NCBI GenBank assembly: GCA_046052705.1
Contig: JBJOLU010000013.1
Coordinates: 1-38,026 of the forward strand
Reading direction: 5' to 3'
Origin: Bacteroidota bacterium
GTDB taxonomy: Bacteria > Bacteroidota > Ignavibacteria > Kapaibacteriales > NICIL-2
Length of the DNA stretch: 38,026 nt
The translations under genes were made by a program, and so were the position numbers. Positions 1 to 38,026 of this stretch are shown here, one piece after another; position 1 is the first letter of the stretch, and the number at the start of each line of letters is the position of its first letter. The notes under the pieces were generated by a model. The model saw nothing but the letters and a program-made list of their open reading frames with translations, had not been told where the DNA came from and made no database searches.

Positions 1-1535
1 TCGTCTTCAAAAGCGTAGATATACTCAACAGTCTTATCAAGAAACGCGCGATCGTGCGACACCACAAGCAGCACGCCTTTGAACGCCACAAGGTATTCCT
101 CCAGGGCCGAGAGCGTGGCCAAATCGAAATCGTTTGTAGGCTCGTCCAGAAGCAGCACGTTGGGGTTTGCCATAAGCACCCGGCATAGCTCCAAGCGTCT
201 GCGCTCACCACCGCTCAGTGTTTCCACTCTGGATCCATGCCGATGCGAGGGAAATCGAAAACGTTCCAGAAGTTCACGAGCCGATAGGTATTTCTCGCGG
301 CCTACACCGCCGTCTATATACTCGGCTACGGCGCGCACAGCGCCTATCACTGTTTGCGTGGGCGGCAGGTGCGGAACTTCTTGCTTGAAGTATCCAATGG
401 TCACGGTATCGCCTATACGCACCGATCCGGTGTCCGGCGGAATGAATCCGGCAAGCACATTCAGCAGCGTGGATTTGCCGGCACCGTTGGGTCCTATAAA
501 TCCAATCTTATCACCGGGTGCGGCCGAATATTCGAAGTCGCGAAACACAACCTTGTCTCGCATGGTCTTCGAAATATTATAGGCGTCGATAATTCGTCCG
601 CCCAAGAACACCGATCCCACTTCCAGCTCAATGTCTCGCTGCTCGGGCTCGGCTTTCTCTACCTGCATCTTCTCTATCCAGTTGATGCGGCTTTGCTGCT
701 TAGTTCGGCGGGCCTTGGCACCTTTTTGCAACCACGCTAATTCATGGCGCAGCTTGTTGCGCTCGTGGGCTTGGGTGGCGTCGTCGGCAGCAATCATTGC
801 TTCCTTGCGCTCAAGATACTTCTCGAAGTTTCCGTCGAAGGAAAACAAACGTTTCTGATCGAGCTCCACAATTCTGGACGACACCGCGTCCAGGAAATAT
901 CTGTCGTGTGTCACCAGCAGTACACCTTTGGCGCTACGCTGAAGCTCGTCTTGCAGCCATTGCACGATACGTGCATCAAGGTGATTGGTGGGCTCGTCCA
1001 ATATCAGAAGATCGGGCTGCGAAAGCAGTGCGCGCGCCAATGCCACGCGTTTACGCTGGCCACCGCTGAGCGTCATCACATCGGCATCCATTATGGTAAC
1101 ACCAAGAGAATGCAAGAAACCCAAGGCCGTGGAACGCAGATTCCATGCGGACTTTTCGTCGATCTGCAGTGTTACCGCATGCAGCTCTTCTTCCTCCGCA
1201 TCGCTGCGCGAGGCCGCGTTGCACAATTCTTCGTGGCGGCACAGTATGCGATACTCCTCGGGCTTGCCGGACATTACGATATCCAGCACCGACATGTGTT
1301 TGTCGAAGGACGGAAGTTGATTCAGGAATTCGGTTCGAATGGCTTTGTTGAACGCAACCACTCCGGTGTCCGGCTCTTCTTTGCCGGCGATGATATGCAG
1401 CAAGGTGGATTTACCAATGCCGTTGCGACCAATCAGTCCCACGCGGTCGCCCTCTTCCATTCCAAAGGAAATACCTTCGAAGAGCAAAGTCTGCTCGAAG
1501 GATTTAGAAATGTTGCTGATCGAAAATAGATTCAT
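1..1535 (-). CDS. ABC-F family ATPase (Uup/YbiT-like), partial; the C-terminal end runs off the window
   Basis: Hand translation of the minus strand from ATG at 1533-1535 gives MNLFSISNISKSFEQTLLFEGISFGMEEGDRVGLIGRNGIGKST... It has two Walker A loops (GRNGIGKST, GPNGAGKST), two ABC signatures (LSGGQRKRV, LSGGERRRL) and two Walker B motifs (LLILDEPTNHLD, VLLLDEPTNDFD). A charged linker (ERNKLRHELAWLQKGAKARRTKQQSR) joins the halves and there is no TM domain. It is absent from the ORF track because there is no stop inside the window. The + strand ORFs at 79-1632 are its antisense shadows. Confidence 0.9.
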   Translation of the reverse strand, partial: MNLFSISNISKSFEQTLLFEGISFGMEEGDRVGLIGRNGIGKSTLLHIIAGKEEPDTGVVAFNKAIRTEFLNQLPSFDKHMSVLDIVMSGKPEEYRILCRHEELCNAASRSDAEEEELHAVTLQIDEKSAWNLRSTALGFLHSLGVTIMDADVMTLSGGQRKRVALARALLSQPDLLILDEPTNHLDARIVQWLQDELQRSAKGVLLVTHDRYFLDAVSSRIVELDQKRLFSFDGNFEKYLERKEAMIAADDATQAHERNKLRHELAWLQKGAKARRTKQQSRINWIEKMQVEKAEPEQRDIELEVGSVFLGGRIIDAYNISKTMRDKVVFRDFEYSAAPGDKIGFIGPNGAGKSTLLNVLAGFIPPDTGSVRIGDTVTIGYFKQEVPHLPPTQTVIGAVRAVAEYIDGGVGREKYLSARELLERFRFPSHRHGSRVETLSGGERRRLELCRVLMANPNVLLLDEPTNDFDLATLSALEEYLVAFKGVLLVVSHDRAFLDKTVEYIYAFED

Positions 1536-1549
1536 ACGCACGATGGGTG

Positions 1550-3943
1550 CTACCCAAGTACACCCTGCGATGTATCCACCACTGCTTGGTATGCCGCGAA
1601 ATATTGATTGCGATTGTCCATCACGAAAGTAGAGGGGAATTCTTTTTCGTACATGGTGTTTGGGGATGTACCAGCAGCCACGAACACACTGCGAGCCGGG
1701 AGCTCCACTGTTTCGCCGGTGGCAACGGAACGGCCGTTCTCGTCGGTACGGTAGCGCTCGAACACCATGGCGCGAACAGCTTTGTGTTCGTCTAATCGTG
1801 CCTCCAGCGGATTCATGCACTCAAGAATATACACGCCTTCCTCTAGAGCTTTTTCTATCTCCTCGTGATTCAGCCTGTAGGCCGGAGAGTCTTGCATGCG
1901 CTTGCGATACGCCATGGTAACACCACCCCAGGACTGCAAGAGCGGAATAAAGTTCGGCTGCTCACCTGCCAGGTGCGCGCGCTCGCGCTCTGCCACAATT
2001 GCGCGGCCATGTTCGAAAAATTCTTGGGCCACTTGGCGCTCCTCGGCATCGAACATCGACCAAAACGTTTGTTCACCATGCTCGGCTACCAGCACCGATG
2101 CGCGCTGATAAAACTTCTGCACGTGCAGCGGATAGTATGCCATGGCCTCGGTGGTTGTATCAATGCCGGTTAAGCCGCCGCCGATCACCACTACAGGAAG
2201 ACGCATTTGATAGTTGGCCATCGAGCTCAGCTTGGCAGCACCGGTAAGCTGCAGCGACATCAAGAAATCCGATGCTTTGCGAATACCGCGGCTAAGATTA
2301 TTCTTCATAGGAATAATCGTGGGCTTACCTGCACCGGCAGCCAGGCCTATGTGATCAAAGCCCAGTTCCCATGCGTCTTCTATGGTAAGCGTACCGCCAA
2401 AGCGAACGCCATCGAGAATCTTGAATGTGCGCCGACGGCACAGCAAGGTGTGGAGCACCGTCAAAAAGTTTTTATCCCAACGAACAGTGATACCGTATTC
2501 GCTCACGCCGCCAAAACCTTCAAGCACTCGCTCGTCCAGCTCCTGCTCTATCTCGCGGTGATAATCGTACACCGGAGTGGCACTCACCATCCGCGATCCC
2601 ACAAGAGTTTCGGGCAATGGCTCTACTTTCAATCCCTCCACAGCTACCACAGCAAAACCTTCGTTGAGCAGGTGATGAGCCAGCGTGTATCCGGCGGGGC
2701 CCAAGCCCACAACAAGTATCTTTTTACCATTGTATGGAAGCGCGTACGGGCGGCGCAGATTCAGCGGGTTCCACCGAGTAAGCAGCGCATAGATCTCGAA
2801 TCCCCAGGGCAAATCCAATACATCCGTCAGTGCAGATGTCTCCGCAGCCGGAATATTCACCGGCTCCTGCTTTTGGAAAATGCAGCCCTTCATGCAGTCG
2901 TTACAGATACGATGTCCCGTGCCGGCGCACATGGGATTGTTGATCGTGATCATGGCAAGCGCGCCTACGGAATATCCGTCGCGCTTCAGTGCGTGCATTT
3001 CGCTAATGTGTTCGTCCAGCGGGCAACCTTGCAGAGCGATGCCCAAGGGATTTTTCTTCAGTGCGCCCGAGGCATCTTTAGAGCCCTTACTGCAGGAGTC
3101 TTTTTCGCGCTCGTGGCAGATCATGCAATAGTCCACTTCGTACATGATATTCCGAGCATCGAAGCGGCGATCGGTAAGCTTAAAGCCATCGCGGCGGCGA
3201 TAGTGGTGCTCATCGCCCTTGATCAACTCGGGCAGATCCGTGCGCGGACGCTCTGCATGCACCAGATGATCGAAATCTATTTTCTTCGGTGTGCGAGAAC
3301 TGATCCACGTTGCTAGAGTTTGCGGCTGAAGAATTTTGCGCAAGAAATAATAGTCTTCGAGGAGCTCCGAAACCTCTTTGGCTTTGTCGGCGGCGTGCAA
3401 TTCACCCTGAAGTAATTGCTGTAGCTCCGCCGGAACAGACCCGTCGTTTACCTGACCCAAATGCCACACAAGAAGCGCCAGCGCCAGCTCTTCGTCATTC
3501 CAGGGCAGCGCCGGGGTGTTCATGCGAATGTTGCTATACGCCGCACTCAATTCGGTGAATCGCTCCTCGGAGGTGTCTGCCGGCTTGTCTTTTTTTCGAA
3601 GAATTGCTCGCTTAAGAAAATTGCTTTTGAATAGCGTAACTATGCGCTCGTTTACCAGTGATGCGCGCAGACTTTCCACAGAATCATTCACATGAAAAAG
3701 CTTTGCCACGAAAAGCTCGAGCACGCGGGCTGCGTGCAGAAGAATCTCCGATTGCGCCGGATAGGAAAGACCGGCAGCTGCACCCGTGCGCAGGCCATCG
3801 AAATGCGAGAATGCTTCGGGAAATTGCTCTTGGTAAAAAGCATCGAAGGCTGAATGGAGATCGCGAAGACGAAACGGATCATAGAGATCGTTAAAGCGAA
3901 AGCCGTCGATGCCAAGCTCGTCTAGTTGCGGCGCTGATGTCAT
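1550..3943 (-). CDS. Large FeS/FAD-dependent pyridine nucleotide oxidoreductase (GltD / dihydropyrimidine dehydrogenase-like)
   Basis: 821-aa ORF. Two dinucleotide-binding motifs (ILVVGLGPAGYTLAH and VVVIGGGLTGIDT) follow a Cys-rich region (CMICHEREKDSC...GCPLDEHI...CAGTGHRICNDCMKGC) typical of FeS-containing GltD-like enzymes. I moved the start to ATG 3943 (MTSAPQLDELG..., GGAG about 10 nt upstream) because the first 24 codons of the ORF look non-native. The start choice is uncertain. Confidence 0.75.
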   Translation of the reverse strand: MTSAPQLDELGIDGFRFNDLYDPFRLRDLHSAFDAFYQEQFPEAFSHFDGLRTGAAAGLSYPAQSEILLHAARVLELFVAKLFHVNDSVESLRASLVNERIVTLFKSNFLKRAILRKKDKPADTSEERFTELSAAYSNIRMNTPALPWNDEELALALLVWHLGQVNDGSVPAELQQLLQGELHAADKAKEVSELLEDYYFLRKILQPQTLATWISSRTPKKIDFDHLVHAERPRTDLPELIKGDEHHYRRRDGFKLTDRRFDARNIMYEVDYCMICHEREKDSCSKGSKDASGALKKNPLGIALQGCPLDEHISEMHALKRDGYSVGALAMITINNPMCAGTGHRICNDCMKGCIFQKQEPVNIPAAETSALTDVLDLPWGFEIYALLTRWNPLNLRRPYALPYNGKKILVVGLGPAGYTLAHHLLNEGFAVVAVEGLKVEPLPETLVGSRMVSATPVYDYHREIEQELDERVLEGFGGVSEYGITVRWDKNFLTVLHTLLCRRRTFKILDGVRFGGTLTIEDAWELGFDHIGLAAGAGKPTIIPMKNNLSRGIRKASDFLMSLQLTGAAKLSSMANYQMRLPVVVIGGGLTGIDTTTEAMAYYPLHVQKFYQRASVLVAEHGEQTFWSMFDAEERQVAQEFFEHGRAIVAERERAHLAGEQPNFIPLLQSWGGVTMAYRKRMQDSPAYRLNHEEIEKALEEGVYILECMNPLEARLDEHKAVRAMVFERYRTDENGRSVATGETVELPARSVFVAAGTSPNTMYEKEFPSTFVMDNRNQYFAAYQAVVDTSQGVLG

Positions 3944-4650
3944 GGGAACAACACTCCGGTGGCGGAAAAACATTACCTTCATTACGTTGGACCGCAAAGA
4001 TACGGCAAGCGCCACGTGTGATTGTATTTGCGAGAATCAGAGCGCTTTGTATTGAACAGCCGTATTGGAAATCGCGTAGGGTTTCCGCAAGCGGTTTCAA
4101 CTATTGTAATCCGAGGTACGATTGTTTACAGAATATGATCCACCATAAGCGACCCACACACAAACATCTAGTCTCTTGTAAAAACATTTTTCTTGAGTTC
4201 TATTCGCATCTTTTTCCGGTACGGGCAGAATCGCCAACTAATGGATCTCGATTGAATCACTGGACCCAAGTGGTACGTTTAAGGTAAAATGCTATAGTCC
4301 GCCCTCAGCACTACTAATTCACAGATATTCTTTGATGTCACGACTGGGCACAACAGCGTCGACATCTACCTTTGAAATGCCGAAATTCCGGCTATTTTTC
4401 ATCGATTTCGCGTATATAACTCCGTTTTTTCGGCTGCTATTGCAGTATAACTAAGCTCTATCCTATCCTCTACCTTCTCTCATGCATATCACTCCACCAT
4501 TCATAAGATTTCCACCGTCCCACCACTTTTTCCACAAAAAATACCGCGAAGGGTGTAGAACGAAGCCCTGTGCGTTGTATCTTTGTGGCCCTTGAACAAA
4601 AGATCAAGAAAAAGAGCAAGAAAAAATCAAACTATTTGTAAGGTGACTGT

Positions 4651-4797
4651 ATGAAGCGTACGTATCAACCAAGCCGTCGGCGTCGTGCAAACAAGCATGG
4701 TTTCCGCGCCCGCATGGCAACGAAAAATGGCCGTCGCGTTCTTGCTGCCCGTCGTGCAAAAGGTCGTCACAAGTTGACGGTCAGCGACGAGCGTTAG
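4651..4797 (+). CDS. rpmH: 50S ribosomal protein L34
   Basis: Hand translation gives [48 protein letters not shown] (48 aa), the canonical L34 sequence. It is too short for the ORF track. It is followed by rnpA-yidD-yidC, the conserved order. Confidence 0.97.
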
Positions 4798-4822
4798 TAA
4801 CGCAATGGTATTGACTTATGAT

Positions 4823-4870
4823 AAAGCGATAGCGTGGTGAATGTAACCGCACTATCGCTTTTGTGTTTCT
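4823..4870 (+). terminator. Hairpin plus T-tract between rpmH and rnpA (intrinsic terminator or attenuator)
   Basis: AAAGCGATAGCGTGG (4823-4837) pairs with CCGCACTATCGCTTT (4847-4861), with one mismatch and one G-U. It is followed by TTTTGTGTTT. Confidence 0.6.
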
Positions 4871-4877
4871 ACACCCC

Positions 4878-5270
4878 ATGAACCAACTCCGGATCAACTC
4901 TCTTAAAGGAGAACACGCCTTCAACGATGTGTTCCGGTCGGGCCGTAAGGTTCGCGAACCACTGCTTCATTTGTATGTGCGCTTTGCTGAATCGAACGAT
5001 GCGAACCCTGATGAGGTACGAGTGGGGATAGTGGTGCGAAAGAAACTTGTACGCCGCGCGGTAGACAGAGCTTTGTTCAAGCGTCGCATCCGGGCTGCAT
5101 TTAGGTTGTGCGCTCGCGAGCACGCCGATCTGCTGCAAGGAGTTGCTTCGGTGGCTGTTGTTTGGCAAACTCCGTACAAGAGCTACCGCGCCGATGTTTC
5201 CTTTGCGCATGTGTATGCTGCAATCATTCACGCACTTGGCCGAATTCGAAAAAGCACGTCCGGGAGATGA
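4878..5270 (+). CDS. rnpA: Ribonuclease P protein component
   Basis: ORF 4863-5270. It lies directly after rpmH and has a basic RNR-like motif, [19 protein letters not shown]. The GTG at 4863 lies inside the T-tract of the upstream hairpin, so ATG 4878 ([15 protein letters not shown]...) is preferred. The stop overlaps the yidD start (ATGA at 5267-5270). Confidence 0.85.
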
Positions 5271-5476
5271 AAACACTTTTACTGATCATCCTGCGTTTTT
5301 ACAAACGCTACATCTCGCCGATGCTGGGTCAGAACTGCAGATTTTCTCCCACGTGTTCGGAGTATGCGATCATTGCTATTGATAGATACGGTGCATTGAA
5401 AGGCACTGGCCTGGCACTCAAGCGTATTGGCCGATGCCATCCGTTTCATCCCGGTGGCATCGACGAAGTTCCGTAG
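5267..5476 (+). CDS. yidD: Membrane protein insertion efficiency factor YidD
   Basis: An internal ATG of ORF 5108-5476 gives [69 protein letters not shown], the hallmark YidD sequence. It has a 4-nt overlap with rnpA. Confidence 0.92.
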
Positions 5477-5572
5477 CTTGACTATGTTCTTTGCAGTTGT
5501 CGTAGTTTTTGTTTTTGAAGTTATTGTCGTCATCATCACCTTCTTTACCACGTTAGAGTTTTACGGACCTTT

Positions 5573-7378
5573 ATGGACAGACAATCAATCATCGGTTTCG
5601 TTCTCATCGCCATCATCATCACTGTATGGATGGTATATAATTCATCGCACACAGTGCCCGTGCCGCCTGCTCCGGCAGCCGCCCGGCAAACAGCTCCGGA
5701 TGCAGCTACAGCTCCGCCAAGCACTGCATCGTTGCAGAGTAGCGCGCCCGCTGTGGCGTCAGCGCCCGAGAAGCTGGTAAAAGTGGAAACGGATAAGTAC
5801 ACCGCATGGATAAGCTCTAAAGGCATGACCATCGCCCGCTTCGAGCTCAAGGGTTTTCAGTCTCACAGCAACACTCCCGTTCAATTGATCAAGCAGGGAG
5901 AGCATGCATTGGGCCTCACCTTTACCGGAAACCAAGGCAAGCCGGTGGACACTCGTAAACTGGACGCTACATTTATCGATCTTCCCTATGAACCGATTGT
6001 GCTTACGGGCACTGCCGCCAAAACTTTGCGAAGCCGCATGGACATTGGCAATGGCGCCTCTATTGAGCGCACACTCACCTTTACCGGCAATGTGTATCAT
6101 ATCGACGCAGGCTTTACCCTGACGAACATGGATAATGCTATGCCGTCCACGCAGCGCTGGTTCGATATATCGTGGGAGCGGGGATTGCAGTATCAGGAAG
6201 GAAACAGTGTAGAGGAATCCAACGGAGCCATTGCCTATGCATCCATGAATGGATCGCTGGAGGAACTTGATGCGCCCAAATACAACGAGCCGGTGTCGTC
6301 ACACCAGTCCGGAAAAGTTGATTTCATCGGAACCAAGACCAAGTACTTTTCCGCCGCCTTGCTGAATCCTAACTCGAACGGTGAAGACACCTACTATCTG
6401 GACGGTGTGCGCTATGGCGCGCCGGACAATGGCGTTGTGGAAGAGTATTCCTTCTCCTTGCGTGTCCCCTACCGTGGCGGCGTGCAAAGCTCGCAATACA
6501 GGTTGTACCTTGGTCCGCTGGACTACGACATTGTAAAAGAGTATGGCATGGCTTCTACCGTGAACTTCGGCTGGAAGTGGTTAGTGCGCCCCATCGGCGA
6601 GTTTTTCATGCTTCCGGTATTCACAACCATCTACAAGTTTTTGCCAAACTTCGGCGTGGCCATCATTGTGTTCTCGCTGTTGATGAAGCTGCTGTTGTAT
6701 CCGTTGTCGATGGGACAAATTCAGTCGGCGCAAAAGATGAAAGTACTGCAGCCGGAAGTAGAAAAGTTGCGCAAGAAATTCGCGGACGATCCCACCGGTA
6801 TGCAGCAAGCGCAAATGAAACTCTTTGGCGAGTACGGCATCAATCCAATGGGCGGATGCTTGCCGCTGCTACTGCAGATGCCTATTCTCTATGCCTTGTA
6901 TTCAGTGCTTACATCGAACATTCATATGCGGCATGCAATGTTTGTTCAAGGATGGATTCCCGATCTTTCGGTGCCCGATCACATTCTTACGCTGCCGTTC
7001 TCGGTGCTTGGTGTGCATGCACTATCCGGCATGGCACTTATTATGGGTATTACCATGTTTATTCAGCAACGAATGACGGTAACCGATCCCAGCCAACAAG
7101 CCATGGTGTACATGATGCCGGTGATGATGACCATGATGTTCTCGAATCTGCCTTCGGGATTAAATCTTTATTATCTCACCTTCAACTTCCTAGGCATTGC
7201 CCAGCAAGTGTACATGACCAAATTCTCGAAGAGTAAGATTACCCTGGAGGATTTGAAACGTATGCCAAAAAAGGAGTCGTGGCTACAGAAACGGCTGCAG
7301 ATGGCGCAAGAGATGGCCGAGGCCCAAGGCCGGATGCCGCAGCAGCAAAAACGTGCACCGAAGCGCTCCAAGAAATAA
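5573..7378 (+). CDS. yidC: Membrane protein insertase YidC
   Basis: 601 aa with an N-terminal TM anchor, a large periplasmic domain and the C-terminal 60-kDa-IMP core (LLMKLLLYPLSMGQIQSAQKMKVLQPEVEKLRKKF...GINPMGGCLPLLLQMPILYALY). Synteny with rpmH-rnpA-yidD supports the call. Confidence 0.95.
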   Translation: MDRQSIIGFVLIAIIITVWMVYNSSHTVPVPPAPAAARQTAPDAATAPPSTASLQSSAPAVASAPEKLVKVETDKYTAWISSKGMTIARFELKGFQSHSNTPVQLIKQGEHALGLTFTGNQGKPVDTRKLDATFIDLPYEPIVLTGTAAKTLRSRMDIGNGASIERTLTFTGNVYHIDAGFTLTNMDNAMPSTQRWFDISWERGLQYQEGNSVEESNGAIAYASMNGSLEELDAPKYNEPVSSHQSGKVDFIGTKTKYFSAALLNPNSNGEDTYYLDGVRYGAPDNGVVEEYSFSLRVPYRGGVQSSQYRLYLGPLDYDIVKEYGMASTVNFGWKWLVRPIGEFFMLPVFTTIYKFLPNFGVAIIVFSLLMKLLLYPLSMGQIQSAQKMKVLQPEVEKLRKKFADDPTGMQQAQMKLFGEYGINPMGGCLPLLLQMPILYALYSVLTSNIHMRHAMFVQGWIPDLSVPDHILTLPFSVLGVHALSGMALIMGITMFIQQRMTVTDPSQQAMVYMMPVMMTMMFSNLPSGLNLYYLTFNFLGIAQQVYMTKFSKSKITLEDLKRMPKKESWLQKRLQMAQEMAEAQGRMPQQQKRAPKRSKK

Positions 7379-7450
7379 TACGGCATACAGCATGCGTTAG
7401 AGTTGGCCTCCTGGTGGCTTTATCGTATCCGCTTCTTTAGACCTTGCGCA

Positions 7451-7487
7451 AAGGCCTCCTGCATCTGGGAGGCCTTTGTTGTATATT
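7451..7487 (+). terminator. Rho-independent terminator after yidC
   Basis: AAGGCCTCC (7451-7459) pairs perfectly with GGAGGCCTT (7468-7476) around an 8-nt loop, followed by TGTTGTATATT. It lies inside the 5' part of ORF 7444-8478, which argues for a later start for that gene. Confidence 0.7.
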
Positions 7488-7500
7488 GCCGCGTACCACG

Positions 7501-8478
7501 ATGCTTTATCCTGCCATGGCTTCTTCGCGATTTCGGAATATCGAACTGCGCAAAAGCACTGCTTCTCAACTGGTGCTTTTCTTTGCCATTCTGGTAGCAG
7601 CTTCATTCCTGTTTCTTAAAGGTGCGGTGATGCCGCTTGCGGATTCTGTGTTCCGCAATTCCTTCAAAGCCGAACTATTCACCAGCGGCGAGAACCTGAA
7701 TGAGTGGACCAATTGGAAGGTAGTTGTAGAGCCGGGCAAATCCTCTCGCGCCAACACCTATGGCGAAGAGAACGAAACCAAGGTGTATTACTTCGATCCT
7801 GTGCTTGCTACGTTGCCGTTGGTATTCGGTGCGGGTGCATTCATTGCCGTGATTGCCTGCGCTATAGTGGCACCGGGATTAGGACTCATTCGCCAAAAAA
7901 TTGAGCGAGAGATTATTAATGCACTTCATCACTATGCGCGCATCGAGTATGCGGAGCATACCGACGAAGATCTACTGGAACTTTCGGAGACCATTGCCAA
8001 AGCCGACGTTCATCGCCTTCATGAACTTGAAGATCATTGGCACACCTCGGTAGCAGACCTGGAAACATTGCAGCGTGCCGTGCTGTGGCGCCGACGCTCG
8101 CTGTTCGGACGCCTTGTGCATCTTCCGGATGCGTTGTCGTTATATATGCAGCAACACTTCACCATTCGGTACGAAAATTCCATGATGGGATTGATCTACA
8201 TTGGTGCCGCTGTGTTGATTATTATCATCGGTTTGCGAGGCTTACAGTTTATACCCAAAGACTCTCCCTCGCTGGTGCTCTTTGCCATTAGTCTGGAGTT
8301 TATTCTGCTTATCGTGTATGCCTTCACGCTGATGTACACCAAAGCAGAAGACAAGACCGAATCGGCAGACATGGGTATGTCTGATATGCAAACCATGTTT
8401 GGCGCAACATCTTCGGGATCGTCCAGCCGTCAGGCAGAAAAACTGTTGCGCATGTTTGTGTCCGGTCCGCATTCGTAG
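7501..8478 (+). CDS. Hypothetical integral membrane protein (about 4 TM) with a roughly 100-aa helical cytoplasmic loop
   Basis: ORF 7444-8478, with the start moved past the yidC terminator to ATG 7501 (ATG 7516 is an alternative). Hydrophobic spans are QLVLFFAILVAASFLFL, LPLVFGAGAFIAVIACAIVAPGLGLI, GLIYIGAAVLIIIIGL and LVLFAISLEFILLIVYAFTLMY. The loop between TM2 and TM3 is charged and helical (EREIINALHHYARIEYAEHTDEDLLELSE...). I recognise no family. Confidence 0.6.
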   Translation: MLYPAMASSRFRNIELRKSTASQLVLFFAILVAASFLFLKGAVMPLADSVFRNSFKAELFTSGENLNEWTNWKVVVEPGKSSRANTYGEENETKVYYFDPVLATLPLVFGAGAFIAVIACAIVAPGLGLIRQKIEREIINALHHYARIEYAEHTDEDLLELSETIAKADVHRLHELEDHWHTSVADLETLQRAVLWRRRSLFGRLVHLPDALSLYMQQHFTIRYENSMMGLIYIGAAVLIIIIGLRGLQFIPKDSPSLVLFAISLEFILLIVYAFTLMYTKAEDKTESADMGMSDMQTMFGATSSGSSSRQAEKLLRMFVSGPHS

Positions 8479-8528
8479 GTAATGACGAGAAATCGCCGTC
8501 GTTCATTCTCACAATGGTATAGGCCAGT

Positions 8529-10577
8529 ATGCCACATCAATCACACACACTTATAGCTCGTACAGCCGAAGCGGATTTTCTTCGATCGGCAAAAGAGAGT
8601 GCGCGCGCCGCACGCGGCCGTGTACTGGTGGTGAAGGGAGAGAGCGGATTCGGAAAATCCCTTCTTATGCAAACAGTTTGCGATGAGCTCGTAGCAGAGA
8701 TGCAGGTACATGCAGTTCTTCTGGAATGCGAAGCTCCCATCGGCAAGCTTAGTGTGTCGTCTCTGCAAACCATGCAGCCCTTTGTGCGTGCGCTTGAAGC
8801 ACTTGTGCGCCTGAACAGCAGTGCAGCCAAGAAGAGACTGGCAATGAACATCGGTCTTTCGGTGTTGGGCTTGATACCCTTTGCCGGCGCCATCTTCGAC
8901 ATGACCAAAGAAGTTATGCGAGACCTTCGGGAGTATCGCAAGGAGCAGGAGAAATCCGGTGCGAAGAGCGCGATAGACACCGTGATGAACGAACTCCTGC
9001 AATCGTTTGTAGCCATTGCCGCCGAGAAGCCTTTTGTGTTGTTCTTGGACGAAGCGCATCGCATGGATGCTGAGTCGTTCCGCTTTTTGTCGTTCTTGCA
9101 AAGCTCGCCTACGCCATTGCCCTTTAGTGTGGTGGTAGCTATTCAACAAGCCGAAGCCGAGAAAAACAACCCGGCATGTATGGCATGGCTGAACGGCATG
9201 AGCGCAGAGCAATGCATCACCCTTGGCGCTTTTGATGCCGATGCAGTGCGCGCGTGCGTGCGCTCGTACTTTCCGGGCAAGACATCACTTGCCGGTTTGG
9301 ATGATTGGCTTCTGCGCCGCACAGCGGGCGTGCCCATAGCCGTATGCGAGTACCTGGAGTATTTCACGTTGCACTCTCCGTACAGAGACGACGGCAGCTT
9401 AGATACAGAGGTGCTGGCTTCGCAGGCAATTCCCGTATCGCTGCAAGCGTTGCTCTCGAGAAACATAGAAGGCCTTTCGGAGCAAGACGCAAATCTTCTG
9501 GCTATGTGCAGTGCGGAGGGTCGAGAGTTCAGTGTGTATGTGCTTGCACGACTGATGAACACCGATGTATTAAGCGCGCTTCGCGAGTTGAAGTCGTTGC
9601 AGTTTCGCACCGGTTTGATACGCAGCACGGGGCCACAGCCCCGGTACGGCATGAAGACTACCGTGTATGAGTTTTCGCAAGCGGTGCACCACACCTTGTT
9701 CTATGCCAAGCTAGAGCACGAGGAGCGTATAGAGCTACACGATCGCATCGCGCATATTCTGCGCGAGTGCTTTGATGCCGCCACAGACGAATTGCTACAA
9801 CAACAATTAGCGCCCTACATTGCAGCGCACGCTCTAGAGGCAGGCGATGAAGACACTGCACGCGCAATGCTCATGGTTACCGCACAAGGCGCAGCAGATC
9901 TGGGCTACACGGGAGTGATCGACGAAGTAACTTCCGTGATTCGTGATTTCCGCGAAGCGCAAAGTGAGCAGGTGCTTCAGGAGCTGTCTACTCTTCGTGT
10001 GGACGCTGATGCAAGCGACAGCGACAATACAACTACGTTGCCCGGCAGCGGCACACGCGAGCTCGACGCCGCGTGCTACGCGGTGCGAGACAAAGCTCTG
10101 GATCTATTCCTTGGCGGTGATGCAGGCGGAGCAGCAGAGCTGTTGCAGAAATTCTGTGAGCAATGGGAAGGTTTACTTAGTGTTCGAGACTTCGTGCTCT
10201 TGTATGCAATGCGAGCGCGGTGCGAATCGGTAGCAGGCAGGCACGAGCTTGCTGCAGACCTGGTAAAGACAGCCCAAGAGATGGTACTCCGCGCGCCGAA
10301 TGCGGATTCGCAGTGCATACTGGATAATGTGGCCGGGACTGTGGCCTATAGCCGGGGTAAATCTGCCGAGGGCATGTATCATTTGCAGCAAGCGGCTCGT
10401 GCTGCTGCATCCGCCGGCGACGATTGCCGGCTCCTTACGGTGACGAACATTGCGTTTGCGGTTCAATCCACAAATCAACGGCAGTACCGCATCTTCCATC
10501 GCATGGCGCATCAGTTGTGCAGTGCCTTGCACTATCATGAATTTCGCGCAGCTATACTGGAACATAGCGCGCGTTGA
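8529..10577 (+). CDS. P-loop STAND / AAA_16-type ATPase with winged-helix and helical-repeat (TPR-like) C-terminal region
   Basis: 682 aa. Walker A is VVKGESGFGKSLL (aa 34-46) and Walker B is FVLFLDEAHRMD (aa 169-180). A winged-helix-like segment typical of MalT/AAA_16 STAND proteins follows (LSEQDANLLAMCSAEGREFSVYVLARLMN...YEFSQAVHHTLFYAKLEHEERIELHDRIAHIL). The last ~250 aa are Ala/Leu-rich helical repeats. There is no N-terminal effector domain. Confidence 0.7.
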   Translation: MPHQSHTLIARTAEADFLRSAKESARAARGRVLVVKGESGFGKSLLMQTVCDELVAEMQVHAVLLECEAPIGKLSVSSLQTMQPFVRALEALVRLNSSAAKKRLAMNIGLSVLGLIPFAGAIFDMTKEVMRDLREYRKEQEKSGAKSAIDTVMNELLQSFVAIAAEKPFVLFLDEAHRMDAESFRFLSFLQSSPTPLPFSVVVAIQQAEAEKNNPACMAWLNGMSAEQCITLGAFDADAVRACVRSYFPGKTSLAGLDDWLLRRTAGVPIAVCEYLEYFTLHSPYRDDGSLDTEVLASQAIPVSLQALLSRNIEGLSEQDANLLAMCSAEGREFSVYVLARLMNTDVLSALRELKSLQFRTGLIRSTGPQPRYGMKTTVYEFSQAVHHTLFYAKLEHEERIELHDRIAHILRECFDAATDELLQQQLAPYIAAHALEAGDEDTARAMLMVTAQGAADLGYTGVIDEVTSVIRDFREAQSEQVLQELSTLRVDADASDSDNTTTLPGSGTRELDAACYAVRDKALDLFLGGDAGGAAELLQKFCEQWEGLLSVRDFVLLYAMRARCESVAGRHELAADLVKTAQEMVLRAPNADSQCILDNVAGTVAYSRGKSAEGMYHLQQAARAAASAGDDCRLLTVTNIAFAVQSTNQRQYRIFHRMAHQLCSALHYHEFRAAILEHSAR

Positions 10578-10652
10578 TCCACACGCCACGAGGCCTTCTA
10601 TCGCAATGCGTTCGCCTCGTGCTGCTATGCGATAGCAACGTGCTGTAAGTCG

Positions 10653-11348
10653 TTAGTACGGGATATGAATCTCTGCCCCGCCCACGGCGAATCGACCGCG
10701 GCCGCTACCGCCCTGCCTGTACACCTGAGTAATACACTGCATATCCAGCATCAGCACAATCTCCCGACGATTCGTTGCTTTCCATGCCATGACACGTGCG
10801 AACGACTCTACCGGTGATGAAGGAGGCTTTGCAGACACTATAGGAATGCGGGTGTATTTGTACGTAGGCTTCTCGGAAGTAAGTACGGTAAAAGCAACTT
10901 CTCCGTTGTACAACCACTGCCAACTTTGGCCATAAATAGGAAGTGAGTCTATACGTACCTGTATACTGCGCACATTCACTTCTCGGGCGTCGAACGGATC
11001 TTTCACCAACGGCGAAAGGGACATGTTCATGCTAAGCATTGGCACTGCACCGGTAGTATCCACAACAAACGAGGAGCTATCGGTGATTCCCAAGTACGGC
11101 GCGCGATTGCTGAACACCATGGGCACATATGCCGAGCCCACATCATCAAGCAAGAGCACCGATGTGTTTACCGAATCCTGAGTGACAATAGCCGGCTTGG
11201 GATGTACGGGCTTGCCATCAATAGGCCCGGTGATAGGATCTTTGAAGCACCCTATCATCACCAGAGCCGGTAATAGTACTGCTGCCCACAGCACTCGAAT
11301 ACTCTTGAGTGTTGTAGCAGATGTTGTATTCATTTTCAACTTCATCAT
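10653..11348 (-). CDS. Hypothetical lipoprotein
   Basis: 231 aa. Signal peptide with a lipobox-like LVMIGC (MMKLKMNTTSATTLKSIRVLWAAVLLPALVMIGCFKD). It is the last gene of the ECF sigma / anti-sigma unit on the minus strand. Confidence 0.6.
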   Translation of the reverse strand: MMKLKMNTTSATTLKSIRVLWAAVLLPALVMIGCFKDPITGPIDGKPVHPKPAIVTQDSVNTSVLLLDDVGSAYVPMVFSNRAPYLGITDSSSFVVDTTGAVPMLSMNMSLSPLVKDPFDAREVNVRSIQVRIDSLPIYGQSWQWLYNGEVAFTVLTSEKPTYKYTRIPIVSAKPPSSPVESFARVMAWKATNRREIVLMLDMQCITQVYRQGGSGRGRFAVGGAEIHIPY

Positions 11349-11456
11349 TGCCGTTCAACGATTGCTCGTTGCCTTGTGTTAATATTCGTCGTGTGTATGC
11401 TTATCTCTACCCTCTCGCGTCTGCTTGCGCGTCTGCGATTACTGCCTAGAACTATT

Positions 11457-12764
11457 CTACAACTGATATCCAATGCCGTAGGTGATGCCCAGCTTTGGTG
11501 TGGTATATGATGTTCCCTGCACGTTATAGAACAAGCCCGTGGTCTCGAAGCCGAACATCATGCGAAGGTTTGTGGTGGGCGCGTAGGTAGTGCCAAACAA
11601 ACCTTTGCCCAAAAATCCATAATTGGTGAAGCCGCCATTGAATTGAAAGAAGGGCTGCCAGCCGTGTTCGCGCAGCGAAGGGAATGGGTACAACTGCGCC
11701 TGAGCCGAGCCCCACAATAAGTTCTGGGTAGATTCATAGCGCATCAAATTTCCGTCGGAGATTCCTCGGAACGACATCGCAAAGGGCTCGCGGCCAATCT
11801 CGACGCCGGCGCCAAACCAATCGTTGAAGGTATAAAAAACACTCAGTGCCAGATTATTCAAGCCACCATCGTTTGCTGCAGCTGCGGCAACATCAACAGT
11901 TGATGCAGCGCTGATCGACCGCAGCGAAGCAGAAAAGGTGCGGGCAAAAGAGCGCGGCATAAAAGTTTTTCCCGGCAGCTCGCGCGTACCATTTACCACT
12001 TCGGGCAAGGGAGTTGATTCCGGCTCACTGCGCCGTATGGTAATTGAAGCCGGCCGAGTTTGCGAAACACCGGACTCCAGCACTTCGGGAGCTACAGCAA
12101 GCGAAGACTGCGATGCAGTTGATTGCTTTGCTGCCTCGGGCAAAGAGTTCGCCGTGGTGCCTGAAGCTGCCGAGGAATGATGATCTGCAACATCATGATT
12201 AGCAAGAGGAGAAGCAACCGTGGAAGCAACCGTGGAAGCAACAGGAGCAACAACGGCAGGAGTAAGACGGTCAGCTGCCACCGGCACACGCTCCACTACT
12301 CTTTGCGTTTTTACCACTACTACCGTGTCGTGAACAATCACTGCATTTGCTGCTACCGATGCACCGGGCACTTCTATGGATGCAGCGGTTTGCGCAGTTG
12401 CGGGCACGCTGCTCTGCGCAGCGCCCGGCGATACCGCGTACCAAGTTACCGCACCACCTACCGCAGCGGCGGCCAGCGGAGCCCAAATCTTCGACCACAA
12501 TGCAGAGAGCCAGCCCTCGCTGACAAGCAACGACGTAGACATTCCCAAAGCACCAAACACGGCGGCGGTAGATGCTATAGGAGGAACGATTGCCGCACGA
12601 TCGCGCTTCACTGCGCGTTGCATGGCAAGCAGGTCCCGCATCTCCGAACGAAGCTCGGTGCTGGAATTCAGCTCTGCAAACAGCGTGGGTTCAAGGTTCG
12701 CGTCCAGCTCCCCTTCCACGAACGAGTGCAATAACTCTGATGATGTTATATCCGAATGTTCCAT
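11457..12764 (-). CDS. Putative anti-sigma factor: N-terminal anti-sigma helix, one TM, low-complexity linker and a beta-rich C-terminal domain
   Basis: 435 aa, immediately downstream of an ECF sigma gene. The N-terminus LLHSFVEGELDANLEPTLFAELNSSTELRSEMRDLLAMQRAV resembles anti-sigma N-terminal domains. A TM segment lies around LSALWSKIWAPLAAAAVGGAVTWYAV. An Ala/Val/Thr/Ser-rich linker follows, then a Gly/aromatic-rich C-terminus ending GITYGIGYQL. Confidence 0.6.
   Translation of the reverse strand: MEHSDITSSELLHSFVEGELDANLEPTLFAELNSSTELRSEMRDLLAMQRAVKRDRAAIVPPIASTAAVFGALGMSTSLLVSEGWLSALWSKIWAPLAAAAVGGAVTWYAVSPGAAQSSVPATAQTAASIEVPGASVAANAVIVHDTVVVVKTQRVVERVPVAADRLTPAVVAPVASTVASTVASPLANHDVADHHSSAASGTTANSLPEAAKQSTASQSSLAVAPEVLESGVSQTRPASITIRRSEPESTPLPEVVNGTRELPGKTFMPRSFARTFSASLRSISAASTVDVAAAAANDGGLNNLALSVFYTFNDWFGAGVEIGREPFAMSFRGISDGNLMRYESTQNLLWGSAQAQLYPFPSLREHGWQPFFQFNGGFTNYGFLGKGLFGTTYAPTTNLRMMFGFETTGLFYNVQGTSYTTPKLGITYGIGYQL
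12211..12242 (-). repeat. In-frame 12-nt tandem repeat (about 2.7 copies) inside the anti-sigma linker
   Basis: GAAGCAACCGTG occurs at 12211-12222 and 12223-12234, with a partial third copy. It encodes VASTVASTVAS on the minus strand. Confidence 0.8.
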
Positions 12765-12835
12765 TGTTCACCTGTACGGTGGTAGTTCAAACTCAAACTG
12801 TCCCGTTGCACGGGATGTAGTAACCGACTATGCAC

Positions 12836-13411
12836 CTAACTGTTCAGATCCTGGAGATACGGTGCAAGTAACTCCCGAATTTTTTGCTTGGCTCGGAACG
12901 AACGGATCTTTGCCGTCGCTTCCGTACAGCCCACAATCTCTCCTATCTCCGCGTACGACAACCCGTCGTATTCGCGAAGCACAAAAACATCTTTGTATTC
13001 AAATGATAACTGCTCAATTGCTTTATCGATGAGCGAGAGCAACTCTTGCTTCTCGCCATCGTTAGAACCATGCGCACCGTGAAAATCTTCCAACTCCACA
13101 AAGCGCTGGCTTCCGTAATCGCGTTTGGCATTCAAGCACAGGTTTCGAGCAATGCGCAGGATGTAAGCCGCCACATTTGTCATGTCGCGTTCTTGCTGCG
13201 CGCTTTTGTAAAAGCGAATGAAGGTGTCTTGAAAAACATCCTGAGCCAGATCTACATCGTTCAGCACCTTTTTGCAATAGGCAAAAATGCGCGGCGATAA
13301 GCGCGTGTACAGTTCCTTGAAGGCTGCCTCGCTTAGACGGCGATCGCTGTCTGCTCCAATACGAATAAAGGAGAAGAGCTCGATCTCGGAGTATGTTTCC
13401 ATTCCGTTCAT
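12836..13411 (-). CDS. ECF-type RNA polymerase sigma-70 family factor
   Basis: 191 aa. Region 2 is LAQDVFQDTFIRFYKS...AYILRIARNLCLN. Region 4 is VFVLREYDGLSYAEIGEIVGCTEATAKIRSFRAKQKIRELL. Confidence 0.9.
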   Translation of the reverse strand: MNGMETYSEIELFSFIRIGADSDRRLSEAAFKELYTRLSPRIFAYCKKVLNDVDLAQDVFQDTFIRFYKSAQQERDMTNVAAYILRIARNLCLNAKRDYGSQRFVELEDFHGAHGSNDGEKQELLSLIDKAIEQLSFEYKDVFVLREYDGLSYAEIGEIVGCTEATAKIRSFRAKQKIRELLAPYLQDLNS

Positions 13412-13801
13412 TTCGAAGCAAACTACAGGATTGTGGCTAATAATGGCCGACCCGCTGCGAACCCGGTCCGTATACGGTCCCCACTGCGGTTAATACAACG
13501 GTCCGTACCATCTAGGCTACATCAATAACCCCCAAAGCTCGAATAGGTAACATTGCATCGGAAAAGACACCAAAACACTCTATTCCGTGTTGTGTACTTA
13601 CATCGTTGTTAAACTTCTTCACACCCTGCATCGTCTACGCTATATTGTACAGCTACATTGTGATTGTCATTTCATTGTGCATTCACCATTCAGGTATTGT
13701 GTGATTCATGCAATGGTTTGAGTTTGCGCAGACTTCGTGGCTTCTCTTCTCCGGAAAAAACAGAAACAACAATAGTATAGTTTCATTATTTGTTCTCTCT
13801 C

Positions 13802-16708
13802 ATGAACTCTTTTCGTCTCCTTTTTGTCACCTGTTGTGTGACGCTTGCGTTGGCGTGCTCCCTGGCCGTTACCGCTCAATCACAGATCGACATGCCGGAT
13901 GGTGAAGCCGTGCTTGCGGTCAATGTTATTACCGAAGCAACGCCGGCGCAGTATGTGCGTCTTGCGGCTACTCGTGGCCGTGTGTACGCGTCACGGTGGA
14001 GCTCCGGTATTTGGACGAAGAACGCAATGATCTTCGAAGTTCCCTATAGCCGTCGCATCGTTGATGCTGCGTTGAAAACCGGTGAGACCGGATCAATGCG
14101 CAGTTACGCTGTGTTGCTTGACAATGGCGATGTCAGTGTCCTACGTTTTGATGTCAACACGCTGCTTCCCGATAAGACTATTCAGAATATCGCTTCGCCC
14201 TTTGTTCCTCAGGGTGGCGGCTTTAATCAACAGACATACAAGAAAATCCTTTTCGCAGGCGGACTCAAGCTCCACTTCGGAAATGTTGTCTATGCTAATC
14301 CTCTTGATGGTTCGCCCTACACGCTGGACTCCGCCGGTCAGGGTCGCACCAATATCCAGGACATTGCTGTTGACATGCAAGGCAATCTGTTTGCCGCATC
14401 AACGCGCGGCATTGTGACATGGAACAACTCCGCATCAAAGTGGCAACGCGTTAGCGGATTTGACTCAACACTTAGTCCTACTGCACTCTTTATTGCCCGT
14501 GACGGCCGCATGTTTGCCTCCGTTGCCAACAAGGGTGTGTATTCTTCCATAAACAACGGCTCCTCCTGGGCATTGGACACCGCGGGCTCCGGCAACATTG
14601 CCTTCGCTCGTTATGGCGATGATGCTTCGAACAATATGTATGCAGTAGTCAATACCACGAACACCACCTCTGCGTTGTATCGCAAGATGGGTGCAGGTAT
14701 GGGATGGTCGCGCATTGATTCAAGCTTGACCTTGACTGTTGGCGGCATTGTACGCATTAATGATCTTGCAGGAGATGCATCTCTGGAGCTGGGAACAACG
14801 GTTGGTGTTATGTCGTCCACAAAGAATGGCGACGACTGGTCGAACAATACCTTTGGTATTGCTGCAGAGGATATATACGGTTTGCAATTTTTCCCGGGCA
14901 ACGTTACTGTAGTAAGTACGTCGCTAGGAATGTTCAAGAAAACGGCTACGTGGTCTCGTACCTTTCCCTCTACAGGTTTTAACGGCACGCGTCCTTTGCA
15001 ACGCAGCGCCAACACGCTGTCGTTCCAACTTGCAGGCACCGGCCAAGGTACTACCGCTCAACAAGGTCTTATCTACACCAGTACGGACCAGGGTTCCACG
15101 TGGACTCTCGATACTACCGGACTCTCCGCAGTTCCCGGCAGCACAAGCAATCAGATCCCCTCGGTTTTTGGCGTTGATATGTCGGGCAAGAAATTCATCG
15201 CAACAGGCTCGCCTATTTCTGTATACTCCACACCGTGGGCTCTAGACACCGCAGGCTTTTATCAACCCACCGGTACAAGCGCTGCATCACTCATTTATTC
15301 CGATCCTTTGAGCACCGTGTATGTATGCGGAGCGATATATGGCGGAGGAGGTGGTGGTGGCTTTCAAGTGCGCGATATCGTGCTAAATCGTCGCACGGCA
15401 AACGGAACTTCATGGACTGTTGATACTACCGGTCTCAACAAACGCCCTGTGTATTCACTGGCATCCGGTATGGATCTTACCTATGCCGGCACCGGCTTGG
15501 TTAATGGCGTCTCGTATCTCTACAAACGCGGAGCTAATGGATGGGAAAATATTCCTGCGCCGGCCACTGCAGTATCGGATGCCCGTGCAGTGGTCATCGA
15601 CTCATCAAAGTCATTGTTCGTTGCTTACTCCGGTGTACTCAGCGCCAACTCACCGAACCGTGGTGTGTATGCTACCAGCGATGATGGTAAGAACTGGGAT
15701 TATGCCGGACTCGACTCCTTGCTTGTGCGTGGACTGTGTGCAACCGGATCGGGTGTATATGCGTTCACGAACCGCGGTAGTTATCTGCTTTCGCGTCGTC
15801 CCTTGCGCACCGCTACCATTCAATTCAGTAAGAACATTATCGACTTCGGTTTGGTGGACGTAGGTGCTACAAAAGACACCGTAATCACCGTGAAAAACAG
15901 TGGCGATGATACCTTGCGTGTAAGTAATCTGCGCACCAATTCGGCAAACTTCACAGCGAATCCGGCGCAGTTTTCCGTTGCGCCAGGCGACTCCAAGAAC
16001 ATCACCATCAGCTTCCGTCCTACCACCGGAGGTCAGGCAGCAACTACCATGCGAAGTGTGGCCAACACTACACCCGACACAGTGTACCTTGTAGGTCAAG
16101 GCAAAGCAGCTAATGTTAAGATCATTCTGGAGAGCCGAAGCATTGATCTTGGTATTGTGAACGTTGGCGACACACGCGATTCCGTTGTATCAATAGCAAA
16201 CGGTGGCACCGACACACTTATCGTTAATGGCGTGAATGCAAGTGTACAGGCCTTGTCTATCGTTCCTTCATCGTTCAAACTTGCGGGCGGCGACAGCACA
16301 ATGATTACCATTCGCTATGCGCCCACAGCAGCCGGTAGTGTGATTGGTTACTTGCGATTCAATTACAACGGGCCGTCGGATTCCATACGCATTCTGGCAC
16401 GCGCAGACATCGCCTCTGTGGACGATCCTACGCTTGTGAACACCTTTGCCTTGTCGTTGCAACCGCACCCTGTTACCGCTGCGAATGCGATGCTGAAGTT
16501 CCGCATGCCTAGCGACGAGTTGATGCGACTTGTACTCGTGAATTCTCTTGGCGAAGAGATGGGAGAAATCTCGTCGGGCATGGTAAGCCAAGGCGAGCAC
16601 GTTATCGATCTGAGTTCGCATGTTCAGAACTTATCTGCCGGAACCTACTTCCTGCGCATGACCACTGCGCACGGTACATCGGCGATGAAGTTTATGCTTG
16701 TCAGATAA
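13802..16708 (+). CDS. Secreted BNR/sortilin-type repeat protein with two Ig-like domains and a T9SS C-terminal sorting domain
   Basis: ORF 13790-16708 starts at TTG, so ATG 13802 is preferred (MNSFRLLFVTCCVTLALACSLAVTAQ signal peptide). It has repeated S-x-D/N-x-G-x-x-W motifs (SSINNGSSWALDTAG, STKNGDDWSNN, STDQGSTWTLDTTG, TANGTSWTVDTTG, TSDDGKNWDYAG). Two duplicated Ig-like modules are present (IDFGLVDVGATKDTVITVKNSGDDTLRVS and IDLGIVNVGDTRDSVVSIANGGTDTLIVN). The tail is T9SS-like (...LVLVNSLGEEMGEI...LSAGTYFLRMTTAHGTSAMKFMLVR). Confidence 0.8.
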   Translation: MNSFRLLFVTCCVTLALACSLAVTAQSQIDMPDGEAVLAVNVITEATPAQYVRLAATRGRVYASRWSSGIWTKNAMIFEVPYSRRIVDAALKTGETGSMRSYAVLLDNGDVSVLRFDVNTLLPDKTIQNIASPFVPQGGGFNQQTYKKILFAGGLKLHFGNVVYANPLDGSPYTLDSAGQGRTNIQDIAVDMQGNLFAASTRGIVTWNNSASKWQRVSGFDSTLSPTALFIARDGRMFASVANKGVYSSINNGSSWALDTAGSGNIAFARYGDDASNNMYAVVNTTNTTSALYRKMGAGMGWSRIDSSLTLTVGGIVRINDLAGDASLELGTTVGVMSSTKNGDDWSNNTFGIAAEDIYGLQFFPGNVTVVSTSLGMFKKTATWSRTFPSTGFNGTRPLQRSANTLSFQLAGTGQGTTAQQGLIYTSTDQGSTWTLDTTGLSAVPGSTSNQIPSVFGVDMSGKKFIATGSPISVYSTPWALDTAGFYQPTGTSAASLIYSDPLSTVYVCGAIYGGGGGGGFQVRDIVLNRRTANGTSWTVDTTGLNKRPVYSLASGMDLTYAGTGLVNGVSYLYKRGANGWENIPAPATAVSDARAVVIDSSKSLFVAYSGVLSANSPNRGVYATSDDGKNWDYAGLDSLLVRGLCATGSGVYAFTNRGSYLLSRRPLRTATIQFSKNIIDFGLVDVGATKDTVITVKNSGDDTLRVSNLRTNSANFTANPAQFSVAPGDSKNITISFRPTTGGQAATTMRSVANTTPDTVYLVGQGKAANVKIILESRSIDLGIVNVGDTRDSVVSIANGGTDTLIVNGVNASVQALSIVPSSFKLAGGDSTMITIRYAPTAAGSVIGYLRFNYNGPSDSIRILARADIASVDDPTLVNTFALSLQPHPVTAANAMLKFRMPSDELMRLVLVNSLGEEMGEISSGMVSQGEHVIDLSSHVQNLSAGTYFLRMTTAHGTSAMKFMLVR

Positions 16709-16754
16709 ATAAGCACGGCGGGGTGTCCGAACACGGACATCCAACCTAAAAAGC

Positions 16755-16790
16755 AAAAGGTGTGCGAGAAATCGCACACCTTTTTTGTTT
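16755..16790. terminator. Bidirectional intrinsic terminator between convergent genes
   Basis: GGTGTGCGA (16759-16767) pairs with TCGCACACC (16772-16780) around a GAAA loop. It is flanked by AAAA upstream and TTTTTTGTTT downstream. Confidence 0.8.
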
Positions 16791-16859
16791 GTAATAGTCT
16801 GTAGTGATCTGCCTGCAGAAAGCAGCAAGCATCATGCATTGCGCATCAAGCGTTACGCA

Positions 16860-18047
16860 TTATCCTGCATGCAACGATTCAACACACTCGCGCAAGCGCG
16901 CTACCCCGCGATGAATGTCGACATCTGCGGCGGCAAATGAAATACGCAAGAAGCCGGGAGCACCAAAGGCCTCGCCCGGAACAGTGGCGCAGAAGTGTTG
17001 CTCAAGTAAACGCTCGGCAAAAGCGTGCGCGGTGGGTACCTGCTCGGTAAGGATATCGCGAAGATCGATCCACAAATAAAAAGCACCGTCGGGCTGCAAG
17101 ATGCGGATGCCCCCGATTGCATCCACAAGTCCACAAACCAATTCCCGACGGCGCCCAAATTCCACTCTCATACGTTCCACATCGCTGTCCGCGTGGAGCA
17201 GCGCTGCCAGCGCAGCGCGCTGAGCAATAGAGTTTACGTTCGATGTGTCCTGACTTTGAACCTTTGCGGCTTGAGCAAACAGCTCGGCCGGTGCGTTCAT
17301 AAATCCTACTCTCCAACCCGTCATTGCATATGCCTTGGAACAGCCGTTCACAGTTACAACACGATGTGCTATGGAAGCAAAGGACCCCGGGCTTACATGG
17401 GGCACGATGTTGTAGTGAATCTTCTCGTAGATCTCGTCGCTGATGATAAAACAATCATGCGACTCAAGTACGCTGATCAAGCCCTGCCATTCCTCTGCGG
17501 TATACATCATACCGGTTGGATTACACGGCGAGTTCAGAATGATGCACTTTGTCTTTGCTGTTAACGCATCACGTATCTGCTCCGGCTGAACTTTGAAACG
17601 CGACTCCGGAGTTGTGTGCACCACTACCGCGGTGGCTCCCGCAATGGAGATCATTGCAGGATAGCTTACCCAATAGGGCGCAACAACGATTACCTCATCA
17701 CCCGGATTACACATCGCCGAAAGTGCATTCATGATGCTATGCTTGGCTCCGGTAGAGATAAGCACAGTGGAAGCATCTGCACCAATGATCCCGTTTTCAC
17801 GGCGGAACTTGGCTGCTACCGCTTCACGCAATTCAGGAATACCGTTCGAATCGGTGTAATGACTGAAGTCGCTTTCAATGGCCTCGATTGCTGCATGCTT
17901 GGCGCAGGACGGCGTGGGAAAATCCGGCTCTCCCGTAGCCAACGAAACAACATCCTCCCCTCGTTGTTTCAATTTCTTCGCACGCGCAGCAATAGCTAGA
18001 GTTTGAGACTCTGTGGCAGCAATGATACGTCGTGAAAGACTCTGCAT
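16860..18047 (-). CDS. Class I/II PLP-dependent aminotransferase (aspartate aminotransferase-like)
   Basis: ORF 16860-18095, with internal ATG 18047 preferred (MQSLSRRIIAATESQTLAIAARAKKLKQRGEDVVSLATGEPDFPTP). It has the PLP-lysine motif NGCSKAYAMTGWRVGF and NSPCNPTG. Confidence 0.88.
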   Translation of the reverse strand: MQSLSRRIIAATESQTLAIAARAKKLKQRGEDVVSLATGEPDFPTPSCAKHAAIEAIESDFSHYTDSNGIPELREAVAAKFRRENGIIGADASTVLISTGAKHSIMNALSAMCNPGDEVIVVAPYWVSYPAMISIAGATAVVVHTTPESRFKVQPEQIRDALTAKTKCIILNSPCNPTGMMYTAEEWQGLISVLESHDCFIISDEIYEKIHYNIVPHVSPGSFASIAHRVVTVNGCSKAYAMTGWRVGFMNAPAELFAQAAKVQSQDTSNVNSIAQRAALAALLHADSDVERMRVEFGRRRELVCGLVDAIGGIRILQPDGAFYLWIDLRDILTEQVPTAHAFAERLLEQHFCATVPGEAFGAPGFLRISFAAADVDIHRGVARLRECVESLHAG

Positions 18048-18158
18048 GATGAACGTTTTTATGATCCGGTGATCGTATGACTTTTGCATCTGCATTGCAA
18101 GCGTGCAATGCTGCTCGCTGTTGCGTTTACATCATTCATACATTTCGTTCGGAACAAT

Positions 18159-20303
18159 TTAGTGCGCAACGATGAACGTAGAGAAGAAGATTTTTTCCCC
18201 AACGCGAAGTCGTGCCGTGTACACGCCCGATGCCATGGCTTGAACCGATAGCGGCATGGTATACGTTCCGGCATCGGTAGTGCCCTGTACCGGCGCACTT
18301 ACACATCTGCCCTGCTCATCCCAAATGTCCACGGCAACACGCGCGCTTTGGTCTACCGTATAGCGCACACTCAGGGTTTCGCTTCCCGTGGCCGGCTGCG
18401 GAAACACCGATATAGCGGGCGCATCGCTTGGGCCTGCAGAGCTATTGTTGTCCTGCACCGAAACGATAACGCTCCCTTGCGGCTTCATGCACAACAAGGT
18501 TTGATCTTCATCAATAATCATAGTGTCGGGAAGAAACGGCACGCGCACGGTAACCGTTTGCTCCAACGAATCATTGAGCAAAAGATAGTCGAAGGTATCG
18601 CTTGAGTATCGCGCGTGGAATCGAAGCGGCACCGGCATCACAAACAAAGGCGGAGCCGCACTTGTGGGACCGGATTTCTGATTGAAACGCAGCACCACAT
18701 CTGCTTCATCTCCAACACGTGTTACCGACTGCACGGTGGCGGTGTAATAGGGATGGCCCGCGCTGTAAATCCATTGATCAAAAAACTGACGGAACGATAC
18801 TTTGGGGTTGGGCACGAGTTCCTCCCACAGCGCCAAAAAGTCTTCTGTTTCTACCGATTGATAGGCGAAGCGCCGCATGTATTCTCTCATCACAGAGAAA
18901 TACGTGCTGTCTCCCACCAGCGATCTCAACATGGAATACACCCATCCGCCTTTTACATAGGTGGTGCCGTAGTTAAAAAGATTATTGAATGGCACGTAGT
19001 AGATGGCCGGCTGTGCTGCGGCTTCATCACTGCCGAAGTACGATCTGTCTCGGCGCTGGGCAAAGTCGGCGCGCGCCGCTTTGATGCCCTGCTGCTTCTC
19101 GATCCACAAAAATTCTCCGTAGGTAGCGCCGCCCTCGTTCAGCCAAATATCGCTCCACGTGGCGCATGTAACCTTGTCTCCCGTCCACTGGTGCATGAGC
19201 TCGTGTGCTATCACGCCTTCCCATCTATCCGTAAGTGCGCGGCGATTGTGCGTTGTATTCGTTTGATGCTCCATCGCTCCGCTGAAGTAGGGAAACAGTA
19301 ATGTTTGAGCGTAGCTTTCGAATGGATACTCACCATAGCAGGCAGAGAACCTCTCCATCATGCGCACGGTACTTTCCTGCATCCACAGCAGATTGTCCGC
19401 AAAGCGCGCGGCATCGGCTAGCCATAGGTACACCGGTGCCGGCACCACTTGCGTGCTGTCGGTAATGCGGCGATAGGGAGTGCCATCGTATCGCGCCCAC
19501 TTAGACGCGCACACCACCATGAGGTAGGTTGGTATCGGAGACTTTCCGGACCATGCATACAATTCACCGTCGCTTGTCTTATCATATTTGACCAGAAGGC
19601 CGTTCGAGCTGACGTTATATCCGGTGGGAACAAGTACTGTGATAGACGCAAACGCTTTATCGTATGAGCGATCGTTGCATGGCATCCATGCGCGAGCGCC
19701 GTTGGGCTGGCTCATGGTGTACGCGATATTGGCATACACGGTATCGGATGCTGTTTTGTTTCCCAGCACACCGGCGGGAGTAGCCACAAAACCGTTATAG
19801 TCGCCGGGGTTCGACAAACTCACGTTGGTGTAGTGAACAACCAGTGTGAGCGTATCGCCCGCTCCCCGCGGACCAACGGCAATATCTACCGAGCCTTTTG
19901 TTTGCTTGTAATCCTTACCGGCAAGCGTGCCATTTACAAAAGCCGAGTCGATGCGCAGATCGCTAACATCCAGCGATATCGTGCTTGTATTTGCGGAATC
20001 TATGCGAACGCGAATGGTGTTCCTGCCCGTGTACTCACGAGAGCCCACACCGGTCTGTGTAAGTGGCTTGCGCCAATCCATAAACAGATTGTACGAGAGA
20101 ACATCGTACGGCCGGCGCACAATGGCCGATGGTCGGCGCGATTGTATCATGGGCCACGTTGCAGTGCCGCGCACGTGCTCGTGCATTGCATGTTCGCTCG
20201 ACGGCGTGAGTTTTCCTTCGCCCTGCAAAAGGACATCGGGAATGGTTTGCGCGCCGGCATGTACAGCGCTAAGGAACAATACAGTCAGAAGAACAGCTTT
20301 CAT
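18159..20303 (-). CDS. M1 family zinc aminopeptidase with T9SS C-terminal sorting domain
   Basis: It has the exopeptidase motif SGAMEHQ, the zinc motif HELMHQWTGD and the downstream WLNEGGATY. The start is set at ATG 20303, giving the signal peptide MKAVLLTVLFLSAVHAGAQ. The tail is T9SS-like (...SVFPQPATGSETLSVRY...GVYTARLRVGEKIFFSTFIVAH). Confidence 0.88.
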   Translation of the reverse strand: MKAVLLTVLFLSAVHAGAQTIPDVLLQGEGKLTPSSEHAMHEHVRGTATWPMIQSRRPSAIVRRPYDVLSYNLFMDWRKPLTQTGVGSREYTGRNTIRVRIDSANTSTISLDVSDLRIDSAFVNGTLAGKDYKQTKGSVDIAVGPRGAGDTLTLVVHYTNVSLSNPGDYNGFVATPAGVLGNKTASDTVYANIAYTMSQPNGARAWMPCNDRSYDKAFASITVLVPTGYNVSSNGLLVKYDKTSDGELYAWSGKSPIPTYLMVVCASKWARYDGTPYRRITDSTQVVPAPVYLWLADAARFADNLLWMQESTVRMMERFSACYGEYPFESYAQTLLFPYFSGAMEHQTNTTHNRRALTDRWEGVIAHELMHQWTGDKVTCATWSDIWLNEGGATYGEFLWIEKQQGIKAARADFAQRRDRSYFGSDEAAAQPAIYYVPFNNLFNYGTTYVKGGWVYSMLRSLVGDSTYFSVMREYMRRFAYQSVETEDFLALWEELVPNPKVSFRQFFDQWIYSAGHPYYTATVQSVTRVGDEADVVLRFNQKSGPTSAAPPLFVMPVPLRFHARYSSDTFDYLLLNDSLEQTVTVRVPFLPDTMIIDEDQTLLCMKPQGSVIVSVQDNNSSAGPSDAPAISVFPQPATGSETLSVRYTVDQSARVAVDIWDEQGRCVSAPVQGTTDAGTYTMPLSVQAMASGVYTARLRVGEKIFFSTFIVAH

Positions 20304-20373
20304 GATCAATCGCGTCTCTTTAGGTATCACAAATTGTTTCGTAGATCTCGGTGCCGTATACACCGCGTGGATG

Positions 20374-20781
20374 CTATTCGGCAGCCGATGATCTCTTGTA
20401 AAATACAGCGCCTCGGACGGCAAAGATCAACGCCAGCACACCGGTTTCTGTTTGCAGTAAATCTTCCAGAGATGGCCTCATGCCTTGAGCGTACACCTGT
20501 ATGGAGTTAATCGTTGCAGGCACTTCAATGAGTACAACAAGCGTAGTAATGGCAAGAGCAACTTGAAGAGCTTGGTGCTTTCGTTTGTCTGAAACACTCA
20601 ACACGGCAAACGCAAAGAGCACCAGCCCGCATACCAGTGGATGAACAAACACCCAGCTATGCACTGTTGGCGCAATTTTCTCCATCAACGGTAGGTTCAG
20701 CGAAGCAACCTTTGTGGAAGAGAATCCGTAACCGCCCAGGGTAAGGAACACAAAGCTGAGAATCATGGAGAATGCTGTCAT
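20374..20781 (-). CDS. Hypothetical small membrane protein (about 4 TM)
   Basis: 135 aa, made up mostly of hydrophobic helices (ILSFVFLTLGGYGF, WVFVHPLVCGLVLFAFAVL, ALAITTLVVLIEV, GVLALIFAVRGAVF). I recognise no family. Confidence 0.5.
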   Translation of the reverse strand: MTAFSMILSFVFLTLGGYGFSSTKVASLNLPLMEKIAPTVHSWVFVHPLVCGLVLFAFAVLSVSDKRKHQALQVALAITTLVVLIEVPATINSIQVYAQGMRPSLEDLLQTETGVLALIFAVRGAVFYKRSSAAE

Positions 20782-20890
20782 AGGCGATCATTGGTGAGAC
20801 GGGGTGGACATTGCCGTTCAAATATAGTTATTGTAAATTTGACCTGCCTGTCACCGGGCTCGCCGGGGTTTCACCAACTACACAACCACC

Positions 20891-21385
20891 ATGAAGCATC
20901 TATCATTGCTCTTGATTACGGCTCTTTGCATTGCATATACATCGTGCACCAACACCACAGAGTACCAGGCAGACCAGCTCAATATCGGCCAGCTCTCAAG
21001 CCAGGCGGGATACGCGTGGTTCGCACAGGAAGCGGGTCGTTACACGCCCACTGCTGTGGATGTTAATGCCATACGCGCAGCATATGCTGCAGCCCCCTTC
21101 ACTACCTACATGTACGTAAATCCGTCGTGCACCTGCAACGGTACACAGAAGCATTTTCCCAGACTGTACAGCGCACTCAAGGCAGCAGGCATACCCGATT
21201 CCTCGATGGTTGTGTTCAGCATGCTCAATACCACTACCCCGCAGCCCTACTCGGATAAGTATCCGGTGCGTGTTCTGCCTACCTTTTACTTTGTGCGCTC
21301 TGCTACTGCTGATATACGAAAGGTGGAACCGCCCATCGATTCGCTTACCCGCATCGATTCATTGGTGGCTATCGCGCTGAAGTAA
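20891..21385 (+). CDS. Lipoprotein, possibly thioredoxin-fold
   Basis: 164 aa. Lipobox signal peptide MKHLSLLLITALCIAYTSC. The segment YMYVNPSCTCNGTQKHFP followed later by VLPTFYFV has the spacing of the thioredoxin-fold active site and cis-Pro loop, but with CxC rather than CxxC. The fold assignment is tentative. Confidence 0.5.
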   Translation: MKHLSLLLITALCIAYTSCTNTTEYQADQLNIGQLSSQAGYAWFAQEAGRYTPTAVDVNAIRAAYAAAPFTTYMYVNPSCTCNGTQKHFPRLYSALKAAGIPDSSMVVFSMLNTTTPQPYSDKYPVRVLPTFYFVRSATADIRKVEPPIDSLTRIDSLVAIALK

Positions 21386-21491
21386 TTGAATCAGAGCAGG
21401 CAGAGTAAGTAGATGAATCAGCTCAAGCAGTTGACGCTGACCTTCAGTCTCAACTTCTTTACAGCCCACTTGTCCATTCAATCTAGCACCT

Positions 21492-21899
21492 ATGGCATAC
21501 TGGCTTATAAAATCCGATCCTGAGGAATACTCGTTTCACGATCTGCGTAAAGACAAAAAGACATCGTGGACCGGTGTGAGGAATTTCGCTGCGCGTAATA
21601 ATCTTCGCGCCATGAGCAAGGGCGACGAGCTGCTTGTGTATCACAGCAATTCAGACAAAGCCGTTGTGGGCACCTGCACGGTAGCAAAGACCGCCTACCC
21701 CGATCCCACTGCCACGGAGGGAGATTGGTCTGCTATAGATATCCGTGCGGGAGAGCTTCTTGCAAAGCCGGTAACGCTTGCAGAAATGAAGAAAACTCCT
21801 GCTTTGGCGAACATCGGATTAATTACCATTGGCCGGCTATCCGTGATGCCCCTCACGGACGATGAATATGCTACCATCATGGCTATGGCAAAAAAATAA
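21492..21899 (+). CDS. EVE (PUA-like) domain protein
   Basis: 135 aa. MAYWLIKSDPEEYSFHDLRKDKKTSWTGVRNFAARNNLRAMSKGDELLVYHSN is the characteristic EVE/DUF55 N-terminus. Confidence 0.8.
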   Translation: MAYWLIKSDPEEYSFHDLRKDKKTSWTGVRNFAARNNLRAMSKGDELLVYHSNSDKAVVGTCTVAKTAYPDPTATEGDWSAIDIRAGELLAKPVTLAEMKKTPALANIGLITIGRLSVMPLTDDEYATIMAMAKK

Positions 21900-21950
21900 G
21901 CCCACCCTGAAAAACAAGGCGGGCTCACAAACAATGTACGTGAGCGCTTT

Positions 21951-22319
21951 CTAAAGCGCGTTACGCATCAACATATACACAAGCACTACGACGAGCGCTG
22001 TCATCTCCACACCGCGCGGCAGCTGTACCGGAGCCGGTGATATACCACGCCACCAAGCGTATACAGTTCGCCAGCAAGCCAAGAGAACCAAGGGCAGAAC
22101 CACAACACTGAGCACATTGAAATGCAATGCTTGCTCTATGTGCCCGTGCAGGAGTTCGTGAGCGGCGCGAGTCATGCCGCAGCCTGCACATTGAAGGCCG
22201 GTAACTGTATGCACAGGGCACAGCCATAGCGTATGCGCCGACGGATTCACCGTATACAGCAATGCCGTCAGTGCGCACAATGCGCCACCAACGAGTATTG
22301 ATCGGGCGCGAAGTGTCAT
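21951..22319 (-). CDS. DUF2752-like membrane protein
   Basis: 122 aa. The Cys motif CPVHTVTGLQCAGCGMTRA is followed by TM helices. Its start overlaps the stop of the upstream gene (TAATG). Confidence 0.7.
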   Translation of the reverse strand: MTLRARSILVGGALCALTALLYTVNPSAHTLWLCPVHTVTGLQCAGCGMTRAAHELLHGHIEQALHFNVLSVVVLPLVLLACWRTVYAWWRGISPAPVQLPRGVEMTALVVVLVYMLMRNAL

Positions 22320-22744
22320 TATACTTGAGGCGCTTGCTGCGCTGAATATTGCTCGGGCGCCGGATAGCGTTCGTACCAGCTGTTGATCTCCGATTGCTCA
22401 ATACAATGAGCCACAATGCTCAGGCCGGTAATGGAGAGAATAACAAACAGAAGCGGATAATTTGTTTCAACCTCAAAACCGTTTCTGCGCTGCACTTCGT
22501 TCAAACTACGAGCCACGATATACTCTGTGTAAATAAAGTAAATGCCACAGGTAACGAGTCCAATGCCCAACCATTTCCAAAACGAGAACTGATAGCGGCC
22601 AAGCCATGCATTGTAAATCTCAAAGCGGCGATTCTGCCATATCAAACCGTAAATGCCGCAGGTAATAATGGAGAGAATGATGGCCCGCACTATGCCCGTC
22701 ACGGCTAGCTCTTTGGGATATGGGTAAGAATATGGATTGCTCAT
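22319..22744 (-). CDS. DUF4234-like membrane protein
   Basis: 141 aa. It has duplicated TCGIYxxxW/Y hairpins (ITCGIYGLIWQNRRF and VTCGIYFIYTEYIVARSLNE). Confidence 0.65.
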   Translation of the reverse strand: MSNPYSYPYPKELAVTGIVRAIILSIITCGIYGLIWQNRRFEIYNAWLGRYQFSFWKWLGIGLVTCGIYFIYTEYIVARSLNEVQRRNGFEVETNYPLLFVILSITGLSIVAHCIEQSEINSWYERYPAPEQYSAQQAPQV

Positions 22745-23030
22745 GAAGAACTACTGGAGATGTGGAAGAATGGTTGACGGCTTATTCGACGTTTCGATAG
22801 GTAAAGTTGCGGGCGCAGAATTAATGCGTCGTAGAAGTAGGTACGCTGTAGTATCGTAGCTGCAGTAAAATAATCATACGATTAAAATATCACCAAGCTG
22901 AGCTCTTTCTTCGCGAAACAAATGACATCGTTTTCTCTCTCGTAATTACTCAATTGCGGGCACAATATTGGCAATTAATTACTATCGGCCACGGAATTTG
23001 CCCCCCTCCGTCCATTCCCTACCCCCACCG

Positions 23031-25286
23031 CTACCTTGCCACAAGCACACACACCTTTTTACCGTTTTCTTTAATCATGCGCTGCTCGCGCACGCGGCCC
23101 GAACCCATAATGCGCACTGCCACATTGCGAGCATGCAGAATTGTTACTGCGCGCCGTACGCTCAGGCCGCGCACATCGGGAATGTAGTCGGTTTGTGGGG
23201 TCTGCGAAGAGCGTGGCATTGGTTGCTGCGAGGTTAGAGCTCCTGCATTCTGCTGAGTGCTCTGCCCGCCCGAAGGCGCAGCCGCTATTTGCGTGGGCGC
23301 TGTACCTTGCTGAGCGGATGTAGTACCCTGCTGCAAGGATGTAGCTGCGGGTGCTGTTGCGCAGCGAATGCTCACGGCACTGCCGGGTGCCACACGCGTT
23401 CCGGGCGCGGGCCACTGCTGCTGCACTACGCCACTTTCGCTCTCTGCATTTACCCGCAGAAACTTGCTACGCAATAATTCTTTGGCATCGTTTACCACCA
23501 TGCCGCGAACGTCGGGTATGATACTGCTATCCACGGCTCCCGAGGGAATCTGCACGCGGGATAGTGCGGGAAAATCCTCGTGCACCGAAGGCGTAGAGAG
23601 AATGCGTTGCACAATGGATCTGAAAATTGGCGCGGCCGTGCGCCCGCCATAAATATCCGTCTTGGGTTTATCAAGCATTACCAGTACCACCAGCTCTGCG
23701 CTGTCGGCCGGAAAGTATCCTATAAACGACGCGGTGTATGCTTGCTTGCTGTACTTGCCTTCTACAAGCTGCTGAGCTGTGCCTGTTTTGCCTGCGATGC
23801 GTAATCCCGGTACGCGCGCTTCCACACCCGTGCCGCGGTCCACTACCGAACAGAACAGGTCGGACAATTGCGCCGAGGTTTGCGCGGACACCACCTGGCG
23901 AATGCGCTGCGGCTGATACTCGGCTACGCGCTGCTGATTGTCGTCCAGTATTCCCCGAACGATATAGGGCTTCATCATCACGCCCTTGTTTGCCACCGTG
24001 GCATACGCTCCTGCAAGCTGCAACGCTGTGGCTGCCATCTGGTACCCAAAACCCATGAAGAGCTTTGTGGAATAGTCGTACTCCGCCGGTGTTTTAAGAA
24101 TGCCGCGCGCCTCGCCCGCCATTTCAAAACCAATGGGAATGCCAAAGCCAAAATCTCGTGTCACCTTGTAGAAGTCACGGTCTTTCATACTGCGCGCAAT
24201 GTTGCCAAACACAATGTTGCTGGATTTCTCCAACGCCTGGCGAAGTGTACACACGCCAAGAGGCTCGTGATCACGCACCACGGTGCCGTCTTTCAATTGC
24301 AGCACACCATTCAATCCATTCACCGTGGCTGCAGCATTGATTACACCGTACTCCAGAGCGGCGGCGGCGGTGATAAGCTTGAAGGTTGATCCCGGCTCGT
24401 ACATATCGGTGATGCCGCGCAAGCGCATGGCGTCGGGCGATGATTGATGCACGGCATTGGGATTGAACGATGGCGCTGATGCCATTGCGAGAATCTCTCC
24501 TGTGCGCGGCGAAATAGCAATAGCAATACCGCCCTCCGCACCGGCTTTGATTAACCCGTTTTGTAATTCTTCTTCCACTATTGCCTGTAGCTCGGCATCG
24601 ATCGTCAGCTCCAGAGAGTATCCGTTTCTGGCGGGCTTCGAGGAAGCACCTACAATTTGCCGCAAGTGGTTCTTGGCATCGCGTTGCATCACCTCGAAAC
24701 CCGCTTCACCCCGAAGCAAAGAATCGTAGGCAAGTTCCAGCCCCACCAAGCCCCTATTGTCCACATCGGTGCAGCCCACAAGCTGAGCTGCCAAACTACC
24801 CAGCACATAATTCCGCTTGGGCTCGGTGAGCCGTATAAAGCCAACATCGTTGAGTGTATCAAGGGCTGCTGTTTGGGGCGATACTGTTAGGCCTCTGGCA
24901 AGCCACACGAAGTTTCGTTTAGAGCCGGCACGAATTTTTGCCATCAACGAATCGGCCGAGCTGCCGCTCGCCGCCGCAAGCAACGCGCAAATGCGCGCGG
25001 GGTTCTGCACCATCTTGGGATCTACAGCATACGACACACTCTGCACGGACGAAGCAATAGTGCGCCCTTCGCGGTCGAGTATCATACCGCGCCATGGCCG
25101 CAAACTGACAGTTACATCGTATTGCTTTCGGGCGCGTTCCCGGTACTCCGAAGAATTCAACACCTGCACCACGAACAAGCGCACTGCCACTGCCGCCAAA
25201 CCTGCAAGCAAGAGCAAAGCAAAAATGCGCAAACGCCAAGGTGTTCGCGACGATGCAGACTGCTGTTCGTTTCCTTCGTGTGTCAT
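23031..25286 (-). CDS. ftsI: Class B penicillin-binding protein (FtsI/PBP2x-type transpeptidase) with two C-terminal PASTA domains
   Basis: 751 aa with an N-terminal TM anchor. Transpeptidase motifs are STFK, SSN and KTGT. Two PASTA-like modules are present (IIPDVRGMVVNDAKELLRSKFLRVNAESESGVVQQQWPAPGTRVAPGSAVSI at about 23358-23525, and YIPDVRGLSVRRAVTILHARNVAVRIMGSGRV at about 23034-23189). A Gln/Thr/Ala/Ser-rich linker separates them. It is preceded by ftsL. Confidence 0.88.
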   Translation of the reverse strand: MTHEGNEQQSASSRTPWRLRIFALLLLAGLAAVAVRLFVVQVLNSSEYRERARKQYDVTVSLRPWRGMILDREGRTIASSVQSVSYAVDPKMVQNPARICALLAAASGSSADSLMAKIRAGSKRNFVWLARGLTVSPQTAALDTLNDVGFIRLTEPKRNYVLGSLAAQLVGCTDVDNRGLVGLELAYDSLLRGEAGFEVMQRDAKNHLRQIVGASSKPARNGYSLELTIDAELQAIVEEELQNGLIKAGAEGGIAIAISPRTGEILAMASAPSFNPNAVHQSSPDAMRLRGITDMYEPGSTFKLITAAAALEYGVINAAATVNGLNGVLQLKDGTVVRDHEPLGVCTLRQALEKSSNIVFGNIARSMKDRDFYKVTRDFGFGIPIGFEMAGEARGILKTPAEYDYSTKLFMGFGYQMAATALQLAGAYATVANKGVMMKPYIVRGILDDNQQRVAEYQPQRIRQVVSAQTSAQLSDLFCSVVDRGTGVEARVPGLRIAGKTGTAQQLVEGKYSKQAYTASFIGYFPADSAELVVLVMLDKPKTDIYGGRTAAPIFRSIVQRILSTPSVHEDFPALSRVQIPSGAVDSSIIPDVRGMVVNDAKELLRSKFLRVNAESESGVVQQQWPAPGTRVAPGSAVSIRCATAPAATSLQQGTTSAQQGTAPTQIAAAPSGGQSTQQNAGALTSQQPMPRSSQTPQTDYIPDVRGLSVRRAVTILHARNVAVRIMGSGRVREQRMIKENGKKVCVLVAR

Positions 25287-25397
25287 TCCTCTAGTGGGGC
25301 TTTGTTCCGGGCTGCCGGCTGTTGGTTAATCGTTGGTGGTTGATTCTCGCCGCATGCTCGCGACGCTTGCCTTCGGTAGACTCTCCATTCAGCGCAT

Positions 25398-25703
25398 TTA
25401 ATCTTCAACTTCTTTGGATTCCTCGATGGGGAAATACTCCACCATCATGGGGGCATTGGTGGGTTGAACCAATTGCAAATGCTCCCGCGCCACTTTGGTG
25501 ATTCGCTCGGACGACTCAAGCCGCAACACCTCGTTGCGCAGGGCGTTGTTCACCGACACCAAAGAGTCTCTGGTGTATTCCATGGAGCGTACTTCTGCCA
25601 GCAGCCCGTTAACCTTCACCACGTTGTACACGGAGAACAGCGTGATGCCGGCTACAAGCACGATAAGTAAGAAGGTATATCCCGGCGTGAGAAACTTTTC
25701 CAT
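25398..25703 (-). CDS. ftsL: Cell division protein FtsL-like
   Basis: 101 aa with a single N-terminal TM (YTFLLIVLVAGITLFSVYNV), then a coiled-coil (LLAEVRSMEYTRDSLVSVNNALRNEVLRLES) and SERITKVAREHLQL. It lies directly upstream of ftsI. Confidence 0.75.
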   Translation of the reverse strand: MEKFLTPGYTFLLIVLVAGITLFSVYNVVKVNGLLAEVRSMEYTRDSLVSVNNALRNEVLRLESSERITKVAREHLQLVQPTNAPMMVEYFPIEESKEVED

Positions 25704-25741
25704 AAAGAAAACTGATTATGACGTTTATCCTGGTTGCGCCG

Positions 25742-26902
25742 CTACAACGCTGCATTCCATGCGGTCAGGTTCTGCTCGCTAAACATACGTGCATACACTG
25801 CGTGACCATTGTGAGCGAATTGCTCAAAGTATCCGGTGTACCATTGGGCAAGGAGCACTCCCGCGCTGCGCGTGGCGCATACATCGGCAAACTGCTCAAT
25901 ACCACCGGTGCGAATCACATGGAAATTCTCTGCACCACAAGCAGCTACATGATTCTGCGCTACCGTGCAAGCCAGTAATGATGCGCCTTTCACCACTTTG
26001 CCGCTCAAGCCGCCGCCAAAGGTACCGGTAAAGCGCCGGTAGGCGGCAAGGTCGCGGTTGTCTATCTGTGCTTCGTGTGTAGCATATGCGGTAGAAGTGT
26101 TGCCAATATTGATACCGGCAAAACCCAGATCGAGCAGTACATCAATCAGCGCCGGCAGCAAGTTGGTTTGAATGTCGTTCGACACTTTGATAATCACGGG
26201 AACGGGTCGCTCGCTTCCCCGCCCACTGCGCCGTACAACGGTATCGCTCACATACTCAAGTCGCTCCAGCAAATCTTTGTCCAGCTCGTCCGGCCTTGGC
26301 TGATGCGCATGCGAAGGGACATTCGGACAGCTTTCGTTCAGCTCCAAAAAATCTACACCCGCGCTGATATACATGTGCATGCCTTCGGCCAGCGAACCAA
26401 GAGCGTCCAATCCTTTAAGCTCGGGATCGGCGCTGACACTTGCTCCCAGCGGGCAGCCGCTCACTTTTTCTATGCCGGACAACCGCTTGGCCACCACTGC
26501 ATGACCGCGGTTCGGCAAGCCCATCCAATTCGATGCAGCGCCGCTGTGCAGATATGGCGTAAAGGGATGATCAATACCCTTGCGCGTATTACCCATTCGT
26601 GGTCGCGATGTGGTTGTGCCCGCCAGATATGCACCCGCTCCCTGCAGCGCACACACTTCGTACCCTTCGCCATTTTTGAAAATGCCGGCGGCATTAAAGA
26701 GCGGCACTCTAAAGCACAACCCCCACAGCTCCACGCCATACTCGTCCGGAATGGAAGGCATAGCCGGCCGCTCGCGAACAAAGTGGCGCAGAAAAATCTC
26801 CCGCCCGCGCGAGTACACGCGTGTGGCCATGTGGCCCGGAAGCCGCGTCATTACAGGCCGCAGGGCGCGATCGGTTTTAGCTATGGTTTCTACTATGCTC
26901 AA
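25742..26902 (-). CDS. pyrD: Dihydroorotate dehydrogenase (quinone), class 2-like
   Basis: 386 aa. Supporting motifs are LFNAAGIFKNGEGY, GTTTSRPRMGN, NESCPNV, GINIGNTS, FGGGLSG and IRTGGI, in an N-terminally extended, membrane-associated class 2 layout. Confidence 0.8.
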   Translation of the reverse strand: MSIVETIAKTDRALRPVMTRLPGHMATRVYSRGREIFLRHFVRERPAMPSIPDEYGVELWGLCFRVPLFNAAGIFKNGEGYEVCALQGAGAYLAGTTTSRPRMGNTRKGIDHPFTPYLHSGAASNWMGLPNRGHAVVAKRLSGIEKVSGCPLGASVSADPELKGLDALGSLAEGMHMYISAGVDFLELNESCPNVPSHAHQPRPDELDKDLLERLEYVSDTVVRRSGRGSERPVPVIIKVSNDIQTNLLPALIDVLLDLGFAGINIGNTSTAYATHEAQIDNRDLAAYRRFTGTFGGGLSGKVVKGASLLACTVAQNHVAACGAENFHVIRTGGIEQFADVCATRSAGVLLAQWYTGYFEQFAHNGHAVYARMFSEQNLTAWNAAL

Positions 26903-27117
26903 TGTTTGATTCTCGGTTTACGATGTTAAAATGATGTACCTGGAAAGCAGGCTACTCGTTGCGTGCACTTGAGAATGGCACCACCGGTTTGTGCCGGTTG
27001 CATGTTCGTCAATCACACATGTGCTCTGCAAAAATACGGCCGGCGAGGCCCATGAGTCCTACAGCTTGGGCAGGCGAGTGATCATTCATCTTCCTAATCT
27101 TCTTATCGATCTTCTTA

Positions 27118-28878
27118 TCAATCCTCTTCCTCTTCATCCACGGAAAATGCTATGCGCGAATACACAACGTAGCGCTGTGTTTCTTTGCGCATGCGAGCGC
27201 GTTGCAGATTGAGCGAAGCGTGGCTATTGGCACCTCGAACAAACACGATGGGTTCATCTCTGCGCTCTGCTTGCGCGAGAGCAGAAGCATTGGCAGAGCT
27301 GTCGGTAGTAAGGCGCAGAACGGTGCATCCATAGGCGGGCCGCCAGGGCTGAGAATGCGTCCAGCCTGCCCATCCCTGCGTGTACCACGATAGTTGTGGC
27401 ACCAATGTATCGCCCGAAGCACCGCCTCCGATATCGGCAGAACCATCGGGCGGTAACACCACAGTGAACAATCGCTGCTGCGACTGCTCCAGCCAAGCAC
27501 CAACCTCTTTGGCGCCATCGCGCTCGCGGCGCGTGCTTGTGGTATTCAGCCACGCGCAGTGCAGCACGAGTATCACCGGCAGCACCATGCGCGTGCTTCG
27601 CATCATGGCGTTGTTCATTGATACTGCCGCGCCCGGCGAAATCAAACGCAGTATACCGGCCGAGAGAAACAACGCGATTATCGGCAGCATCACCGGTGGG
27701 TATGCGGAACTTGAGGAAGCGAGTCCGAAACCCGCGCCGTTAGCGGCGTTCAGGTCCGACACCTGCACAAGTCCCAACAGACGAAATACCACCAAGAATA
27801 CCATGAAAAGAAAGGCCGCGCTCAACACGCGCGACCGTACATACATTCGGAACACGTTGTAGCGATTGCTCACAGTGAGAATCACCAACGGCGGCAGAGC
27901 AAACACCACACGGGTGGAGTCGCTTATAGGCAGAGCAAACAATGCCAGCGCACCCATAGCCCACACGTGCAGTAGTTTATCGGATTCATTGTAGGGTTGG
28001 AGGTCCTCGTCGGCACGCTTGGGACGTACATACATGATCACCGCAAGCAATGCCACCACAGCAAGCGGCTGCGAGATTAGCAGGTCGGTCACAGACGTTG
28101 CTATTGCCTGCAGAGAAAAGGCATGCGCTGTATCCATCACCACGGAAGACGCGAGCATAGCGCGAAGCGCAAGCGAGCCCTGAACAAAAATCATATGTAC
28201 ATACCAGCACAGAGCAATGGCAATGCCCACAAGGCCGCCCACTACTACCTGTGCAGACTCACGCCGGTGCGTGTAGAGCAGCAGCAACATTGCAGCCGCG
28301 CCAATAACTACATCGAGAAGTATCGCGCAGCACACCGCCACAGCATACACGGCGCTCCAGGTGTAGCGCTCACGCATGTCGTAGGCATGCACCGCACGTA
28401 GCACTGCCAGCACCGATAGCATGAAGAATACAACTGCAGGCACATCCGGCTGCGCGCTACGCGCAAAATGATTCCACATCAAGCTGCCCGCAAGCAGCAC
28501 CGGAGCCGGCATGGCAGAAGATTCGCCAACAAAAAAAGCAGTGATATAGTACACCAGCACCAATGCAGCTACCCCACTGAGCACACTCCATAAGCGTAGC
28601 ATAAAAGGTTTGTTCCAGCCCGCGGTGCGCACGAATGCTGACTCCGCCCATACAAGCAGAGGCGCTTGCGTTGCGTTTGTCACGCCGCCGGGTGTGTAGG
28701 TAGACTGATCCGTCCACGCTTGTTTCTCGGCTGTTGCCTTGGCTCGGAACGCAACAATTGCTTCAGTGTCCGAAAGCTCCTTTGCGCCCAATCCCAAGAA
28801 CAGCAGCAGGCCGCAGGTAATAATGACAAGTATGATATTCTGACGTTGCACGTCCTCGTTTTCCGCGTACATAGGCAC
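27118..28878 (-). CDS. Polytopic membrane protein, GT-C (ArnT/PMT, family 39-like) glycosyltransferase
   Basis: 586 aa with at least 10 hydrophobic helices in the N-terminal 400 aa and an early acidic loop motif (KELSDTEAIVAF) resembling the GT-C DE/DxD loop. A soluble C-terminal domain follows. The assignment is by architecture only. Confidence 0.5.
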   Translation of the reverse strand: MPMYAENEDVQRQNIILVIITCGLLLFLGLGAKELSDTEAIVAFRAKATAEKQAWTDQSTYTPGGVTNATQAPLLVWAESAFVRTAGWNKPFMLRLWSVLSGVAALVLVYYITAFFVGESSAMPAPVLLAGSLMWNHFARSAQPDVPAVVFFMLSVLAVLRAVHAYDMRERYTWSAVYAVAVCCAILLDVVIGAAAMLLLLYTHRRESAQVVVGGLVGIAIALCWYVHMIFVQGSLALRAMLASSVVMDTAHAFSLQAIATSVTDLLISQPLAVVALLAVIMYVRPKRADEDLQPYNESDKLLHVWAMGALALFALPISDSTRVVFALPPLVILTVSNRYNVFRMYVRSRVLSAAFLFMVFLVVFRLLGLVQVSDLNAANGAGFGLASSSSAYPPVMLPIIALFLSAGILRLISPGAAVSMNNAMMRSTRMVLPVILVLHCAWLNTTSTRRERDGAKEVGAWLEQSQQRLFTVVLPPDGSADIGGGASGDTLVPQLSWYTQGWAGWTHSQPWRPAYGCTVLRLTTDSSANASALAQAERRDEPIVFVRGANSHASLNLQRARMRKETQRYVVYSRIAFSVDEEEED

Positions 28879-28927
28879 CTTGCACTTGCTTGTGTAATTT
28901 GGCGCAAACTACAACCGAAGGTGCGTC

Positions 28928-29569
28928 ATGAACATTGATATTCTCCCCGTCGTGGCTGCTTTGGCTGCCTACCTTGTGGGCTGCTTTCCCAGCTCCTATC
29001 TCTTTGTACGCCTTGCATCCGGAAAAAATGTTCTGCACGAGGGCACCGGCAACATGGGCGGCATGAATAGCTACGAAGTAACCGGCAAGCGCAGGGTGGG
29101 AATTGCTGTTGCCCTGTTTGATGCGGCAAAGGGCGCGGTGGTATGCTGGGGCGCGCATGCTCTGGGAGCAACGCCTACAGTGGTTGCCTACTCTGCTGTT
29201 GCAGTGGTATTGGGCCACTGTTACAATGTGTTTTTTAGGTTTCGCGGTGGGCGCGGCATTGCCACAGCCGCAGGCGTTGGTGCGGTCATCAATCCCTTGC
29301 CCTTGCTGCTGTGGGCCTTGATGTACCTGACAGGGTACTATGTGATTCGGCGGGATGTACATGTGGGAAGCATCACGGGAATACTCGGACTGCTTGTGCT
29401 TACCTACACCACGCCCACCACACTGCTGAACTTAACGATGCTAATGCCACCCTTTGATGTGGGCCTGCTCAAAGGTGTGATCTACATGATGTGCATTATC
29501 ATGTTCTTGCGCCACATCGAACCAATGCGCGCACTGTTCGAGCGCATGCAAAACGACATCTCTGAGTAG
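28928..29569 (+). CDS. plsY: Glycerol-3-phosphate acyltransferase PlsY
   Basis: 213 aa. AYLVGCFPSSYLFVRL...GTGNMGGMN...AVALFDAAKGAV...VVLGHCYNVFFRFRGGRGIATAAG matches the PlsY motifs. Confidence 0.88.
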   Translation: MNIDILPVVAALAAYLVGCFPSSYLFVRLASGKNVLHEGTGNMGGMNSYEVTGKRRVGIAVALFDAAKGAVVCWGAHALGATPTVVAYSAVAVVLGHCYNVFFRFRGGRGIATAAGVGAVINPLPLLLWALMYLTGYYVIRRDVHVGSITGILGLLVLTYTTPTTLLNLTMLMPPFDVGLLKGVIYMMCIIMFLRHIEPMRALFERMQNDISE

Positions 29570-29627
29570 TGACCAAGCTGTTCGCCTTTCCGTATCACAT
29601 CCTGTTTCACCATCATAGCTGTCCATC

Positions 29628-31025
29628 ATGACTCCGCTGTCGACGCTTCGCTCTATCAACCCGGCCACGAACTCTTTGCTTGCGGAAGTGGACGTGATGA
29701 CCGAATGGGAGATTGAGCACTCTCTAACTGCGGTTCATCGCAGTTATGCGGGCTGGAAACAGGTGCCATTGGACGAACGCTGCGAGCGGGTGTCGGCGCT
29801 TGCCACGTTGCTCCGCCGGTATGCGGAAGAAACATCGCTCATGATGTGCAACGAGATGGGCAAACCCATTGTGCAAGCTCGAGCAGAGATAGAAAAATGT
29901 GCAGCTGCATGCGCATTCTATGCCCGGGAAGCCGCATCAATGCTGGCGCCGGAGGATATGCTTGCTAATTCCTACGGCACAACCCCGGCGGACTTCCGCA
30001 GCGTGCGCATGGAATACGAAGCTCTGGGCGTGGTGCTCGCTATCATGCCATGGAACTTTCCCTATTGGCAAGCTATTCGCGCAGTGGTCCCGGCAATTCT
30101 TGCAGGCAACACCGTACTGCTGAAGCCGGCTCCTGAAGTTCCTTTAAGCGCGGAGATGCTGCAGCGATTGTTCGACGCCGCCGGCTTAGGCAATGGCATT
30201 GTGTGCACACTGCGCGCCACCAACGAGCAAACGCAGCATTGCATTGCGGACAAACGCGTGGCTGCCGTTACATTCACGGGCAGTACGCGCGGGGGTAAAG
30301 AAGTGGCAGCGCAGGCCGGAAGATTTTTGAAGAAAACCGTGCTGGAACTTGGCGGAAGCGACGCCGTGTGCGTGTGCGACGACGCCGACATTTCTCTTGC
30401 GGCAAGCATCGCTGTGCGGTCGCGGCTTGTGAACAGCGGTCAGAGCTGCATAGCCGCTAAGCGCTGCGTGGTGATGCGTGAAGTAGCAGATCAGTTCGAG
30501 CAGGCAGTAAGCCGCGAAGTGCTCCGCGCTGTAACGGGCGATCCCAAAGATGAAGCCACTACCGTGGGTCCTCTTGCTCGACGTGATCTTTGCGATACAC
30601 TTCACGAGCAAGTTCAGCAAAGCATCAGCCAAGGCGCGCGGGTACTGGTGGATGGCGGCCCCACCGGCGCCGGTTGTTTTTTTGTGCCCATGGTTGTTTC
30701 TGATATAAAGCCCGGCATGCCAATGTATGACGAAGAGGTTTTTGGTCCTGCGCTGGCAATTATCATCGTGGACAGCGAGGAAGAAATGATCCGTGTAGCC
30801 AACGACACTCGCTATGGTTTAGGTGCAACGGTGGTGAGCACTGACGAGCAGCGCGCACATCGCATTGCCGGTGCCTTGCAGGCAGGCGTGGTGTTTATCA
30901 ACGATATGGTGCGCTCGGACGTGCGCTTTCCTTTTGGAGGTTGTAAAGAGTCCGGTTGGGGACGCGAACTGGGGCCACATGGCATTCGCGAGTTCACGAA
31001 TATCAAGATTGTGGCGGCGGCATAA
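29628..31025 (+). CDS. NAD(P)-dependent aldehyde dehydrogenase (succinate-semialdehyde dehydrogenase-like)
   Basis: 465 aa. It has the catalytic Glu motif LELGGSDA, the catalytic Cys motif NSGQSCIAAKR, FTGSTRGG and EEVFGP. Confidence 0.88.
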   Translation: MTPLSTLRSINPATNSLLAEVDVMTEWEIEHSLTAVHRSYAGWKQVPLDERCERVSALATLLRRYAEETSLMMCNEMGKPIVQARAEIEKCAAACAFYAREAASMLAPEDMLANSYGTTPADFRSVRMEYEALGVVLAIMPWNFPYWQAIRAVVPAILAGNTVLLKPAPEVPLSAEMLQRLFDAAGLGNGIVCTLRATNEQTQHCIADKRVAAVTFTGSTRGGKEVAAQAGRFLKKTVLELGGSDAVCVCDDADISLAASIAVRSRLVNSGQSCIAAKRCVVMREVADQFEQAVSREVLRAVTGDPKDEATTVGPLARRDLCDTLHEQVQQSISQGARVLVDGGPTGAGCFFVPMVVSDIKPGMPMYDEEVFGPALAIIIVDSEEEMIRVANDTRYGLGATVVSTDEQRAHRIAGALQAGVVFINDMVRSDVRFPFGGCKESGWGRELGPHGIREFTNIKIVAAA

Positions 31026-31220
31026 CAGCTTTTTGCCGCCTATAGCCGCAAATCAAGCGGTTCCGGCGGTGCTCGAACTTTTTCTGTTCAAGCAGCGAAC
31101 AGGCAGCGGGAAATTTCGGATCTTGCCCGTACTCCAGGGCGCATTATCACATGTAGGTAGCACTGCTAGCCCCGGCGGTTCTTCCGGGCCGGCGCTCGCC
31201 ATGGATATCGTTCGTTTATC

Positions 31221-31262
31221 TCTTCAGAGATTCATCTTCAGAAATTCATCTTCAGAAATTCA
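31221..31262 (+). repeat. Three tandem copies of a 14-nt unit ending 10 nt before the dnaX start codon
   Basis: TCTTCAGAGATTCA (31221-31234), TCTTCAGAAATTCA (31235-31248) and TCTTCAGAAATTCA (31249-31262). Confidence 0.9.
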
Positions 31263-31272
31263 AGCATCGATT

Positions 31273-33186
31273 ATGTCAGCAAGCACTCAAGAATCTATGG
31301 ACTCAATGCAGACGGCACCTGCATATACGGTTACGGCGCGCAAGTATCGCCCGCAGCTGTTTGGCGATGTGGTGGGTCAGGAGCATATCTCTACAACGCT
31401 CACCAACGCTATTACGCAGCATCGCGTGCATCATGCGTATTTGTTTTGCGGACCGCGGGGCGTTGGTAAAACCACGACTGCGCGGATTTTCGCTCGCGCA
31501 TTGAATTGCTCGAATCCTATAAGCGGCGTGGAGCCGTGCAACGAGTGTTCATCCTGCTTGGATATTCTTAATGGCAGGTCTCTGGATGTGATAGAAATAG
31601 ACGGTGCTTCGAATAATTCTGTGGACGACATCCGCAAGCTGCGCGAGAACGCCAAGTACCCGCCGGTGCACGGCAAGTACAAGATGTATATCATCGACGA
31701 GGTGCACATGCTCTCCACTTCGGCCTTCAATGCCCTGTTGAAGACACTGGAGGAGCCGCCCCCGCACTTGCTGTTCATGTTTGCCACAACCGAATCGCAC
31801 AAGGTTCCTGCTACTATCGTAAGCCGCTGCCAGCGTTTTGATTTTCGGCGCATGCAAATTGAGTCCATCGTACATCACCTGGCATCTATTGCTGCAAAGG
31901 AACGCGTGGTGATTGATGAAGAGTCTCTTATCGCTATTGCAAAAAAGGGCGACGGCTCCATGCGAGACTCGCAGAGCATTTTTGATCAAGTGCGCGCCTT
32001 TTGCGGAGACACTATTGCCTTCAGCGAAGTGGCCAACGCGCTGCATTTATTGGACGAAGAGTTTTTCTTTGCTATCAGCGATGCCATGCTGGATAAAAAC
32101 ACCGCCATCATGTTCGGACTGGTGGATCAGGTGGTGAGCAAAGGCTACGACATTCACGAGTGCTTGAGCGGAATGCAGATGCACTTCCGGAATATTCTGA
32201 GTGTGGTATCTACCGGATCCACACATCTGATTGAGTCGTCGTCGGCAATACTTGAGCGCTATACCGCATCGGCCGCGCGCTTCCGCCAGGCAGAGGTGCT
32301 GCGCATCATGAGCATGATCTCCAGAACGGAACAACAGCTAAAGCTCTCAGCGCAGCCGCGAGCACTCTTCGAAGTTCTCTTGGTGAGTTTGGCATCGCTG
32401 GATGATATCGTAGAGATCTCCGAGCTGGTGCGCGAGATTCGCGAAGCAAAGAAAGGCGGCACCAAAGTGAATATGTTGAGTTCCGCCGTTCATGCCACCA
32501 CGCCGGTACCACCGCCCGAGGTAATTGCTAAAAGAGCAGCCGCTGCGGAAGCACGCACCATGCTTGCAACGGCAGCTGCGTCGAGTGCTGCTTCAGCTGT
32601 GCAGACCCGGCCCATTGCTGCAACGCGTGTGGCAACGCGGCCTGCAGCGACAGCAACTACCTCCGTACGCAATACAGCGCCTGCTACCGACTCTGCTACC
32701 GACTCTACTACCGACTCTGCTACCGGCACGGTGAGCGCGTCTGTTTTAGAGAATCGTTGGGATGAGTTTGTGAGCTCATTGCCACCATCGTTGGCCGGAG
32801 TGAAAATGGCGTTGAAGACAGGTCAGTATAGCATGGTGGAATTCTCCGACGCCGACATACATGTAGTGGTGCGCTCGGAAGAGTTTATGTACAAAGACAT
32901 TTCCGCTTCCAAGGCAACATTAGGAACTCGTCTGGAGAAATTCTATGGCTCTCACGTTCGTGTGCGTGTGTCGTACGCCGGTGCCGAAAACATTGATGCT
33001 ACCCCGTCTGCAGGCGATGCAACTGTGAGTGCCGATACCGCAGCAGCAGTAGCGGCATCGCAGGGGAATTCAGCTCATGGTAGTGTGCATAGTTCTGCGC
33101 AGGGCGCGCCTTCCGAGAAATCTACCGTTGAGCGCATTCTGGTAGAGGCCTTCGGTGCAAAGAAGATTCCGCTTCCCGGAACCTAA
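31273..33186 (+). CDS. dnaX: DNA polymerase III subunit gamma/tau
   Basis: ORF 30865-33186. The real start is probably ATG 31273 (MSASTQESMDSMQTAPAYTVTARKYRPQLFGDVVGQEHI). It has Walker A GPRGVGKTT, the Zn module CNECSSCLDILNG, Walker B IIDEVHML, the SRC motif VSRCQRF and sensor-2 GSMRD. A low-complexity Ala/Thr/Ser tau linker follows. Confidence 0.93.
   Translation: MSASTQESMDSMQTAPAYTVTARKYRPQLFGDVVGQEHISTTLTNAITQHRVHHAYLFCGPRGVGKTTTARIFARALNCSNPISGVEPCNECSSCLDILNGRSLDVIEIDGASNNSVDDIRKLRENAKYPPVHGKYKMYIIDEVHMLSTSAFNALLKTLEEPPPHLLFMFATTESHKVPATIVSRCQRFDFRRMQIESIVHHLASIAAKERVVIDEESLIAIAKKGDGSMRDSQSIFDQVRAFCGDTIAFSEVANALHLLDEEFFFAISDAMLDKNTAIMFGLVDQVVSKGYDIHECLSGMQMHFRNILSVVSTGSTHLIESSSAILERYTASAARFRQAEVLRIMSMISRTEQQLKLSAQPRALFEVLLVSLASLDDIVEISELVREIREAKKGGTKVNMLSSAVHATTPVPPPEVIAKRAAAAEARTMLATAAASSAASAVQTRPIAATRVATRPAATATTSVRNTAPATDSATDSTTDSATGTVSASVLENRWDEFVSSLPPSLAGVKMALKTGQYSMVEFSDADIHVVVRSEEFMYKDISASKATLGTRLEKFYGSHVRVRVSYAGAENIDATPSAGDATVSADTAAAVAASQGNSAHGSVHSSAQGAPSEKSTVERILVEAFGAKKIPLPGT
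32683..32726 (+). repeat. In-frame 12-nt tandem repeat in the tau linker
   Basis: GCTACCGACTCT x2, ACTACCGACTCT and a partial GCTACCGG, encoding ATDSATDSTTDSATG. Confidence 0.85.
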
Positions 33187-33502
33187 GAAAACCTGCATTG
33201 TAGCAGCATGGAACATGAAAACCGGGCAACTGCATCTGCACGCACTCGTACTCGCTCCTAACACTTTGTCTGTGCAATGGCTCGATCATTATCGCTCATC
33301 GTGACTCCCATTTTCAGTGGTCTGAGCAATTTCTATGCTCCAATCCCTGCGCCGAAATGGATACTATTGATGGATTTACATTCGTTCATACAGATGTGAG
33401 GTTTTTGTAAGTTGTATTGGCATAGATTTTGATAATGTCCAAAGAGCCAGGCATTAGCTGCATTGTATAGAACGGTGAATTGTACCTAAGCGGAAAGTCG
33501 TC

Positions 33503-35785
33503 ATGCTGGTAACTAGTCAGGACATACTTCGCGAATGCTCGGTAGCACTCGATACTCTGCGGGATGAATCATCAGATTATGATCTTCGTGCGCACATTTT
33601 AGCTTTACTTGCTCTATCCAAGGCGCATCTACTTCCACCACATCAACAGTCTCTTGCAACCCTTGGAAGTAATCTGAATACTGCTATTGGCTCGCTCGAA
33701 CGCATGGATCCAATGTTGCGAAACATCAGAACATTGATTTCGTTCGAGAATCTTCCGGATGGAAGGCCTATAGAGCCAACACTTCTCAAGGCGGCCATAG
33801 CAGCGATATCATCCGTACGCACCGACGATGCGTTGCTCATCTCTCGTGCTGCCGAGGCCTTCTGCTTTCAGCACACCACAAAAGACGAATCATGTTTCCT
33901 TAACCCTTTACTGTTGCGTTTAGTTTCTCTGCATGGCGGCGCAACGATACTTGATATGCAATGCGGGTCGGGACTTCGATCTATTCAGGCGCAGCGCCGT
34001 GTGTTCGAGAGCAGTTCTGGTGTATTACTTGCTCGATCTTTGCGCTGTTCTATGGAAGAAGACGACAAAGACGCGGAATGCAGAGCAAGACTCCTGGCAT
34101 ACTTGTTTGGACTTACTGCAACAATGTCTCCTGCCGGAACGGCACTCGCTCCCAGCCTACATGTGCAAAGAGAGTTCGATCGCATGTTTGTGGAAACACG
34201 AGACCGTGTGCCCGACATTGCTGGAGTTCTAAGAAGAATGGGCGAACACACCATATGCGCACTTATACTATCAGACATTGCAGCCGGATGCATGACGAAG
34301 AGGGATTTGTCGTTGCTTTTAGACCGCGATGTATTGGATTGCGTTGTTACACTGCGAAGCAGCGAACGGACACCATGGCACCTGATGATTCTAAGGGGAC
34401 GCAAACCTGTTGAACATAGACATCGTGTTTTGTTTTATGACCACATCGATCCTTTCGATGGTTTGAGCATCGACGCTATGAGTGCTGAGACAATTGCAGA
34501 GGCATATGATCGGTTTAGTAGCACGGGACGTCATTGTCGTGTGTTGCATCGTAACGAAGTTATTGCACTTAGCGACAGTTTCCTATCTGACAATGAATTT
34601 GGCATCAGAGTGAAAAATGAAACGGCAAATGTGCTCGGTGTGCGGGAGTTCGAAGAGTTGGATGAACGATTACGTGAACGCGGTTTTGATATTCATTCTC
34701 TATTCCGATTCAACTCCGGAGAAGCTACATACGAACCCGTTATTAACGACGTCCGCCTGCTTCGTACAGCAGTATCTTCCTCACCGGGATTGAAAAATGC
34801 CGAAGTACGCACGCACTATGCATTTGCAGTTTGGTGGAACATGAGTGCGCCTCTTCTAGAAGTTACCGATGCAGGTATTGGCGCACTGCACGATTCTTTC
34901 GAACGTGATATCTGTAAAGAAGGCGTATTGACTCCGCTGCAGGCGCGAGCCATTTTCCGTGATTGGTGGTGGGAAATAGATGATGATAGGGCAGTACTTT
35001 CTCTTTACGGCGCTGCTGTGGTTGCACACAAGTGGATAAATGCCTTGATTTTGGAGGCAGAGCAAAGAGAAAAGAACTTTTGGTTTGAGCTTGATATGAT
35101 GCGAAGATCCTTGCTAGAGTTATTGTGTCCGGATGTGATTCGTAAATACATTTCGCACAATGAACAAGCAGAGCTTCTTTCTCAAAGTATTGATGAACTC
35201 GCGGAGCAGGCCCCGCAAAATCTGGCTGAACTTTTGATACGTCGGAATGAGTATAATGTTACCACGAACACTCCTCAGTCAAGAAAGTTCGAAATTGCCG
35301 CTCGTCAGCGTATTACGGAGTTGAAGTCTATAGTGACTCAAATCAAAGAGCATATGACCAGACTTCATACTCATGCAAAAGATCTCCGCACGGACGAACA
35401 GCGCACCACACAGTTTGACGACACAACTTCGTTGCAGGACGATGTAGGGACTATGCTAAAGAAAATTGTTGCGGCACAGAGTGAGGCGAAGCTTCTTGAA
35501 AAGACTCTTGATCCGCTAATAGAGCTTCAACGAAAGCGCGATATTGAGTTGTTAGCACTGCAGGAACTCAGTCATCAGCTTCTTCCCGATCTCCGATTGG
35601 TTCGGAGTACGTTTACTCCACGAAATTCCCGTTCATTGGTACAGTTGCAATTCAGAGATGCATTGTCCAGACGCCTTGAGACAGCCATTGTGGCAAACCG
35701 CGATGCAATTATCTACGACTTAGAACAAGTGTGGCATCGCTTCGATGAGGCTGCTGCTTTATCGGCAGTGGAAGTAGCCGAGTAG
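33503..35785 (+). CDS. Orphan HsdM-like (N6-adenine DNA methyltransferase fold) protein with a degenerate catalytic motif and a long helical C-terminal extension
   Basis: 760 aa.
- The N-terminus is HsdM_N-like (LDTLRDESSDYDLRAHILALLALSK).
- The motif I equivalent is ATILDMQCGSG (33947-33973).
- FDRMFVETRD (34175-34204) sits where HsdM proteins have FDxxxxNPPF.
- The region downstream is ICALILSD...LLLDRDVLDCVVTLRSS...WHLMILRGRK...VLFYDHID. It mirrors the HsdM layout of g-aaivlP, L-e-leaVi-LP, ilvl-k-K and vlfiDas.
- The C-terminal ~350 aa are heptad-like and charged.
The alignment was made by eye from memory of the family. Confidence 0.55.
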   Translation: MLVTSQDILRECSVALDTLRDESSDYDLRAHILALLALSKAHLLPPHQQSLATLGSNLNTAIGSLERMDPMLRNIRTLISFENLPDGRPIEPTLLKAAIAAISSVRTDDALLISRAAEAFCFQHTTKDESCFLNPLLLRLVSLHGGATILDMQCGSGLRSIQAQRRVFESSSGVLLARSLRCSMEEDDKDAECRARLLAYLFGLTATMSPAGTALAPSLHVQREFDRMFVETRDRVPDIAGVLRRMGEHTICALILSDIAAGCMTKRDLSLLLDRDVLDCVVTLRSSERTPWHLMILRGRKPVEHRHRVLFYDHIDPFDGLSIDAMSAETIAEAYDRFSSTGRHCRVLHRNEVIALSDSFLSDNEFGIRVKNETANVLGVREFEELDERLRERGFDIHSLFRFNSGEATYEPVINDVRLLRTAVSSSPGLKNAEVRTHYAFAVWWNMSAPLLEVTDAGIGALHDSFERDICKEGVLTPLQARAIFRDWWWEIDDDRAVLSLYGAAVVAHKWINALILEAEQREKNFWFELDMMRRSLLELLCPDVIRKYISHNEQAELLSQSIDELAEQAPQNLAELLIRRNEYNVTTNTPQSRKFEIAARQRITELKSIVTQIKEHMTRLHTHAKDLRTDEQRTTQFDDTTSLQDDVGTMLKKIVAAQSEAKLLEKTLDPLIELQRKRDIELLALQELSHQLLPDLRLVRSTFTPRNSRSLVQLQFRDALSRRLETAIVANRDAIIYDLEQVWHRFDEAAALSAVEVAE

Positions 35786-35828
35786 TATAGGCCGCGAGTA
35801 GAGACCACTCCGGTAGATCGTGCCTGCG

Positions 35829-36386
35829 TCAATCTTCGCCGCACACCAAGGCTTCCGCGCGCTGCAGCGTAGCACCAAGATCGTCGTTCACAATCACTTC
35901 GTCGAACTCGTGACGGAAAGACATCTCCATTTCCGCGCGCTCCAAACGAACGCGAAGCTGATCTTCGCTTTCGGTGCTGCGTGAACGCAACCGAGATTCC
36001 AGAATAGTAAGGTCGGGCGGTGCAATGAACACCAGCAGTGTATCCTCCGGGAAGGCACGGCGCAGAGACAGCGCGCCTTTCACATCAACATCAAAAAGTA
36101 TAGTCTCGCCGGCATCAATTGCCCGTTGTACTTCTGAGCGCAATGTGCCATAAAGATTACCGAAGATCTCCTCGTACTCGATCATGTCTCCCGAACCCAC
36201 CCGATCCACAAACTCCTGACGTGTCAGAAAAAAATAATCGCGACCGTGCTCTTCGTTCGGGCGCTTGGTGCGTGTGGTAGCCGAAATACTGAACCGCCAA
36301 TCGGGATGAACCGAAAGCAAATGCCGCGCCACCGTGGTTTTACCGGCGCCGCTGGGTGCAGAAAGTACAATGAGATTTTTTCGCAC
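35829..36386 (-). CDS. gmk: Guanylate kinase
   Basis: 185 aa with a GTG start. P-loop LSAPSGAGKTT, then SATTR.KRP.E..G.DYFF, and synteny downstream of yicC. Confidence 0.92.
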   Translation of the reverse strand: MRKNLIVLSAPSGAGKTTVARHLLSVHPDWRFSISATTRTKRPNEEHGRDYFFLTRQEFVDRVGSGDMIEYEEIFGNLYGTLRSEVQRAIDAGETILFDVDVKGALSLRRAFPEDTLLVFIAPPDLTILESRLRSRSTESEDQLRVRLERAEMEMSFRHEFDEVIVNDDLGATLQRAEALVCGED

Positions 36387-36556
36387 GCGAAGTCCTCTTG
36401 GCAGGAATAACAGTAGTTCGTCAATCCTGCTTGCGCAGGAATTGAGTGGTTGATGATTTGTTTACAATACGTTGGTGCTAGTGCCGATGCATCGAGTTGA
36501 TGCTAGTGTTGATGCTTGCACGTACCCGGCGCCGTCGGCGTTGCTGCCGGCACACA

Positions 36557-37429
36557 CTACTCGATGTTTTGCACTTGCTCGCGAATACGCTCCAGCTCGT
36601 CTTTCACGGCCACAACCATGCGGGCAATGGTAGCGTCGTTGGCCTTGGAACCAATGGTATTGATCTCGCGATTCATTTCCTGCAGCATGAAGTTCATTTG
36701 GCGGCCGTTGCCTTCGCCGGTTCTCATGGCATCGTTCATAAACTTCATGTGGCTGCGCAGGCGCACACATTCTTCGGAGATATCCAGCTTATCTGCAAGC
36801 AATACAATCTCCAGCTGCAAGCGCTGCTCATCAATTTCATCAGACTCGAACAACTGTGCTACTCGGGCACGCAAACGCTCGCGCTCTTCGGGAATTCTCT
36901 TCATTCCCATTTCCTCTACCTTGTCCAGAGTTTCTTCGATGGTCTTCAAGCGCTCGCGCATGTCGCGGAGAATTTCTTTGCCTTCGTTTTTCTGCATGGT
37001 ATCAAGCGAAGCCAACGCCGATTGAATTGCTTTGGCAGCAATCTTCCATTGCATTTCTGTTTCTTTTTCGTCGTCGTCTTCCTGGCTCATCACATCGGGA
37101 ATGCCAAGCAGATCGGCCATAGAAACCGGTGTGGAGATATTCAGCTTCGAGCGCAAACTTTCCAGTGAGCGATAATACGCTTCGGCCTTCTGCGCATTTA
37201 CCACAGAGTGTGTTTTGGATTCAGACTCCACCTTCAAGAATAGCGATACCGAACCGCGCTCCAGCGACTTCTTCACCATATCACGAAGCTCGGCTTCCTT
37301 GTGCTGTAGATGCTTCGGCATCTTGCAGGAGAGCTCTAAATAGCGTCCGTTCACGCTGCGAATTTCTACGTTGACACTTACACCGTGTTCGTTGATCTGG
37401 GCTTTGCTAAACCCGGTCATGCTTTTCAT
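36557..37429 (-). CDS. yicC: YicC family stress-induced protein
   Basis: ORF 36557-37531, with internal ATG 37429 preferred (MKSMTGFSKAQINEHGVSVNVEIRSVNGRYLE). The C-terminus is the hallmark MNREINTIGSKANDATIARMVVAVKDELERIREQVQNIE. Confidence 0.9.
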   Translation of the reverse strand: MKSMTGFSKAQINEHGVSVNVEIRSVNGRYLELSCKMPKHLQHKEAELRDMVKKSLERGSVSLFLKVESESKTHSVVNAQKAEAYYRSLESLRSKLNISTPVSMADLLGIPDVMSQEDDDEKETEMQWKIAAKAIQSALASLDTMQKNEGKEILRDMRERLKTIEETLDKVEEMGMKRIPEERERLRARVAQLFESDEIDEQRLQLEIVLLADKLDISEECVRLRSHMKFMNDAMRTGEGNGRQMNFMLQEMNREINTIGSKANDATIARMVVAVKDELERIREQVQNIE

Positions 37430-37650
37430 ATTCTCTTCTCTGTATGGTAGCTCTGAATGATAGCCCCGGATGATAACTCCGGATGAAAGACTATACCGCC
37501 GCAACTGCGGCGCGCGTTTGCAAAGATACAAAGCGCATCCCTAGTGGCTTTGGCGGGCTTTGGATTTAGCCTGCGTAGCCCGCCGGGTACGCCATGCTGC
37601 GAACAGGCACGGCGTGTATATTTTGCGTCGCTTCAATAACCGGGGATTTT

Positions 37651-38026
37651 ATGACACTCAGAGTAGCACGTGTTCTCCTTGCCGTAATGGTATGTATAGC
37701 TGCCGCAGGCATAGTTTCAGCGCAGTTTATTGCGCCACTCTCCATGCCGCCGGAATCGGCCGACATGCCCTCGTGGGCTCGGTTGATGTATAGTCAACCG
37801 GTGAATATTGCAGCGCTGGACAGCGCCTACGATGCCTACATGGCTACTCACCCGGGGGAGAAGAATAATTACACCAAGTATTACCGGCGCATGCGGCGTT
37901 TAACGGCTCCGTTTGTGAGCGCCGACGGCATGCTGCGCCCGCTTACTCCGCAGGACGTACTTCGTCCCGAAGGTGGAACGGCAACCGGTTATGCAAATGG
38001 AAATGGAAATAGAAATGGAAATGCAA
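37651..38026 (+). CDS. Secreted protein, partial (N-terminal 125 codons; continues past the window end)
   Basis: Hand translation from ATG 37651 gives MTLRVARVLLAVMVCIAAAGIVSAQFIAPLSMPPESADMPSWARLMYSQPVNIAALDSAYDAYMATHPGEKNNYTKYYRRMRRL... The frame is open to the window end, and it has a signal peptide. The WxxLMY..P.N......Y..Y......K...YK.Y.RW-type N-terminus resembles those of FCB-group BNR/sortilin-like secreted proteins, judged from memory. The last 27 nt are a GGAAAT-type hexanucleotide repeat encoding NGNGNRNGN. Confidence 0.55.
   Translation, partial: MTLRVARVLLAVMVCIAAAGIVSAQFIAPLSMPPESADMPSWARLMYSQPVNIAALDSAYDAYMATHPGEKNNYTKYYRRMRRLTAPFVSADGMLRPLTPQDVLRPEGGTATGYANGNGNRNGNA

What the first reader, a model, noticed from the sequence alone, without database searches (positions are those of the whole stretch)
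7501..10577. Two-gene unit: a 4-TM membrane protein followed by an effector-less STAND/AAA_16 ATPase with a helical-repeat C-terminus
**Seen in the sequence**
- A clean terminator (7451-7487) separates yidC from this pair.
- The two genes are co-oriented with a 50-nt gap, and the unit ends against a convergent gene.
- Gene 1 has four hydrophobic helices and a ~100-aa charged helical cytoplasmic loop.
- Gene 2 starts almost directly with its P-loop (Walker A at aa 37-44). It then has a winged-helix-like segment and ~250 aa of Ala/Leu-rich helical repeats.
- Gene 2 has no recognisable enzymatic or effector domain.

**Established knowledge**
STAND NTPases with repeat sensors (Avs/NLR-like, MalT-like) normally carry an N-terminal effector or DNA-binding output.

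**Inference**
The membrane protein could be the output of the ATPase, acting as a membrane-disrupting or signalling partner. That architecture resembles sensor-plus-membrane-effector defence modules, but I cannot place either protein in a named family. The composition looks native (about 52% GC in a sampled line), so it may equally be a conserved lineage-specific regulatory pair.
Basis: partly seen in the sequence, partly recalled or inferred. Interest (0 to 1): 0.65.

Follow-up and report, generated by a model that had tools for sequence, protein, structure and literature searches.

The report
Stator-like membrane protein paired with STAND ATPase
These two genes are a conserved, vertically inherited partnership found only in Kapabacteria and their relatives, between a membrane protein carrying a proton-motor-type helix pair and a switch-type ATPase with no output domain; this looks like a new way of wiring such parts together, not a phage-defence cassette.

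Summary
A terminator follows yidC. Gene 1 is a 4-TM protein (7516/7501-8478). A 50-nt gap follows, then gene 2, a 682-aa AAA_16 ATPase (8529-10577) with no effector domain.

- **Gene 2.** It is a STAND NTPase (NBD-HD-WHD plus a TPR-like solenoid; the top fold match is the STAND-TPR structure 6MFV). Its best-conserved stretch is a hydrophobic hairpin (aa 100-137) between Walker A and Walker B. AlphaFold cannot place this hairpin.
- **Gene 1.** It has MotA-like topology. Its TM3-TM4 hairpin carries an invariant Glu266. The hairpin is clearly homologous to two paralogues in the same genome. One of these, next to a GldM-like gene, aligns with canonical GldL (hhalign E 3e-6; decoys about 2e-3).
- **Linkage.** Among 41 genomes of the order, 33 have both genes, 6 have neither and 2 have only the ATPase. 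The genes are adjacent in 20 of the 33, and in 10 of 10 distant same-class genomes where the ATPases share only 25-29% identity.
- **Selection and mobility.** Both genes are under purifying selection. There are no PADLOC, phage or plasmid matches.

I read this as a lineage-specific housekeeping module in which a STAND switch is coupled to a GldL-like proton-conducting unit. The mechanism is inferred. The scan reached the same reading on another genome (e1-5220244).

The parts
7448..7479 (+). Intrinsic-terminator-like hairpin (14 pairs, 7 of them G-C) after yidC. It sets the pair apart as its own transcription unit.
   Evidence: sequence
7501..8478 (+). Gene 1 (G1): a 4-TM inner-membrane protein, 325 aa from 7501. 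The likely true start is the ATG at 7516, giving 320 aa. Residue numbers in this report count from 7501.
   Evidence: (P0003, 320 aa)
7561..7866 (+). TM1 (aa 21-54, invariant Q23), a small beta-rich periplasmic loop (aa 57-98; W72, Y96 and P100 invariant) and TM2 (aa 100-122).
   Evidence: AF2 model; invariant columns
7885..8169 (+). Cytoplasmic helical domain between TM2 and TM3 (aa 129-223). It begins with the conserved RQKIEREI motif (R136 and E137 invariant).
8173..8337 (+). TM3-TM4 hairpin (aa 225-279), reading YIGAAVLIIIIGLRGLQFIPKDSPSLVLFAISLEFILLIVYAF. It resembles GldL and is the region shared with the two paralogues in this genome.
8296..8298 (+). Codon of the invariant membrane-embedded Glu266 in TM4. 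It aligns with the invariant Glu49 of canonical GldL.
8419..8463 (+). Conserved C-terminal amphipathic helix (aa 307-321; AEKLLRMF, with L316 and F319 invariant), tethered by a low-confidence linker (aa 287-305). It is a candidate docking motif for the TPR arm of gene 2; this is inference.
8529..10577 (+). Gene 2 (G2): a 682-aa STAND-type AAA_16 NTPase with no terminal effector domain.
8637..8660 (+). Walker A motif GESGFGKS (aa 37-44; G40, G42 and K43 invariant).
8826..8939 (+). Conserved hydrophobic hairpin inserted between strand 2 and Walker B, in the ISM (initiator-specific motif) region of the NBD. It covers aa 100-137, AKKRLAMNIGLSVLGLIPFAGAIFDMTKEVMRDLREYR. This is the best-conserved stretch of the protein, yet AF2 leaves aa 97-126 at pLDDT below 50.
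   Evidence: ISM position from PMC6468293
9033..9053 (+). Walker B motif FVLFLDE (aa 169-175; D174 invariant).
9567..9710 (+). Winged-helix domain of the NOD (aa 347-394; wing hairpin at 364-382).
9717..10562 (+). Arm plus TPR-like alpha-solenoid sensor (aa 397-678; about 14 helices, with a disordered linker at 493-510).
   Evidence: TPR Pfam hits in homologue P0130

Best explanation
The pair is a vertically inherited, two-gene inner-membrane module restricted to the class that holds Kapabacteria and Ignavibacteria.

**Gene 1.** It is a 4-TM protein with MotA-like topology: TM1, a periplasmic loop, TM2, a cytoplasmic domain of about 100 aa, TM3-TM4 and a cytoplasmic tail. Its TM3-TM4 hairpin is a paralogue of the lineage's own divergent GldL-like stator protein. 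It keeps the membrane-embedded glutamate that carries the proton in GldL/PorL. I infer that gene 1 oligomerises into a proton-conducting, stator-like unit.

**Gene 2.** It is a STAND ATPase (NBD-HD-WHD, arm, TPR sensor) with no terminal effector. Its output element is inferred to be the conserved hydrophobic hairpin grafted into the ISM region of its nucleotide-binding domain.

**Proposed mechanism.**
- In the resting ADP state the hairpin would be masked, as the ISM tip is capped by the TPR sensor in PH0952.
- On activation the hairpin would dip into the membrane or into gene 1.
- The TPR arm may hold the tethered C-terminal helix of gene 1.
- In this way a cytoplasmic signal and ATP-dependent oligomerisation would be coupled to the gating or assembly of the proton-conducting unit, or the reverse, with proton flux reporting to the STAND switch.

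**Shown:** the gene structures, the STAND fold, the conservation of the hairpins, the paralogy, and the genomic and phyletic linkage.

**Inferred:** physical interaction, proton conduction, the direction of signalling and the cellular process served.
For: **Linkage**
- In the order sample, 33 genomes have both genes, 6 have neither and 2 have the ATPase alone. The genes are adjacent in 20 of the 33, always with G1 upstream on the same strand.
- The genes are also adjacent in 10 of 10 genomes of three other families of the class, where the G2 proteins are only 25-29% identical to this one.
- In the family tree the G2-linked proteins form two clades, both separate from the never-linked 448-aa paralogue clade.

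**Selection**
- dN/dS is 0.155 for G1 and 0.072 for G2 against the closest relative.

**G1**
- Glu266 is invariant and the hairpin is highly conserved.
- The AF2 model has pLDDT 78 and shows four TM helices plus a cytoplasmic helical domain.
- hhalign gives G1 versus the short paralogue family E 2.3e-12 (reversed decoys about 0.1).
- It gives the short paralogue versus canonical GldL E 3.4e-6 over 154 columns (decoys about 2e-3).
- It gives the pooled hairpin profile versus the GldL N-terminus E 2.6e-4 over 73 columns with the Glu aligned (decoys 0.5-0.7).
- The genome holds exactly three hairpin proteins, one GldM-like candidate and one G2.

**G2**
- AAA_16 scores 61 bits against a cut-off of 32.6.
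- Foldseek matches are 6MFV STAND-TPR at 2.6e-11, then CED-4, Apaf-1 and MalT.
- The hydrophobic insert is the best-conserved stretch and is kept in distant homologues.
- Its Kyte-Doolittle value is 1.89, and AF2 leaves it unplaced at pLDDT below 50.
- In PH0952 the ISM tip is capped by the TPR sensor (PMC6468293).
Against: - No experiment and no complex prediction supports a physical G1-G2 contact.
- Direct comparison of G1 with GldL is weak (hhalign E 0.037, probability 1.4%).
- The GldL HMMs (TIGR03513, PF22827) match nothing in this genome.
- The G1 profile finds nothing in five genomes that carry canonical gldL.
- Foldseek of the G1 model finds no stator.
- The decoy scores for the comparison of the short paralogue with GldL are not negligible.
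- The genes are unlinked in 13 of the 33 genomes that have both, and two genomes keep G2 without G1. G2 can therefore act, at least partly, without an adjacent or present G1.
- No axle-type partner (the MotB, ExbD or GldM role) is encoded at the locus.
- The hydrophobic insert is too short for a membrane-spanning hairpin and could instead be a protein-protein interface.
Confidence: 0.5

Rival explanations
1. The pair belongs to the type IX secretion or gliding apparatus of this lineage. Gene 1 would be an extra or alternative stator subunit that uses the genome's single GldM-like protein as its axle. Gene 2 would be its assembly or regulatory ATPase.
For: - The genome encodes 63 T9SS C-terminal sorting domains but no canonical GldL or GldM.
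- There are three GldL-like hairpin proteins and only one GldM-like candidate.
- In one family (G017, G036, G027) G1-G2 is chained to an Asp-box propeller that carries a T9SS sorting domain. In G027 the ATPase and the propeller are one 1603-aa ORF.
- In one genome the 437-aa paralogue lies next to the GldL-like/GldM-like pair.
Against: - G1-G2 is never adjacent to the GldL-like/GldM-like pair in the loci read.
- Family f5 (3 genomes) keeps the propeller but lacks G1-G2.
- The periplasmic loop of G1 is about 40 aa, too short to transmit force outward.
- The comparison of the GldM-like protein with GldM is not significant (E 0.013; decoys 0.06-0.12).
Confidence: 0.2
2. Gene 1 is only a membrane anchor or receptor for the STAND protein. 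The Glu-bearing hairpin would be structural and conduct no ions. The module would be a conventional ligand-sensing STAND hub whose targets are other, unlinked proteins.
For: - G2 persists without G1 in two genomes and is unlinked in 13.
- There is no axle partner at the locus.
- Foldseek finds no stator-like fold for the G1 monomer.
Against: - A buried, invariant Glu in a TM helix, and a hairpin conserved in three paralogue families across a whole class, argue for a functional role in the membrane.
- G1 never occurs without G2 in the order sample.
Confidence: 0.15
3. The pair is an anti-phage abortive-infection module. The STAND protein would sense a phage product through its TPR arm and trigger the membrane protein to dissipate the membrane potential.
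For: - STAND NTPases with repeat sensors are common in defence (Avs), and membrane effectors are known.
- Membrane-anchored P-loop NTPases such as PifA and Tmn defend against phages (PMC13001434).
- G2 has no other output.
Against: - PADLOC gave only a 0.015 match to an unrelated model.
- G1 has no match in 50,697 phage records or 72,556 plasmid records.
- The gene is single-copy, present in 35 of 41 genomes of the order, and its divergence follows taxonomy.
- It sits in a housekeeping context beside yidC, with native GC.
- Purifying selection is strong.
Confidence: 0.07
4. The two genes are neighbours by descent only and have no functional relation.
For: They are unlinked in 13 genomes. The yidC-G1-G2 synteny is limited to one genus.
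Against: - The same order and strand are kept at 25-29% identity across families.
- They are lost together in 6 genomes.
- G1 never occurs alone.
Confidence: 0.03

Closest known systems
GldL / PorL (TIGR03513; Pfam GldL_N PF22827), the five-copy subunit of the GldLM/PorLM proton-driven motor of type IX secretion and gliding
   Same: - It has a two-helix TM hairpin with a G-A-A-V-x-I-I-x-G first helix, a basic residue near the periplasmic end, and a single conserved Glu in the second helix.
- The two proteins align in register.
- G1 reaches GldL transitively, through the genome's own short GldL-like paralogue.
   Different: - The curated HMMs do not match.
- In G1 the hairpin is TM3-TM4 of a 4-TM protein, not the N-terminus.
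- The cytoplasmic tail is 46 aa, not a long helical domain.
- The neighbouring gene is a STAND ATPase, not gldM.
- G1 has no long periplasmic partner.
MotA (flagellar stator) and the other 5:2 motors (ExbB/TolQ, ZorA of Zorya)
   Same: - G1 has the same membrane topology as MotA: four TM helices, a large cytoplasmic domain between TM2 and TM3, and the ion-path hairpin as the last two helices.
- Its output would be on the cytoplasmic side, as when MotA acts on FliG.
- Zorya shows that such units can be wired to non-motility partners.
   Different: - The MotA_ExbB profile (PF01618) does not match G1. The genome's one PF01618 gene is elsewhere.
- There is no MotB/ExbD/ZorB-type partner with a TM aspartate at the locus.
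- Oligomeric state is unknown.
TPR-sensor STAND ATPases: PH0952 (PDB 6MFV) and MalT (PDB 8BOB)
   Same: - G2 has the NBD-HD-WHD core, the arm and a TPR-like solenoid.
- 6MFV is the best fold match (2.6e-11), and MalT is at 2.4e-6.
- G2 matches the AAA_16 profile and has a GxP motif (AGVP, aa 266-269).
   Different: - PH0952 and MalT carry DNA-binding effector domains (PMC6468293). G2 has none.
- G2 has a conserved hydrophobic hairpin of about 40 aa in the ISM region, which those proteins lack.
KAP and YobI/Tmn families: P-loop NTPases with transmembrane helices inserted in or beside the NTPase domain
   Same: G2 is a P-loop NTPase with a hydrophobic segment between Walker A and Walker B and with repeat-containing arms. 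A role at the membrane is proposed for it, as for those families (PMC13001434).
   Different: - KAP_NTPase (PF07693) does not match G2 at E up to 1.
- G2 has one hydrophobic stretch of about 20 aa with a central Pro/Gly, not two to four full TM helices.
- G2 depends on a separate membrane protein.
- Its distribution is that of a core gene, not a mobile one.

Membership tests
GldL/PorL (TIGR03513, PF22827) | Match to the curated family profile above its cut-off | tested here: not met
   NCBIfam and Pfam scans of G1 gave no GldL hit at E up to 1. TIGR03513 and PF22827 found nothing in the whole genome at E up to 1 and up to 10 respectively.
GldL/PorL (TIGR03513, PF22827) | Two-helix TM hairpin with a conserved Glu in the second helix | tested here: met
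   Glu266 is invariant in 37 homologues. It aligns with the invariant Glu49 of 14 canonical GldL sequences. The pooled hairpin profile gives E 2.6e-4 against decoys of 0.5-0.7.
GldL/PorL (TIGR03513, PF22827) | Hairpin at the N-terminus, followed by a long cytoplasmic helical domain | tested here: not met
   In G1 the hairpin is TM3-TM4 (aa 225-279) and the tail is 46 aa. The genome's 267-aa paralogue on contig C191 fits this feature better.
GldL/PorL (TIGR03513, PF22827) | Encoded next to gldM/porM, with which it forms a 5:2 complex | tested here: not met
   The downstream gene is the STAND ATPase. The only GldM-like candidate is on contig C191. Stoichiometry cannot be tested with these tools.
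MotA/ExbB/TolQ (PF01618) | Match to the MotA_ExbB profile | tested here: not met
   The Pfam scan of G1 gave no PF01618 hit at E up to 1. The genome's single PF01618 match is on contig C49.
MotA/ExbB/TolQ (PF01618) | Adjacent single-TM partner with a conserved aspartate (MotB/ExbD/TolR) | tested here: not met
   No such ORF lies between the terminator at 7448-7479 and the convergent gene at 10653.
STAND NTPases (AAA_16-type NOD) | P-loop NBD with Walker A and B, matching a STAND/AAA_16 profile above its cut-off | tested here: met
   PF13191 scores 61.1 bits against a cut-off of 32.6. K43 and D174 are invariant.
STAND NTPases (AAA_16-type NOD) | NBD-HD-WHD core followed by an arm and a repeat sensor | tested here: met
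   The AF2 model (pLDDT 78.7) shows a WHD with a wing at 364-382 and a helical solenoid at 397-678. Foldseek top hits are 6MFV, CED-4, Apaf-1 and MalT.
STAND NTPases (AAA_16-type NOD) | At least one effector domain at a protein end | tested here: not met
   Nothing lies before the NBD (Walker A at aa 37) or after the solenoid, and there are no domain hits. The 13 aligned orthologues are 666-717 aa, and about 95 of the 104 representative clusters with E up to 1e-30 are 640-720 aa. PMC6468293 says such a domain is the general rule for STAND proteins.
Antiviral STAND systems (Avs-like) and other known defence systems | Match to defence-system models; patchy, island-borne or mobile distribution | tested here: not met
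   PADLOC gave no hit for G1 and only E 0.015 to an unrelated RecD model for G2. The gene is present in 35 of 41 genomes of the order. G1 has no phage or plasmid match.
KAP / YobI membrane P-loop NTPases | Family profile match and two to four TM helices associated with the NTPase domain | tested here: not met
   PF07693 is not among the hits at E up to 1. There is only one hydrophobic window (aa 104-122, Kyte-Doolittle 1.89).

The most novel reading that the evidence does not exclude
The module is a new class of signalling machine in which a 5:2-type, GldL-like proton-conducting ring is wired directly to a STAND ATPase. The conserved hydrophobic ISM hairpins of the STAND protein would plug into the ring from the cytoplasmic side, possibly taking the place of the missing axle subunit. 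Proton-motive force and nucleotide-driven oligomerisation would then be mechanically coupled. This would be the first stator unit whose partner is a STAND hub, and the first STAND protein whose effector is part of its own nucleotide-binding domain.
Probability: 0.15. Interest if true: 0.85.

Novelty: new variant of a known kind. Interest (0 to 1): 0.6.

Why it matters
Ion-driven stator units (MotAB, ExbBD, TolQR, GldLM, ZorAB) and STAND switches are both well studied. I found no described case in which the two are combined (literature searches).

If the pair works as proposed, it would matter in three ways:
- It would show how an effector-less STAND protein produces an output.
- It would add a new use of the GldL-type hairpin outside secretion and gliding.
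- It would give a handle on the cell-envelope biology of Kapabacteria and Ignavibacteria. In the genomes searched, these lineages have T9SS cargo signals but no recognisable GldL or GldM.

The result also warns annotators that STAND-plus-membrane-protein pairs are not automatically defence systems.

Tried and rejected
**Searches that found nothing**
- A profile of 37 G1 homologues against PDB sequences gave only coiled-coil noise.
- Foldseek of the G1 model against PDB gave nothing below E 1.6.
- The G1 profile against five genomes with canonical gldL gave no match at E up to 10.
- TIGR04189 (SprA) matched neither this genome nor the controls, so it is uninformative.
- A third homologue search with the G2 alignment added no new orthologues.
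- Literature searches for GldL plus Ignavibacteria, and for T9SS plus Kapabacteria, found nothing useful.

**Ideas tested and rejected**
- Is the 534-aa neighbour of the short paralogue a GldM? hhalign gave E 0.013 against decoys of 0.06-0.12, which is not significant. Pfam gave no hit.
- Is the pair linked to flagella? One relative has G2 convergent with fliG-fliF. This genome has no FliG, so I rejected the link.
- Does the Asp-box propeller that is chained to G2 in family f2 track the pair? It does not. It is present in 37 of 41 genomes, including the f5 family that lacks G1-G2, and it lies on another contig here.
- Is the window's own 972-aa T9SS cargo protein related to that propeller? It is not.
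- Is G2 a KAP-family member? I rejected this.

Full report
**What is there.** The window is contig C13 of a 2.15-Mb, 94%-complete genome. Close homologues are labelled Candidatus Kapaibacterium.
- After yidC (5573-7378) comes a 14-bp-stem terminator hairpin at 7448-7479.
- Gene 1 (G1) runs from 7501 to 8478. Homologues and the database call start at the ATG at 7516.
- After a 50-nt gap, with no terminator-like site on the + strand, comes gene 2 (G2), 8529-10577, 682 aa.
- A convergent lipoprotein gene at 10653-11348 closes the unit.
- GC is 0.50-0.55, like the rest of the window.

**Gene 2 is a STAND ATPase without an effector.**
- It matches AAA_16 at 61 bits against a cut-off of 32.6, and AAA_22. 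PADLOC gives nothing meaningful.
- An AF2 model built on 13 orthologues (pLDDT 78.7) shows an NBD, a helical domain with the GxP motif (AGVP, aa 266-269), a winged-helix domain with its wing at 364-382, and a solenoid of about 14 helices at 397-678.
- Foldseek puts the STAND-TPR protein PH0952 (6MFV) first at 2.6e-11. CED-4, Apaf-1, MalT and Cdc6/Orc1 follow.
- PH0952 and MalT carry DNA-binding effectors. STANDs generally have an effector at one end (PMC6468293). G2 has none: Walker A begins at residue 37 and the solenoid runs to the C-terminus.

**A conserved hydrophobic hairpin sits in the NBD of G2.**
- Residues 100-137 read AKKRLAMNIGLSVLGLIPFAGAIFDMTKEVMRDLREYR. They lie between strand 2 and Walker B and are the most conserved stretch of the protein. 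L104, N107, G109, L113, I116, P117, G120, K127, E128, R131, D132 and Y136 are invariant.
- The motif survives in same-class homologues at 25-29% identity.
- It is also present in about half of the roughly 95 representative clusters of 640-720 aa.
- The 19-residue hydropathy peak is 1.89.
- AF2 leaves aa 97-126 below pLDDT 50. High conservation with no placement in the monomer suggests a segment that needs a partner or a membrane.
- Its position corresponds to the ISM helices. In PH0952 these form the NBD tip that the TPR sensor caps in the resting state.
- With a central Pro/Gly and only about 20 apolar residues, it cannot cross the bilayer twice. A re-entrant wedge or a protein interface is more likely.

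**Gene 1 is a 4-TM protein with a GldL-type hairpin.**
- No Pfam, NCBIfam or PADLOC family matches.
- An alignment of 37 homologues shows that TM3-TM4 is almost invariant. It reads YIGAAVLIIIIGLRGLKFIP..PSLVLFALGLEF, with Glu266 invariant.
- AF2 (pLDDT 78) gives TM helices at 21-54, 100-122, 225-248 and 256-279. It also shows a small beta-rich periplasmic loop, a helical cytoplasmic domain at 129-223, and a tethered C-terminal helix at 307-321. This is MotA's topology.
- The genome holds exactly three proteins with this hairpin: G1, a 447-aa 4-TM paralogue (C136:737-2080) and a 267-aa protein (C191:5211-6014).
- The 267-aa protein is followed by a 534-aa protein whose N-terminal TM reads RSRFIDIYFVLYIAALVLV. 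That pair is conserved in 16 of 20 relatives read.
- Decoy-controlled hhalign results:

| Comparison | E-value | Reversed decoys |
|---|---|---|
| G1 family vs short paralogue family | 2.3e-12 | about 0.1 |
| Short family vs 14 canonical GldL sequences (154 columns) | 3.4e-6 | about 2e-3 |
| Pooled hairpin profile (68 sequences) vs GldL N-terminus (73 columns, Glu aligned) | 2.6e-4 | 0.5-0.7 |
| G1 vs GldL directly | 0.037 | about 0.55 |

- Canonical GldL and GldM profiles find nothing in this genome. The GldL profile (TIGR03513) also gave no match above its cut-off in 17 other genomes of the class; one (G069) had a weak sub-threshold match at E 2.4e-4. Yet this genome has 63 T9SS sorting domains.
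- My reading is that the short protein is the lineage's divergent GldL, and that G1 is a repurposed paralogue of its hairpin. This homology is supported but not proven.

**The two genes belong together.**
- In 41 genomes of the order, 33 have both genes, 6 have neither and 2 have G2 only. None has G1 only.
- The genes are adjacent, with G1 first on the same strand, in 20 of the 33. They are 1.4 Mb apart in one complete genome.
- Outside the order, in three other families of the class, a G1-type gene is directly followed by a G2-type gene in 10 of 10 genomes.
- In a maximum-likelihood tree the short family, the 448-aa family and two G2-linked clades are each strongly supported. None of the 19 members of the 448-aa clade has a G2 neighbour.
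- dN/dS against the nearest relative is 0.155 for G1 and 0.072 for G2.
- The G1 profile finds nothing in Bacteroidota outside this class. All 12 matching genomes among the 151 sampled belong to the class.
- G1 has no match in phage or plasmid collections.
- The yidC-G1-G2 synteny is limited to the genus.

**Interpretation.**
- The defence reading fails on distribution, context and model matches.
- The best-supported reading is a lineage-specific housekeeping module. In it a STAND switch is coupled to a GldL-like, Glu-dependent proton-conducting unit.
- The ISM hairpin of G2 and the tethered C-terminal helix of G1 are the likely contact elements. The contact, the ion conduction and the direction of signalling are all inferred.
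- A link to T9SS is the main rival. In family f2 the pair is chained to a T9SS-sorted Asp-box propeller, and in G027 the ATPase and the propeller are fused in one ORF. That propeller's distribution does not follow the pair.

**Relation to earlier notes of the scan.**
- A follow-up on another genome (e1-5220244) reached the same reading. My tests were made independently on this genome and agree with it.
- Sibling notes on this window had flagged the hairpin (e1-4395161) and the hydrophobic insert (e1-4395160). Both are confirmed here.

**Limits.**
- There is no complex prediction and no experimental data.
- The genome samples are related, so the counts are not independent events.

Noticed in passing
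own genome contig C191:5211-6014 and 6038-7642 (outside the window): This is a candidate divergent GldL/GldM pair. A 267-aa protein with a Glu-bearing TM hairpin is followed by a 534-aa protein with one N-terminal TM (RSRFIDIYFVLYIAALVLV). The pair sits directly after an lptF/lptG-type permease gene. The arrangement is conserved in 16 of 20 relatives read. The GldL link is moderately supported by hhalign. The GldM link is not significant.
   Followed up: partly
own genome contig C136:737-2080 (outside the window): A third hairpin paralogue of 447 aa. It has the same 4-TM plan and a K-V-E-R-E-I motif after TM2, plus a long coiled-coil tail. It is present in 41 of 41 genomes of the order and never lies next to a G2-type gene. 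In G022 it sits directly beside the GldL-like/GldM-like pair.
   Followed up: partly
whole genome G000 and same-class genomes: This genome has 63 T9SS C-terminal sorting domains (TIGR04183). However, TIGR03513 (GldL), TIGR03517 (GldM) and PF22827 match nothing in it. TIGR03513 also gave no match above its cut-off in 17 other genomes of the class; one (G069) had a weak sub-threshold match at E 2.4e-4. The T9SS motor of this class seems too divergent for the curated models.
   Followed up: partly
L108:948-6853 (G017), L109 (G036), L107:1171-6956 (G027): In family f2 the order is dnaK, G1, G2, then an Asp-box (BNR) propeller of 958-999 aa with a T9SS sorting domain. The ORFs abut or overlap. In the complete genome G027 the ATPase and the propeller form one 1603-aa ORF, joined through the propeller's signal-peptide-like hydrophobic segment. 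A representative protein of 1600 aa (P0215) has the same architecture.
   Followed up: partly
L090:4916-8094: In a related metagenome-assembled genome the G2-type gene directly follows the lptF/lptG-type permease gene. In most relatives the GldL-like/GldM-like pair holds that position.
   Followed up: no
L091:6001-11017: A G2-type gene lies convergent to a fliG-fliF-fliE-rod gene cluster in a related genome. The window's own genome has no FliG match. Some members of this group therefore appear to be flagellated.
   Followed up: partly
G003:C16:65649-67709, G018:C30:6075-8093, G037:C2:423307-424278: Single in-frame stop codons lie inside otherwise full-length matches: TAA in a G2 orthologue, TGA in another G2 orthologue, and TAA in a G1 orthologue. 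They could be sequencing errors or young pseudogenes.
   Followed up: no
window 13790-16708 (+) and 18159-20423 (-): Two T9SS cargo genes lie near the pair. One is a 972-aa protein with HYDIN/ASH-type Ig-like domains and a weak sorting-domain match. The other is an M1-family peptidase with a Por_Secre_tail domain. The 972-aa protein is not related to the propeller that is chained to G2 in family f2.
   Followed up: partly
Orthologues and the database gene call begin at MASSRF (ATG at 7516).
   Followed up: yes

Follow-up and report, generated by a model that had tools for sequence, protein, structure and literature searches.

A stand-alone, probably catalytically inactive descendant of long-type HsdM with deeply divergent alleles at a dnaX-gmk locus in Kapaibacteria

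The 38,026-nucleotide stretch of Kapaibacteriales DNA analysed here (the window) carries, between dnaX and gmk, a 760-aa open reading frame (ORF; 33503-35785, forward strand) whose product is, as judged by profile comparison, a stand-alone and catalytically dead homologue of the long-type HsdM subunit of type I restriction-modification (R-M) systems. Its identity and evolutionary history as an exapted, inactive descendant of long HsdMs can be regarded as very probable. The best explanation overall, favoured with some reserve, joins this ancestry to alleles that recombine among close strains and to a non-enzymatic function as a scaffold or sensor in conflict. The conflict or sensor role, taken by itself, is proposed tentatively.

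The ORF follows dnaX (~31273-33186, forward strand), which was identified by its Pfam clamp-loader domains, after a spacer of 316 nt with 44% GC (33187-33502). It converges on gmk (PF00625; 35829-36386, reverse strand), which forms the right edge of the divergent block described below. This is the layout given in a preliminary description made from the sequence alone, which also remarked on a missing ybaB/recR-like ORF and on the AT-rich composition of the segment. Both remarks hold. Neither ybaB nor recR is present 3' of dnaX in the window or in any of the inspected related loci with called genes, and the computed GC content is 47.4% for the ORF versus 52.5% for the window, the ORF being the lowest-GC 2283-nt stretch of the entire window. 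GC3 is 43% in the ORF versus 55-62% in gmk, yicC and aldh. Pfam annotation of the 38-kb window places only housekeeping genes around the ORF, and scanning the window and the spacer for Rfam families and tRNAs gave no match.

The relationship of the 760-aa protein to HsdM is visible at the profile level only. Pfam searches with the single sequence, including PF02384 (N6_Mtase) and PF12161 (HsdM_N), returned nothing at E values up to 10. TIGR00497 did not match, single-sequence NCBIfam and PDB searches gave nothing usable, and the sole PADLOC match was a weak one to the tail of the type I MTase model (E 4e-5, 20 bits). A profile search reached proteins of 850-1000 aa in which Pfam detects HsdM_N and N6_Mtase (E 1e-84 to 1e-102); residues ~358-870 of these proteins pair with query residues ~271-750. 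When the profile of the dead clade was aligned to a profile of intact long HsdMs with hhalign, the match extended over 728 columns with a probability of 100% and an E value of 1.8e-48. By these alignments, the 760-aa protein is homologous to the 'long' HsdM subunits of type I systems, colinearly and over its full length.

Structure prediction is consistent with this assignment. An AF2 model with a pLDDT of 86.5 is predicted to contain the HsdM fold, consisting of an N-terminal helical domain and a gamma-class Rossmann methyltransferase domain, and the top 11 Foldseek matches in the PDB are all HsdM chains (E 1e-11 to 3e-7), with 3lkd, 7vs4, 3khk, 2okc and 2y7c among the top matches. The alignment behind this model contained intact HsdMs, and the fold match and the sequence homology are therefore not separate lines of evidence. 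An earlier AF2 model from 9 sequences had a disordered core (pLDDT 64.6) and yielded only coiled-coil noise in Foldseek. Residues 1-125 (33503-33877, forward strand) form an HsdM_N-like helical domain from which an insert of ~80 residues found in intact HsdMs is missing. This domain is the segment that the dead clade conserves best, and it includes the clade-specific motif LPPHQQSL (residues 44-51). Residues 126-375 (33878-34627, forward strand) form the Rossmann-like former methyltransferase core. The HsdM-like layout proposed in the preliminary description is upheld by the profile-profile alignment together with the motif correspondences given next; the Foldseek comparison recovers the methyltransferase fold, and the profile-profile alignment sets the motif IV position against the NPPF of HsdMs.

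Within the core, ILDMQCGSGLRS of the 760-aa protein pairs with HsdM motif I IYDPCVGSGGML, the motif itself (ILDMQCGSG) occupying residues 149-157. FDRMFVETRD pairs with F(D/H)xV(L/I)xNPPFSQNY of HsdM, and LDCVVTLRSS, MILRGRK and RVLFYD pair with LEAVISLPP, CILVLRAK and KVLFINA, respectively. In all 15 of the 15 clade members, NPPF of motif IV is changed to VETR (residues 230-233 of the 760-aa protein), a loop of ~30 residues behind motif IV is deleted and the aspartate of motif III is gone; in the 760-aa protein GDT has become AGT. The acid of motif II is kept (E185/E186), whereas the Kapaibacterium subclade has part of motif I left (DMQCGSG) and deeper members have it in degraded form. Conservation in the clade is lowest in residues 126-240, the old SAM/catalytic half, and highest in the N-domain and tail motifs. 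These losses support the view that the HsdM-derived protein cannot use canonical N6-adenine chemistry, as had been anticipated from the lost catalytic motif. The accompanying idea of SAM sensing is unsupported family-wide, given the degraded motif I of deeper members and the poor conservation of residues 126-240. Residual nucleotide binding may be possible in the Kapaibacterium subclade, which keeps DxxCGSG and the motif II acid.

Residues 376-760 (34628-35782, forward strand) correspond to the helical tail common to long HsdMs. In the AF2 model nearly all of the C-terminal 385 residues are predicted as helix, with three long helices of 38-62 residues (592-629, 642-703 and 706-759). Of the earlier characterization of this tail as charged and heptad-like, the helical character stands and the charge proves mild, at ~28% versus 21-27% in the remainder of the protein. 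The ~385-aa C-terminal extension with WW motifs of the long-HsdM subfamily (850-1000 aa) is present in the 760-aa protein, and W444, W445, W488 and W489 are invariant or nearly so over 40 sequences, dead and intact. The tail was inherited from long HsdMs and is no recent addition. The same tail is borne by intact HsdMs of 850-1000 aa, which runs counter to the suggestion that a methyltransferase-derived protein had been joined to a coiled-coil scaffold. Three tail motifs, LHxxAK, FD(D/S)TxxLQD and AQSExxLLE, are restricted to the dead clade. A search for a solved structure covering the tail found none. The genomic context of long intact HsdMs was inspected in one case, P0019, which passes TIGR00497 and lies in an hsdM-hsdS-hsdR operon. 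Overall, the dead protein shares the N-terminal helical domain, Rossmann core and ~385-residue WW tail of long-type HsdM (TIGR00497, PF12161 + PF02384, PADLOC MTase_I PDLC03031) but differs from it in lacking NPPF, the post-motif-IV loop, the motif III aspartate, HsdS/HsdR neighbours, ~80 N-domain residues and the final 30-40 of the tail.

Nine close homologues were found, in Kapaibacterium MAGs, and the inactive clade was seen only in Kapaibacteria-type MAGs. Assemblies with the gene include GCA_046341935.1, GCA_046297095.1, GCA_044228285.1, GCA_044224515.1, GCA_046090785.1 and GCA_046329015.1. Every copy found is annotated 'hypothetical', and a literature search did not find a paper on the family. 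A second word-indexed homologue search with a wider alignment added no proteins, and no relatives were found in phage and plasmid collections by tblastn or in IMG/VR by scanning. Orthologues down to 40% identity (40-77%) occupy the slot between dnaX and gmk-yicC, and elsewhere in Kapaibacteria family members are located away from dnaX. This synteny indicates that the gene is ancestral at the dnaX-gmk slot and has been held vertically over deep divergence. Recent insertion of an island was rejected as an explanation on the same synteny. The intact ORFs are alike in length (760-766 aa), and comparison of loci L022 and L023 gave a pN/pS of 0.103/0.60, or an omega of ~0.09, a value which indicates that purifying selection acts on the family (omega ~0.1).

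The lack of a partner gene noted in the preliminary description extends to relatives. With HsdS and HsdR of L012 as tblastn queries and a threshold of E<1, neither was found in the 38-kb window or in 10 related loci, and the gene lists of related loci (8-10 kb) contain no hsdS or hsdR alongside family members. No conserved partner was found beside clade members outside the dnaX slot, and no effector domain was found in the family. In most loci the ORF lies among housekeeping genes and outside defence islands, with gene content that varies from strain to strain on both of its sides. In a single case, L017, an AbiD gene lies between the orthologue and gmk.

At the dnaX-gmk slot, alleles only 65-77% identical in protein occur on three backbones, those of the window, L021/L037 and L003, whose nucleotide identity is 94-97% and whose shared flanks have a pS of 0.05-0.23. 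Sliding identity drops from ~95% to 50-73% and then returns to 96-98%, and pS is 0.05-0.28 in the flanks versus 0.7-0.9 in the divergent block. Between ORF alleles pS is 0.68-0.81 and synonymous sites are saturated. The block spans 33190 to ~35600 against allele B (L021/L037) and has its largest extent, 31850-35870, against allele C (L003). The 3' two-thirds of dnaX fall within the block against allele C only, as measured by codon-window pS, and the whole of dnaX is inside a 96.8%-identical stretch against L037. Breakpoints therefore differ pair by pair, and the ORF is the sole segment common to the three divergent blocks. L024, the only close locus recovered by a YicC-based metagenome scan, has allele B. 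The window allele is at least 99% identical in at least four independent metagenomes from four studies, with contigs that span both junctions. A chimeric assembly was rejected because independent contigs cross both junctions, and hypermutation was rejected because of this near-identity across studies.

Allele GC3 is 43% in the window, 61% in L021/L037 and 51% in L003, and the GC content of the relatives' alleles is genome-typical, the window allele alone being atypical. Taken together, the saturated synonymous sites, the GC3 differences and the pair-specific breakpoints imply that low GC marks an imported allele, and it is best read as the probable homologous import of a divergent allele and not as the gain of a new gene. 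Of the preliminary claim that the gene was horizontally acquired, the import would thus stand at the level of the allele, while the gene itself was not inserted, as orthologues sit in the same slot; a shared locus with typical composition, which that description had named as evidence against acquisition, is seen for the slot, with composition departing from it in the window allele only. More generally, the comparisons show discrete and very old allele classes that move among close backbones by homologous recombination. In crude 50-codon windows pN/pS never rose above 0.44 and no positive selection was detectable, so that the diversity lies between allele classes.

In the explanation preferred here, the product of the ORF at 33503-35785 descends from a long HsdM and keeps its N-domain, Rossmann-like scaffold and ~385-residue tail, with NPPF and the adjoining loop, the motif III aspartate and linked HsdS/HsdR lost from the lineage. 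Its work, as a scaffold or sensor, would involve no transfer of methyl groups, and the constrained surfaces of the N-domain and tail, which ancestrally would have held the S and R subunits and clamped DNA, may have been put to use. The most likely setting would be conflict with phages or mobile elements, such as decoy-like sensing of foreign DNA or of anti-restriction proteins, and the effector may be encoded elsewhere. The occurrence of divergent alleles in close strains is suggestive of a role in phage conflict, though it falls short of proof. Such allele patterns are usual at loci under frequency-dependent selection, including specificity subunits, receptors and defence genes. A bolder form of the proposal, which is improbable as it stands, would make the protein a single-gene HsdM-derived immune sensor encoded among the core genes of a freshwater bacterial lineage, acting without methylation, S or R and maintained as a long-lived balanced polymorphism, with allele classes older than species and shuffled by recombination in the manner of polymorphic eukaryotic immune receptors.

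The Ronin decoy system, which consists of HsdS, HsdM and RonA, is HsdM-based and works without methyltransferase activity; it is derived from R-M systems, is without HsdR and is a proposed sensor of anti-restriction proteins (bioRxiv 10.1101/2023.04.06.535777). Ronin depends on HsdS and on a membrane effector of 61 aa whose gene is linked, and NPPF is still present in the Ronin HsdM (bioRxiv 10.1101/2023.04.06.535777). The dead HsdM locus, in contrast, has neither hsdS nor a conserved small ORF, and the likeness is one of possible logic only. Ronin HsdM as a precedent without methyltransferase activity, the AbiD gene of L017 and the variable flanking genes are hints of conflict.

An unlikely alternative is that a type I system whose genes lie elsewhere in the genome has the protein as its non-catalytic partner or regulator, for example in restriction alleviation or as a pseudoenzyme partner, with alleles that co-vary with it. 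The retained N-domain and HsdS/HsdR-contacting regions would be expected of such a partner, and discrete allele classes fit co-adaptation with variable R-M partners. R-M systems are usually gained and lost readily, however, and this gene is kept across a class, with hsdS and hsdR absent within 38 kb here and 8-10 kb in relatives. The PacII M1M2S complex (PDB 7vs4/7vru) is one of the best matches to the HsdM part in structure and in sequence, and in it two different, diverged M paralogues share one S in one complex (PMC9613975). Both PacII M subunits are active, which leaves no precedent for a dead partner; they are encoded with S and R, and neither has the long tail.

More doubtful still is a housekeeping function in which the protein would be a structural component associated with DNA or the replisome and carry a coiled-coil adaptor, its allelic diversity reflecting neutral recombination imports and fast drift under weak constraint. 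Its place beside dnaX among core genes, its retention over deep divergence, its long coiled coils, the weak SMC-like matches of homologue P0010 and the inclusion of the 3' part of dnaX in the divergent block in one comparison would agree with such a function. Against it, each of the three near-identical backbone pairs has a single deeply divergent block, which is centred on the ORF and has breakpoints that differ between pairs, an unlikely outcome for random imports; the family is found away from dnaX in other Kapaibacteria; and an omega of ~0.09 does not signify weak constraint. A still-active methyltransferase or other SAM-dependent enzyme with a non-canonical site is very improbable: D151, C154, G155, G157 and E185 are invariant in the Kapaibacterium subclade and the Rossmann fold is confidently predicted, but the protein has neither NPPF nor the loop nor the motif III aspartate, deeper members that otherwise keep the family motifs show a degraded motif I, and no Pfam or TIGR MTase model scores above threshold. 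The reading as a decaying type I R-M remnant, a pseudogene in the making, takes its appeal from the lost catalytic motif and partners and is effectively refuted by full-length ORFs of 760-766 aa at 40-77% identity, the omega of ~0.09, new clade-specific invariant motifs and transcripts.

In this previously uncharacterised family, a methyltransferase subunit of type I systems has been turned to non-enzymatic use and long kept across a bacterial class. A core, syntenic and constrained gene with deeply divergent alleles on near-identical backbones is an unusual pattern, and, should the conflict role be true, the family would constitute a new kind of restriction-derived sensor. The three natural alleles form a ready-made experiment. 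For genome scans, the lesson is that a local drop in GC can mean allele replacement at an old locus and not gene insertion.

Upstream of the ORF, the window spacer (33187-33502) is unalignable with the spacers of other alleles apart from one short motif. This conserved and putatively promoter-like motif, TTTGTAAGTTG (33404-33414, forward strand), was recognized by comparison of alleles; in the window, L003, L021 and L023 it precedes the start codon by 99-167 nt, and L022 has it with one mismatch. A scan for sigma-70 promoters and terminators gave results at chance level. An epimerase gene occupies the spacer position in relatives, and an epimerase remnant in the spacer was considered and dropped, as none was found. 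Spacer ORFs of 20-64 aa sit in sequence that is unalignable between alleles, and a search for a small ORF conserved near the 760-aa ORF found none. Metatranscriptome contigs of at least 99% identity cover the ORF in four runs, and in three runs contigs start at 33458-33466; the ORF appears to be transcribed.

The dnaX gene, assigned from its Pfam clamp-loader domains, ends at 33186 and is followed by a 316-nt spacer of 44% GC (33187-33502) and a 760-aa ORF (33503-35785, plus strand), which stops 43 nt short of the gmk stop codon; gmk (35829-36386, minus strand) converges on the ORF and has yicC behind it. At 47.4% GC and 43% GC3, compared with 52.5% GC for the whole window and 55-62% GC3 for gmk, yicC and aldh, the ORF is the lowest-GC 2283-nt stretch anywhere in the window, in agreement with the preliminary description of an AT-rich segment holding a single gene that converges on gmk. 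The remaining window is housekeeping in content (yidC, PBP, pyrD, plsY, aldehyde dehydrogenase and M1 peptidase), and tRNA and Rfam scans of it gave no match. A 682-aa protein encoded at 8529-10577 (plus strand) has an N-terminal AAA_16/AAA_22 ATPase domain, no further recognisable domain and no PADLOC match.

Single-sequence searches with the 760-aa query returned nothing in Pfam and nothing significant in PDB, and PADLOC gave one weak match, between residues 385-624 and the tail of a type I methyltransferase model of 834 positions. Only nine close homologues were found among 5.8 billion clustered proteins, all annotated 'hypothetical protein' and from MAGs of Candidatus Kapaibacterium or 'Chlorobiota'. 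With a profile built from the nine, a search of 1.84 billion representatives yielded 68 proteins, the nearer of which (P0010-P0018, ~710-850 aa) have a query-like architecture, while farther matches of 850-1000 aa (P0019, P0026, P0031, P0038, P0041, P0047, P0050, P0053 and others) contain HsdM_N and N6_Mtase domains (Pfam E 1e-84 to 1e-102). Query residues ~271-750 align with these long HsdMs through their ~400-residue C-terminal extension, and a profile-profile comparison between the dead clade (the query and relatives lacking motif IV) and intact HsdMs aligns the two from the N-terminal end right through the tail (probability 100%, E 1.8e-48, 728 columns). The best PDB matches of an AlphaFold model of the query (40-sequence alignment, pLDDT 86.5, pTM 0.78) are all HsdM chains (3lkd, PacII 7vs4/7vru, 3khk, 2okc, 3ufb, 7eew and EcoKI 2y7c; E 1e-11 to 5e-6), a fold match that supports the sequence result and is not independent of it because the model alignment contained intact HsdMs. 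The HsdM-derived fold suspected earlier is thereby upheld. The model also aligns over 776 columns (E 8.5e-7) with BFVD entry A0A3G5A8Y1, a 1020-aa giant-virus adenine methyltransferase from Hyperionvirus, and therefore tailed long HsdM-like proteins may also exist in giant viruses.

Motifs were compared between 15 dead-clade proteins and intact long HsdMs. Motif I, DPxxGSGGML in the intact proteins, reads DMQCGSGLR in the Kapaibacterium subclade and is degraded in P0010-P0018; the acid of motif II (GQ(D/E)) persists across most of the clade (as E185/E186 in the query); and motif III (GDT) has become AGT in the query, its aspartate gone. Motif IV (NPPF), already noted as lost, reads VETR in the query and is gone in 15/15 members together with ~30 columns behind it, and an N-domain insert of ~80 residues is deleted in the clade. 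The query has the fold and tail in common with long HsdMs, but it matches no family model, lacks motif IV and has no operon; it is a homologue and not a functional member. The protein derives from HsdM and is non-catalytic. Among clade members, residues 126-240, the former SAM/catalytic half, are the least conserved, and conservation peaks at the N-domain motif LALLxLKRxDxLPPHQQSL, at residues 411-450 around a WW motif and at tail residues 621-670 (LHxxAK, FD(D/S)TxxLQDE and PAQSExxLLE); the WW motifs are common to the dead clade and intact HsdMs, and the other conserved motifs are clade-specific. Constraint now lies mainly in the N-domain and tail: the pocket has lost it, and these two regions have gained it.

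P0019, one of the long HsdMs, satisfies the TIGR00497 equivalog model for hsdM and is encoded in an operon (locus L012) of an Xre-type HTH gene, hsdM (856 aa), hsdS (393 aa) and hsdR (1090 aa). Because this tailed protein passes the model and sits in such an operon, the coiled-coil tail is a trait of a working type I M-subunit subfamily and no new fusion; the earlier picture of a methyltransferase-derived protein joined to a coiled-coil scaffold gives way, the tail being already present in P0019-type intact HsdMs. No solved structure covers the tail, as PDB matches to the intact profile stop near residue 480. At L012:560-11553 the operon is followed by YgjP-like and Piwi-domain (pAgo-like) genes, an arrangement that resembles a defence island. 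In the 1290-aa protein P0043, outside the window, an intact long HsdM carries an N-terminally fused nSTAND1 NTPase; to find a defence-type STAND NTPase joined to a type I methyltransferase would be unusual.

The window, allele B (loci L021/L037/L024 from other genomes) and allele C (L003/L004/L005) have flanks that are 94-99% nucleotide-identical. In gmk, yicC, plsY and aldh, protein identity is 96-100%, pS 0.05-0.23 and GC3 55-62%, whereas the target shows 77% (window/B), 65% (window/C) and 71% (B/C) identity, pS of 0.68-0.81, at or near saturation, and GC3 of 43% (window), 61% (B) and 51% (C). Allele C is nearer to the alleles of L022 and L023 (75-77%), distant genomes of 60-62% GC, than to that of the window. 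The divergent block extends from ~31850, within dnaX, to ~35870 (window versus C), from 33190, directly past the dnaX stop, to ~35600 (window versus B), and from a point within the 3' part of dnaX as far as the gmk 3' end (B versus C). Block edges thus differ in each pair, and the ORF is the sole segment common to all three and the only deeply divergent stretch across 9-17 kb of alignable backbone. Contigs matching the window allele at 99% identity or more were found in four metagenomes from different studies and span both junctions, which rules out chimeric assembly and, by the same identity, hypermutation; the allele is real and stable. Fast protein evolution alone cannot saturate synonymous sites; these are allele classes of long standing, passed between backbones through homologous recombination. 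Allele-B strains carry an Fcl-like NAD-dependent epimerase/dehydratase gene between dnaX and the ORF (L021:519-1589 and L037:8702-9772, minus strand), also present in the deep-branching relatives L001, L006 and L017, and the allelic block includes this indel. With its backbone-like GC3 and an epimerase kept as in deep-branching relatives, allele B appears to be the resident form. The window allele, whose GC3 is low and whose spacer at 33187-33502 contains neither the epimerase nor any trace of it, looks imported.

All orthologues at 40-77% identity lie between dnaX and gmk-yicC (L001, L003, L006, L017, L021, L022 and L037; L023 and L024 display the gmk-yicC side only), so the gene is no inserted island as first supposed, and horizontal acquisition survives for the low-GC window allele. 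The more distant members P0010, P0013 and P0017 lie elsewhere among unrelated neighbours, none common to their loci. Searches by tblastn with HsdS and HsdR of the P0019 operon found neither in the window or in ten clade-carrying loci, as the reported lack of partners had implied. The gene stands alone, has been kept through deep divergence and comes in discrete alleles. Synonymous divergence between L022 and L023 is equal in target and flanks, and this pair therefore gives a clean selection estimate (target pN/pS 0.103/0.60, omega ~0.09 after correction). Four river metatranscriptomes hold contigs at least 99% identical on the ORF, at depth similar to its neighbours, and in three of the four runs one contig starts at 33458-33466; the ORF appears to be transcribed, although these contigs may include DNA carry-over. 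Five spacers that otherwise do not align share the motif TTTGTAAGTTG (33404-33414 in the window, plus strand) at 99-167 nt before the ORF start, a possible promoter element of the Bacteroidota type. The gene is old at this locus and functional.

A role in conflict or as a sensor is tentatively preferred, in which the HsdM derivative would act as scaffold or sensor through surfaces that bound partners and DNA in its ancestors. That the allele classes centre on a single gene suggests frequency-dependent selection, of the kind typically seen at conflict loci. In L017, one Chlorobiota/Kapaibacteria MAG, an AbiD abortive-infection gene (L017:11639-12583, minus strand; Pfam Abi_2 E 2.9e-57, PADLOC AbiD E 1.8e-75) separates the orthologue from gmk and is flanked by further ORFs without assigned role; in other strains the gene has extra ORFs of this sort, or the epimerase, as neighbours. 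Ronin, an HsdM/HsdS module, serves as a decoy for anti-restriction proteins with no need for methylation, but has HsdS and a linked effector, both absent at the query locus. AbiD, the variable neighbours and the Ronin logic lend circumstantial support to a conflict role. That the protein acts in trans as partner to a type I system at another locus, with the HsdM fold retained and no HsdS or HsdR alongside, is doubtful, and a housekeeping DNA-associated coiled-coil protein, with the place beside dnaX and the long coiled coils on one side and purifying selection and divergent blocks centred on this gene on the other, is somewhat less likely still. Residual enzymatic activity is very improbable, the motif II acid persisting in most members and motif IV in none, and a decaying remnant, with catalytic motifs lost and omega low, is the least credible reading. 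The query is a restriction-derived pseudoenzyme, and its unusual population-genetic signature makes its function testable. No description of the dead clade was found in the literature searched, and no relatives in phage, plasmid or IMG/VR collections.

The backbones also vary elsewhere. PMT_2 directly abuts plsY in the window (28878-28928), and the closely related L037 and L003 backbones have CCP_MauG and PhoX genes beside plsY (~4.3 kb in L037, L037:203-4083), a second strain-level indel. Within dnaX, in-frame-sized indels at 31221 and 32681 (14 nt and 12 nt left out) and small insertions clustered at 33081-33091 separate otherwise identical metagenome contigs, and the low-complexity C-terminal part of DnaX varies in length between populations.
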